Positions 1-64,000 of a stretch of 64,000 nucleotides of DNA are shown here, piece by piece; position 1 is the first letter of the stretch, and each line of letters opens with the position of its first letter. Below the pieces are notes generated by a model, which ran no database searches, was not told the origin of the DNA, and saw nothing but the letters and a program-made list of their open reading frames with translations. This stretch comes from Podarcis bocagei (lineage: Eukaryota), in assembly GCA_964188305.1 (NCBI GenBank), contig OZ076887.1, one strand, 5' to 3'. The position numbers were made by a program, and so were the translations under genes.

Positions 1-300
1 AAAGTGTTATAAGAGTGCTTTAAACATATAGTGTGGATGCAACAGAGTAACATTCAATTTGGCAACTGATATCTCCCTCTACTCCACCAGATTACTTCTA
101 CCACTTTCTGGGGGAGACATATCAACAGACTGGTATGCTTTCTTAATGCTTCTTGAGTTTGGCATTTGGTGGCCTTCATAATTTGGACTTTCAGAGAGTT
201 GACTGTATAACCAAGTTCCATTAAACTTTAGAAGGTATTTAGAAGCAGAAGCAGTGGGATTTAGAACATACATTCTAACTATCCTAAATAAATTAATGTA

Positions 301-542
301 CAGTGGTACCTCAGGTTACAGACACTTCAGGTTACAGATGCTTCAGGTTACAGACTCCACTAACCCAGAAATAGTACCTCGGGTTAAAAACTTTGCTTCA
401 GGATGAGAACAGAAATTGTGCTCCGACGGCGTCGCGATAGCAGGAGGCCCCATTAGCTAGAGTGCTACCTCAGGTTAAGAACAGTTTCAGGTTAAGAATG
501 GACCTCCAGAACGAATTAAGTTCTTAACCCGAGGTACCACTG
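301..542 (+). mobile_element. Tc1/mariner(Tigger)-type MITE, subfamily A
   Basis: TIRs CAGTGGTACCTC...GAGGTACCACTG, TA duplication on both sides, internal ttcaggttaca repeats, 242 bp. Strand is arbitrary, relative to the other copies. Confidence 0.93.
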
Positions 543-1336
543 TATATGACAAAGGCTTAAAATCAGTCTCCCTGAGACCCATCCATTTTATCCATTACAT
601 GTGTAAGATGTGAAACTAAACAGAGCTCTTTCATGAGGTGCTGGTTCTCTTAATTTTATGCACAATTCTCTCGAGACAAAATATTTTCTTTTAAGCAGAA
701 TTAGTCTCGTTGAAGTGAATGGAATTGAACGGGCTTAAGTCCAAGATTTTCATCTTAACAGGATTGTGGATTGGGCTGTGTGAAGGTCAAAAGCTGCTGC
801 ACTCTCACCGGCAAGCATTTGTCTAATAAAAATTGTCACCCACTTTGCTTCTCACGCTCTGGGACAAACATGGCAGTAAGCCCGGGTATAACAATGTAAG
901 TAAAGACAGAATCTGAGTCAATGATTCTTCCTTAATTGTCAATCCTCAGTATTGAAGTCCTAGTAGCCATTTCCACCTTTACATTAACTAATAAATCCCA
1001 AGTGCATTTTAAAAAGGTATATTTTGCCTCAGTGCTGAGAGCTCAATAACTTCAAGTGTTCTGAATTGATATGTATTAATATTCATTAAATAGGCTTGAA
1101 AATATACCTCCCCGATACACACATTTCTGTATCTGATCAGTGGATGTCTAAAAAAAATAGAGGTAGTAAATCACGAGACTAAATAGCCAGGGAGAAGATG
1201 TGTGTACTGTTTTACAGTTTGCAAAATAGTTCAGCATGCAAAACTACTGAAAAAAATTAAAGCCTTCAGTGTGTTACACTGCTTAAAATGTTAGATATGT
1301 GGTGGAAATATTCTGGTAATACTTTTGATTGAAATA

Positions 1337-1515
1337 CCATATTTACTCGAATCTAATGTTCACCTTTTTTGGCCAAATTACGTTGTGAAAATTAATGAGC
1401 GCATTAGAATCGATGGCACATTTACATTCGCCAGCAAATACTTTTTTTGTTTCAAGGTTCTGAAAATTGAGGTGCGCATTAGATTCAATGGCACATTAGA
1501 CTCGAGTAAATATGA
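1337..1515. mobile_element. Second Tc1/pogo-like MITE family
   Basis: Imperfect TIRs CCATATTTACTCGAATCTAATG / CATTAGACTCGAGTAAATATGA flanked by TA; internal repeat gcgcattaga(a/t)tc(g/a)atggcacatt occurs twice. Confidence 0.8.
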
Positions 1516-3009
1516 TAAATAGGATGAATGAATAAGTTCAATAGATTTAAAATCTGGTGATGTGTATGAGGTGAAGAATAAGTGAATTGATGCAGTTGCT
1601 GAAATTGGTTTTATTTGTAGATATAAGTCTCACAGTCAAGAAGGTAGGCGAGGCAGTTCAATCGAGGTCTTCTGGGAACCTTTCCCCAGACAACTAATAT
1701 GCAGTAGAATTCAGGTGGTAGAAGGCTGTAGTAGTGATTGAATAGGCTGCACCACAATAGCTTGTGAAGGGGAAGGGTTGCCAGCATTCTGCTATGTCAG
1801 CGTTGTGTAAGCCTACAAACATTGCTACCTGCAAACATTCTTACTAGCCTGCTGAGAGCTGGCAGGAGAGGGACAAAGAGTTTGGTCCCCTTCCAGCAGC
1901 CCACCTGTTTCTGTGTTGGGTTTGGCGGAAGGGGCGTTCCTCCTTTGGCAGCCCACTAAACAAAGGAGGTACATAGCACTAAATCCCTCCTCTGCCAGCC
2001 CACTCCCTCGCCTGCATTCAAATTTGTATACTCGCCTGCATGCAATTCATTGTCATGTGTGGGCTACCAGGCAACTGCAGAAATCAAGGTTATCTTACCT
2101 CATTTTGCTGCATGCTTAGATTACTCAAAGTATCAAAATTCCCTGCGTCTAGACTCTATTAACAGTAATGCAAATTCTGGATCAGGCCTGATTCTGTAAA
2201 CAGATCAGTACTGCTCTGTGCCAATCTCCCATTTTTATATCCTTGGCCACTGACCAATGGATACAGAATGCCTACCTAGAACTATCCAAATGATTACTAG
2301 TCCAAGTGGATCTCTAATGAGTCCTTTGTGATACTTTTTTTTAATGAGTCACATAATCCTAATCTTTGGATGGCATTATTGCAACTTGATCCATAGCTCT
2401 GCCACTTGTACCGCCAGGGTAAAAGGTGTTGGGGACAGTAAAAATGTCCCTTTGGTATGCCAGCTCCCATCCTGGCAAAGTGAAGAAGCCCAGATCAGAC
2501 CCATTGCTTTTACTTGGTGCCAGCAGGGCCAGTTCAGGATCCAGTGGATCCTGTGCCAGCCCAGCCCCCATTTCAGGAGTCTCCACTGCCTACCGCTAGT
2601 GGGGAAGCAGCTCGTGATAGCTTCCTCCAACCTGCCATTTGGGTGGGCACACCAGGACCTCTCCTTGCTGGCAGAGCTGCCCTGCTGACAGAGCAAGACA
2701 GAGCAGGGTAGAGACACACCTCCTCTTCATCCAATTGCTCCCCCGCATGGTGAATTGAGGTGTTGGATTTTCTGTATTTTCAATTGACTTTGCAAACAAA
2801 AATACCAAATCCCCCCCCCCCAAAAAAAGAGATAAATGGGAAAGTAGGGATGGGAACTTATTTGGTTGCATCTTAAAGTAATCCCCTTTTCTCAGTTACC
2901 CACTGTTAATATTCCCCCCCTCGTGCCAGCAATTCTGCATATTTATGGAAAGCTGAAGAGGAGGAAACCTTTGCTAGCCTGTCTTGACACCTGTATAGCA
3001 TATACTGTC

Positions 3010-3250
3010 AACTATGATAAATGGAACAGAAATATAAACACTTGAACAGAAGCTGAAAGCTACAGAGAGAAACACAAAAGGATGAATAGTTGATATCAGA
3101 GAAAAAGCAAAACAAATGGGTCTTGGAGTAAACAAACTAGAATGACATATTGAAAACTGTGAAGTACTGAGGCTGCGGTGGCAAAGAGCCAGCAAAAGGA
3201 ACAGATGGAATATGGTGCATAATTCATAACCAAATACTAATAAAATAAAA
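3010..3250 (+). mobile_element. Highly decayed RTE-type LINE fragment
   Basis: Frame-broken translation LEQKLKATERN...WVLE*T..NDILKTVK...NRW resembles the post-RT region of RTE-clade ORFs. Confidence 0.4.
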
Positions 3251-6200
3251 TGGTGCATCACACATATTGTTGAAGATTATGATGGATGTCAACCAGTAAT
3301 CTAACAATGCTATTTATAGGTTTCTCTCTTACTCATACCTATATTCAGATTTCTCATTTTTTATTATTCTTTAATTTCCCTTTATACATATAAAAAAATA
3401 AAATTGAGAAATGAAAGGGGAATAGGGGCTTTCAGCTCCAGATAGCAGTGCTGAAAAACATCTTGGCGTAGAAAGTAATTTTTTACCAGGAATGTGACCA
3501 TATAGTAATAGAACTTGTAACTGTTGAAATCTCACCAAATAAGATAGTATGTTCTTCTTTCTATATTCACTCATCCTCAGACTGTGGGGAAGAAGAAGAG
3601 TTACATGGTCCCTTGAGATGTTGATTGAAAACAATGCTCTTACTTTACATTTTCAAGGAACTCTTTCCACCTCAGTTAGTTTTCCAGGGAACCCCTGTAC
3701 ATTTCCCAGGGAACCTGTGCTGTACACTTGATTCAGAAGTGTGTCCTTGAGGACAAAGTTTATACATAGCACTGGCTAGGTTTCCTGAGCCTCACCATTA
3801 CTCCATGTAAATAAATGCTTTGGTCACAGCACTCCCCTGTGGTTCCATGTTGCTGGAGAAAATCAGCAATGGCAAACAAGCCATTCAGGGAAGCTTGTGG
3901 AGATTTATGGATTTTATCCTTGAGGAACTTCTGGCGAGTTTCTGAAGGACACCAGTAATCTTCAGAATGCACTGTGAAAACCACCATTCTAAGACACCAA
4001 TGGAAAGAACTTTGGGAATTGTTGGTGATTACTTCCATAAATTTCACTGTCAATCAATCATTAGTCCTATTCAGAAATTCAGCTATACATCAGCCTAAAC
4101 ACATATAGGGGGACTTGTTTTTTTGCAGGCTTCTCAGATATGTGGTGTGCTTGCACATTTTCACTTGAATGTGCATAGCTGCCCCTTTACAGATACGTTG
4201 GTCTCAAAGCATGGTGTTTAGGGTGCGATTATATGTAGTGAACAATTTCTCAATAGGGCTCAGGTACCTTCTTAAATTGTGTTAGGAAAGAGTTCCTGCT
4301 TCCCCTTAGGAATTCCTTTGGACTGTGATCATCTCTGGACTAGAATGCACATTGGTCACCAGTGATCTGATTCATTACCATAGTCTTTTGGGTACTACCC
4401 ACATCATTGGCCTGTGGGGAAGCTGGTGTGGTTACATCTCATGTAAGTTTTCCCTCCTACATGATTTTAATATCTTACTGTAGACTTTTTATTATAGTTT
4501 GCCAAAGAGCTATGGGATCGAGTCATGGGAAACAGCAACTATGCTATTCTGGGAATGTATGATATTGACATCCTTATAAATAGGTTGCTTATAACCTTGG
4601 ATCATGTCTACCAGATTCCCTTATGGTTCCAGTTCTTCCCATGGATATTCTTTGAAGCCCATGTTTCCCATGATACCTGCTTTACTGTGTACAAGTCAGA
4701 GAACTAGCATAAGGAGACAGAATATAACAGCTAGCATGAAGCTTGGATGTTTCTGGATCAGAACTTTTCTTGCCTTTATAAGTCTTAGTCAGTGTTATAG
4801 CTGGTGTAAGTCTCATCATAACACAGAGCTGATCTGGAGATTTCAGCTAGTGCCTGACTGGTAATCTGGTATTGCTTTTAACTTATCAGTGGAAAGATGT
4901 TAATTTTAAAGGAATTAGTTTGAAATATTCTCACACGCACAAGTCATCAGGACTGCCTTGTAAGTGTTATTTGATTTTTTTTAAACTACAGCAAATTGGC
5001 AGGTTTAAATTCTTTTTTTCTGCATGTAGATTGAATCTGATGGAGCCCTACTCTGATGGCGCTAAAACAAAGGGGTGGGGGGTGGGACCAGCAAATTTGT
5101 ATAAACTGTATGCCCCCCCCGACATTCCTAGAGTACATAATTTAACCTGGGGTTAAGCTTTTAATAGTGGGGTCTTAATAATTCTTTCCTCTTCCTCCCC
5201 TCTTGAGGTTAGCTTCCTTTACAGAAAATCATGCTAGATATTTTGTTTTGTTTTAAATTAGTCCCCCCGTCCCCCCGGCCCATGACATGTGACAGTTTAA
5301 GGGTGGTTTTTTTGTTTTTGTTTTTGGTAGGGACAGGTGTTTATGTGACAGCATTCCCCACAGGATCTTGGGGGACTGCAGTGGAAAGTGTTGAACCGCT
5401 GAATGGTAAGGCTGTTCTTTTGTATGGCTTAGAAATCTCTGTTGTCCAGAATTGTACAGATAAGGCAAACCCATTTGCTTCATTGTCAGGCAGTTCAGCG
5501 GAATAGAAATGCAAATGTGACATAAGGGTGCTATGCTGGAGTGGGGGGAGAGTTGTGCTGCTACTTTCTCTTTAACAGGCTTCCTGGTTGTAAGAAAATT
5601 CCCATAGATGCCAGGATTTATTTATTTTTTAATTAGCCACAGGTTAAAGAAAAAGCTGTCTGAAAGGAAACGTATCTCTCTCACAAGATGCCTTGATTTT
5701 TATGTGGTGCTGTTTTTAACTCCCTTATCCAGTGCAACATAAACAGCTCAGACTAAATTGGGAGCATCTTTGCACCACACTGTTGGACAAATATATTTTT
5801 GGTAAAACTGATTTGGCCCTTTCATTGTTTGCCTTTCATTATATAGCAAGTGTCGGATACAGAATTGGTATGCATTCAAACTAGCGATAGGACTGTAGCC
5901 AGGTTTTTATTATATATATTGCACAGGTCAGGCCTATTAACCACAGAATAATAGCAAGTCAGTGATCTAAGGGGGAGCTCTTCAGCTGGGATGGACTAAC
6001 CTAACTGAGGTCAGGAGCTAGACCCCTGCACTTCCAAGTGTAGCTGTAGCCTGATTTGCAAGTGTGTCTACTGGGAAAATAAACGAGCCGAGCCGTGTAA
6101 GCTAGGAAAAAAGGCAAGACGGTCTTTTCATCTTGAATCTCTGTTTTCGTAGTGGCTGAAGACAAAAAAATTCTGATTTGCTTTAAGTACTTGACTTCAT

Positions 6201-6619
6201 CTAGAAACTTTTAATTCAATCACTTGTTTCGAAGGAACATGATATACAAGGAACTAATTCAATATGACTTTGAGAATTTATTTAGATAGTTACTGAAAGA
6301 GAAATCATTCTTGTTTTACTGCCGAATGTATTACTGAGGACAGACTTAATGATTTCAAAAAACAAATATGAATGGTACAAAAGGAAATGGACAATCAAGT
6401 GTTACCAAAATATTTTGTTGTCCTTTTGTTAATGCCTTGTCTGATGGCATCATATTATATTTGCATTTTTAAAAAGCAGTCTGACCCTGAAGTCTGAAGT
6501 GTTATACAGTCACTTTGAAGATCACAGCTGATGTTGTGGTGAAATATTTCACACCATGGGTCTGGTACTGAATAAACTTTTATTTAGCCTTAAGTTTAAC
6601 AGGGAGAGCATTAAAATTA

Positions 6620-6950
6620 GATGTGCAGGAGAAGCACTGGTGGTGGTTCTCACATCTAATGAGATTTGTGGGGTGGGGGCCCATGGGCAGGATTTCTTTG
6701 TAGTGGTCCCTCACCTTTGGAATGACCTACTCTCTGAGGTATCTCTCGCCATGACATTGATGTTGTTTCCGCAGCAGGCACATCTCTTTTCTCAGGATTT
6801 GGGGAAGGAGGTATAGCGGGCATTTCTGTTGCTGCAGCTACGTCTATTTGTAATCGTAATCTGTATTGCTTACTTAATTTTATTGCCCTTAATTTTGGTT
6901 TAGATTGCACATATTTCTGACATGGGACTTGTGGGTAAAGGGTTTGTTAA
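6620..6950 (+). mobile_element. Old L2-type LINE 3' fragment
   Basis: ORF 6556-6816 contains FFVVVPHLWNDL...LFSQ, a decayed L2 ORF2 C-terminal motif, followed by a T-rich 3'UTR. Confidence 0.65.
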
Positions 6951-7179
6951 AAAGCACCTTTTCTATTAAAGCAACTTTTTTACTTCTGTTGCCAGTGAAT
7001 CACATGTTTTGAGGTGCTGAGTGTCACTGTAAGGAGAGTAGCTTCAGGAAGAGTCCAAGATTTCACCAGAAAGTTTTGTCACAGAGATTGCAGTGCTTCT
7101 ACCTTCAATTGATATTTCTTGAAAATTGAAGGGTATCATGAATTTTTCCTTGGTTGCTTACATAAAACTTAATGTGCAT

Positions 7180-7295
7180 TAAGAACATAAGAGCCTGCTG
7201 GATCAGGCCAATGGCCTGTCTACTTCAGCATCCTGTTCTCAAGAATGGCCAACTAGAAGCCTGTGGGAAGTCTGCAAGCGGGACGTGAGTACAAC
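7180..7295 (-). mobile_element. CR1-like LINE 3' end fragment
   Basis: aagaacataagagcctgctggatcaggcc... is a common squamate CR1-like 3' terminus; a related decayed copy lies on + at ~11240-11305. Confidence 0.6.
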
Positions 7296-7386
7296 TCATT
7301 CCATCTCAGGTCACACACACTCAACCCCCCCCCCCCATATTGCTTCAGAATCTTTTCTCTGGAGATGCCATATTTGAAATGAATTG

Positions 7387-7713
7387 GTAAAGGTAAAGGG
7401 ACCCCTGACCATTAGGTCCAGTCGCAGATGACTCTGGGGTTGCGGCGCTCATCTCACTTCATTGGCCAAGGGAGCTGGCGTACAGCTTCCAGGTCATGTG
7501 GCCAGAATGACTAAGCCACTTCTGGCAAACCAGAGCTGCACATGGAAACGCCGTTTACCTTCCCGCTGGACGTGCTTTCGAACTGCTAGGTTGGCAGGAG
7601 CTGGGACCGAGCAACGGGAGCTCACCCCATTGCGGGGATTCGAACCGCCGACCTTCTGATCAGCAAGCCCGAGGCTCTGTGGTTTTAACCCACAGTGCCA
7701 CCTGCGTCCCAGC
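7387..7713 (-). mobile_element. Sauria SINE (near full length, internal deletion)
   Basis: Reverse complement of the 8602 copy; (ACCTTT)n tail; 11-bp TSD GAAATGAATTG at 7376-7386 and 7714-7724. Confidence 0.93.
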
Positions 7714-8601
7714 GAAATGAATTGAGCTTTCTATTAAAGGCTCCAGTGATAATTTTCTGCCCAATTAAGTTGTACTGGAGATTATTTGTATACATTTCAA
7801 GTGGAAAAACACACATTTTCCTAACTTATATGATTATTTAATTCTGTATTTTGTATGTGTACTAAAGATCAACACCATCTCTATAGCCACTATGGCAGAA
7901 GACTAAAGACATACATTTAATAGTGGGTCTCCAGTTACGTACATGAAGAGTATTCAAGGTTGGGGCAGGGGAATTCAAACCCAATCTGATAGGTGAAAGG
8001 TGACAAAGCTTAGGAGGAGCCAGTTTCAATTAATTACAGAGATATTAAGTCAAAGATAAGTACTGCAGGTGAGGAGAGTATTGAAAGAAAGAGAGAGGTT
8101 AAGACAAGACAATAGTATCTTTGACATGTAGCTACATCAGGTTACATTCAGACTCGCAAGGGATACAGAGTCTCTATTTGGGGATGCGGTATCAACTGTA
8201 ACAAGGGATCAATATTTTGGTATTAACTGTTGCATAATAATTTTCCAGTTTTACAAGATGATGTGCATCTTGATCATTCCTTGCTTTCAGGTGTTCATTG
8301 GGCTATTTTTATGTTACATTTAATTGTTTTTATTAGTAGCACAGAAATTTAGTAGCTTTTTGCATATTTTCTATTAGCTACGTAAAACTATTTCCACTAG
8401 CAGCTCCCCTGTCAGAAGGAAAAAAGAAACAATTGTTTTCCAGAAGCCATTTCTTCATATTAAGAATGAGAAAAACTGCAGACTTTTTTCAAATTAGCAG
8501 GCGTATGACTTAGTCTGGTAAGAAAGGGAGTATTAGTATTTATATATTACAAAGTTAACTCTGTTGACCGGTGCTGAATAATTGTATAGGCCTGACTGAT
8601 C

Positions 8602-8954
8602 GGGATGCGGGTGGCGCTGTGGGTTAAACCACAGAGCCTAGGACTTGCCGATCAGAAGGTCAGTGGTTCGAATTCCCACGACAGGGTGAGCTCCCATTGC
8701 TCAGTCCCTGCTCCTGCCAACCTAGCAGTTCAAAAGCACGTCAAAGTGCAAGTAGATAAATAGGTAACACTCTGGCGGGAAGGTAAACGGCGTTTCCGTG
8801 CGCTGCTCTGGTTTGCCAGAAGCGGCTTAGTCATGCTGGCCACATGACCTGGAAGCTGTACGCCGGCTCCCTCGGCCAATAAAGCAAAATGAGCGCCGCA
8901 ACCCCAGAGTCGGTCACGTCTGGACCTAATGGTCAGGGGTCCCTTTACCTTTAA
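8602..8954 (+). mobile_element. Sauria SINE (full length)
   Basis: tRNA-like head with A box (TGGCGCTGTGG) and B box (GGTTCGAATTC); ccctttaccttta tail; 10-bp TSD CTGACTGATC at 8592-8601 and 8955-8964. Confidence 0.95.
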
Positions 8955-9554
8955 CTGACTGATCAATAGAAATGAACAATAATGGAAATGTCTAGCTGCA
9001 AAAAGATCACATTTAAGAGTACATTATATTGCCTGGGTTAGTGCAAATGTGCAAGCTACCAGGGAGGAGGTGGCTGCTTCACAACTGCCATTTCATTTTG
9101 CAGCTGCACTGCAGCTTGCTTACTATGTTGTCTGAACCTGGGCTTGTGGTTTAGCTCTCCCAGATGAACCATGAGCTACAAGTCTAGAAAAAAACCTTGG
9201 TTACAGCTGGATGGAAATCATGAGCCTGAGTTTGGATGGCATGCTAAGTCAATGCATGGCTTAGCTCAGTGCTGCACAGCAGCACAACAGCTGTGATCTC
9301 TTGACAAGAGCCCACATGCTCTGCATTCGCACTAAGCCATAATCTATGCACTAAGCACAGCTATGTGGGTTGTAACAATAGCGCCATTTGTGTTCAATAC
9401 AGCTGAAAAATCCTGAGTTAAAATATATTATTTTCCCTTAAAAGTTCTTGTTATCATCAGGTGGTATAGTTCCTGTATAAATTGCATGGATAATGTTTTC
9501 TGCTTGAAATCTATATGGTCATAATTCTGTTGGGGGTAGGGATACAATTAGGTA

Positions 9555-9742
9555 GAAATCCTATAAATATTTACCTGGGTGTAATACTCACTGAAGTAAA
9601 TAGAGCTTGTATCTGAGTAGGCAGGTATGCTATTACACTCAAATCCTGCCATGGCTTAGGCTGCAATCCTAACCCATTTACAGGGAAGCAAGCCCCCCTG
9701 AATGAAATAAGACTTCTGAGTACGTATGCTTAGGATTGGACT
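9555..9742. repeat. Two tandem ~85-bp hairpin repeats (gctgcaatcct...aggattg family)
   Basis: Inverted termini caatcctaa / ttaggattg; related copies at ~17940-18199, 28680-28769, 33755-33838. Confidence 0.6.
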
Positions 9743-10577
9743 ATTAATTCCTACGTTCATGGCTTCATAAGGGTTAGGTGACTCGATTTTAAAAAATGTC
9801 AATCTTCATGCTCATGGCCAGTAATCTAAGTAGCAGATCAGGGGCTGATAGGATTAGTATAGGTTGACACAACCCAGAACAGTAAATGTAGCACTGACCT
9901 CAAATAGCTGGTACTTCTTCCTTTAGATGTTTTATTCATTAATTAGTTGCACTTAATCATCTTATAACAAAATTCTGTTGATAAATAAAATAATATTAAA
10001 ACCACAAACCCATTAAAAGTATCAATCAGTAATCAGCACAACTGTAAAACTAAACCAATAATAAAAGCAAATAGCAAAACAGATTCCAGCATAAGCCTAA
10101 AACAGCAAGGAATCATGCTTTCTCCACCACTTCTGCTTTAATGCTCTTTTAAAAGAATTCGATAAGTTTTGTCCAGTTTAGACAATAATGCTAAACAAAC
10201 GTTTAGCGCTATGTGAGTGAGCCTGAACAAAGTGTTGGGCTAGCATGCTCCTCCCACATTGCGGGGAGGAAAAGTTCCGCCCTGTTTAGTTTCACTTTCA
10301 CAGAATTCCAGTTTAGAGCTATGTTCTATCCAGGCATCCCAGTTTAAAACAAACTGGGTCCAATTTAATAAGTTTGCTTCATAATTCATGGTTTGAATTT
10401 GGCTTATTGCAAAACTGATCAGGGTTTGCTTTAAACTAGGATTGCTGGTTCAAAGCAAAGTTTCTTTAAAAGTGAATCAAAACTAGGCAAAAGTCTTCTT
10501 CCTGGCCATTCACTAGGAGGACAGGAGCACAGAGAAACCTGATAATTTGATAGGGCTCATTGAGGCTCTTTCACATA

Positions 10578-10818
10578 CAGTGGTACCTCAGGTTAAGTAC
10601 TTAATTTGTTCTGGAGGTCCATTCTTAACCTGAAACTGTTCTTAACCTGAAGCACCACTTAGCTAATGGGGCCTCCTGCTGCCGCCGCGCCGCCGGAGCA
10701 CGATTTCTGTTCTCATCCTGAAGCAAAGTTCTTAACCTGAAGCACTATTTCTGGGTTAGCGGAGTCTGTAACCTGAAGCGTATGTAACCTGAAGCGTATG
10801 TAACCTGAGGTACCACTG
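10578..10818 (-). mobile_element. Tc1/mariner-type MITE, subfamily A
   Basis: Same TIRs and TA TSD; reverse orientation relative to the copy at 301. Confidence 0.93.
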
Positions 10819-10895
10819 TAGTTCTAAACCATAGTTTAGGGTTTTGTGCTACTATGTCCCCATATTAGACGTGATAGTCATTTCAAGGCAGTATA

Positions 10896-11120
10896 CAGTG
10901 GTACCTTGGTTTATGAACTTAATCCATTCCGGAAATCCGTTCTTAAACCAAAACCGTTCTTAAACCGAGGCGCGCTTTCCCTAATGAGGCCTCCTGCTGC
11001 CGGTGCCCTTCCACCATTCAGATTCCATTCTTAGACCTAGGTAAAGTTCTCAAACGGGGATACTATTTCCAGTTTTGCGGAGTTTGTAAACCGGACTGTT
11101 CTTAAACCGAGATACCACTG
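10896..11120 (-). mobile_element. Tc1/mariner-type MITE, subfamily B
   Basis: CAGTGGTACCTTGG...CCGAGATACCACTG with TA TSD; internal repeats are ttaaacc rather than ttaacct. Confidence 0.9.
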
Positions 11121-11134
11121 TATTTCAGAACTTT

Positions 11135-11193
11135 GGGAACATACAGTGCCCTGCTTGTTGGCTTCCTAGAGTGAGACCTCCGGCATTTGGATG

Positions 11194-11236
<43 letters not shown>

Positions 11237-11305
11237 TTGGCTGGCTACTGCTGTAGATTGGATGGATCCTTGGCCTGATTGAGCAAAGCTCTTCTCACAT
11301 TCTTG
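11135..11305 (+). mobile_element. Decayed CR1-like 3' fragment containing an (AAT)n microsatellite
   Basis: gatggatccttggcctgattgagcaaagctcttctcacattctt resembles the reverse complement of 7180-7230. Confidence 0.45.
11196..11236. repeat. (AAT)n microsatellite
   Basis: Direct reading. Confidence 0.97.
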
Positions 11306-14300
11306 CAACACCAAATTATTTGTAGGGAGAACCTTGCTCATTGCATACTCTTCATAAATAAAAAATGGTTCTAGGGCCAGAATCATCGGGCTGGTTTTGA
11401 TATAAAGTCATCAGTACAAGCAGTCTTGAGTATACGATGGAAAGATAGAGTACCTTTTTTAAATACTTTTTTATAATAAATACATAAAATAACCATAATA
11501 ATCCTTGGCATGTGGTGGGTCTGGAGAATGAGCTCATGTTATCCATTACAATTCACTGCAATTCTGCAGTGTTAATAATTCTGGTTTCCATTGTTATTCC
11601 TCCCCCTTCAGAGTTGGAAGGATAATAGATATTGGGCAAATTACACATACTTATGGTAGTTTTAGGCCAAGATATGGAAATGGGCCAAATAATACATGTC
11701 ACTTGTGTGTGTATCATTCACGTCACTAACGGTGGTAAGCACACATGATCCTGAGATCTACTCGGTGTAAAATATTAATGCAGTAGTCAGTGTCTGAGTT
11801 GCTGACCCTGCCACAACAATGGATCATTGGTGTTCCAGGTTGACAAAAAAAAAAAAAAAATCCAATTGAACTCCATCTAAACATAGATATAATAATGCCT
11901 AACTTGTATTATATCTTAACATGTTAGCTTGAAATGGAATTTTACAGAAAGCAAAATAAAGATCCTCATATTTAACATGTCATGGTGGGAGAATGAATAT
12001 ATATCATTTTGCCTTTACACAGTACAGGTGATTTTTCTTTTTGTCAATATTTATTGCATCTAAATATTAAAATGTGAATATCATGCCCTTCCTACTTTTA
12101 GGTGTTGCTCATTAAAGAGTTGTTTTTGAAACATGTCTCTGATGCCAGTCAGACCATTTTTAAAGGATACTGAAGTAAGATTCTTTTCTCTAGCGAGTGG
12201 CCGATCATGCTAAGGCTGCACTATTCAGCAATTCAACACGCTCTGACTGCTTGTTAATCAGGAGACGTGAAAAGAACAAAAGAAGAAATAAGAGGTTACA
12301 AATGCTGTTTATCAGAGTTATATTTTACATTGGGATTTCAACTCATGAAATAGGATGATTGGATGACACAGGGCTTAATATTTGGAACCGGGAGTGGAAG
12401 GTGGGTGAAATTTGTTCCGGTTTGATCCCAGTGACTCTGGCTTATTGGGAAATGGGAATAGCACGTTTGTATGCAGTTAAAAACATGTTCCGTAAATCTT
12501 TTCAGTTGCCCATTCCCTGGGTGTCGCAATAGATTAAGTCACTATGTGATGATATGACACCGCCATCACTCGTCTTCCTGGGATATTGCTAGAGGCAACA
12601 ACAAACCTGTGTCTTTGGCACATGTGAAGAAATTTAGCGCTTCAGGGGTTAAATTACACAGGCTCCCCCGTGGATCAGCTTATGCTTGGACAGTAATAAT
12701 AGCAATAACATTAATAATATAAATGCCAGAGAAAAGTGAATAGAGGGGGAGAGAAAGGAGAGAAAGATGGGCAAAGGTATTCAGAGGGAAAACAAACCCT
12801 GGCAGGCTACAAATGATGGGCTTTGTATGGCAGGTGTAGCAGCTAGAAGTCAGATTTCATAAGGCCGCTGCAAAATGCACATATACTAACACACATTACT
12901 GTGGCTTTGGAGATGGTTAGTGTCTTTGAGTGTGTTTGTGTGCGTGCGTGTGTGTGCTGTCGCTTCAGGCCATGATATCCTAGGGCAGTGTAACAAGCAA
13001 TTCGTGTCAGCTCACGGTAAAGATTATTGGTGTTTTCACTGGGGAAATATTTGCACTCCATCTTCTTTTCTATTTTTAGTGCCTGGAGCTTCCATTTAGG
13101 TAGGAAGCTGTGGAGAGAGGAGTTGAGGGAGGGAGATCTATCTGATCTTGTCCCACAATTGGTCAGAGTTACAATCCTAATCTTATTTCAGGATGGGTGT
13201 TGATGCCTGCTTGTTTTCCGAGAAACCTTTTTCGATTTGTGGACTGGTAGCTTTTAAATATTAGCTTAGGTATAGGGGAAGAAGTGAGCTATTGTTTTCT
13301 CTTCGAACGCAGTGTCTTTGAAGAATAAAAAGGTAACTCAAACAGAATAGTGCGGTGACTTATTTCTACAAGAAGCACCACACTCCTAATAAGGAGCAGC
13401 AATTTATTGTCGGGGAAGGAAAGCAATATGAATTTGTCCCCTTCAGAATTGTTGTTTATCATAATCATCTTTCTAGTGAAAAGCCTAATTTGCTCTTTCT
13501 ATACGAATATTTTAAGTGTGATTATCATAATATCATAGCGGCTGAGATTGTCCAAAATGCAACACTGACCTTGAGCGTACTTCTCCATTTAGCATGTAGT
13601 GCTTTAACATTCAGGAAACAACATACCTTCAACCTGTTTATTAATGTATAATCTGAAAACGTTAACTCTTGCTCTCTGATACATGCCACACAGATTCTTG
13701 AATTCTTTCAGCATTCCATGAAACAGCATGTGGTATTTTACCAGTGTAAATATGTATGCGATTTTTCAAGATTTCTACTGGGAATACTTCATAACTAAAG
13801 TAAGGTTTCCCCATGGCACTGCACTAGTTTACGATTTAATTTTTACTGACATTCCACCAGTCATATTATTAGCTTCACAAAATGAAAGTGAAATAATCCT
13901 GTATTAATTAAACAGAGTGACTGAATTCCCTCAGTCATCTTCTCTTTGGCTGCTTGAGACAGTAACACTGTGTGGTTCTCTAAGGAAACGTGCTAGAAAA
14001 AGAGTTTGATGGACTACTGAGGGGAGATATAGGTAATGCATTTTTAACTATACTGTATTTTTTCAAGGTACTGCCTGCCCCCTGAGCATTTCAATAGAGA
14101 TTTTAAGTTGGGGGGGGGGGAGTAACTGTTATACCTATCTATGTACTAACGTAAACAAACAGGGGCTAGCCCTGAAGAATTGTGGTTGTGGTCAGTCGGT
14201 TAGACTGCATATGTTATATTGATATATAATTATTATGACTTCTTACTGAAGAACTTTGTGCTCCACCCACCTGAGTTTATATAAGGAAAAGGGATGCAGT

Positions 14301-14536
14301 GTGCACACGTCCACACACATGCACACATGTTTGTGCTTGTATTTGAAAGCATATTTTAATACAGCTTGTCTAAAATCCAGGCAGGGTGATCATTACTTCT
14401 GCTAAATATAAGTGAAAGTGCCTGACGGTTTTAAAGTAGTAATCTACTACCATTTGCTCAAGTGTATATAAGCATGCAAAGAAATCCAGAGAGTAAGCTT
14501 GTCACTTGCTGTGTGTCTATGTGTATGTATGTCTGT

Positions 14537-14673
14537 NNNNNNNNNNNNNNNNNNNNNNNNNNNNNNNNNNNNNNNNNNNNNNNNNNNNNNNNNNNNNNNN
14601 NNNNNNNNNNNNNNNNNNNNNNNNNNNNNNNNNNNNNNNNNNNNNNNNNNNNNNNNNNNNNNNNNNNNNNNNN
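14537..14673. other. Assembly gap (N run), probably a collapsed GT-rich microsatellite
   Basis: 137 Ns preceded by gtgtgtctatgtgtatgtatgtctgt. Confidence 0.95.
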
Positions 14674-15590
14674 CCAGGGATGTGCTATACTGTACTTCCT
14701 GAGGAAGTCGGAAAGACAAATTGCAAAACAGTTTTTAACACTCCAGTGCTAATTACTTTTAGCTGAAATCAGCAACATTTGCTTCGAATAAGTGAATGCA
14801 GGATTGGTGTTTGTAAAATGAAGAAACTATTTTGCAAAAACGTCCAAGACAGGAGTATAGCCCGCAAAGGGCCTGTTACACAGAACCATTATTTAAAATT
14901 TAGCATTTCCTGACATTTTTCTATCTAATTTGAAAAGCTAAATATATCTATTTTCAATCTATTCAGAAAGCTAGATATAGCAAACCTGTTACTCTGATTG
15001 GTTCAAGATCAATTTCAGACATCCAGGATGAACATTTAACCACCTTTAATTCAAATTTAATTGAAAGAATGATGAAATTTGTTGGTGTGGAAACAGTGTA
15101 TATGGAAGTACAGTATGGGGGTATATAATGTCCTTTATATAACTTAGGATTCAAAGCAATAATGGTAATATGCATGGCAGACACAGATTTCCTCCCCATA
15201 TTTTTTCTCTCCAGTGTTCATTTTGAGTAAATATGTGCTTGGCACAATTAACTATGCTGCTTCTGCAAAGTGCCACTGAGTCTTTACTTCAGTAGCCTTG
15301 AGGTAGCTGTGGTTTAGGAGTCGGGCAATTTGGATGCAATGAGATGTCTGTAGCACTTAAGTGTGAAGGCGCTTAAAGATGTACAGTACTCTTCATGGGA
15401 ATAATTATACACACAGAGGGGATGTGAAGATGTAGACAGTGCTCAGCAGTGCTCATTGACTGGTGCAGATACTCATGACAGCTTCTCTCACCCTCCTAGC
15501 CTTGATTCCATTACTATTGCTTTTGTGGATTCCTTGAGGTAAGATTTTTACACTAGAGCATTTGATTTAGCATGTGCATATATGTGTAAA

Positions 15591-15593
<3 letters not shown>

Positions 15594-15628
<35 letters not shown>
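15594..15628. repeat. (AG)n microsatellite
   Basis: Direct reading. Confidence 0.97.
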
Positions 15629-15631
<3 letters not shown>

Positions 15632-16642
15632 CACACTCCTGATTTTGATTTTCTGTGATTTAGACATTACGTAATAAGCATTTGCTGTGATTATATTTTC
15701 ACGTGCAATTAGAAAGCATCTTTAATAAAACAAGCATTTTTAGAGTGTGCTATAGTATCTGGTAAGTTGCCTAATTTATTTCTTCATTTTATTAGAATAA
15801 CTGAACTGTAAACTGGTGTGCCCAAGTTCAAGAATGCAGTTGAAATTCCAGGCCCAGGTCTAGTCGAGGTGACATTTTGAATCCCAGGGGAGAAGGCCAA
15901 CTGCCTTTCATGAATGCATAAATTATAATGCTACGGCTGTAGTCTTCCAAGCAGCAGCACCATCAGCAAAGACAGATGCTTGCAAGGTGTCTGGTGGAAA
16001 GATAGCAATAGTTAATTTGGTGATGCGGAGGGGAAGCGCAAGATGACATGGGCATGAAAAAGGATAGCGGAAACTATGTGGACATGAAAAGCTTAGCAGA
16101 TGGAAAAGTACAGCACCTAATCATGATTTAATGAACATGATGCCATATTCCAGCAAATAATTTTTGCTTATGAACAGAGCTTTGCAGACTAAGATCTATA
16201 TGACGCTTGAACAAAGCTGCACATTCAACAAGACTTTCAAACTCTTGTGCCAGAACAGCGATTGAAATTTTATCTGAATTAAAAGAGTGGATATCCATGT
16301 GTATAGGAATGTGTTTCGATATTGATTACATATAAATTATACAGAATCAAAAGAAATCTGCTACAAACAAGTCATTTATTCTACTAAAATATTTTTAGGA
16401 AGGTGTGTTGCACTCAAATTGCACCTATTATTTTTTGCTTGTTTAGTGAAATCTGTGACGTGATAGGGTGGGATGCATCCCAGAGTATTTTTAATTCACT
16501 GCTCAGATCCAAAATTTACATCTTAATTAGAGTCTACATTTAGCAACATAGGCAGCATAATGTTACTGTTAATTATGTTTTTACTATCTGCTTTTCTGTA
16601 GTGGTGAGACCTCCAATTATGCTGTGTGGATTCTTGATTCCT

Positions 16643-16644
<2 letters not shown>

Positions 16645-16676
<32 letters not shown>
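16645..16676. repeat. (GT)n microsatellite
   Basis: Direct reading. Confidence 0.97.
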
Positions 16677-16679
<3 letters not shown>

Positions 16680-17811
16680 CATATGTATCGGAAAGCAGAT
16701 TTTCAACTCTACATGGGATAAATATATTATATACTGTTAAGTTGCTCAGCAAAACAAAGAGATGCAAATATTTCCATTGCACTTACATATATGTCTTCTT
16801 CTGTCATCTTACTTTGGCAAAAGCCGTCAAATAGATTTGGAGACAGCTGTTGTACTCTCATTTGTGAAAGGCATTAATGCATTCTGAGGGTGTGCACTGA
16901 TTTGTTTTGATCTAAAAGATTATGCCATTTACACCACAGAGTGCTTCAGTCAAAAAAAAAGTGCCAAGCAATACAGCTGAATTTGTATTAAAAAAAGTAT
17001 TTTCTATTATTGTAACAATTGTTTCATCATGATTTATTGGAATTATTTTATTCAGCAGGTAGATGGAATCAATTCTTGCTCTGAAAACAGATAATTAATA
17101 TGACATTTATGCCACATAAATTGACGAAGACTATTAGGACAAACTTGTGCTCTTGTTTAATTTTGGCGGTATTTTGATTAACAGTATCTGGAATTTTGTG
17201 TCCATTTATTTGCATTAAATGGGTTTGTCTGGTCAGCAGCTTTGATGTGCTATAGCTAGGGGTAGTGAATTGGGGGTTGGATAATTTTGTCAGTACACAT
17301 GTGAATAATGCAATACATTTGCTTCCACATTGAAAATATTCTTGAAGTTTTTGTGCAAGTTTGTACATAGGTAGCTGAGGCACAAATAGTTATCAGACCA
17401 TTACATTTTAGCTGGCACAGCTGGATATAGTGCTGTTTTTTCCAGAACTGAATCTGCTGACTTTAATGAGACATATGACCAAGTTACTGCATATAGGCAT
17501 GGAGCCTTAGCTCTGCTGAAGAGCCTAATCTGCATTATTTGAAAGTAAGTTTCCTTGAAATCAATAAGACTTAAATTCAAGTAAAGACAGTTAATACTTA
17601 TAAAAGATATTGATCAATAAAATACCTCTTATTATTTCACGGAGATGGCAAAACATATATTCTCCACAACTGCATGGTCTAGTTTCTGTGCAAGTTATGC
17701 ATTCAATTCTCTTCAGTTGAACCCTGTCACTTTTTCACAGTGATGAAAATACAAACACTGCTAATCTTACTTGTTTACAAAAGTCAACAATGCAGAATGA
17801 TAGCATATAGA

Positions 17812-18199
17812 CCCCTTAACTCAGAGTTTAGAAATGTAGAATAGAATTTAGGTGAATCATATGAAGGGGGAGAAATTAACAGTTCAATTCCATCCATGTT
17901 TATTCATAAGTAAACATGCTTAGGATTTCAGATGACATACAAATCCCTCAACATGTTTACTCGGCAGTAAACCCCAGCGAGTCAACTGAAACTCATTTCA
18001 GAGTATGCATTCATGTAGCCAATCCATGTTTACTCAGAAGTCAGTCCCACGAAGTTACCTGGGAGCTTTCTTCCTGCAAAGGAAGCGCGCTGTGAGGCTG
18101 CAATCCTATACACGCTGACGTGGAGCTAGGGAAGCAAACAAACCCTGTGCAGCTCCGGAGCGGCTGCCTTCCGAGTAAGCATGCATAGGATGGGGCAGC
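17812..18199. repeat. Cluster of ~4 decayed ~85-bp hairpin repeats abutting the promoter
   Basis: Repeated catgtttactc(a/g)g(a/c)agt motifs and caatcct...aggat termini. Confidence 0.55.
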
Positions 18200-18645
18200 G
18201 AGAAGCGCTGCTAATCGGTCACGACGCGAGATCGCAAAACAAAACAGAAAACACGGACACCCAACAATGCAATGGGAAAAAAGAAAAGAGAACGGCAGCG
18301 CGAAACTTAATACCTTCTGATGAAATCTTCCCCAAAGGAACTGAGGCTTGCAACTCCTTCCTGCCAAACTGTCTTTTAAGAAGCAGAAAGCGTTTGGTCA
18401 CCCTAAGGAGTTAAAGCTAGAGTTAAGACACAGCCGCGCTTTGGAAGCCCTTTTGAAAACGTTGCATCGTTTATATCTGCGCGTTCTCACTTGTCGGTTA
18501 TTATTATTTCTTCTCCCTCTGCCTCCCCCCGCCCGCCCTTTCCCCGGTCCCTCCGCCCGTCTCTACCTGCCGAGCTCCGCTCAATCTGTGCAGCCTCTGC
18601 TCTCGCCGGCGCTGATTGGCTGACGCCCTACCAATCCGCTCTCTG
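18050..18645 (+). promoter_or_regulatory. ESRRG: CpG-island proximal promoter of ESRRG
   Basis: Sharp rise in CpG/GC relative to the AT-rich flanks. GC boxes (ccccgcccgccc ~18526-18538, ctccgccc ~18551). Inverted CCAAT (ATTGG 18615-18619), half-CRE TGACG (18621-18625) and CCAAT (18631-18635) directly before the gap that holds the exon. Confidence 0.8.
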
Positions 18646-18914
18646 NNNNNNNNNNNNNNNNNNNNNNNNNNNNNNNNNNNNNNNNNNNNNNNNNNNNNNN
18701 NNNNNNNNNNNNNNNNNNNNNNNNNNNNNNNNNNNNNNNNNNNNNNNNNNNNNNNNNNNNNNNNNNNNNNNNNNNNNNNNNNNNNNNNNNNNNNNNNNNN
18801 NNNNNNNNNNNNNNNNNNNNNNNNNNNNNNNNNNNNNNNNNNNNNNNNNNNNNNNNNNNNNNNNNNNNNNNNNNNNNNNNNNNNNNNNNNNNNNNNNNNN
18901 NNNNNNNNNNNNNN
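18646..18914. other. Assembly gap (N run) covering the TSS, 5'UTR and most of the first coding exon
   Basis: 269 Ns. Confidence 0.99.
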
Positions 18915-18921
18915 AAGAAGA
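18915..18921 (+). CDS. ESRRG: Visible 3' end of the ESRRG long-isoform first coding exon (...EEE); remainder lies in the N gap
   Basis: (g)AA GAA GA|GTAGGT immediately after the gap. GA joined to the first G of the 63837 exon gives E-E-E-L-L-C-R-M, the known ...HYEEELLCRM junction. Located just downstream of a CpG island/CCAAT promoter. Confidence 0.85.
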
Positions 18922-21900
18922 GTAGGTACCTTTCTTCTTATTTCCCCCTTCCTTTCCTCTTTTTTATGTTATTAAAAAATAATAATAATAACCCTCTTCC
19001 TACTTTTATTCCCCCCCAGAACCCGGGGCTTGGGGAGAGCATAATAATAGCAATAGTATTAGAGCGCTGAATGCTAGCGTTGTTTCAGGTAATGCTTTCC
19101 GGGTTCTGTGTGCATGATTGGGGCTGCTTGTGTCTTCCGTCTTTTGTGCCCGGCTTTATCTGCTAATTCAGTAAGTGGGAGAATTGTTCTCTCTCTCTCC
19201 AACGTTACCTTTTGAGTCGCAACGCAAGCGGTGCGACTGTCACAGAAGGGGGGGGGGGTGAGGGAAGCACTCCCCCCTCCCAAAACAGCTGTGTGAGTGA
19301 CAGTCACTTCTTATTCAGGTACTAAGAATAGGCACTTGGCACAAATGCAGAGTGAATTGTCTAAATAGACATTTCAGAAAGACACATTTATCCCCCCCCA
19401 CTTTCCCCCCTCCCCAACAGAGTTTAAGAAGGACGTATTCTGAGAACAGGATTTAAATATTTAGGACCTTTTCAGTTAGATATTTTGATCTTTCTGGTGT
19501 TTATAGCTATGCATAGTTAGGAGGGGGAATCAGCCCAACTGTTTAATCCCACTTTAAGGATAGTGCTCTGTAATTAAGTAGAACGTAACGTTCCAGTCAT
19601 TTAGTGACAAATCGGTCTATTAGAGAGCAAGGGAAGGGTGTGTGCATGTGGCACTTCCTGAGCCAGTATTTTGTTTCAATTGGAATATAGGGTTTTAATG
19701 TTTTTTTTTAAAAAAATAATCATTTCCGCAATTGGTACTATTAATTTATTTATCACACACAATAAAGTACTGTAGATGCTTCGTGTATTCAGTACATTTA
19801 ACATGCCTCTTAAAGGCACATAGTTTAATGCATGTTTTCTCAGCTCTTATCGGAGAGCAGAGCAAAGAGTGGGGAGATTCCAAATGCAAATTTGACAGCC
19901 TAGAACTTGGAGAGCTTGTAAACTTAATTCTGGGCTAAATACTACGCACTGTGGAAGCTGTCAGTTGACTCAGCCCTGGACAGAATGCATAGTGTGGCTG
20001 TACTAGGAAGTGACAGTGTGTTGTGGGTACATGCCCACTAGCTGTCCATAGTGTCTGCATATTATTTTGGTGAGTTGCAATTAAGTCAGAGTTGTGTGGG
20101 TTTCTTAAAGTGCTTTAGACGTTCAGAAATAATATAGACAATAAAAGAGCTTGCCAATCGGAAACTGGTATAGTGTGTGTGCGGGTGGTAAGAGGCAGGA
20201 TTCCTCGTTCACCTGCAGAAGAAGGTAAATAAACAGTAGTAGCATGCTCACTGAGATACGGTTTATAGATCAGTACTCAGTAAGTTGATGTGCAGTGTGG
20301 TCTAAAATGTCTTAATCTGTGCATAAGTGCAGTTGTCACTGTTCCAAGTTGAGATGGGTGGTTTTCTTTGGTGGGGGAAGTAGGAGGAGGATAGATTCTA
20401 AAGTTAGGACGATGTTCTTTTTTTAAGGAGCTTTCTTGAATTTACCTTCTTAGAGCTAATTTGAATGATTAGTTTTGATAAGCCGCTTAAAGTAGATGCA
20501 TTTAAATGAAATCGGGGCACGTGTCTTTTTGGCTCTGGTGGAAGATTCAAACTATTCTCTCTCCCCACTACAATTAGCACTCTTCTCTCCCCCCCCCCTG
20601 CCTCTGTTAAAAGTCTTCCAGATGCAAGGCTAGGTGGATCTGTGGTTTCGTGGGCAGGCAGAACTCTAATGCACTGCAACACATCTGTCTGTATGTCTCA
20701 ATTAATAAACCACACCGCCTTACTTGCTATTAATATTGCCAGTAATTGTATTTTTGTTTTGTGGCATATAATGCACACCAAACTACAAAGGCAGCTCAGA
20801 GATTAAATAAAAGTAGTGGACTACTTCTAGAGCTTGCACTTTATTGAGTGTGTAATGTGGTGGTGGGGAGGGAAGCCAGGCTAAAAACTGACAGAACATT
20901 TGGGGAGCACATAGACATCTGCCTCACTGACATTAGGTATGCTTTGATATCTGGATAGCGCATGTTAAAGAATGCAAAAACTTAAAGCCAGCTGCAAACC
21001 TTGCTATTGCCTTTTCAGCAAAACCAGTAATACTAATAATTTCAAATAGCAGTTAATAATGGAACAGATGCAACAAATATAGTTGCTGATTTACGCGTGT
21101 GTTTGTCACTTTAATTGTTCTAAATGAAACGGTGTGCTCATAATGCAAAATCTCAAACCTCTGATTAAAATGTAACATTGACTAAAGGATTAAAGAGCGG
21201 ACTTAATTTTACTGACTGTTTTAACAGTTGTCACAGCTGTTGGAAGAAGGAAAGGCAATTGAAACACTCCAAAAAAGGGGAGGGGGAGGAACTAGCTTCG
21301 TAAATTTAAACATGATCTCTGAATGCCAGGCATAGAGAGGCAAATAGATTTGTGACTTCAGATATCTTCTCTGAGCTGTGTACGTTTACCTCTGTAGCTC
21401 TGTCCGTTTCATGAATTTGAACCCTCGACCTCTTCCACACTTCCCCCATTAAAATACAACAGGACTGAAATGAGGCACAGCTAAAGTGAATGTCACAGTG
21501 TACATTATTTTAGAAACCAACTTGTTTTGTAGTAAATGTGATATGCCAAGAACTGAAACTTAGGATGGATGGCTAAAATTTTAATAGTGAACACTGATGT
21601 CGGAATTGGGAGACCAAAGATACTTGAGGGCTTTGAAAGATTGTTTACAGATTTCACTGTCAAAAACAGCATAAATGTGAGAGCTACTTTGCTGGAGTCT
21701 TCATTTTCTTCTTTGTCAATATCACTTATTTAAATGTGTGTTACTTCCTCCCTCCTTTTATTGCATAGGTCTTATTTCCAGTAAAATTTGATCTGGAAAA
21801 TCTATGCAATATTTGCTGTGGGGGAGGGGTAGCTGATAATTAATAAGAAGAAAGTTAATGCTCCTTATTATGACTGCAAGGGTAGACTTCTTGAGGTGAG

Positions 21901-23686
21901 GGCTGCCTATATCATGGATGTGATAAATGTCCTATATAAATAAGAACACATCATCTGTGGGTAAGAACACTATATGTGTATTAATATAATAGGGCGGTAT
22001 GTATGGGGAAGAAACCTAAAGAACACTGTCCCCTAAATTCAAATACAGCAAGGTGTAAGCATGCCTACTGGTTAAATGAGAATGAGTGTATGGCTTTTCC
22101 TATTCGGTTCTTACACGTCTACCCAAATGGGCCTTGTCATACACTCCCTTACTATATTTTCCAAGTTTGGATTTCTTTGTTCATATGCCTTTTCTGCAAG
22201 TTTTTACAGCTGTCACAGAGTGCAAAGAGCTGGTGCTGAAATGGCTGTCTGACAGCTTTTTATTTGCTGGGCCTGACCTCCCCCCCCCTTTTTTTTTTAG
22301 TAGTGGTTGCTCCTTTTAATGTGTTTATGGTTCTACTCTTATTTACTGAGCCTGGTGTGTTGCAGCAGTAATTAACCTGTGTTATTAGCAAAGCCCTTGT
22401 GAATATCCATTAATTCTCTTGAATGGATGATCATTCCCCCCCCCCTGTTATTCTCCCCCCCCACTTTCTCCCCAAAGGTTTGCTGTCCCATTTTAAAGCA
22501 ATTCTTACCTTAAGACTTTTTTTGTAGATATACTTTGGAAATAATTTATATTACGGGGCATAACTAATACTCTTGATTAGTTGTCTTAAATACACTTAAG
22601 AAGTGTGAAGAGGGATGGATCTCATCACATTATTCTTTTCTTCTCCTGATAACAACAGAAACAAACCTATGTTGTTGTTTTTTGGCGAAGGATGATGGTT
22701 CAGGAGATGACTTCTGTGGGTTTTATCTGATTTGAAGTTACCTTGGGTATCACTTTGGGAATTTAAAGAAAGGAAAAACATATTAAGCCTGCAAAGGGGG
22801 GGGGGGGAATACTTCCGCTTGGACTGCTGAGGAAAGATAAGGACCGCCTCATTAGCCAAGCCCTACTTTTGCAATTAATTTCAGAATGCATGGCACTATA
22901 CATCAAACACAGAAGGTAACTTGTATGTGATTATTTTTAGACAATTCCTGAAACCCCTTCTCATTTTAAGGCAGAGGCTAGTATTTTATGCAATCTTAGG
23001 TTAATAACATGATGCTATATTCTATTTTCTTTCTTTTTTATTTGCAGTGTGGTTAAATAGTCTGGCAAACTTCCTGGTATTGAACATTTCTGATGCACAG
23101 TGACCTTTGGCTTTGGTATCGCTGCAAAAGTGTATAGAAATGAACACCAATATTTATTGACACTCTTCAAAGCAATGGCCCTTTATGAATATTCTTGTTA
23201 TCCTATTATCAGTCAGTAAAAATGCTGAATGTAAGAAATATGGGATAAATATGGGGTAAATAAGAAATATGGGAGAGCATCTGTCTAGAAGTTTAAAGCA
23301 ACTCTTTATATTACGTATGCCTTGGTCTCTGCTTCATAACACATTCATTGGGGACAGAAACAATAAACATTGATATCTACCTAGTGCCTCTCTAGCCCTA
23401 GCAAACTCTCAGGAGGAAATCTGTGATTATGCTGGGCTGGTTTGGTTTTTATCTCTTTTACATCCAGTGGCCTTGTATTAAATTGTCATTGTCCTAAAGC
23501 ACATGAGAGAGAAATGAATTGCACTTCTCGACATGCTCTGACAGTGAAATATTTAGCTTCTCTGTCTCCAATCATACTCATGTGTATATGTTTGATAGTG
23601 CTGGAATGACAACCAGCAGTCTCCTGCAGTCTGAGATCCGCATTTTACATATTCTCCACATTTTTGGGGAGGATTCACTCTCTCAT

Positions 23687-23688
23687 TT

Positions 23689-23764
<76 letters not shown>

Positions 23765-23767
23765 TCC
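23687..23767. repeat. (TTTC)n microsatellite
   Basis: Direct reading. Confidence 0.97.
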
Positions 23768-26700
23768 ATATCCAGTTACACTTGGCTAAGGCATATCAGT
23801 GTTTATTTACACTGATATAAAAAAAATCATGTTTTTATCACAGCTGATAATGGATGAATAGGCACATAGGCGCCAGCTTTAAATGTCTACATCTTAGAGT
23901 ATGTACATTGTAATTATATTTGCATGTTGTATTCAGTATACATAAGCAAACAGCTTTTGAAATTTGTTATCTTAAAGAAAGAAACTCACTAAATAACAAT
24001 GTTAGATATTAGAATGTCTAGACTTTTTGTTGGCTGATGCGTTCCTTTGGATATACAGTCAGCTGCTGTTATTTTCTCCTTCATATTTCTGTGCAACAGA
24101 AGATACCATAATACAGTTCTCTGAACTTCTGCGTTCATCAGTTGTAACAGATAGGATTTTTATGTTTGCATTCCCAAGGCAGAACTGAATGCATAACTCT
24201 TCTGACATATGGTCAGTTTTATATTAAAAGTATTACTTTTAATAGAAATATTAAAATAGAAAATTAAACTATTTTAATATAAACTTCTATATGTTGCATG
24301 CACCTTTTAATTTTATTTACGCTTGTATTCTAAATGTTTTCTGCTGAGTTCGGATGCTCTTAGAACATTAAAAAAAAATCCTTTATAGGAGTTTGCTCTA
24401 ATTGCTCCAAATTTTATAATAATCAGATACAACGGATTCTAAAAATGTAATTGTTTTGCTCTCCAAAGTAACTTGTGTCATTCTTGCATAATGATACATG
24501 CCTGAAGACTAAATCCTCCTAAGAAGCTGCAATCCTTTAAAAATATGCATATTATTAAGCTCCATTTATTTCAGCGGGACATACTGGTGAATAATAAGAC
24601 TTAAGATGGCAACATAGCCTTATTTGATCATGTAGTATATAGAACTCAATGCAATTATGCTGTATTCCTTCCTTTCCAATTGTGAAATATTTATTCTCTC
24701 CAGTCAGAGCAAGTTAGTAGTTAAAACAGGCTCCTCTATATAAATAAAATGCTTTTTAAATTTTATGAAAGAAAACTTTTGCCTAGAATTTCCCCCCCCC
24801 TTTGAAAACACTTGCTTTATCCCATCACCAATTATTGCTTCATAAAAGGTGCTTTTTTAAAAAAAACTTTCTCCTTTTTTGCATATCTGTGTCATAAGTT
24901 CTTGTTGCTCATAATGTTGAGTTGAATTTTCCATTTTTACTCTAAAGGCTGTATTAAAAATTATGCCTCTAAAGGGGGAGCAGATAGCTGTCATGCTAAA
25001 ATATACATCTGTTATGACAGTCTTTAATGAAAGCAGGTGTTGCTTTTTTAAAAGTTTTCTTTCTCTCCCACCTTCCCACAAATGAACTAATACATATATC
25101 ATTGTTTTAAAGAACTGTGTATATTTTACACATATTTTAAAATACAGTAGCAATGTACAAAAGCCGACAATCTTATTTTTTTCTCTCCTTTGTAACTGGA
25201 AAAAAGGTATTTTCTTCAGTAACTGTAAATCTGAAATTTGTTAATCATCTAAATAATAGAATTCATATAGTACTGAAACTAAAGCTTAAAATACAACTTA
25301 AGTATTTTTAAAGTATCAATTCCTGGAAGTCAAATTTGTAGGTTTAGATCAAACGATCTTGCTGTGCTCATGTATTGGGAGGCTGCTGATTTGCTCCCAT
25401 CACCTACAGGCCTCCTTTCTTCCCAAAATCTACTTAGGAGAGTTCCCTCTGGAACCAGTTTTTGCAGGGCAGGGGGATGCAAGGGGGGGGGGAGATAACC
25501 ACCTTCCCCAGCCCAATGAGAGAAAGTGTTTTCCACTCGGGCAGTGGAATCTTTGGGTACCCTCCATTAAAATAAGCGCAACTAGCCTTGTGAATTATGA
25601 TAGGAAACAATGGTAAAACAAAAATCCACATAGACCTTTTTCTCAGCCTTATTAGTTTGCACGCTGCTGTCTCACTTATTCCTCTGTGTCTTTTCATGTT
25701 TTGAGTGAGACAAAAGTGCACATCTCCTTTTCATCATTTTGATTGGAACTACATACCATATGTAATGTGTTTTGGCAGCACTTACCTAGCCAAAGAAAAC
25801 AAATTAATATTAGCCATGCTGAGGGGCATCCGAAGTATCACAGATGTGTCGATTTAGCTTTGCTCCATCACACACCCTTTCCTTAAACAACTGGTCAAGC
25901 TGTCGCAAGATGTTGCATGGGCTACAAAGCGATTTTAATAGGTGTGATCAGACGTTGATGGCTGTGGCTAGTTAGAATGAGAACATGTTGCCAATCTGTG
26001 GATGCTTGTTTTCAAACCCACATAGCAAAAAAAATGTGTGGAGCGCCAGCCAGAAACAAGACGACCTCAGTTCAAACTTTTATCTCCTTAAAAGCATACA
26101 GATGTACAGTCAGTAACAAATATAATGGATAAAAGACACATAAAGTGAAGTGGGCTTGCCCAAGAGCAATAGTTAAATTCCTTCCCTTATAAAGATGCAA
26201 GTAGATAAGAACATAATGTGTGGCGGGGGGAGAATGAGATGGCCTTTTCAACGCTATCTGCCCGTACACCCTGGGTTTCTGTTCCTCTTTCCTTATAGTT
26301 TGTCAACAACAATAGTATTGGAGAAAACGTCCACTATTTTCTGTGATGTTTTGTTTTTCTTTGCATTTCTATACCCTACCACCAATAGCGAATAAAATAT
26401 TAATATCGTACGCGATGGAACATGGTTGTTCATTGCATTCAGACTGCTGTTTGAAATAACATTCAATTTATGTCTTAAGTTGTTAGAAAGCAAGGGCTGA
26501 CCTTTATGGATGTGCAGTTGCCTTTTTTATTTGTTTGCAAGACATTTTTTTTTACGTATTGTAATTACTTGGGGTTTACTGCAGGTTTTAGTTTGATTCT
26601 TAAGTTAAAGGCTCTTCTTTTTTCCTTAAATATTCCCAGGTGATGTCAGATGAAAAGGGTATTATGGCTGAAATATACACCAGAGGAATTCATTTTGGCA

Positions 26701-29700
26701 AGCCTGGTCCATGTAGGTTAGTGAACCAACAAATAAATAATTTGCTTTGTTTGTTTAAAGTTAAGACAGGGAGGGGGGAACATAATAAGGAGGTGGAGCG
26801 TCCAAAACTGGGAAATATATAATGGTAGATTTGGAAAGGTGGCGAATATCAACATGCAAATAAATGTATTGACTGATAACGAACACTATACAGTATTTAC
26901 ACAGCAAAAATATATTTTCCAGGTTAGCAGTTTAAATATTCCAATAACGAATAATTGTTCCATAAGTGGCTTATTCTGACAGCAGTCATCTGCCTAGAGG
27001 GGATGATCATATGTTCTGAAACAGCATGAAAGTCTGTTTCTTTTACGTTATATTTTCCCAGAAATAGTAGAGGTGGAAGATAGGACTTCCAGTATTTGAA
27101 GGAAGACAACTAGGCACAGTATCATCACTGTATTAGAAAATGGTTTTCTACAGGAGTACTAGGGTCATATTAGCAAGAGCTGAGCATCCACTGGCACCAG
27201 TTTACATCAGTATGAGTGACACCTGTCCCATCAATCAAGGGGACCATGGCTTCACAGATGGAGAAGCAACAATCGGCTGAATTACACAGCACAGCACACT
27301 TGGTTTAATTCATCTCATTGTTTTCCTACAAATCTAAAGGATGCTCATTCTGCTTCTGGAGTTGAGGTAGAAGCACAAGATGGGCTCAGGTGTAGAATGT
27401 GCCTGTGTTTTTCTGTTATGCCAGGGTATTTAGCAAAAGAAGTTGGGATACATGGGATGGGGGGCAATCACACTCCACAGCTTTTGCCTTCTGTGGAGCA
27501 AGGATTACACACTTTGTAATCAAATTTAATATTTATTTAAGCATTTCTATTGCATATGCTATCTCCATAGTTCGAGTGGTTGCTTTCTGTGTTTACTAAT
27601 AAACAATAAAAATGAATTAAAGGGAATTAGCAAGCCAAGAGCATGATAAAAAGCAACGCCTATAGAGAAAATGTGTGTTCAATGTCAAAGAAGACTCACG
27701 CACCATGAAATCATACCAGTATACTGGGATGCCATTATAATGAGGGAAGTAGACCAAGGTTGATAATTCCTAAGGCCTCTTGTTGCCTTGCTGCCACCCA
27801 CTTTTTGTCTGGCATGTTTCTGGCATGTTTTTATAGAGGGACCTTTTTCATGATTGCAGTTTGAGGATACACACTGCTGGCATTTTTGTGTCACCAGTGT
27901 CAAGCAGCAAACCTGTGGCATGTTGAAATCAGTCAACAGTTCTTCGAAGATACAGCTTATGTTTGATTGTGTGTAAATACAGTTAGTTGGTTGGGTTTAT
28001 CTGATAGCCTGGCAGAAAGAGAGAGAAGCAGGACAAACTGTTTTCAGTAACTGCGCTGTTCATACACCTGATAAGATTGAGAGTGCTTTCGGCTGCTGAT
28101 ATGCTTTGAATAAGAAAAGAATAATCACTTCCACTGGCACCAGCTTATCAGGAATGGAGCAAAATGCCAACACTTTTACATTAGCAAAAGTAAATGTTTT
28201 AGACATGTCATGCCTTTTTTCCATTTAAATTGAATAGTAGGGTGCTTGTGAGTATGCAGTAATGAAGGGGAGGACTTAATACCTTGACTAAAGTGCAGGT
28301 GAATATATTGAGAAAGAAGCCCTTGGCAACAACAACAGCTCTTTTGATAAGTGGACTACATCTGTTTCAAGCGTTCTTCAGAAAATTTCAGCATCTTTAT
28401 CCATACTATTAAATGTGTGTCCTAATCTTACCAGGGAGCACATTATATTCTGACATAGCCATCATTGTTTTCAATAATGTGAGACTAGAAATTTAATCAT
28501 CGCTATAATGTAAAGCTAAAAGTCATATAATATTGTGATATTTCCCAGTATATTTATTTTGTGGCAGTTTTTAAAGCAAAACAAAAGTCTACTCTTTTTT
28601 AGTTTATAAGAAAATGAAATGAAATGAAACAAAGATAAGTATATAGGCAGCGTTCTAAAAAAATTAATTTTGTACCATAGTGTGATCCTGTGCATGTCAG
28701 GTCTGATGTACCCGTAAATCCTATTGAGTTCAATGGGCCTTATTTCCAGATTAGTGCGTAACTGCAACCTTAAAGTCTTAGTATACGTATAGTCAATATA
28801 CGTATAGTGATACTAACACCATCACTTAAGTGGACAAAAACAACACATACTTGGTGAGACATTGTTTGAGGTTTGACTAATTTTATATACAATTAATATA
28901 TATATAATATTTAGCATTACAAGCTGCTGCTTTAGTTGATCCTTTTAGTTGATCCTTAGGGAAGCATGTTATTCTGAGGCTGTTCTAATATAATACTATA
29001 ACATTATTATGCTTCTCTTCCTACGTGCAGATAACTTTGATGCACTCAGGTTGATAAATGGTACTATAAACCACAGTTGATTGATTTGGGATTTTTATTC
29101 ATTATCCTCATTGAGATCACTGTCACCCATTTGTGTCAATAGCATTCGATTAATCGAGACACCCTTGTTCTGTACCTTTAACTGAGAGTGGGACTTTTAA
29201 GAGCAAGATGTTGACAAGCTGATAAATGGTCCCAACCGTTCTGGTTTCAATAGGCTTTTTGTATGGGCAAATATATATTTCATTGGCAAGTTTATTTTCA
29301 CAATTTGAGACCTTCATTTAGAGGAAAGGTCTTCAGTTTAAGGTTTATCAAATTTTAGCTAAAGACAACTGGCTCCATTTGTGTGTAAAATAATTTAAGT
29401 ACTTACTTGAGGCAAACTTCATGCTTTAAGAGCTGTTGCTCAGAGGTTTCATTCTTCTGCGAAGATGTCAACTGTAAATATAAAAATGCATCACTGAAAA
29501 TGTAATGGTTTAAAGATTCAAACTGAAATAAAATTGTCTGCCTGGGGAAAACACTGCAATCAAAATAAAGTAGTCTTATCTCCTCCTGAAGCAGGCATAT
29601 TTGGAAGCAGTGCTGGAAGGCAGCAGGGCACACCACTGTTTTCTTTCAGCCACTAATAACATTGCCTGGAAATCAACAATATTACTCCAAACCTCAAATA

Positions 29701-30453
29701 CCAAATTATCGGTAAGTTACTATTGCCAATGACGTGGATAAACGTGTAGCTGTACAGCCTTGCCCATGTCATTGAAGTATGATTAAACTGTTCCGAAATG
29801 GTAACTTTTGGGCTTTCAAAATGCCTTATTCTTTTCAAATCTCTGTGATTTTTTTTAAAAGTTGCAAAAGATGGTAAATTTTGTAATTGTAGGTCTGGAG
29901 TTTTAGCAGCAATCACAACAGCAGAGATTTTTGGGTGTGTGATACATCAAAGTGTGCTTTCTGGAAACCTTTTATTTGACACCCCCCCCCCCGCCCTCAG
30001 CTGTGTATGAGCTGATGGAAAATTCACTGATTTCACTTTAAAAGGCTGGCTGAATTCATTTGGCTACAGATTAGACCATAGGATGAAAGGCTAGGAGCTG
30101 TCTTAAGGCTTCTCTGTTGCTGTTGCTGCAGTGTGACTTGGAAAGAGGCTGCGCAGACACTGTTCTGCCCCCTGTGCAGACTACAGTAGAGACATTACAT
30201 CAGGGATGATGACATAGAGTCATCTGGTCTCCAGTTGTAGGCTAGCTTCACTCTGCAGTGCCATGGAGAGCGCGACTGCTGTGAAGTCAGTGCTCATCTA
30301 CCTCAGGAAAAGAGGACCATGTGGAAGTAAGTGAGATGAAAGCAGCCCCATGGCTGCAGAAACAGGCTATGTAGGCAACAGTCCTCAAAAGCGAAGGTCT
30401 AAAATTAGATCCTTGTCTCACTTTCTTGCGACAGTGGTCCTACAACTTGGAGA

Positions 30454-30600
30454 AGGGATGTAGCTCAACGGTAAAGGACATTATTTGCGTGTAAAGGACC
30501 TAGTTTTAGGAAAGGGTTGTAGCTTAGTGGTAGGGCATGCAGAAATTCCCAGGTTTTGCATAGAACTGGCAATATTCTAGTCTGAAACCCTGGAGATTAC
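30454..30600 (+). mobile_element. Decayed tRNA-derived SINE with a duplicated head
   Basis: Two A-box heads (gggatgtagctcaacggta, gggttgtagcttagtggta) followed by ...gtctgaaaccctggaga; no intact cloverleaf. Confidence 0.5.
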
Positions 30601-32275
30601 CAAGTAAAAGCGACTTTTGTAACTTCCTATGATTTGTGGCAAAGCATAGATGCAGGGATCAATAGGCTCTTCCTGTGCACTTATTCTTCAGTCTCAGGAC
30701 AGTGCTCTTAACATGTGCTGGGCAGATATTAGGGTCAGATAATTTGACCGGGCCTCATTAGCAGAGAGTAAATGGGCAAGGTGGAACATCTATAGTAGCT
30801 ACCAAGGTGTTGCATTGTAGTGAGCACAAATAACAGGCATAAAGGCTGTCATGAGAAAGAGTGAGAGAGCGCTGAGAAACAAACTGGTATGCTAAAGTTG
30901 GTATCTACCCAGTATATAAAATATACTGTTTAGAGATGTAATGCTAATATAAAGCGGGGGAAAGGAGATGTAATGTTACACTTTTTAGTGCAATGGGCTG
31001 ATGCTTGACAGGGAAATTATGTTTTCCTGTGGTATTGATTTAGCTTGCAACCTTAGGCACATTTATTAGGGAGGACCAACTGAAAAAAATAAGACTTCCA
31101 TGGGCCTGCACTATTAAGTGTTTAAGCTTATAAAGCTATATAAAATTTTGGCCTGTAGATCTGTTTTCAACGGATCATGCTGAAGATGGGAGGTAAGAAT
31201 ACTTTTAGTTCTCTCTGTGTCTGTGTTTGCATGTTCCAGAAACTTATAGGGCTAGCTGAGAAGAATGGTCTCTTGATTGCGCGTGTGGGCACACATATCA
31301 CACTCTCTCCTTCTTACACTTTAAATGTCAGTGTTCTAATTGGCACTGGAAACGATTCCAATTTTTATGTGGGGTTTGCATATTTATAACACTGCATATT
31401 TATATGGGGTTTGCACTTTCAGTGCCATTCTTCATTCTTTATTCAAACCACCGCAAGCAAAATCAGAACTCATCCGGTTGAGTTGTATGCAAATGTCCTT
31501 ACAAAATTTACTAAGTTTACATCTGGTAGTAATGTTCTTCTTGTCGCAGTTCAGTATGTATGTGGCCTTTATAACATGGGAGTAGATACGTATTTTTCCT
31601 TAGGCAGAATGGAATGTATGCCAAATGTATAATAGTATATAATAATAGCAAATATTTTTTTAAAAAAAAGTTTTAAAAGGTATTTCGCTTTGCTGAAAAA
31701 ATTGTGCAAGTCCCTACACACTATAGGAAAAGTACCTGAATGTGAATCATGGTGATTTTAGAAAGCTTTTAAAACTCAGATCAGCTTTTGTTTTGGGTTC
31801 AGTAGGGCAACTTTTGTTGATGGTCTAGGTGGGGTTAGCCGAGATTCACTTAAAGCAGCACAAGCCATAAACTTGTGGCAGGCTACTAGTCGGTAGCAGG
31901 TGTGAACAACATAAAACAGGATTAACACTGAACCAAAGTGTGCACTAAAAACAGAAAGCCCTGCCTTGCTTTTACAAGGACAGTCAAATAGAAACACACG
32001 GTCACCATGCACACTCTATTTACTAAACACTGTCCAGTGGGCGATGTCAATGGTCCTGTTCAGCTGCTTCTCATATTCTGCTCCTCTACCTTTATGTATG
32101 TTTTCCCTTGAATAGTCTAGTTTTATTTGGCATTTTGTTTTATGTGCACCCAAGGATATTCTTTCAGCACTTCAAAAATAAGTAACAACGCATTTTTGTT
32201 ATTCCTCTATTATTTTCAAAAATAATAAAATTTCTTTCTTTCTTGTCTGGAAGAAAGTTCATGAATTTATATGTA

Positions 32276-32518
32276 CAGTGGTACCTCAGGTTAAGTATTT
32301 AATTCGTTCCGGAGGTTCGTACTTAACCTGAAACTGTTCTTAACCTGAAGCACCACTTTAGCTAATGGGGGTCTCTTGCTGCTGCCGCGCCGCCGGCGCA
32401 CAATTTCTGTTCTCATCCTGAAGCAAAGTTCTTAACCTGAAGCACTATTTCTGGGTTAGCGGAGACTGTAACCTGAAGTGTATGTAACCTGAAGCGTATG
32501 TAACCCGAAGTACCACTG
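32276..32518 (-). mobile_element. Tc1/mariner-type MITE, subfamily A
   Basis: TIRs and TA TSD; near-identical to 10578-10818. Confidence 0.93.
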
Positions 32519-34880
32519 TATGTTCTTGCGTTCAAAGGAACTCTGGTGTCACTCCCGTCTTGCCGAAGTTTGAGGGTAGGGTGGGAGAGCAGAAATGGTA
32601 TTGTTAGGGGCAAGACAGCTTGAGCCATGGGACTCAAAAGAACCAGGGACCTGAAATGGCATGTGAAGGGTATAGAAACTACATTCTTTACTTCCAGACC
32701 AGTATAAACTAAAACGAAAACTTAAAAGTAGCAAAACTACAGTCTTCAGACTGGACACGTAACGTAGGAAATGGAGATAGATAGGAATGCAGTCTCTTAT
32801 GTATGACTTTGATAGTTTTAATATCCTAATGTTATAAATAGGCTTTGAAAAAGAAATCTGGTGCTGATTTTTTTTAAGTTATTTTAGTGTCTATATTTTA
32901 TGCATCAGGACACAGCTTTAGAAGTATTATCTTAAACAAAAAGACAGGACTTGGTATGGGAATTGAATAAAAGTGGATCTTAGTAGTTGTATAGTTGTGC
33001 TAAGGGTTACCAGCTTCCACTCTTCCCTTACCCTCGGTTGCATTGCAGATGAATAAGGGGGTCTACATTTTTGCCTTTGTTGTTATCTAGAATATCAATG
33101 TGACAATTTCTGAGTTGGCTTCATTGCTCCCCAGTAATAAATTGCTATTTTATCTGACCTGAGCAATTTAGTCTCTTAGTAAAATGTGTATTTAAGGTGA
33201 GAGAGTATTAATAAATAGTCTATGTAATTTCCTCTCAGCACATGAACGTCTAAACTGGCTCACTTTTCTTGACAACCTCAGAGAAACCACACACACACAT
33301 GGCACAGTATTCATTTGAGCACCTGAATATATTGAGAGATTTTGGAAAGTGCCCAGCTATCTTGTGTAGGTGCTTGGTAACAAAGCAGCTAGGTTTTCAA
33401 AATTGCTGTGCACCCTGCAGCTCCCATTGAGAAAAGTAGGGGATGCTGCGTTTCAGCGTCTTTGAAATTCTGACCCCAATTGTAGCAGCTGTGCACTTTG
33501 GTGAATTATGGTATCTAGATTCAATATAGCTAATTTAAAAGTACAGCTCTTTTCCCACCAAGCAGAAACATTTTCTGCTGCCTTTTTGAAAACGGCATTG
33601 GGGCATAATAATTATTTTTCAGATACTATGTTGTCCTGTTTCCCCCTGTGTGCATGCATGCACAAACATGAATGGGCATGCTTCTGAACATAATTATGGT
33701 TAAACAGATTTATTTGAAGCGATAATAATTTCAGATATAAAGGTGCTGTTAAGTCTTCAATCCTGAATCCACTTGCCAGTAAATCACATTGAATTTAGTG
33801 GATTTATACTTTTGAGTAAGCATGTATAGGATTGCGCAGTACACATGTGGCAGAATTAGATTAAAAATCAAGTACAATTTATCAGAGCATATGCTATGTT
33901 AAAGTAGTCACATTTCTGAAGTGCATTTATGATTTTGGAGAAAAAACTTATACATTTCATAGAACACTTAAACCAAAGGTTCATTGATACTGTTCTTCTG
34001 TCACAAAGTGATATCCCAGAAGCACAGTGACCTGTATAAATGTGTGCATGATTGTGTCCCTATTCCCTTCAAAAAGTGAACACCACACAGGCACAACTGA
34101 AATTTTGAAAGCCCCACTGGGAATGTTATTGAAGGGAATGATATAAATCCCTTAAATAACTAGAATTTGGGAGAAGAGGACAACTTGAAGTTTATTCTTA
34201 TATTTCGAGCCCCATGAAGGCTTGAAATTATTCAGAAGGTATTTTATACAAACACATATCTTAAATGCTTGTGAAATAGTAATGGCAATAATATTTTCTG
34301 TAAGCTAAAGCATTCTGCTAAAAATTGTTGCTTTTAATCACATTGCCTCACCTAAACCCGTGCTCTTTACTGGTTAATGCACTGAAAGTCTTCCCATGCC
34401 TCAAATTGTTTCTCTATTCAAATTGGAGGAAGGAGGTGATAGCACATATAAATCGACTTACTCCTCCATTTTGGGTGCCATGAGCACATCTGCATTTCTG
34501 GACTGGGGTTAAAATATGGAACCAAGACCCACTTACTTTAAAAGATATCCCCCCTCCCCACCAAATAAAATACATGTTTGCATAGGTTTTATTTGATTAT
34601 TAAGCTGTAATGTGGTTAGGTAATAGTACTACTTAGATGATAATAAATAGAGTATATAGTTTGTTTGTAGCCACAGTCCTTTGCACTGAATATTGGATGT
34701 TGTACTGAAAAGTTCATTTATTTTCATTAATGTCCCTTTGGTGGGGAGCATGGGAAAGAAGTTACCATATGGAAAGACAGCCTAAAACATCCCAGTGAGT
34801 ACTGTATATATGCAAGCAACCTGGAACTTATTTGGATACAGTATATAAATAGTATCTGTAAGTTTTCTTCCCTGAGCGAC

Positions 34881-35113
34881 ATACCTCGGTTTAAGAAGAG
34901 TACGATTTAAGAACATTTGGTTTACAAACTCCGCAAAACCAGAAATAGTGTCTTGGTTTGAGAACTTTACCTCAGTCTAAGAATGGAATCCAAATGGTGG
35001 AAGGGCACTGGTGGCGGGAGACCTCATTAGGCAAAGCGCACCTTGGTTTAAGAACGGTTTTGGTTTAAGAACGGACTTCTGGAATGGATTAAGTTCGTAA
35101 ACTGAGGTACCAC
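34881..35113 (+). mobile_element. Tc1/mariner-type MITE, subfamily B, both termini eroded
   Basis: Reverse-complement similarity to 10896-11120; the terminal CAGTG/CACTG and TA are missing or incomplete. Confidence 0.85.
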
Positions 35114-35619
35114 CTTGGAGACTATGACATGGGTTTATGCACACCCTTCTGATTCCCAGGTACTTAGTCTGAATATCAACCACTATGACTGCTATTTGGG
35201 TTTTCTAACCATAGGATCTCCTGCTATCACAAGTAGATATCCCCTAATATATATTTGTGTTAATATTTTTATAACATCCTGCCCTTCCTTCTGAAGTAGC
35301 TCAGGGCAACAAGTATAATCACATAGCCTGTAAAAATATCCTATATTACCATATTGGGTTGGAGAAAATTCTTGACAGAAATTGACCCCATATCAATTCT
35401 CTAAAAGTGTATGTGCAGGCACATACAAATGTGCACACTGAACATCTTATTTTAGGAAGAGTTGTGTGTAACTTGAAAGTCTGTATATTGCATTGGTAAC
35501 TTGGGTTAACCAAATAAATATTTTACTTTCCTATGTTTTATTTTAAAGGTAATTGGTACCTGATATCATCACTGGTTATAGCTGATGAAATCATTCTTGA
35601 ACTCTTTCTTTCTTTTTTT

Positions 35620-35817
35620 GCCTTGACATTAAAAGTGAACAGGGCCTTAAAGCTTCAGGGCCTTGACCAGTGCTCCTAAGGGTATAAAAGTTTGCATGCT
35701 TATCTGAAGCTTATCCAAACTGCTTAACCTCTCTGGCCTCAAAATCGGTCTGGAAATCCTAGGAGAGCAGACTGTCTCGCGAGATCTTAAATAGAACTTT
35801 CTGTGTGCCAGGTCAGA
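35620..35817 (+). promoter_or_regulatory. Candidate internal TATA promoter and short non-coding first exon of ESRRG
   Basis: TATAAAAG at 35683-35690; GCCTTGA/GGCCTTAA/GGCCTTGA sites at 35620-35666; TCTCGCGAGA at 35775-35784; CAG|GTCAGA donor at 35811/35812. Confidence 0.45.
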
Positions 35818-36143
35818 AATATATCAAGAGTGTTAAATAGGATTTCAGTGATTTTTCCTTCTCTTCCCATCCTCACAGCTTTCTCCTTCTTTTTTGCAAA
35901 ACATTTGAGTACACATTTTCTCCAAGTGCTGTTGTCAATTTAGATCGGATCATTATCAATTTAGATAATTATTAATATAGACAAACCCTGTCAAATTCCT
36001 GTTTTATGCAATCCAAAATGGTTCTTTAAATCTGTAAGTTGCACAACCTTGCAATATTTCTTACAAATTATAGCAAACACTTATTCTGCTGTTCTGACCA
36101 ACTAGAATTAGTATTTATTTAGTGAGCTTAGAGCATGAGATAA

Positions 36144-36490
36144 AGGTAAAGGGTAAAGGGACCCCTGACCATTAGGTCCAGTTGTGACCAACTCTGGGGT
36201 TGCGGCGCTCATCTTGCTTTATTGGCCGAGGGAGCCGGTGTACAGCTTCCGGGTCATGTGGCCAGCATGACTAAGCCGCTTCTGGTGAACCAGAGCAGCG
36301 CATGGAACACTGTTTACCTTCCCGCCGGAGCAGTACCTATTTACTTGCACTTTGACGTGCTTTCGAACTGCTAGGTTGGCAGGAGCAGGGACTGAGAAAC
36401 GTGAGCTCACCCCGTCACGGAGATTCGAACCGCCGACCTTCAGCAAGTCCTAGGCTCTGTGGTTTAACCCACGATGCCACCCGCGTCCCT
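36144..36490 (-). mobile_element. Sauria SINE (full length)
   Basis: Reverse-complement copy; TSD ATGAGATAA at 36135-36143 and 36491-36499. Confidence 0.93.
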
Positions 36491-39110
36491 ATGAGATAAG
36501 TTACTGCATCATAATTACGGGATAGTGACCAAACTTTAACGACACTTTCTGTATAGCAGGTTTTTAATGACACAAGGTAACTAGTGTCTGCATTGGTGTA
36601 AGAATGGTGCACTTCAGAGGACAAAAAGTGTATAAACTCCTGGGGACTGGACAAATAGATTGTACCATTGAAGTGTAGGAATGTGAAAGAAAGAAAAGTA
36701 GAAGGAAAACAAATAGAAAATTAGTTTGAATTTTCTGTCACCTGTGCACAAAAACATGCCCATATTGTTCATTTCCCATTATATGAAGAAAATACTTTGT
36801 ATGTACTGTATTACTGTACCCATTGATTCCAGTAATTTTAAGACTCCAAATTTGTACTGTAATAAGATTTCCATAGTATGTATCTCAAAGCTGGAAGTTA
36901 GGCTAAATTCAGTACACCTAAAACTGTCCTTGTCTTTAGTGGGGATTTAGGGGTTGCATGTAACAAGGAATATGGCTTCAGGCAGAAACTCAGAACAGTT
37001 TTTTAAGAAATCAGTTGACATCACCAAATGCATAATGGTTTGCGAATGGTAAAATGGAGTTGGAAACCACAGTAAGAAGCAGCTTTGTTTGTGCATCATA
37101 TATTTCAGTGAATATTCGTGCTCTAGGAATGGCTTATTTATCACCTCCTATATCACACCTGTTTCTAAGCCATGTGCCAGTAAAATATATATATAGGGTG
37201 GATGAGGGCTTCTTTGAGAAGATCGATACATCCCATGATTATTATTATTATTTTTTAAAGAAACTGCATTTGGTTAGAAAATGCAAGTGAGCAGCTGGCT
37301 ATTTATTTAACTCATTCCTATAGTTTTGTACAAAGATTCTCTTCCTCCTCCCCTTCCCCCTTTCTTGCATAGCACTTTCTGCTACACTGATGATAATGTA
37401 CCTGGAAGGAAAAAGCAGTGCAAGCCGAGGCAGCCAGCGTCAGACAGGGCGGTCTGCCATCTGTCCCACCTGCTGCATTCATGTGTCCATCTGGTTCCTG
37501 CAATTGCTCATTGCAAGCTTCAACAGAAGAATGTTCAGCCTGAAAAGGAGGCAGTGTGAATTATTTAGGTACCTCTAGTGTAAATAAAGAAAGGGAAATA
37601 GAAGCTGGGGAGTTGAGGGCTATGGATGGCTTAGGAGAGGCTGCGAGCCTCTCTCACTCCTGGGTGCTTTGGAATGCGTTAATGCATGAGAGCATTTGAT
37701 TTGCATATAGATTTAGATGTATAGATGATTACAAAGCCAATGAGTTTTATCTAGATTTAGATAGCCTGGTTTGCCCATAAAATATAGCCTGTTTTCGGGA
37801 GGAGAACCTTTTGGGACTTTTAGCCTAAGTGGAGCTGATGAAATCTAATGCTTAGAAGCATTAATTTAGCAGAAATAAAGTATTTCCCTTTTTAAGAGCT
37901 TTTGGCGCCCTTTGTTAACCAAGAGTTTATAAGTGCTAGAACGTCTTGGGAGCTTTGTACAACATGTGCTGTTTTCAGACAATCATGACTACGTATATTG
38001 TAACATTCATTTGGAAAGGAGTATATTTTTTCTGCTTGTCCATGGTAGTTTAAAATGTTTTATTTCTGCCCTTCCCATTTTTAGACAGTTTTCTATTAAT
38101 AGATTTACAAGTGCTTTACATTAAAATAAATAAATCCAGGTACAAAATTGATTTTTAATGGTAAAACATACCTTCCATCTGGATATGGTTTGGATGTATG
38201 TACATATATGTAATAGAGACTACTTACGCAGACAAGGGGAAAGTGAAGCACACTAGCAAAATAGGTAAAGTCAATATATTTTTGTCTGCTTTTAGAATTC
38301 AGAAAGAAATCTTGGATGACTTAAGGTCACCTTTATTACGAATGCTTTTTGCCCTCCCCCTTAAAAACACCCCTTATAAATATCAATTGTGTATATTTGG
38401 CATGTTAGTTTTATCTGGAATGCTTTTTAAAACACAACTCTTCAATTTTTTAATACATACAAACTTTGACTTTACGTAATGCAATTTTTATGACACAGAA
38501 AATGAAGAGAGCCCAGGTGTCAAATTTCTTTGAGAGGGAAGTATTTTCAATTCCTCAGCAGTCTCCACCCTAGTCTAATTTTATTTTACTTTTAGCATGA
38601 AATCAGAACTTTCATAAGATGTATCTTTAAAAAGGTCTAGCAGTAGGTATCATTGTTTTGCCTAGTTTTGGATCTAGGAAAGAAAGGGACTCAGCATCTT
38701 GCTATCTGAGGTGCCTAACTGCTTCTCTAATATTTGCATGAAATTCGGCTGCAGCCTTCAAGGGGATTTGAGTGGATTGGATTCTTTAAGGTTAGTCCCT
38801 GTCAAACCTATTAAATTCAATTCTCATGCAAAACTATTTTAATGTCTTTTAAAAGCCAATAACCACTATTAGGACGGCATCATATACTTGCTGTAGAATA
38901 TTTATGGTACTAGATCATTCTATTGGCATGTGGAATAAACCAATAATCCACTTGCATTATTCCAAATTAAGATTCTATATTGTTTACATTCTGTGCTGGG
39001 CACCTTTTAAACCAGTTTTATCAGTAAAACATATGAATACCTGCTATTGGGTTTATATCACAAAAGCCACACATGTTTTTTTCCCCTACACTGCACTGAA
39101 TTGATGTACA

Positions 39111-39392
39111 GTGACGGTGTGAGCTCCTGTTGCTCGGTCCCAGATCCTGCCCACCTAGCAGTTCGAAAGCACGTCAAAGTGCAAGTAGATAAATAGGTAC
39201 TTCTCCGGCGGGAAGGTAAACGGCGTTTCCGTGTGTAGCTCCGGTTCGCCAGAAGCGGCTTAGTCATGCTGGCCACATGACCCGGAAGCTGTACGCCGGC
39301 TCCCTCCGCCAGTAAAGCGAGATGAGCGCCGCAAGCCCAGAGTCGGTCATGATTGGACCTAATGGTCAAGGGTCCCTTTATCTTTACCTTTA
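39111..39392 (+). mobile_element. Sauria SINE, 5'-truncated
   Basis: Matches the 8602 copy from just after the B box to the tctttaccttta tail; head absent; no clear TSD. Confidence 0.9.
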
Positions 39393-40984
39393 AAGCCTTT
39401 TAGCAATTGGTTAAATTTCGAGGCTTTTACTATTCTATACAATTATTTTGAGCTTCTTAAGGCTCAATTATGTGGCTCCTATGTGCTAACGAGGACACCT
39501 GTGTCTTGAGTGTCATCACCAGGGATTGGCATTGGTGTCACTGTAGAGCTGCCTAGCAGTACCTTTCAAATTCAGTATGTGGTGCAGAACTGTGCTTGAC
39601 ATGGTAGGGCAAACCCTTGCTTCATCCCAAAGGCGTCTGAAGTTTAGAAGTTAAATGCATTTCAAATGAAGGGGCCAAAAATGTAAATCAGTTTAACAAT
39701 GCTGTTTTAGACACTTTGCAACAGAGGTTCTGAGACTGCAAGACACTTAACAGGAAGCAAGCTCTTTTGAAATAAATTATATTTAACTAATTCTCACTAT
39801 ATAACTGCCTCACAGAGACTATTTGATACTGTTTCCATATGATAGCAGTTCAGCTCAGGGAGGTGTTTTCTATGAGCTAGCTCAGTCACCATTCATGTTT
39901 GTCCCCACTGTATAGTTTGCTTTCATGTGACTGCCAGGCATTTCTGGAAGCCGCTTTAGGTGGCATGGAGACAAACCGTGTGGCGGGGCCAATCTTCATG
40001 CTGTGCCAGTGCGCACACAAAGGCTTGCTGTGTAGAGGAGCAGTCATGTACAGGCAGTTTCAAGTACCTTCCATGTGTATGCCAAAATTATCCCTTATTC
40101 CCAGCTTGCATGATTTGTCCAGCACCATTAGTGTACCAGGTGCTTTATAGCACAAGAATTTTAAGAAAGGTCCCTGCCCCAATGAACTTACAAACCCAAG
40201 CTTCTCCGTGTCCTGATGCCAGAGATATGGATGGAAGAAACAAGTGGGATGAAATCAAGCCAAATTCACTCAAGCATACTTATTGTTAAAAAGTTGTGAA
40301 CTAAGCAGGAATTATAGGGCCTTCTGAAACAGGATTGTAATTTTTCCCTCAGAAATTAATCACTATTCATTCTACGCATTCTAACCAATAAGATTATTAC
40401 CAGCTGCGTGTATGCTAGAACTGTGAATGACGTTTTTACTCAGGCTTCCATCTAGAAACAATTTATAAGCTAATGCAACCAGTTGGACTTGTATTAAAAG
40501 CTAGCTTTTAATTTTGATGTCTGATCACATTAATGTGGCTATTTATGGCATTATTTATTAATTATATGGGTAAATAGCATCCATGTCACTACTTAATAAC
40601 ATTATGCCGAGTGCTCCATTATCTCCATTCCACAGCAGGTTACAAATGGCAAGCATTTTCCCCACCCACCCCAATTTGTTAGTATTTGGAGAGAGAAAGG
40701 AGGATAAGTAAAGAAAGCTGTCCAGATGTCTGGTCTGGATTTCAATTTGGCAGATGCCTCAACATATTTTGGTAAGAAGATTGTTACGGTTGACTTTCTA
40801 TAGAGTAGTATGTCCTAAGATGTGTGAGTTGTATCTATTGTTGTCAAATACTCCTTTTGGAAAGAAAGCTTTCTGCAATAGAGTTTCTTTAAAGCGCGTT
40901 ACTCTAGCTCAGATTTCAGTTAATTCAAGAATATGGCAATTTCACCAAGAAACTAATTTATATGTGTGTCTACAAACAGAGACA

Positions 40985-41080
40985 AGGAGCCTGAAGTCCT
41001 ACAGTTGTTGAACTACAGCTTCCCATCCTCTCTGACCATTAGTCATGTTGGCTGCCTGATGGGAATTCAGCAACATATTG
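40985..41080. mobile_element. Decayed copy of the hAT-like hairpin MITE
   Basis: gttgttgaactacagcttcccatc...gatgggaattcagcaac. Confidence 0.55.
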
Positions 41081-44000
41081 TGTTGCATATTATGGCCGCC
41101 CCCCCGTCCCCCGGTACCACAATATGCAAATAACTAAAACTGGGAAAGGAAGGACAGGTTGGTTTAATAAAGATACCACTTGGCTTTCTGTTCTTGCCTT
41201 TGCTGCTTAGTGTTAGCTGTCTTTGAATGAAAATTCATGTGGAGAGAGTGGGATATGGGGGAAGTTAATTTTTAAGGGAGACCCAATGATTGTATTACCT
41301 CAAATGACACACTTGTTCCTGAGCTTCAGCAGGACAAATGAGTCATATTAAAAATTGGTTTGGGAAGCCTTGCATAGGACCTGCATTTTCCTTTTACATA
41401 TTGCATCTCTATTGCTGCCAGTCTCTTACTTTTTGTAATTGCCTAATTCCCTTTTCAAAAATTAGTGAGCTGTATGAGGGAAATGTACTTTGTCCATATT
41501 TGAGTCCAGTTAAAATGTGCTATTACAAGGTGAATCCTGGGAACTTGAGAAAATACAGATATCCATAAGCAATGACAATTTTATTTCTGATTAGTCTCTT
41601 TATTTGGATTATGAAAACTACAAAGTTCAGGTTGAGAAATTGAAACTTAAAGTTCCTACTAGCATGTAGAGATGTTAGGGTCTCCGTGAGGCATGATCCT
41701 CCAGTAGACTTTTCCAAACACACATGCAGCCAGTGCAGTAACTAAAGTATTCCACATGCTTTCAGAATGCTTGAAAAATGGCATCTTCAGAAGAGTAGTG
41801 AAGAATGCAACGGTGACTCTTCAGAAAAATATCACTTTATCTGTTTCAAGCAAGTTTCCTGAAAAAAGGGTAGATCAACTGATTTTTCCACATGAGCTGA
41901 TATTTTATTTATATGATCCGACATATTGGAAATGATTAATTCATCAGGGTTGCTACTGTAAATTTGCTGAACATATAATGAAATTGCAATAATACAAATT
42001 GGAGAATGGAATGTTTTGTTTCTTAAAGAGTCTGCCCACAATTCTTGCCAAGTTAATCTGAATTTTAGAGAGAAAATCATTTAAATGATAAGCCCATTAC
42101 AGATGATCATATATTTGCTAAACTGGGGAAACATCAAACCATGATTTTGTATCCTAACCTATTCCAAAGCTGCTAACCATAGTTTCCTGGTTCAGGTGAC
42201 ATTGGAAACTGGTTAATTTGAGGTTTCTTGGTTTAACTGCAGCTCATGCAAAGGAAGGAGTGAAAGAACTGCAGGTGCAGGCAAATGAGCCATAGGTATC
42301 TCAACTTATTAAGCCTTTATCACCCCAAAGCAGCCAGGAAACTGTGGCATGAACTTTAGCTTCAGTGGAGGGAAAGCAGATGAAAGAGCCTGTTTGAAAT
42401 TACTCCTACCCTCCCCCCCCCATTGGATTTGAATGATACATTTATTTTATTTTTAGTGCAGACTGATTGAGTGAATTTGTTTAAATTAACTACGTAACTA
42501 CAGGCCATTCTGGTAACATAGAAGTTAGAAATGGGAGCCTCAAAGGAGACCATCAAAGGCAAGCATTCCTAGTAATACCTGAAGTAGTTCCCCGCTTATA
42601 TCTGTAGACTGATTTTCACTTCAGTATTCAGATACTTTAAATGCATTTTGTTTAATAGTGTCTATTTGGGGATTTTGTTTTAACAAAACAGGGATGCTCA
42701 TTGCAAGGGATGCTATTCCTGTCATAGGGTTTGAGAGTGTAACGAGGGAAAAGAGCATTAGCAGTGGCCCTGTGGTGCTCATTTTATAGTATTGCCTGTC
42801 CATCTGTCCACTGGAATGAGCCACTTATCATGCTTCTAGGTTTTTCTCTTTCAACTTTAAGAATTATGAAAGGAAAATTCCAATTTTTCCTGTCCCTTTG
42901 TGACAGGTAGACTGAAGATTGTGGCCATTTGGATTAAAAACATATCCATCACCACCAGGCGACAGGTTATTATTATGTCTCCTTTGAATATATGAATTTC
43001 ATCCGCTATGTATTGGAAGTCTAAGAATGCCAACTTTTTATATAAATAATTATCTTGCCAGTGATGTACTGCATACTGTTGCCATATTTTTTTCACTTTT
43101 ACAGCATTCTTGGCCTTATCACCTATAACATAAATCTTAAGCTTTCATATTTAATAAAAACCTTTAGACTAGCAGTCCCTCTGTAATGCAGAGTCAACCA
43201 ATCACACATCATCATCTGACTATCATTTATTTGTTTTCCTGTGACAGATGTTTTAGAAGATATCTCATTTTAGGTTTGACGGCATGTTTGATACAGCCAG
43301 GCAGTGGAATAAGAGGGAAACCGTATTTATGGCCCATTTTTGACCTTGATGGTATAGCCCTCAGTTAGGAAGTCTCCAAACTGGGGGGAGGGATGTTAGA
43401 AGAGTTACCTTCTATTATATGAATTTTTTTGGTATATGTGGGAAATAAAATATAAACTGTTCATCTTCCATATGGAAACTAGGAAGTTCTCCTGAACAGG
43501 CAGTGTTGAAGTGCACTTGAACTCTCTAGAACACTACCAATTTATTTCAGTTGTTTTTTGTGGATAATTGTGTCCTCTTTTTTTAACAGAGTAGTCTGGA
43601 ATGGTGGAAGATTGAGCTGCTTAATCACCTGAGCTGCTTAACCCCTCTGAAAAAAATGAATGGTATTCAGAGTAGACCCACTAAAATTCATAAACATGGC
43701 TAAGTTAGCTCTATTAATTGCAAAAAGGTCAATTCTGAGTAACACTTAGTTCCCTGTGGTTTCCCCCCTACTTCCCAAATATACTATAAAACTTTACTCT
43801 GGTCTCAATTTCTGACAATTTAGGGACATTCTTTTTGTTTCCTCTTAAAAGTTCTAGAAACATTCAGCTAGAGTATTTGATTCTTAAACTGAAATCAATG
43901 AGATTTACAGGCAATTTACTGGATTTGGCAACTGTATGCCAACCTAGTTAATGTCTCAGATGCACTATCTAATCCTGATTTTGTTTTCTCTACACAAAAA

Positions 44001-45728
44001 AAACTCCTGATAGAATCCAGTTGGCTGGAGAGAATCTTTTGGATATGCCAAGAAATAATGTAGTACAATCCCTCTAGCATTAAAATAGCCACATTAGATG
44101 TCAGCTGATTTTTGTGTACACATAGAATATAAATACATTTGCTGGCCTAACCTTGTACCCTTTTTGAAGCAAATACTCAGTGAACATAATGAAACACTGT
44201 GCCTGAGTGATGACTACTGCATATATTAAACATTTCATTGAGGTGGGTATGTTCGAAATAGTAAGCATTTAGCTGTAGTAACTATCATAGGTGGTAAAGA
44301 ATCAGAGAAAATATAAACCATGTTATTCTATTTATTTTTTATTTTTTTAAAAAAGAAAAATATATTTATTGGCTTGTTCATTTAGAAATAAACAGACATC
44401 TTGAGATTCTATGAAGATGCTTATCATGTGAATTCACTTGCTTTATTCATACAGACACAGAAGTGAAATCCATTTATGCCAATTCCTTCCTGACCTTTGC
44501 TCTGTGAATCCAAAGGCAAAGCTCTAGCACACAGGCCAATAGCATAAATAACTTTGAATTACACATAGTAATATGTAACTGTGAAAAGCCAAAGGTTTTA
44601 TGTTTTTCTTAGACTTTGTCAGCATGCTTGCTAAAATCCCAAAAGATGAAAAGGTTGTGTGTGTGTGTGTGATTCTTATGATAAAACATTAGTCTACACA
44701 TAGAATAGTCTTAAGAATAAATATATCTATTTATTTAACTATCTAGGAATTTAAATAGTGAATTTGTAGAAGGCAAGACAAATGGGAATCCTTTATATTT
44801 ATTTTATATGGGTTTTTTATTGACACTAGGAAGCAAGTATTGTTGACATATATTTGTGAATGCAAAGTTATAGTACACAAATTGTTTTGCTAAAACTGTA
44901 CAGTAACAGCATATGGATATAATGGAATTTATTTCTTTATCGGTGAATTTATTTACTAGTATAGTCATTGGTCCTCTGTCCTGAATTTACCACTATATAT
45001 TTGTATGCAATCATTCCTGTTTTCCTGTACTACTGTTGCAGTATACGTTGTGGTATAGTGTTAGCAGGCAATGTAAGAATATAAGGATTCTAGAGCAGAT
45101 CAAGACCCATACATAAAACTATAGATGAAAAACAAACTATGGTTTAACATGAACGAGCTGTGTGCAAGTTCTTGCTCTCTTCCTGTCTTGCTCTTCCCAC
45201 AGTTGCGCTCCCAGGAAACCATCCTGAGTCTGGCTTGTTGTGACATGGAAACCCAGGCTCCTGGTTTGCTTCTCTCTGAACAAGTCACAAGTGATAACCA
45301 GTGTTTTCTCTGAATGCTACACAGTCACATTAAACGTGTGTTTTTAACTATGGCTTAATGTGATGTGTGGACTGGGCCAATATAAGGCAGCCTCATATGG
45401 TTGACAAATTTCCCTGTCCACAGCATCTGGTTCTGAGAAGGTTACTGGATGTTCCTCAGAGTTTTCTATTCCTTGAAAAAAGTTTTTTTTCTTTCTTCAA
45501 ACTTGGTTGTCCTAATTCTGTAAGGAAATTTTCCCCGTTGTTTAAAGAAGTAGTTTGTCATCCGGAGATTAGTGCTGCCACTCCAAACAGCTATTTGCTT
45601 GTCCCTTTAGTTGTAAGCTCTTATATTCAGGGTCTTGTGGTACCAAAATGCATTGAGATCTTGGGCTATCTTATGGCTCGTGCAGATCCCTGGCAGATGG
45701 TATGAATGGTTTTCTATTTACTCTTAGG

Positions 45729-46413
45729 CCAGGGGTAGCCAACATTTGTTTATTTAAAATTATTTAATTAATTAAATTTGTACACCACCCTTCATCTGAA
45801 GATCACAGAATGAGTGATTCACAACATAAAAATACAAAATGAAAACACAAAAGACAATAAATGAAGAGCAGAAGCAAAACAAACCAGTAATCCCCTCCCA
45901 CATACATATTTAAAAGGCCATATAATGTTAATCAGCCAAATGCTTGGTTTTAAAAAAACATTTTTGCCTGGCACCTAAGGATAGGTAATGATTGCAGCAG
46001 GCGAGCCGCTTCAGGGACAGCATTCCGCAAATGGGGAGCCACTGCAGAAAAGGCCTGTTCACTTGTTGCTGCACCTCAAACCTCTCACGGGTGAGGCACG
46101 TGAAGAACGGGCTCAGATTATGATTGCAGGGTCTGAGTAGATTCATATGGAGAGATGCGGCCCTTTAGGTATTGCAGTCCTGAGCCGTTTAAGGCTTTTT
46201 AGGTCAGGATCTGTGTAATATGCTCACACTGTCTTGTCCCGGTGAGCAACCAGGCTTCCAAATTCTGCACCAGCTGGATTTTCTGAACTGTCTTCAGAGG
46301 CAGCCCTACTTATAACGTATAATGTGGTCCCTTCAGATGTTATTGAACTACAACTTCCACAATCCTTGACTATTGGCCAGGTCATTGGGAGCAATAACTG
46401 GTGGGCTACCCCT
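45729..46413. mobile_element. hAT-like MITE split by the L2 fragment
   Basis: Left terminus CAGGGGTAGCCAAC (45730); body resumes at ~46321 (tgtggtcccttcagatgttattgaactacaacttcc) and ends in GGCTACCCCT. Confidence 0.6.
45747..46318 (-). mobile_element. L2-type LINE 3' fragment
   Basis: Minus-strand degenerate translation KALNGSGLQYLKGRISPY...AFSAVAPHLRNAVP...AKMFF resembles the L2 ORF2 C-terminus (KALNGLGP.YL...RAFS..AP.LWN.LP); followed by a T-rich 3'UTR and AATAAA-type tail. Confidence 0.8.
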
Positions 46414-48081
46414 TCTCTATCTTTGCATTTCAGTAGGCCTTCAAAATAACACTAGAAGTTAGTATAATGAATCTCTTTTCTCTGCTTCTCCTGTTCTGGC
46501 ACCAATTCAGAACAAATAGTGATGCCACTATGTACTGATGTATTTCTTGATAAAACAGAAAAGTTTTAGCTTGGTTCCAAAAGTAACTGCCGGGCCAGGT
46601 TCCCTAGGATACCAGGGAACAAGTCTTGGTGTTCCATGGTCAAAAGATGGCATCTTCCCATTTGTCCTTTTGCACAGGCATTGGGTCTCTGGGAACTAAA
46701 GCAAAACTGAACTAGAATAGCTGTCTTGAAATAGGTTATTGGATAAGTGGCTATTGGTTTATTTAAATTTATTGTGCTTTAAATAGGTGTTTTATGTGAT
46801 GATTTACATTGCCTGTGAATGTATCCTAATTTGACTGAAAGATGAAGGACGTGTTAGAAATGCGTATAATACACAAAATCTGCTCGTGGAAGCAAGCTCT
46901 TTTTTTCATTCTTCGCACTGAGCACTTTCAGTGAAAACCAGTTTAGAAATTTTGAAGTCGGGCAATGAAAGGAACATCCTTAAATGATGCTTAGTTGAGT
47001 TTTAATTGTTCATGTCCCTGAAACTTTTTGTGTCAGGTTTAATATAGCTCCTTTTAGGCATTCGAATGTCATCCATCTCAATTTACAGTGTACATGTTGC
47101 TGATTGTTTTCCAAACTGCATTTTTCCTCCCTTGGTGTTTTATCTCACCCATATCTTGGTTGAAGATTTTTTAAAAATACATGAACCTTTGGGCAATTCA
47201 CAGCTATACATTGTTCACACATTACTCTCTGTGTTGGCTAAATCTGTTTGTGCCACTGGCTGTTTTTGTTTTGTTTTCTCGTTTTAAGTTTTTGGGGGGA
47301 CAAGAGGCAGACAAAGAAGACACATTACATTTATCAGCTTTGGAAGAAAATATAGAATAATCTTCAAGTTAAAACTAAAGCTGCCTTTAGATCCTTAGTA
47401 GAAAGTCCTTGAACATAAAATTCTCTAGTTGGAAAAACAGTACTGAGATAATAAAAAAGTCTATTCCCAAGGGTCTAAAGTATATGATTTGGATCCTGCT
47501 GCAGTCAATCAGGAAATTCCTATCAAAGTGATGCGTGGTCAGACACCTTTAAGCATTTTAATTAATTGCCAATAGCTCATATATTGAAGCTAAATAGCTG
47601 CAGAATAAAACAAGGGAGTACTTTGTATTATCTACTTCACCTACCCTTTTATAAACTGGTCCACCAATGTGTTCATAGTTAGGATCCCTTAAGAGTAAAG
47701 ATGGATTCTTTCTTAGAAGCATACAAGTGCCTTCCTGGTCAAGCCATTCCAGTATTCTTTGCAATACACTCAGCAACTGTTTGGGACATGTGCAATGGAA
47801 AGTTGAACTGGAGATCTGGGAGATCTCCTGGGAGTTGAAACATGTTTCTTCATAGCAATTGCATCTCTATGAAAAAGCCCTTCTGTGACTGTCCCGTCTC
47901 TTTCTCTGGATGTAGGAGCATGGAGAACTACTTTACACTGAGTAAGCCTATTTGTCCATCTAGCCTCATATTCGCTTACTCTGACAGGGAAGCAGTTCTC
48001 CAGAGTTTCATTCAGAGATCTTTCCCATCAACCACTCCCTGATCCCTTTCACCAGAAATTTCAGGATTAAACCAGGGATCT

Positions 48082-48084
<3 letters not shown>

Positions 48085-48126
<42 letters not shown>
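48085..48126. repeat. (AC)n microsatellite
   Basis: Direct reading. Confidence 0.97.
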
Positions 48127-48129
<3 letters not shown>

Positions 48130-48393
48130 TCTCTGCTATACATCTCCTTGATGTGATTTATCACTGTCCCCACCCCAGCTCAGATTCTATAACTTGACAG
48201 AACCTTGCCTGATCTTGCTTTGTTCTTTATCATTGCAAGACTCCCCCTGGTCCCTCATACCTAACAATCCTGCTATTTGCTTGTCTTTTGGAAGATACTT
48301 TGTTTACCTTTCTTGAATTTGCCTCAGCTTGCCTTCCCAATCTACGCTTTCACCAAATAACCCCTAATGAAAGGGCTGGCTCTCTTCTATCTA

Positions 48394-48635
48394 CAGTGGT
48401 ACCTCAGGTTAAGTACTTAATTCGTTCTGGAGGTCCGTTCTTAACCTGAAACTGTTCTTAACCTGAGGTACCACTTTAGCTAATGGGGCCTCCTGCTGCC
48501 GCCATGCCGCAAGAGCACAATTTCTGTTCTCATCCTGAAGCAAAGTTCTTAACCCGAGGTACTATTTCTGGGTTAGCGGAGTCTGTAACCTGAAGCGTAT
48601 GTAACCTGAAGCGTATGTAACCAGAGGTACCACTG
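48394..48635 (-). mobile_element. Tc1/mariner-type MITE, subfamily A
   Basis: TIRs and TA TSD; near-identical to 10578-10818. Confidence 0.93.
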
Positions 48636-51600
48636 TAGTTCCATTTGCTTCACCTCTCCCTCTAAAAAGCTCTGGTCAGTAGCTAAACATCTTATCCTCC
48701 CTGAGATTGAATTATTATCCCCTAGACCAGTGAAAGAAAAGCAGATAACAGGAAGAGTCCTCAAATAATTCCCACATGGTCAGCTTGTTATAGAAGGTTG
48801 GGGAGCTATTTCTATGGGGTTGGCTATGGCTGTAGAGGTGATAAGGAAAACATCATGGATTCTAACTTGCTTCCTTGGCTTCTGAGCTAGCTCTTAATAC
48901 ATACCACTACTTCCACATACATGGGTAGGAAATTGGATGCAATGTGCATTTTGTCTTGCTCTAGCAGCAGTTTTAACAAAAAACAACCCCAAAACAAACC
49001 ATTTTCTCTCTCATTACACTACCTTGGGTGAATTTGCACTTTACACTTTTTGAAGGAAATATTTCCCCCCCCCCCACACACACCCTCATGTCAAATTATT
49101 ATACCCTCAGCTCATTTTGGTTCCCGTAACAAAAATACAATTTCAAGCTTTCTGTATGAGACCATGACAAAGTGATTTTATAGCTAGTACTGAAAGTGAC
49201 TAAACTTGACAACAATTGTATTTTATGACAACCTCTGCTTTCATGTCCCCAGCCTACTTTCCTATCATCATTTTTATTCCCTTTTGGTTTTCTCTTCTCT
49301 CTCTCCTCCTTCCTCCCCTTTCCAAATGCGAGAAATTCCATATCTCTGCATTGGGTGGAAACAAATCCCTTTACCAGGAGTGCATTTTAATGGAGAGCAT
49401 GCTTCACTTAAGTCACCAGAACCTTAACTGTATAATATTCAATTTCTTACCAACCCAGAAGCAAAGCTTTTCCTTGAGAGCCATGTTCATAAGGGTAGTG
49501 GAAGAATTAGTATTACAGAACTAAATCAGATTAAAGTGGGGGGAGAGAATATGAATTAGATTTGTTAACAGATGGTGTGCATTGGAAATTAAAGGTGCTT
49601 TGCAAATGGAAGCGACAGCAGCTTGCCTCTTTTTCTCTTGGTCTTTCTCTTTCATGCACTTGATAGACGGGTATAAATCACAACAATCCCGTCTTGACAG
49701 CCAATTTTGAGAATTTGATCTGGTTAAAGACATGGCTTTCCCGCTCCACTCACTGAAACCGACTTCTATTTTATTTTTATACAGCACCTTGTCATATTTA
49801 GGAAAGCAGGATCACCTGTCTCCCTTTAATGAAATTTTCTTTAATTACAGTTATAGCTCTTTAGTGTTAATTACTTTTCCATTCAGGCTGAATTCTTAGC
49901 CAGTCTCATAGGAGTTTGTTTTCCCCCCACACTGACGCATATGCTACCATTTTCCTAAAGATGCTTTTCATTGTTAGAAGTTGTTGTCAGATCCATTCTA
50001 ATTAGTTCTTAATTATCTGAATCATTATTGTGTAAGGAGAAAGAATTGCAAATGACTGCTAAAGTTAGTGTCGTTTTTTTTTGTTTTAGTTTTACAAAGA
50101 AGCCTTTAAAAGTAGCACTCAGTGCTCTTGCCAGATCTGCGAAGAGCTTAATAAATTGCCAAAATTATTGCAGAGCTATTTGTAATGTCTTTGATCCCAG
50201 ATCTTTTTTTCTTCAGAGATCAGAATGTAATTCCAGACAATCTATTTGTTTATGTAAATGGATCTCTCCCATCACTCCCCTGGAAAGTAGATTTCAAATT
50301 CAGCCCTCTGGTGTGCTTAATAATATAATTCACTTATTGCATTTAATATGGCAAGTTTGCATTTGGCTGGAGTGGGCTGCATAATCTTGGTGAATGGCAG
50401 ACTTCTCCGAAGCTAGGGGAACAAACATGAAACAGAGTATTTGGGGAGGGGGGAGACAGAGAGAGAAATCCTCTTTCAAGAAGTGAAGACAAGATCCTTA
50501 GAGCTGGCAACTAACAGTTGGTGGAAATAAAGCTTCCTACTGGCAGTCAAATCAAATGTAGTAACAACTCACCGACTCCCTGCTGCTAGCTGACAGCATG
50601 GTGTAACACACTGGGACAAACATTCACTTAAACGTTGATTGCAGGAAAACTGTCATTTCACAACTTGCCAAGTGCTATTCTTCCTCCTTTTTCTCTTTTG
50701 AGAATGAGGACATGGGGCAAAGGGATTGGGGGAAGAAATTGGGATCAGCTGGAGGGAGACACATATTTTTTTCCTGCCTAAACTTTTTCTTCAATAGATA
50801 GCACAGTTATTTGTTGTTGGTTTAAACTGCTTTTTATATTGAGATTAAAAAGTTAGTTTTCTGTGTCGTCTGCAAAAAGGCTTTGTGAGATAAACACACC
50901 TGTTTGTGTGAAGACATTTATTCACACCCAGCTTATAGTTCTAAGAGACACAGCAGAAATCATTAAGTCAGATCACTGATAAAATCAACTTGAGTAGAAT
51001 AATTTCAATGAATATATTGTAGCAATCATTTTTAAAAAGATGGACTCTTGAGTCTGTTTAGAGATTCTTGGCTATATTTTCTCCTTTCTTTTATTGCTTC
51101 TTTCTTATTCCTTTTGAAAATGACAGACAAACAGTAGGCACTTATGATCCATAGCACCAGATTTGTGACTGGCACAAGTAACTGCTTTTGATGTTGTAAT
51201 CACTTCAATATAATCCTTATTTGAAAAGCCTGTTACGTCCTGGAACAAATCTTCCGTTATTTTTGTAGTATCTTTATTTTGTTTTCTGGACTGAATGCAG
51301 TGCCGACTTTCTTTCTACTATTTCAGTCAGCTTTAAGAATACCTCAGAATATAGTTTTTGATTATAATATTCCTTAAAAATTGTGCTTTCTCCAGGTGTG
51401 TGGGAGAGAGGGGCGGGATGGGGAGTTGCTAAGTGAAACAGTGTGCCTGGGGAGAGATGGGAGACAGACCAAGGTTGGTTGAAAACGGGCCAAAGCTTTC
51501 TTGCTTACAGCTTCCATGAATTTGCTGTGAAGCCATTTGGCCCTGCAATGCTGCTGACAGCTGAGTGGCCCCAGGAAGAGACTAACCCTGCTGGACAAAC

Positions 51601-54600
51601 AAGGGAGGAAAAGAGGCATAAGGCATTATATGCCATAGCCTGCTCATGCTTCCTATAGGCACCGATGTTGGGCTGTGTCTGGCATCCATTATAGACTGGC
51701 CGATGTGTCCAAATCTCAATATCCTTTAAGTGGTGATTTCTTTTGTTCCCCACTCGCCTCCAGCAAAACTCTATGGTCCCTGGCTAATGCACAGGTTGTG
51801 ATGCCATGAACATTACATAACAGCCGGACCAGATATTGGAAGTAAAGATCAGGTGGCAAAACGATCTGCTGAACCTCTGCCAAGACCAGACCCCCTTTTT
51901 TAATGAAGCAGAATAGTACCCATTTCAGTCTGCCCTGATAGTCCCACCCCACAGCCAAGCAACATGAAGCTTGTGGAGGGGAAGGTGTCCTAAGGTGATA
52001 TAGCCACCTGTCAAGTTCCATGGGAACTTGAGGCTTGCAGGGAAAGCTAACAGTGCCTGGTCAAGTGGAGAGTAGCTAGAAAAGGACCTTGGACAGCTCC
52101 AGTGATCCGTGCTGAAGCCACTCCAAGAAGTGTTGTCTCTCTAGGAAGCTAGAGCTGACTGAGGATTTGTGTATGTGGGCCAGACCTAAAGTGTGTTAGG
52201 ATCCACCTCTTTGGATGGTTGACTCGCTAAAGAACCCTTCCCTTATCTGTAACCTTTTGACTGGCAATGCAGGGGGCTCCTATGAATCAAAGGAAGGTGG
52301 CAGGACTGTGTTCTGCTGCTGGGATGGATCTGAATAAAGTACTGTTGGTTTTCTCCCCTCCCCCCCCCAAATATCTTGTCCTTATCCAGGGTTTGTCGTT
52401 ATCCAAGAGACTAGGAATGAGTCTCTTGCTGAGCATTGTGGACCACCATTTTCTCCCCAACACTTTATCCAGAGGGCTATTTTTATAATGCCGTACACAA
52501 TCGAAATGTTATGGAAGGATTGGAACACTCTTTGGTACCTGAATGCCTTGGAAAGTTGAACTGCTTTATTCAAAAAGGTGCAGGATTGACTCTTACAAAT
52601 ATGAAATCTTTTTCCTAGCTGCGAACTGGGCTCTGTTTACCTGTCATATTTTAGCATGTAATCGGATGTGAGTGACTCATGCCTTGAGTAAAAAATTCAA
52701 TGTGAAATATTGAAATGGAAATAGGAAAAATAGAATTTCACAGCTATTATATTTCTAAGCTACGGTTTAACTATAATTTTAGGAACTATGATTCTACATG
52801 TCCACTATTTTTACTTTAGTTTCGCTTTATGGCATATTGTAATTGAGGCACGAATCTTAAACAGATTCAGGAGTGACTAGGTTTGCACCTCCCACCAATA
52901 ACTCTTAATATGTTGTGTTCTTTTGAGCATGGGCTAGTTTTATACTCATTTTTATGTCTCATTTTTATATAGATCCCCAGTCTGCTTCCTATGTATAAGC
53001 TGTATTGCAGGGGTAAGCAGAGTGTTTTTTTTTATTCAGAGCTGCTGTGGAAATATTTAGCCTCCAATTTTTAAAAATGTAACTCCTTGTTTGGTGAAGC
53101 TGCAATTTTGCTTGATATTAAAAGCTTCTGTCCTGAATATGACAGGGTTTCTCAAAATCTAAAAGACCAAGAATAATGACTGAAAAGTAGAAGTCATGAA
53201 ACCTACAAAAAATATTATGGTTTTTTTTTAAAAAAATGAGTGACATTGTTGGTGTCACAGCACTGGGTTGGTTTTTTTTAAAGAGGACTTTAAAAACAAG
53301 AACATGGGGAAAATTAAATTCCTTTCATGGCAAGGGATGTGCGTATGTTTTCATATATGTATGTGTATGCGTGCAAAAATGCAAATACACTTACAAGTTA
53401 TCACTCCTTAAAACAAAAAATCATTTTGGACACTGGCAGGTTTTAAAGTTAACTGTCATCCACTTCTGGTCATCAATTGTCAACATTCATTTTGAGAGCC
53501 TGAACACCAAATTGTCTGAATACAAATGTACATCCCTGTGTTGAGCCATACTTCTTTTTGAAAGACTTGATACTTGTAGAAATTAGTTATTTGGGTTTTT
53601 TCTCAAAAAGCTTAAGAGAATGTTTCTTAGTAGTTCATGAAATTGTTACAACTGAATTCTCTCTGTGTGTATGTATTCAAATAAAAAAAAACACACACAT
53701 ACACACACACATGTGAAAATTGATACTACTAATTTAGTTTTTTCAAATACTGTATATTTTCCTTACCTTTGAATTTTTTTAAAAAAACAATAACACGTGT
53801 CATATCTACATGTGTAGGACATACTGAAAAGTGACTTAATTTTAATGTCTCTCACTCACATACCTGTCAAGGGTATAAGGCCATGTAATCTTGTTTTGTT
53901 TCGTTTTGGGTGGTAGAAGAACATTTACCTTCCACTGCCTGCCAGTGCTGCTAATGTTGACCCCACAAGCAAAAATCTAGCAGCATGTCATGGCCTTTAA
54001 AGATCCATCAGCTTTGTCTACTGCAGAAACAGTGCATGTCTAAAGACACATTTAATTAAAGCTGCATTAGTGCATATATACAGACTTGTTAAAACACTTA
54101 GTTTGTCTCAATAATATTGATTAAATAGCAGTAGTTTGTTTAATCCAAGTGTATTTTTTCAATTATTACATTACTTAAAAGTCATCAGGGTAATGGTGAT
54201 TACTAGTGAAATATCATGTTAGTTATAGAGTAATGCCATAAGAATTGATTTGGACTTGGCAGGAAAGAAAGGCACATACATTCTCTCTGTCATATAATGC
54301 CAGAGCCCGATTTAGATGATTAGGACAAGAGGTTTCTGTGTAGCCTTAATTCATATAAAATGTGTGTGTTTTATAGACTTACAGGTTGCTCTCTACTACC
54401 TAAATAGCCATTATATCAATGAACACCTCAGCCAGTTAATTATGCAAAACATCCTGTATATAATTACATGGTATTATTATGCATTTAATCGTTTTATTGA
54501 TTTGCCACTTGCCTACATATAGTATTTAGAACTATAAACAAGGGGTGCTTACTTTGAATTGGAATAGACCCAAGGAAATTAACGCAAGGTAAATTATGCT

Positions 54601-56179
54601 GGTTTGCATTTACTGCTTCTGATTTAATCCTTGTGTGTTGTAATATAGTCCTCGTTTGCAGAATCATGTGATGTCACCAGGACCATTTCATTTCTTTTCC
54701 CATTTTTGAGAGATTGATTCGTCAATGCTTTTTTAAGATGGTCCTTGTGTGCACACTATTACCTTGGGTTTTTTATTTATTTGGGGAGCAATTTGCTTGG
54801 AAGTGCTCCCACATTAAGTTAGTGCACTATATTTAATAGAAGAAGAGGAAGGAGAGAACAGGGTCAAGAGGATAGGTTTTCAAACATTTTCTTCACTGTG
54901 TGTCCTTTTTCTGTGACACATTCCCCCCCCCCCTTGCCAGTTATCTGCAGCATGGCTATTACCGTGAAGGGATATCTCTTTCTTTACCACTTCTTCCTTC
55001 ACCGCAGTTGGTGCCAAGGGATGTTGTAGGCTCTCCCCCCAAGAACAAAAGCAACATAAATTTTCAAGACGATGGAAGTAAATTTTACAGACAAAATAAG
55101 AAAAAAAGCCTATTTTTAGTTGCAAATTGCTTCTTATTAATCTCTGTGCAGATGTTATTTAAAGTAATGAAATACGCTTTTGACTGTCATTTATATAGGC
55201 CAGAATTACTTCTGATTATTTTACTATTAATGGCCTCTTCCATTAGGTTAACCAGGCACACCTCAAGATATTTCTTATTAAAAGGGAAAAATATCCTTTT
55301 CTATTCCTTTTCCAACTAAGCCAGTGCACCTTAATGCAATGATGATATGTTAGACGCAGCAGTTGTCAAAGCATCGTATTACAGTGATGCCATAATGACA
55401 CCCTGTCTCTGTAAAGTAGTCATGTTTTCTCAAATCACACGTTGCACCGTTGATTTCTGACATGACACTTCATTCAGTCGCTTTCCTTTTCTTCGGCGTT
55501 GCCATTCTCTGACAATAGCAGCTGGTGCCCATTTTCCTGCTAAGTGATTCACATTTTGCCACTTTGCTAGAGTGCAATTAGCTGAGGCAGAAAAAAGTGC
55601 TCATTGTAAAATAGCTCAGCTGAGATTGTAACTCAACTCAGTAACGAGAGCTTGTGCGAGAGAGTCTTGAGGTGACTTGGGTGTCGGAGAAGGGGGAGCA
55701 ATGTGTTTGGGTTTCCTTCCACACAAATATTTATTCTCATTTATAGTCAGAAAAAGAATATACAAATAATTTCTGGGTTTTGCTGGCTTTGCTAAAGCAC
55801 TGATTGTACTTTTAGGGTCGTAAAATCTTTTGAAATGGAGGCAACAGGTATATGTGAGGAAACTAATGGTTTTGTTATTAAAGACCAGATTTCAAAAGAA
55901 AAGGAACCGGATTCGAGTTCTGCCTTCCTTGTCAAAGTTTAAATTGGAAGCTCACTAGAAACAGATACCTTGTTTGAGAGGAAGAGGTTTCTTTGATTAT
56001 GAAACACTATAAAACGCTGATATCCACATGCACACCATTCCAAGCCTGCTTAGCTGATTTGTTGCTGCTTTGGGGCTGCAGGGGGTCGGGAGGAGAGGAA
56101 GGGGAAGTCCTGTTGCATGAGTGGAAGTATGTTCTGCTCCTGAAAACACACAACTGAGTATCACCCACTATGTATATCA

Positions 56180-56380
56180 GGAGGGGAAAACCTATGGGCC
56201 TCCAGATGTTGTTGGACTACAACTCCATAATTCTTGACGCTGGCAGTGCTGGCAGTGCTGACTGTGGCTGATGGGAGATCATAGAATCATAGAATCATAG
56301 AGTTGGAAGAGACCACAAGGGCCATCGAGTCCAACCCCCTGCCAAGCAGGAATTCAATATAGGGACGGCCACATCCCTAA
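56180..56380. mobile_element. Same hAT-like MITE family, interrupted by the CR1 tail
   Basis: cctccagatgttgttggactacaactcc...ggctgatgggag, then CR1. Confidence 0.65.
56278..56352 (-). mobile_element. CR1 LINE 3' end
   Basis: (CATAGAAT)n is the reverse of the CR1 (ATTCTATG)n octamer tail, followed by typical CR1 3'UTR sequence; interrupts a hairpin MITE. Confidence 0.85.
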
Positions 56381-59259
56381 TACGTATATATTGATCATGC
56401 TATAGAAATAAAAATAATGGTATTGTTTTGTAATTTACGCCCAATCCTAAAAACACCATCCTAGAAGTTGGATTCATTTTAATTGAATATCATTTCCATG
56501 TAAGATTCTAGAGAGAGTAGTCCTTTGAAAATGGAAACATTTTGTCCAGGATTATTGCAAAACTTTGACCCAAATAGCTATAGCACTACAGCTAAAACTC
56601 TGGTCCATTTTCATTGTACTTTCCTGGAAATAGGGTTGTGTTGTTTTTTTTACTAGCCAAATCCTAAATATGGAACTTACTGCCACATAATGAGGTCAGA
56701 ATAAAGCTGTGAGCCAGGATGCTTAATATTCCTAGTATTCCATAAGAACCTGGCTGAAAAAAGGGATTATGCATCTGCTGAGCTCTGTGCTCTTGCATGT
56801 GTGTTTAATTAATTTCAAAATTGACTTGCTCAATGGGTTTCTTGGCCCTAGCCTTATAGTGACCAGTGGCCATTCATCATAGCTATCAAAGTGAAAAACT
56901 AAAATCTTTAGCAGCTTTTATTAAGAAAATTTAGAAATGTGCTGTGGCATGCAATATTAGTATTTTGTTTGTTGTAGGGATTTAAGTAGGGGAGGTTGCT
57001 AACTGTCTTGGTATGCAGTTGGAGGCTATGAACTCCCATTACACAGATAAAAGATCTACTTTACTTCAAATTAACCCTACCCCACATCCCAGTCTATGGG
57101 GCTGTGACCAGACACTTTTCTGTAATAAAAAGGGATAGGCATTTTTTTAAAAAAAAGAATCTCAAGTATAGAAAGGCATCCCTATAAATTTAGGTATATA
57201 TGAAAATTACTTACCTGTATTTCTTGACAGAGAAAAGAGATGTATTCTCCAGGTTGTTTGCTTAACGTACCTTCTCTCAGAAAAAAACAAACAAACATGC
57301 ATATATGTGACACTTCACAAGCTGCTTTTTCATGCATTTGCCCTACAAATGTCCACCATCCTTTCTGCAAGATGGGCTCAGCCCTTAGGTACACCTGAAG
57401 AACAATTGGAGTTACCAGCCAATTGAATAAAAACAATAATAAAGAGGAAAATAATCCTACCATGGCTTTAAAATAAATATTGTACACTTAAATATGACAC
57501 ATGTAATTTCTCATTGTAAACGTTAACTACATTTAGATTTTTATTAATCTGCTGTGACCTAAAAAAAAAAAAAATCTGTATTAACAGCACAATGTGGAAT
57601 TGGACTTTGAATGCAGATAAAGCCATCATCTTGAGAATAGCTCTTTCTGACAAAAAGGTGTTCTTTTGAAATAAAGTCCTATTCACTACATTCCTCTTAG
57701 AGTTAATGTGAATTTTAGTGCCTCTAATTTAAGATTGAAGTGAGGTCTAGAATAAAAATCACCGGCTGACAATTGAATTATAGACAGTTGTGAATATTTC
57801 AGGCTTGCATAAAAGAGCTTCAGAAAATCATGCACACAGAGAAAGAGGGAATTAAGGTTGAACTAGTTTTTTGGAATATGGTAATTGTGGCACCAGTACG
57901 TCTTCAGTGTAATGAGCTAAGTAGTAATTAGGAAGCAACTGTTTTCCTTTAGAGGTCTTTTAAAAAAATTAAAATCTGCCCAGCAATAGTGGACTCAAGT
58001 GATGAGTGCTAACTCTATTGTAGCAAAGTTGAAACCTAATTGGGCAACCCTTCCCAATATATGGCAAACGAGGACTGAGCTCACTCAGTGACCATAGCAG
58101 GTAGAAAGGAAAAATGGAAAACATCGGGGTGGGAGTGGATTGCCCTACATGGAAGTAGTATGTGCCAAAATTTTCTCTTTAAAAATTAAAAAACTCCACC
58201 AATTGATAAAAATAAATTACATTAAATTATCAAAAGGTAAAGAAAATTTGAGTGAAATTGTCACAGCTGAACTGCATTGATTTGTTGCTGTGCTTAATTT
58301 GTTTTTAAGATGGTCAAGGGATATTTGTGACCGAGTGCCTCATTACATTCACAAATAATCTTTGGCACTCTCTGCCATGCAGCCTTCCCAGGTGCCCAAT
58401 CTTCCTGAAAACTTCATCATCTTCTTGACTTCCCTTTCCAGCAAGCATGGGAAGGTAGGGAGACTGCTTGCTATGTCTCTGAGAAGTGTTGCTCTCTGTT
58501 TTTAAAGAGTGAAGACCTTTAGGTTTTTAAAGAAATCAGTGTGGAAATATTTTTTAAAAGGTGAAAGAAAGGAGTTCTCTTCAAAAAACAAAGTCAGCAA
58601 ATGTATTCCTCTGAGGTGCTGGGTAGCCAGCCTCCCTGGCTTCCTATGAGTCATTTGATGCCCGGCGGAAGACATCATGAGGTAAATCCTTCCATGGGCT
58701 TTTTCAGATCAGAAAGTGCAGACAGCTGGGGAAGCTGCATGGAGAAATGTTTAATGGAAAGAAAAATACATACACCACAATTGGCCACCTCACAACAATA
58801 AGGTAAGCTCAACACTGCACTCACTGAAATATGTGTGTGTACGCATGTGTGCACGCCCTGAAAAGAGGCAGAAAAATGGAAGCTTTATCTGCAGGGAAAG
58901 ACAGCTTTCAGGAAATTGGAAGACAAGCTTTGGCACAGTGGTAGCTGGAACCTTGAACAGAAGCACCCATGTTCAACATTGCAACATTTTGTTCCACTTA
59001 GTTATTCCAGACATAGATTCTCCTTCCTCTCTGTGTTCTTCCTTATAATAATTAACAATGACAACAAAAAATATCCTTAGTTGCACCATCTACCTTGTTT
59101 TGAGTCATGTTTGGTCCTATTCTCCCGGGAACTAAGCCAAGTTTTCATTCATTGACATAATTTGTGTTCCTTTTTCCTTTCTGTGCAGTGGTGGTTGTTG
59201 ATTTTGAACCTGCCTGCACCTGCAGCCATAGACATGGTCAGATAAAACTTAAGTTAGTA

Positions 59260-59488
59260 CAGTGGTACCTCAGGTTACAAATGCTCCAGCTTACAAACAC
59301 TTTGGGTTACAAACTCCGCTAACCCGGAAATAGTACCTCAGGTCGAGAACTTTGCCCGAGGATGAGAACGGAAATAATGGGGGGTGGGGGGAGGCCCCGT
59401 TAGCAAAAGCGCACCTCAGGTTAAGAATGGTTTCGGGTTAAGAACAGACCTCCGGAACAAATTAAGTTTGTAACCCGAGGTACCACTG
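59260..59488 (+). mobile_element. Tc1/mariner-type MITE, diverged/intermediate subfamily
   Basis: TIRs CAGTGGTACCTC/GAGGTACCACTG with TA TSD; shortened centre. Confidence 0.9.
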
Positions 59489-59984
59489 TACTAAGAAATC
59501 ACAACTTCAAAGATACTGGGAGTTTGTAGTCTTAATAATTACCAGGTCCCATGTTGATGACATCTTGCTCTTTCTAAGATGATGGCTAATATTTTGGTTC
59601 TTACATCATGGGCATGGGAAAAGAGAACAGGTACCAGTATGTATTTGGGAAGTTAATCAGTGTGCAATTTACTGGAGTTGCAAAACCACACTTGTAAATT
59701 AAAGGTAATTCTGCAAGCTATACTTCAATAACTTTTTGTGAAATCACAACAGAGAGGAGTTATAGTAAGAAGGGGGAAGCACCATCTGTGACATTGTATG
59801 GGTGGTGCCAGAATGAGCTGCAACTTGATCAAATACTTCATTGAAACGATAGTTAAAGAGAACAGCAACTTTCTGGCAAACTCTCACTGTGGACTAATCA
59901 CCAAGTACTGCATGGCTAAGAAATAACTACAGTCTGCAGCAGTTATAACCCTGATATCTTATTTCATTGGATCATCATCATATT

Positions 59985-60135
59985 GATATGCCACCCATCT
60001 GAGTGGGTTGCCCCAGCCTCTCTGTGCATGTCCCAACAAAATATTAAAAACATAATAAAACATCAGCCATTAAAAACTTCCCTGTACAGGACTGCCTTCA
60101 GGTGTCTTCTAAAAGTCATATAGTTTTTTATCTGT
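59985..60135 (-). mobile_element. L2-type LINE 3' UTR fragment
   Basis: ccacccatctg...ccccagcc...ccaacaaaa motif shared with 63020-63098. Confidence 0.6.
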
Positions 60136-61165
60136 TTGTTATTGGTAGATTATGATTAAATTTTCAAACAATTCTCTCACAGTTAAATAAAATATATGTT
60201 GGGATATGGGGCTGGTGCCGTGGGGGGAAAGGCCGTGTACTACCTGTATAACTTCTCATTTCAGTCACAGATCATAATGTATGTGAGAGCTATCCAGTAA
60301 TTATAAGGTAAAAAGTTGAGCAGTGGTATAAGTACTCTAAATTAAAAGGAATTCATAGAGTTGCCGTAAGTCAGCACTGATCCACTTTTTTCAAATGTGG
60401 ACTTGAGAAAAGTGCTTAGCCAGGAGTGGAAGGTGAGAGTCAAGAGAGCTATTTATTAATTATGACAATACAAGGCAGCAGATGCAGAAGAAAAGACAGG
60501 GTCCCCTCCTGGTTGTTGTTGTTGTTTTAAAAAAAGCTTTCTGTCTTATAGGGTACTATAATTATTTTACTTATCTTTATCATTGTAATAGTCACTCAGA
60601 TATTTGTCTAATGGCTTTTAGATCTTCAAGGCAAACTTTTCTTTTGACTAGTAACATAATTCTCAATATTTACATTGTCAGCTGTGATTTATTTTGCCCA
60701 AGTTCTTTTAGTTGTCAATCCACTTGGGGGCAGAGGGTGGGAAGTCTGTCTACTATAAGTGCTCCAGTTTCAAACTACAAGGGCATGTAAAGAAATATTG
60801 TCTGTGGCTGCCACTCACCTCTGGAACTACCTTCTCCCAGAGAATCTCCATCAAAGTTTAAGCCTTTATGTGTTCTAGAGTTCTTGCTTCTGGTGGCAAA
60901 GGGTCAAACTGATGCTAAACTTGTAGTTCCATGAACCTTTTTTTAAAAATGCAAATAGCAGCTGCAGGTTTCTTTGGGCAAGAGTGGCACCACAACATAT
61001 GGGTATTGGAAATTTGCCTCTTCACCCTTGCTATGGTTCCAGCAAGAATTACTCTACTCCCAAAAGCTTCTATTGGCAATGAGAGGAAAGCTCCCATTGG
61101 CACCAATGGATGCTTTTCAGTGCCAGTAGTAGCTTGGAGGGACAACTGTCAAAGCTGCTGCAGCA

Positions 61166-61284
61166 GGGCCTCCAGCTGTTTTGGGACTACAACTCCCATC
61201 ATCCCTAGCCAACAGGACCAGTGGTCAGGGATGATGGGAATTGTAGTCCCAAAACAGCCGGAGGGCCAAGTTTGGCCATCACTG
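61166..61284. mobile_element. Palindromic hAT-like MITE (ggactacaactcccatcatc family), left end truncated
   Basis: 37-bp inverted arms at 61170-61206 and 61227-61263 with 2 mismatches. Confidence 0.8.
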
Positions 61285-63017
61285 ACATATGTAGTTTGAC
61301 TCTAAGAGTTACATAGATAGAGATTACGGAATTTTTAAAAATGCATATATTTGTATTATGCTTATATTTTCTTAAAATAGCTAACTGTTCTAAGCATCAG
61401 AAAGAGTGAGACAGATATTACGATAAACTTACTCCAAATCTCAGTGGGCTTATGTTGAATAAAGTCCTTTTGAGAATTGTGACTTCCTTCCCTTGCAAAG
61501 AGTAATTAGAGTTTTGATACTAACAGAAGTTATTTGCCCCCCCAAATTCCAGCTTTGGTCGCTGCCTACTCCAACCATCTATTTTGGTTGCATTGATCTC
61601 AGTTGTCCTGCTTGTTAAAAAATCAAATAGATAGACTCTAAGTTTACCCATGCTTGTGTTTTATAAACAGGTTAAAAGTACATGTGCATCCAAAACTTAT
61701 TCCTGTTTGGGGATCAAATGCAGTATATATGTAATTTTAATATGATGATCTAACTATGTAACATTTTGCATTTTCTGTGGATTTAAGCTGCATTCTTATT
61801 TTATTTAAGCTGCATTTTCAAATTGATCTGTGTGGATGTTCAGTTTCTAAATGTGGGTTTGTCTTACTAGTCAGTCTCTGTTTATGCTTGCCCTGTCCGC
61901 ACCCTGAGTCCTCTGGCAGGTGGCATCTCTTTTCATTGAGTTTTAGTCTGAAGACATTAATAATCAGAATGGGACATTGCTGCTGTTTCTTACCTTCTCT
62001 AAACCACAAGAACAAGGGAGAACTGCTCAAGTGTGAGAGGGGATGTGAGCTTCTAATCCAACAACATGGATGAGCAAACTTGGTGCCTATGAGTAACCAA
62101 TTGGAACTTTTTAAAAAATAGAAATAAAATGCCAGTTTATTAGGAAAAATCACAAGCAATATTTAACTTCTTACTTGTGTTTTGAAATGTTTGAGCAAAG
62201 CAACATGAGACTTGGGACGGAGCATACTCGTCCCAGCCTCAGCTGTGCCTTGGGAAAAGATTTCAGGGCTGCTTCCATGGAGGACAAATTAAGCATAACC
62301 CTTGACTCTATTGAAACTAGCAAAGGTTTGTGATGAAAATAACAGTGGAAGACTGTTGGCTAAATGAGAGGACAGAACCAAAGCACTGCCAGCTAAAAAC
62401 AGTCACAGTTCTGTTCCCTTCCCAAATTCAACTGAATACTCTTAAGTAGAAGAAAACTCTTCTGACCAAATCTCAGTATCTTCATTCATGATCATAAAAA
62501 GGCCTCGCTGTGAATATGTAAATGTGCATGAGTTAATTGATTAGCATTTAACATATTGAAATCAAAAAGTTAATCAGATAAAACCTTTTTAAGTTTGGTA
62601 ACTACTCAGGAAATATTATGAAGTCTGTTGTCCCTTGTTTCTAGGGACTCTTTCATACTTAATAGCTCTTAGATTTAGGCATCAAATTGGTACACTAGTA
62701 AGGGAGTGATGGCTACACTCAAGCTTCTTCTTAATGGGTGAAATGGCATTTAGTGAATTCCTGGAAGAATTTCAAAGAGTCTACTTAACATGCTAATTGT
62801 CATCGCATCTTTGTCTCTTCAGTTGCAGACCACATGGTATTACATTGTAATTTTGCTGCATACCATACTTGCAAAAAGTGAGCGATTTTTACTCCTTTGA
62901 CAGGGAGACAATCCACAAGTTCAAATGTCTGTTCACTTTTAGGTACAGTATCAAATATTTTAGCAAGTACAACTTCTCTCTATTTCCTCCATTAAAAACA
63001 AACATACGATAATGAAA

Positions 63018-63098
63018 ATTTATTATTTATTCCCCACCCATCTGGCTGGGTTTCCCCAGCCACTCTAGGCGACTTCCAACAAAAGATTAAAAATACAA
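63018..63098 (-). mobile_element. L2-type LINE extreme 3' end
   Basis: tttattatttat tail followed by ccccacccatctggctgggtttccccagccactctaggcgacttccaac. Confidence 0.6.
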
Positions 63099-63836
63099 AC
63101 AAACCCCACAACCTACTTACCTCATATGAACTTGCAGGTGTATGGGGTGCTTACACAGTTATTATTGGCTAGTCTTAAGATAATAGGTAAAATGTAATTG
63201 CAGCTATAGCTGATGAATCATCCCCCTTAGATTTTGTGAAACAGGAGTCAAACCTTAATTATTTGTCGGAAAACTGAGATGACCCATTACTAAATAGCTG
63301 TATGTATAAAATCTTCCTAAAAATGATTTACTCTCTGATTCTTAAGGTTCAATCAATAACGGATGCAGTTATGGTTTAATAAAACATGCTGACGAATAGT
63401 AATTACTGAGGAAAATATTTGGCTCATCAAATATATATATAAAGTTTTAGCTCCCTTTGTTAGTATGTTACTGCAAGTGATGTGAGTGAGTGGGTGGATG
63501 GATGGGGAGGTAAGCTCTAGGAAAAGCCTGGTGCTGAATTCATTGTCACCTTTGATGACAGTTTAGAATTTAGAGAGTTGATTTAAGGAAAATTGGCAAG
63601 GGGGAAGTAGAGAGCAAAGAATAAACTGGATCCAGTCTCTTTAAAGTTTTTGTTTACTGCCTGTCTAAGGCTTTGATAAAGCTCTGTCATGCCCTTATGC
63701 TGATTACCTTCATGTAGAACAAGAGGTATTGACTAATGAATGAATGATGTGCGGTCCTTAGCCCTTGCAGTGCTGCCTTTAAAGAGCATTGTCTTTAATG
63801 CACAGAAACTTCTCTCTCTCTCTCTTTACAATTCAG

Positions 63837-64000
63837 GCTTCTCTGCAGAATGTCAAGCAAGGATCGACACATTGATTCTAGCTGTTCGTCATATATCAAG
63901 ACGGAACCATCGAGCCCCGCCTCCTTGACGGACAGCATCAATCACCACAGCCCTGGTGGCTCCTCTGACGCCAGTGGGAGCTACAGTTCAACCATGAATG
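63837..64000 (+). CDS. ESRRG: ESRRG coding exon (N-terminal A/B domain), 5' part; continues beyond the window
   Basis: Pyrimidine tract plus ttcAG acceptor ending at 63836. Frame from 63838 reads [54 protein letters not shown], which matches the ERR-gamma N-terminus as I recall it (human [55 protein letters not shown]). Short-isoform ATG at 63850. Not in the ORF track because the frame runs off the window. Confidence 0.97.

Follow-up and report, generated by a model that had tools for sequence, protein, structure and literature searches.

A CGCG palindrome, a TATA box and a donor-like site in a presumed lizard ESRRG intron: probably ordinary, CpG-poor intron DNA

Mammalian ESRRG reportedly uses many alternative 5'-untranslated first exons (Heard et al. 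2000), and the ERR-alpha promoter is autoregulated via ERR elements. In mammals, the cores of MIR repeats have often been reused as enhancers.

The CGCG element has been described as an element of unmethylated, TATA-less CpG-island promoters, with transcription starts within 50 bp (PMC6192621). Outside islands the element is more methylated, and methylation abolishes its promoter activity, while one unmethylated copy suffices for transcription of a reporter (PMC6192621). In the PRDX1 promoter a TATA box and the CGCG element cooperate (PMC6192621). Squam3, a squamate SINE family, is devoid of part of the CORE domain found in other SINEs (PMC7983390).

Here, we examined positions 35620-35817 of a 64,000-nucleotide stretch of lizard DNA (the window), where an earlier note had proposed a hidden internal ESRRG promoter with an ATG-less first exon. 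We consider it probable, at roughly 60%, that these letters are non-functional, ordinary CpG-poor ESRRG intron DNA, partly SINE-derived, carrying a palindrome that arose by chance.

Motifs at 35620-35817 and the gene around them

The window consists of AT-rich vertebrate DNA in which squamate SINEs occur. Reading the letters directly, we located every motif listed in the earlier note at the position given for it, and the landmarks proposed further downstream were likewise in place. The features on which the argument turns are as follows.

35620-35626, plus strand: GCCTTGA; the minus strand reads TCAAGGCA, an incomplete SF-1-type site that does not match YCAAGGYC
35640-35648 and 35656-35664, plus strand: two copies of the direct repeat CAGGGCCTT, with starts 16 nt apart, both ending in CAG/G
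35659-35666, minus strand: TCAAGGCC(C), the candidate nuclear-receptor site
35683-35690, plus strand: TATAAAAG, a consensus TATA box (matches TATAWAAR)
35691-35697: TTTGCAT, 7 of the 8 bases of the octamer ATTTGCAT, directly 3' of the TATA box and overlapping an SphI site at 35694-99
35715-35721, plus strand: CCAAACT, Inr-like (YYANWYY), with A+1 at 35717
35724-35741, plus strand: TTAACCTCTCTGGCCTCA, matching the CORE-domain block of the Ther1/MIR and Ther2 SINEs, one base short
35775-35784: the perfect palindrome TCTCGCGAGA (CGCG element, BANP-type motif), overlapping NruI and BglII sites
35809-35817, plus strand: donor-like CAG/GTCAGA, exon-side G at 35811 and GT at 35812-13, with an unfavourable C at +3
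63837-64000, plus strand: start of the presumed first common coding exon of ESRRG, with acceptor AG at 63835-36, g-ctt-ctc-tgc-aga (..LLCR codons of the long isoform) and ATG at 63850

The palindrome lies 92 nt 3' of the TATA box and 27 nt 5' of the donor-like site. Restriction sites carried by the stretch include SphI, HindIII, BglII, NruI, KpnI and AvrII. The exon at 63837 is taken to be the first common coding exon of ESRRG (ERR-gamma) on the basis of its N-terminus; a check of this identity in Atlas, PDB and NCBIfam returned no match.

The proposed first exon, 35713-35811, does indeed contain no ATG. The distance between its Inr-like A+1 and the TATA box, counted from the first T, is 34 nt, where the usual spacing is about 28-33 nt. 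If such an exon were joined to 63837, an in-frame TAG at 35792-94 (frame read by eye) would leave only the product that begins at ATG 63850; the joined exon could thus be untranslated only and would yield the short isoform, in keeping with what the note had suggested. Its tentative link to a human alternative N-terminus, on the other hand, is not supported, as stops occur in all three frames of 35700-35830 and the long-isoform peptide has no match there. Across the whole window, the long-isoform N-terminal peptide, which was used as a lead only, gave no significant match. A coding reading of 35760-35811, or a long-isoform N-terminal exon, was sought and none was found.

Motif frequencies and CpG context

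The exact palindrome TCTCGCGAGA occurs once in the 64-kb window. A first-order Markov model predicts 0.0024 exact copies in 64 kb, which amounts to about 64 in a genome of 1.7 Gb, and shuffled sequences gave 0.15 with one mismatch allowed. It is the sole listed motif that is rarer than chance. The TATA box TATAAAAG was observed 3 times in the window where 5.3 are expected, and YCAAGGYC 4 times where 8.0 are expected. A TATAWAWR motif followed, 40-300 nt past the predicted start, by an equal or better donor was found at 6 distinct places on the plus strand and 6 on the minus strand of the window. By our arithmetic, a 9-nt direct repeat has odds of about 1 in 13 in any 200-nt stretch, and we estimate the chance of a 99-nt interval devoid of ATG at about 1 in 6. 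The donor CAG/GTCAGA scores 3.8 against 8.8 for the consensus, which places it in the top 1.4% of GT sites according to a rough matrix; its weak point is the C at +3. Since the set of motifs was picked after the palindrome had been seen, multiplying these frequencies would overstate the case. The main lesson of the stretch is how weak a case for a promoter is made by short consensus motifs that have been picked out by eye near a single rare palindrome.

Of the sites described in the note as SF-1/ERR-type, a near-consensus SF-1-type half-site is present at the place named: TCAAGGCCC matches the SF-1/LRH-1 consensus YCAAGGYCA at 8 of 9 positions and the ERR element TNAAGGTCA at 7 of 9. Neither a full ERR match nor a full SF-1 match was found, and such sites are not enriched. 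The further suggestion of nuclear-receptor feedback found no support, because TCAAGGCCC is off-consensus to this extent and the first site, GCCTTGA, is incomplete; the YCAAGGYC count given above, half of that expected, points the same way.

We also assessed the CpG content around the palindrome. Positions 35600-35799 have a GC content of 0.42 and a CpG observed/expected ratio of 0.34, while the ratio for the whole window is 0.28. Thus, of the claim that a promoter-type CGCG element is present, the exact consensus at 35775-35784 holds, but its surroundings do not agree: there is no CpG island, and a TATA box is present. Since TCTCGCGAGA is not surrounded by a CpG island and the element is silenced by methylation (PMC6192621), this is a setting in which the motif is expected to be silent. 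We infer that an isolated CGCG palindrome of this kind would be methylated in both germ line and soma. The palindrome together with its flank had no match in a metagenome scan.

The only CpG-rich block of the window that is not a SINE lies at 18050-18645 (GC 0.51-0.52, CpG observed/expected 0.88). It ends in ATTGG (18615-19) and CCAAT (18631-35), directly 5' of a run of N at 18646-18914, after which a donor-like TAG/GTACCT follows at 18925/26. With its extension to 18930, this block probably represents a conventional CpG-island promoter inside ESRRG, with NF-Y boxes and a first exon; it is a far more conventional promoter candidate than 35620-35817.

An exon-like block was also seen at 37373-37568. 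Its TAG acceptor, in the top 0.4% of AGs, follows a pyrimidine tract that is very strong, and the block ends in TAG/GTACCT, nine letters identical to the donor-like site at 18925/26. Possibly it is an untranslated ESRRG exon. Word searches with a 50-aa exon piece and with the 62-aa ORF of this block at 37.4 kb, over a length range that excludes full-length proteins, returned no relatives.

CORE-SINE relationship and other repeats

The block at 35724-35741 was compared with SINE consensus sequences taken from the supplement of PMC7983390. All 17 specified CORE bases match exactly; nowhere else in the window does the pattern occur, nor did any of 100 shuffles contain it. The block TTAACCTCTCTGGCCTCA is the most conserved CORE piece of Ther1/MIR and Ther2, and it is the only one to which the test was applied. 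SINE descent of this core block is likely. Both flanks of the core resemble Ther1 at about 60% by eye, including TGTCTCGCGAGATCTTAAAT set against GTTGTTGTGAGGATTAAAT; if that alignment holds, the palindrome would be mutated SINE body. Beyond the core, a SINE origin is only a lead. A 31-nt motif of the MIR 3' (L2-derived) part scored 15 and ranked 1979 of 12656 windows, which is not significant. By eye, no tRNA-like head with A and B boxes, tail or target-site duplication was seen in 35600-35720 or past 35830, and neither blastn nor nhmmer found further copies of the stretch in the window. As Squam3 is without part of the CORE, the lizard copy would be older and Ther-like.

Several other repeats and low-complexity features were recorded in the window. 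One CpG-rich squamate SINE family is represented by four copies, 80-88% identical, at 36130-36620, 8596-8955 (minus strand), 39111-39392 (minus strand) and 7386-7710 (plus strand); together they account for all CpG-rich blocks of the window other than that at 18050-18645. The region 34870-35110 is repeat-like: GGTTTAAGAAC units recur in it, an inverted repeat of 25 nt is present (34968-92 / 35085-109), and it is probably another lizard transposable element. A second run of N, 137 letters long, lies in the intron at 14537-14673, and repeated short matches in a self-comparison mark a tetranucleotide microsatellite at 23687-23765. Capture of a promoter by a Pack-type hAT element was considered and rejected, as no terminal inverted repeats flank the stretch. 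No known RNA families were found in 34500-37650.

Weighing the explanations

According to the preferred reading, 35620-35817 would be plain intron, lying some 28 kb 5' of where the first common coding exon begins, and an old CORE-SINE (Ther/MIR-type) insertion would have given rise to at least its centre. Chance would have brought together there a consensus TATA box, an SF-1-type half-site close to consensus, a donor of fair quality and the perfect TCTCGCGAGA, and transcription would not regularly start at the stretch. This agrees with TATA and receptor sites at or below their chance frequency, with the six or so equal TATA-donor pairs on each strand, with the CpG poverty, the CORE match and the repeat-filled flanks, and with the better promoter candidate in the same intron. 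Against it speak the rarity of the exact TCTCGCGAGA and its place between a perfect TATA box and a top-1.4% donor, as well as the PRDX1 precedent of a TATA box with a CGCG element (PMC6192621); moreover, the SINE part of the reading is drawn from one 18-nt block.

Sequencing runs were searched with the 501-nt stretch as the query. None of the runs listed as containing it was recorded as RNA, which is consistent with intron DNA. Six DNA-type runs contain 80-94% of its words. A further 14 small runs, from six organisms and with library type unrecorded, contain 4-30%, the value for one of them (X1) being 30%. These small shares may reflect expression of some 170 nt, a locus sampled by restriction-site or capture libraries, or relatives that are 3-10% diverged. 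Exact look-ups of the ORFs near the site found nothing on record.

It is unlikely, in our view, that the stretch acts as an intronic cis-regulatory element (an enhancer or similar), possibly derived from the CORE-SINE, which would be bound by NR5A/ERR-type receptors, POU factors or BANP and would not start transcription. What suggests it is a locally GC-richer block that unites TCAAGGCC, the octamer-like TTTGCAT, the CGCG palindrome and the CORE-SINE core; receptor-type sites, however, are no commoner than chance.

We regard as improbable the model closest to the original proposal, a TATA-type, tissue-specific alternative promoter. Transcription would start near 35713-35717; an ATG-less exon ending at 35811 would be spliced to 63837, either directly or by way of 37373, and translation from ATG 63850 would give short ERR-gamma. 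The consensus TATA box, the Inr-like site at a distance of 34 nt from it and a top-1.4% donor would suit this model, as would the interval devoid of ATG, the in-frame TAG at 35792-94 ahead of the junction, and the exact CGCG element. The many untranslated first exons reported for mammalian ESRRG and the 30% of words present in run X1 may be added on the same side. However, no run containing the stretch is recorded as RNA, all motifs except one occur at chance frequency, and the CGCG element sits in a non-island, TATA-containing setting, unlike its described class. The C at +3 of the donor is unfavourable, and a 99-nt exon would, by our arithmetic, give about 15% of the sampled words and not the 30% seen in X1. 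If the model were true, a CGCG element would be active outside a CpG island, and a gene already known for its many alternative first exons would gain another, which would be useful, not surprising.

A more specific version, which we consider quite improbable, would place a lizard-specific ESRRG promoter on the old CORE-SINE, with the TATA box and a BANP-type CGCG element at about +60, inside a CpG-poor first exon, driving short ERR-gamma. If true, it would be a rare case in two ways: a TATA box and a CGCG element would cooperate away from any CpG island, and a reptile promoter would derive from a SINE.

Least probable is a cassette untranslated exon that would run from an acceptor CAG/G at 35642 or 35658 to the donor at 35811 and be joined to an upstream first exon, e.g., at about 18.9 kb. 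Two CAG/G sites do lie upstream of the donor and, by our arithmetic, such an exon, with a length of about 169 nt, would account for about 30% of the 31-letter words, as in run X1. However, the sequence upstream of both sites is purine-rich (pyrimidine fraction 0.42, a value that 75% of AGs match or exceed), so that they are poor acceptors with no pyrimidine tract. The likely genuine acceptors have fractions of 0.89 (37372) and 0.84 (63836), and the cassette exon is thus unlikely.

We also compared the stretch with known systems. The ERR-alpha autoregulatory promoter shares with it the idea of feedback through extended half-sites, but the lizard site reads AAGGCCC and not AAGGTCA, and it is a single, unenriched copy. 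Like the 5'-untranslated first exons of mammalian ESRRG, the candidate exon is positioned upstream of the first common coding exon, with the short isoform as the expected product.

With the Ther1/MIR and Ther2 CORE-SINEs the likeness is that 35724-35741 equals the CORE consensus CTTAACCTCTCTG(T/G)GCCTCA minus one base (PMC7983390), whereas no recognisable tRNA-like head, LINE-derived 3' part, tail or target-site duplication was seen with the lizard block. The palindrome TCTCGCGAGA is identical to the 10-nt consensus of CGCG/BANP-type promoters (PMC6192621, PMC2920758). Its known active copies, however, belong to housekeeping genes, where they lie in CpG islands that are unmethylated and mostly TATA-less, and the starts are at most 50 bp away (PMC6192621, PMC2920758), while the lizard copy lies in a CpG-poor intron, beside a TATA box and about 60 nt 3' of the proposed start. 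The PRDX1 promoter is CpG-rich and experimentally active; what it has in common with the lizard stretch is a TATA box and a CGCG element on one strand.
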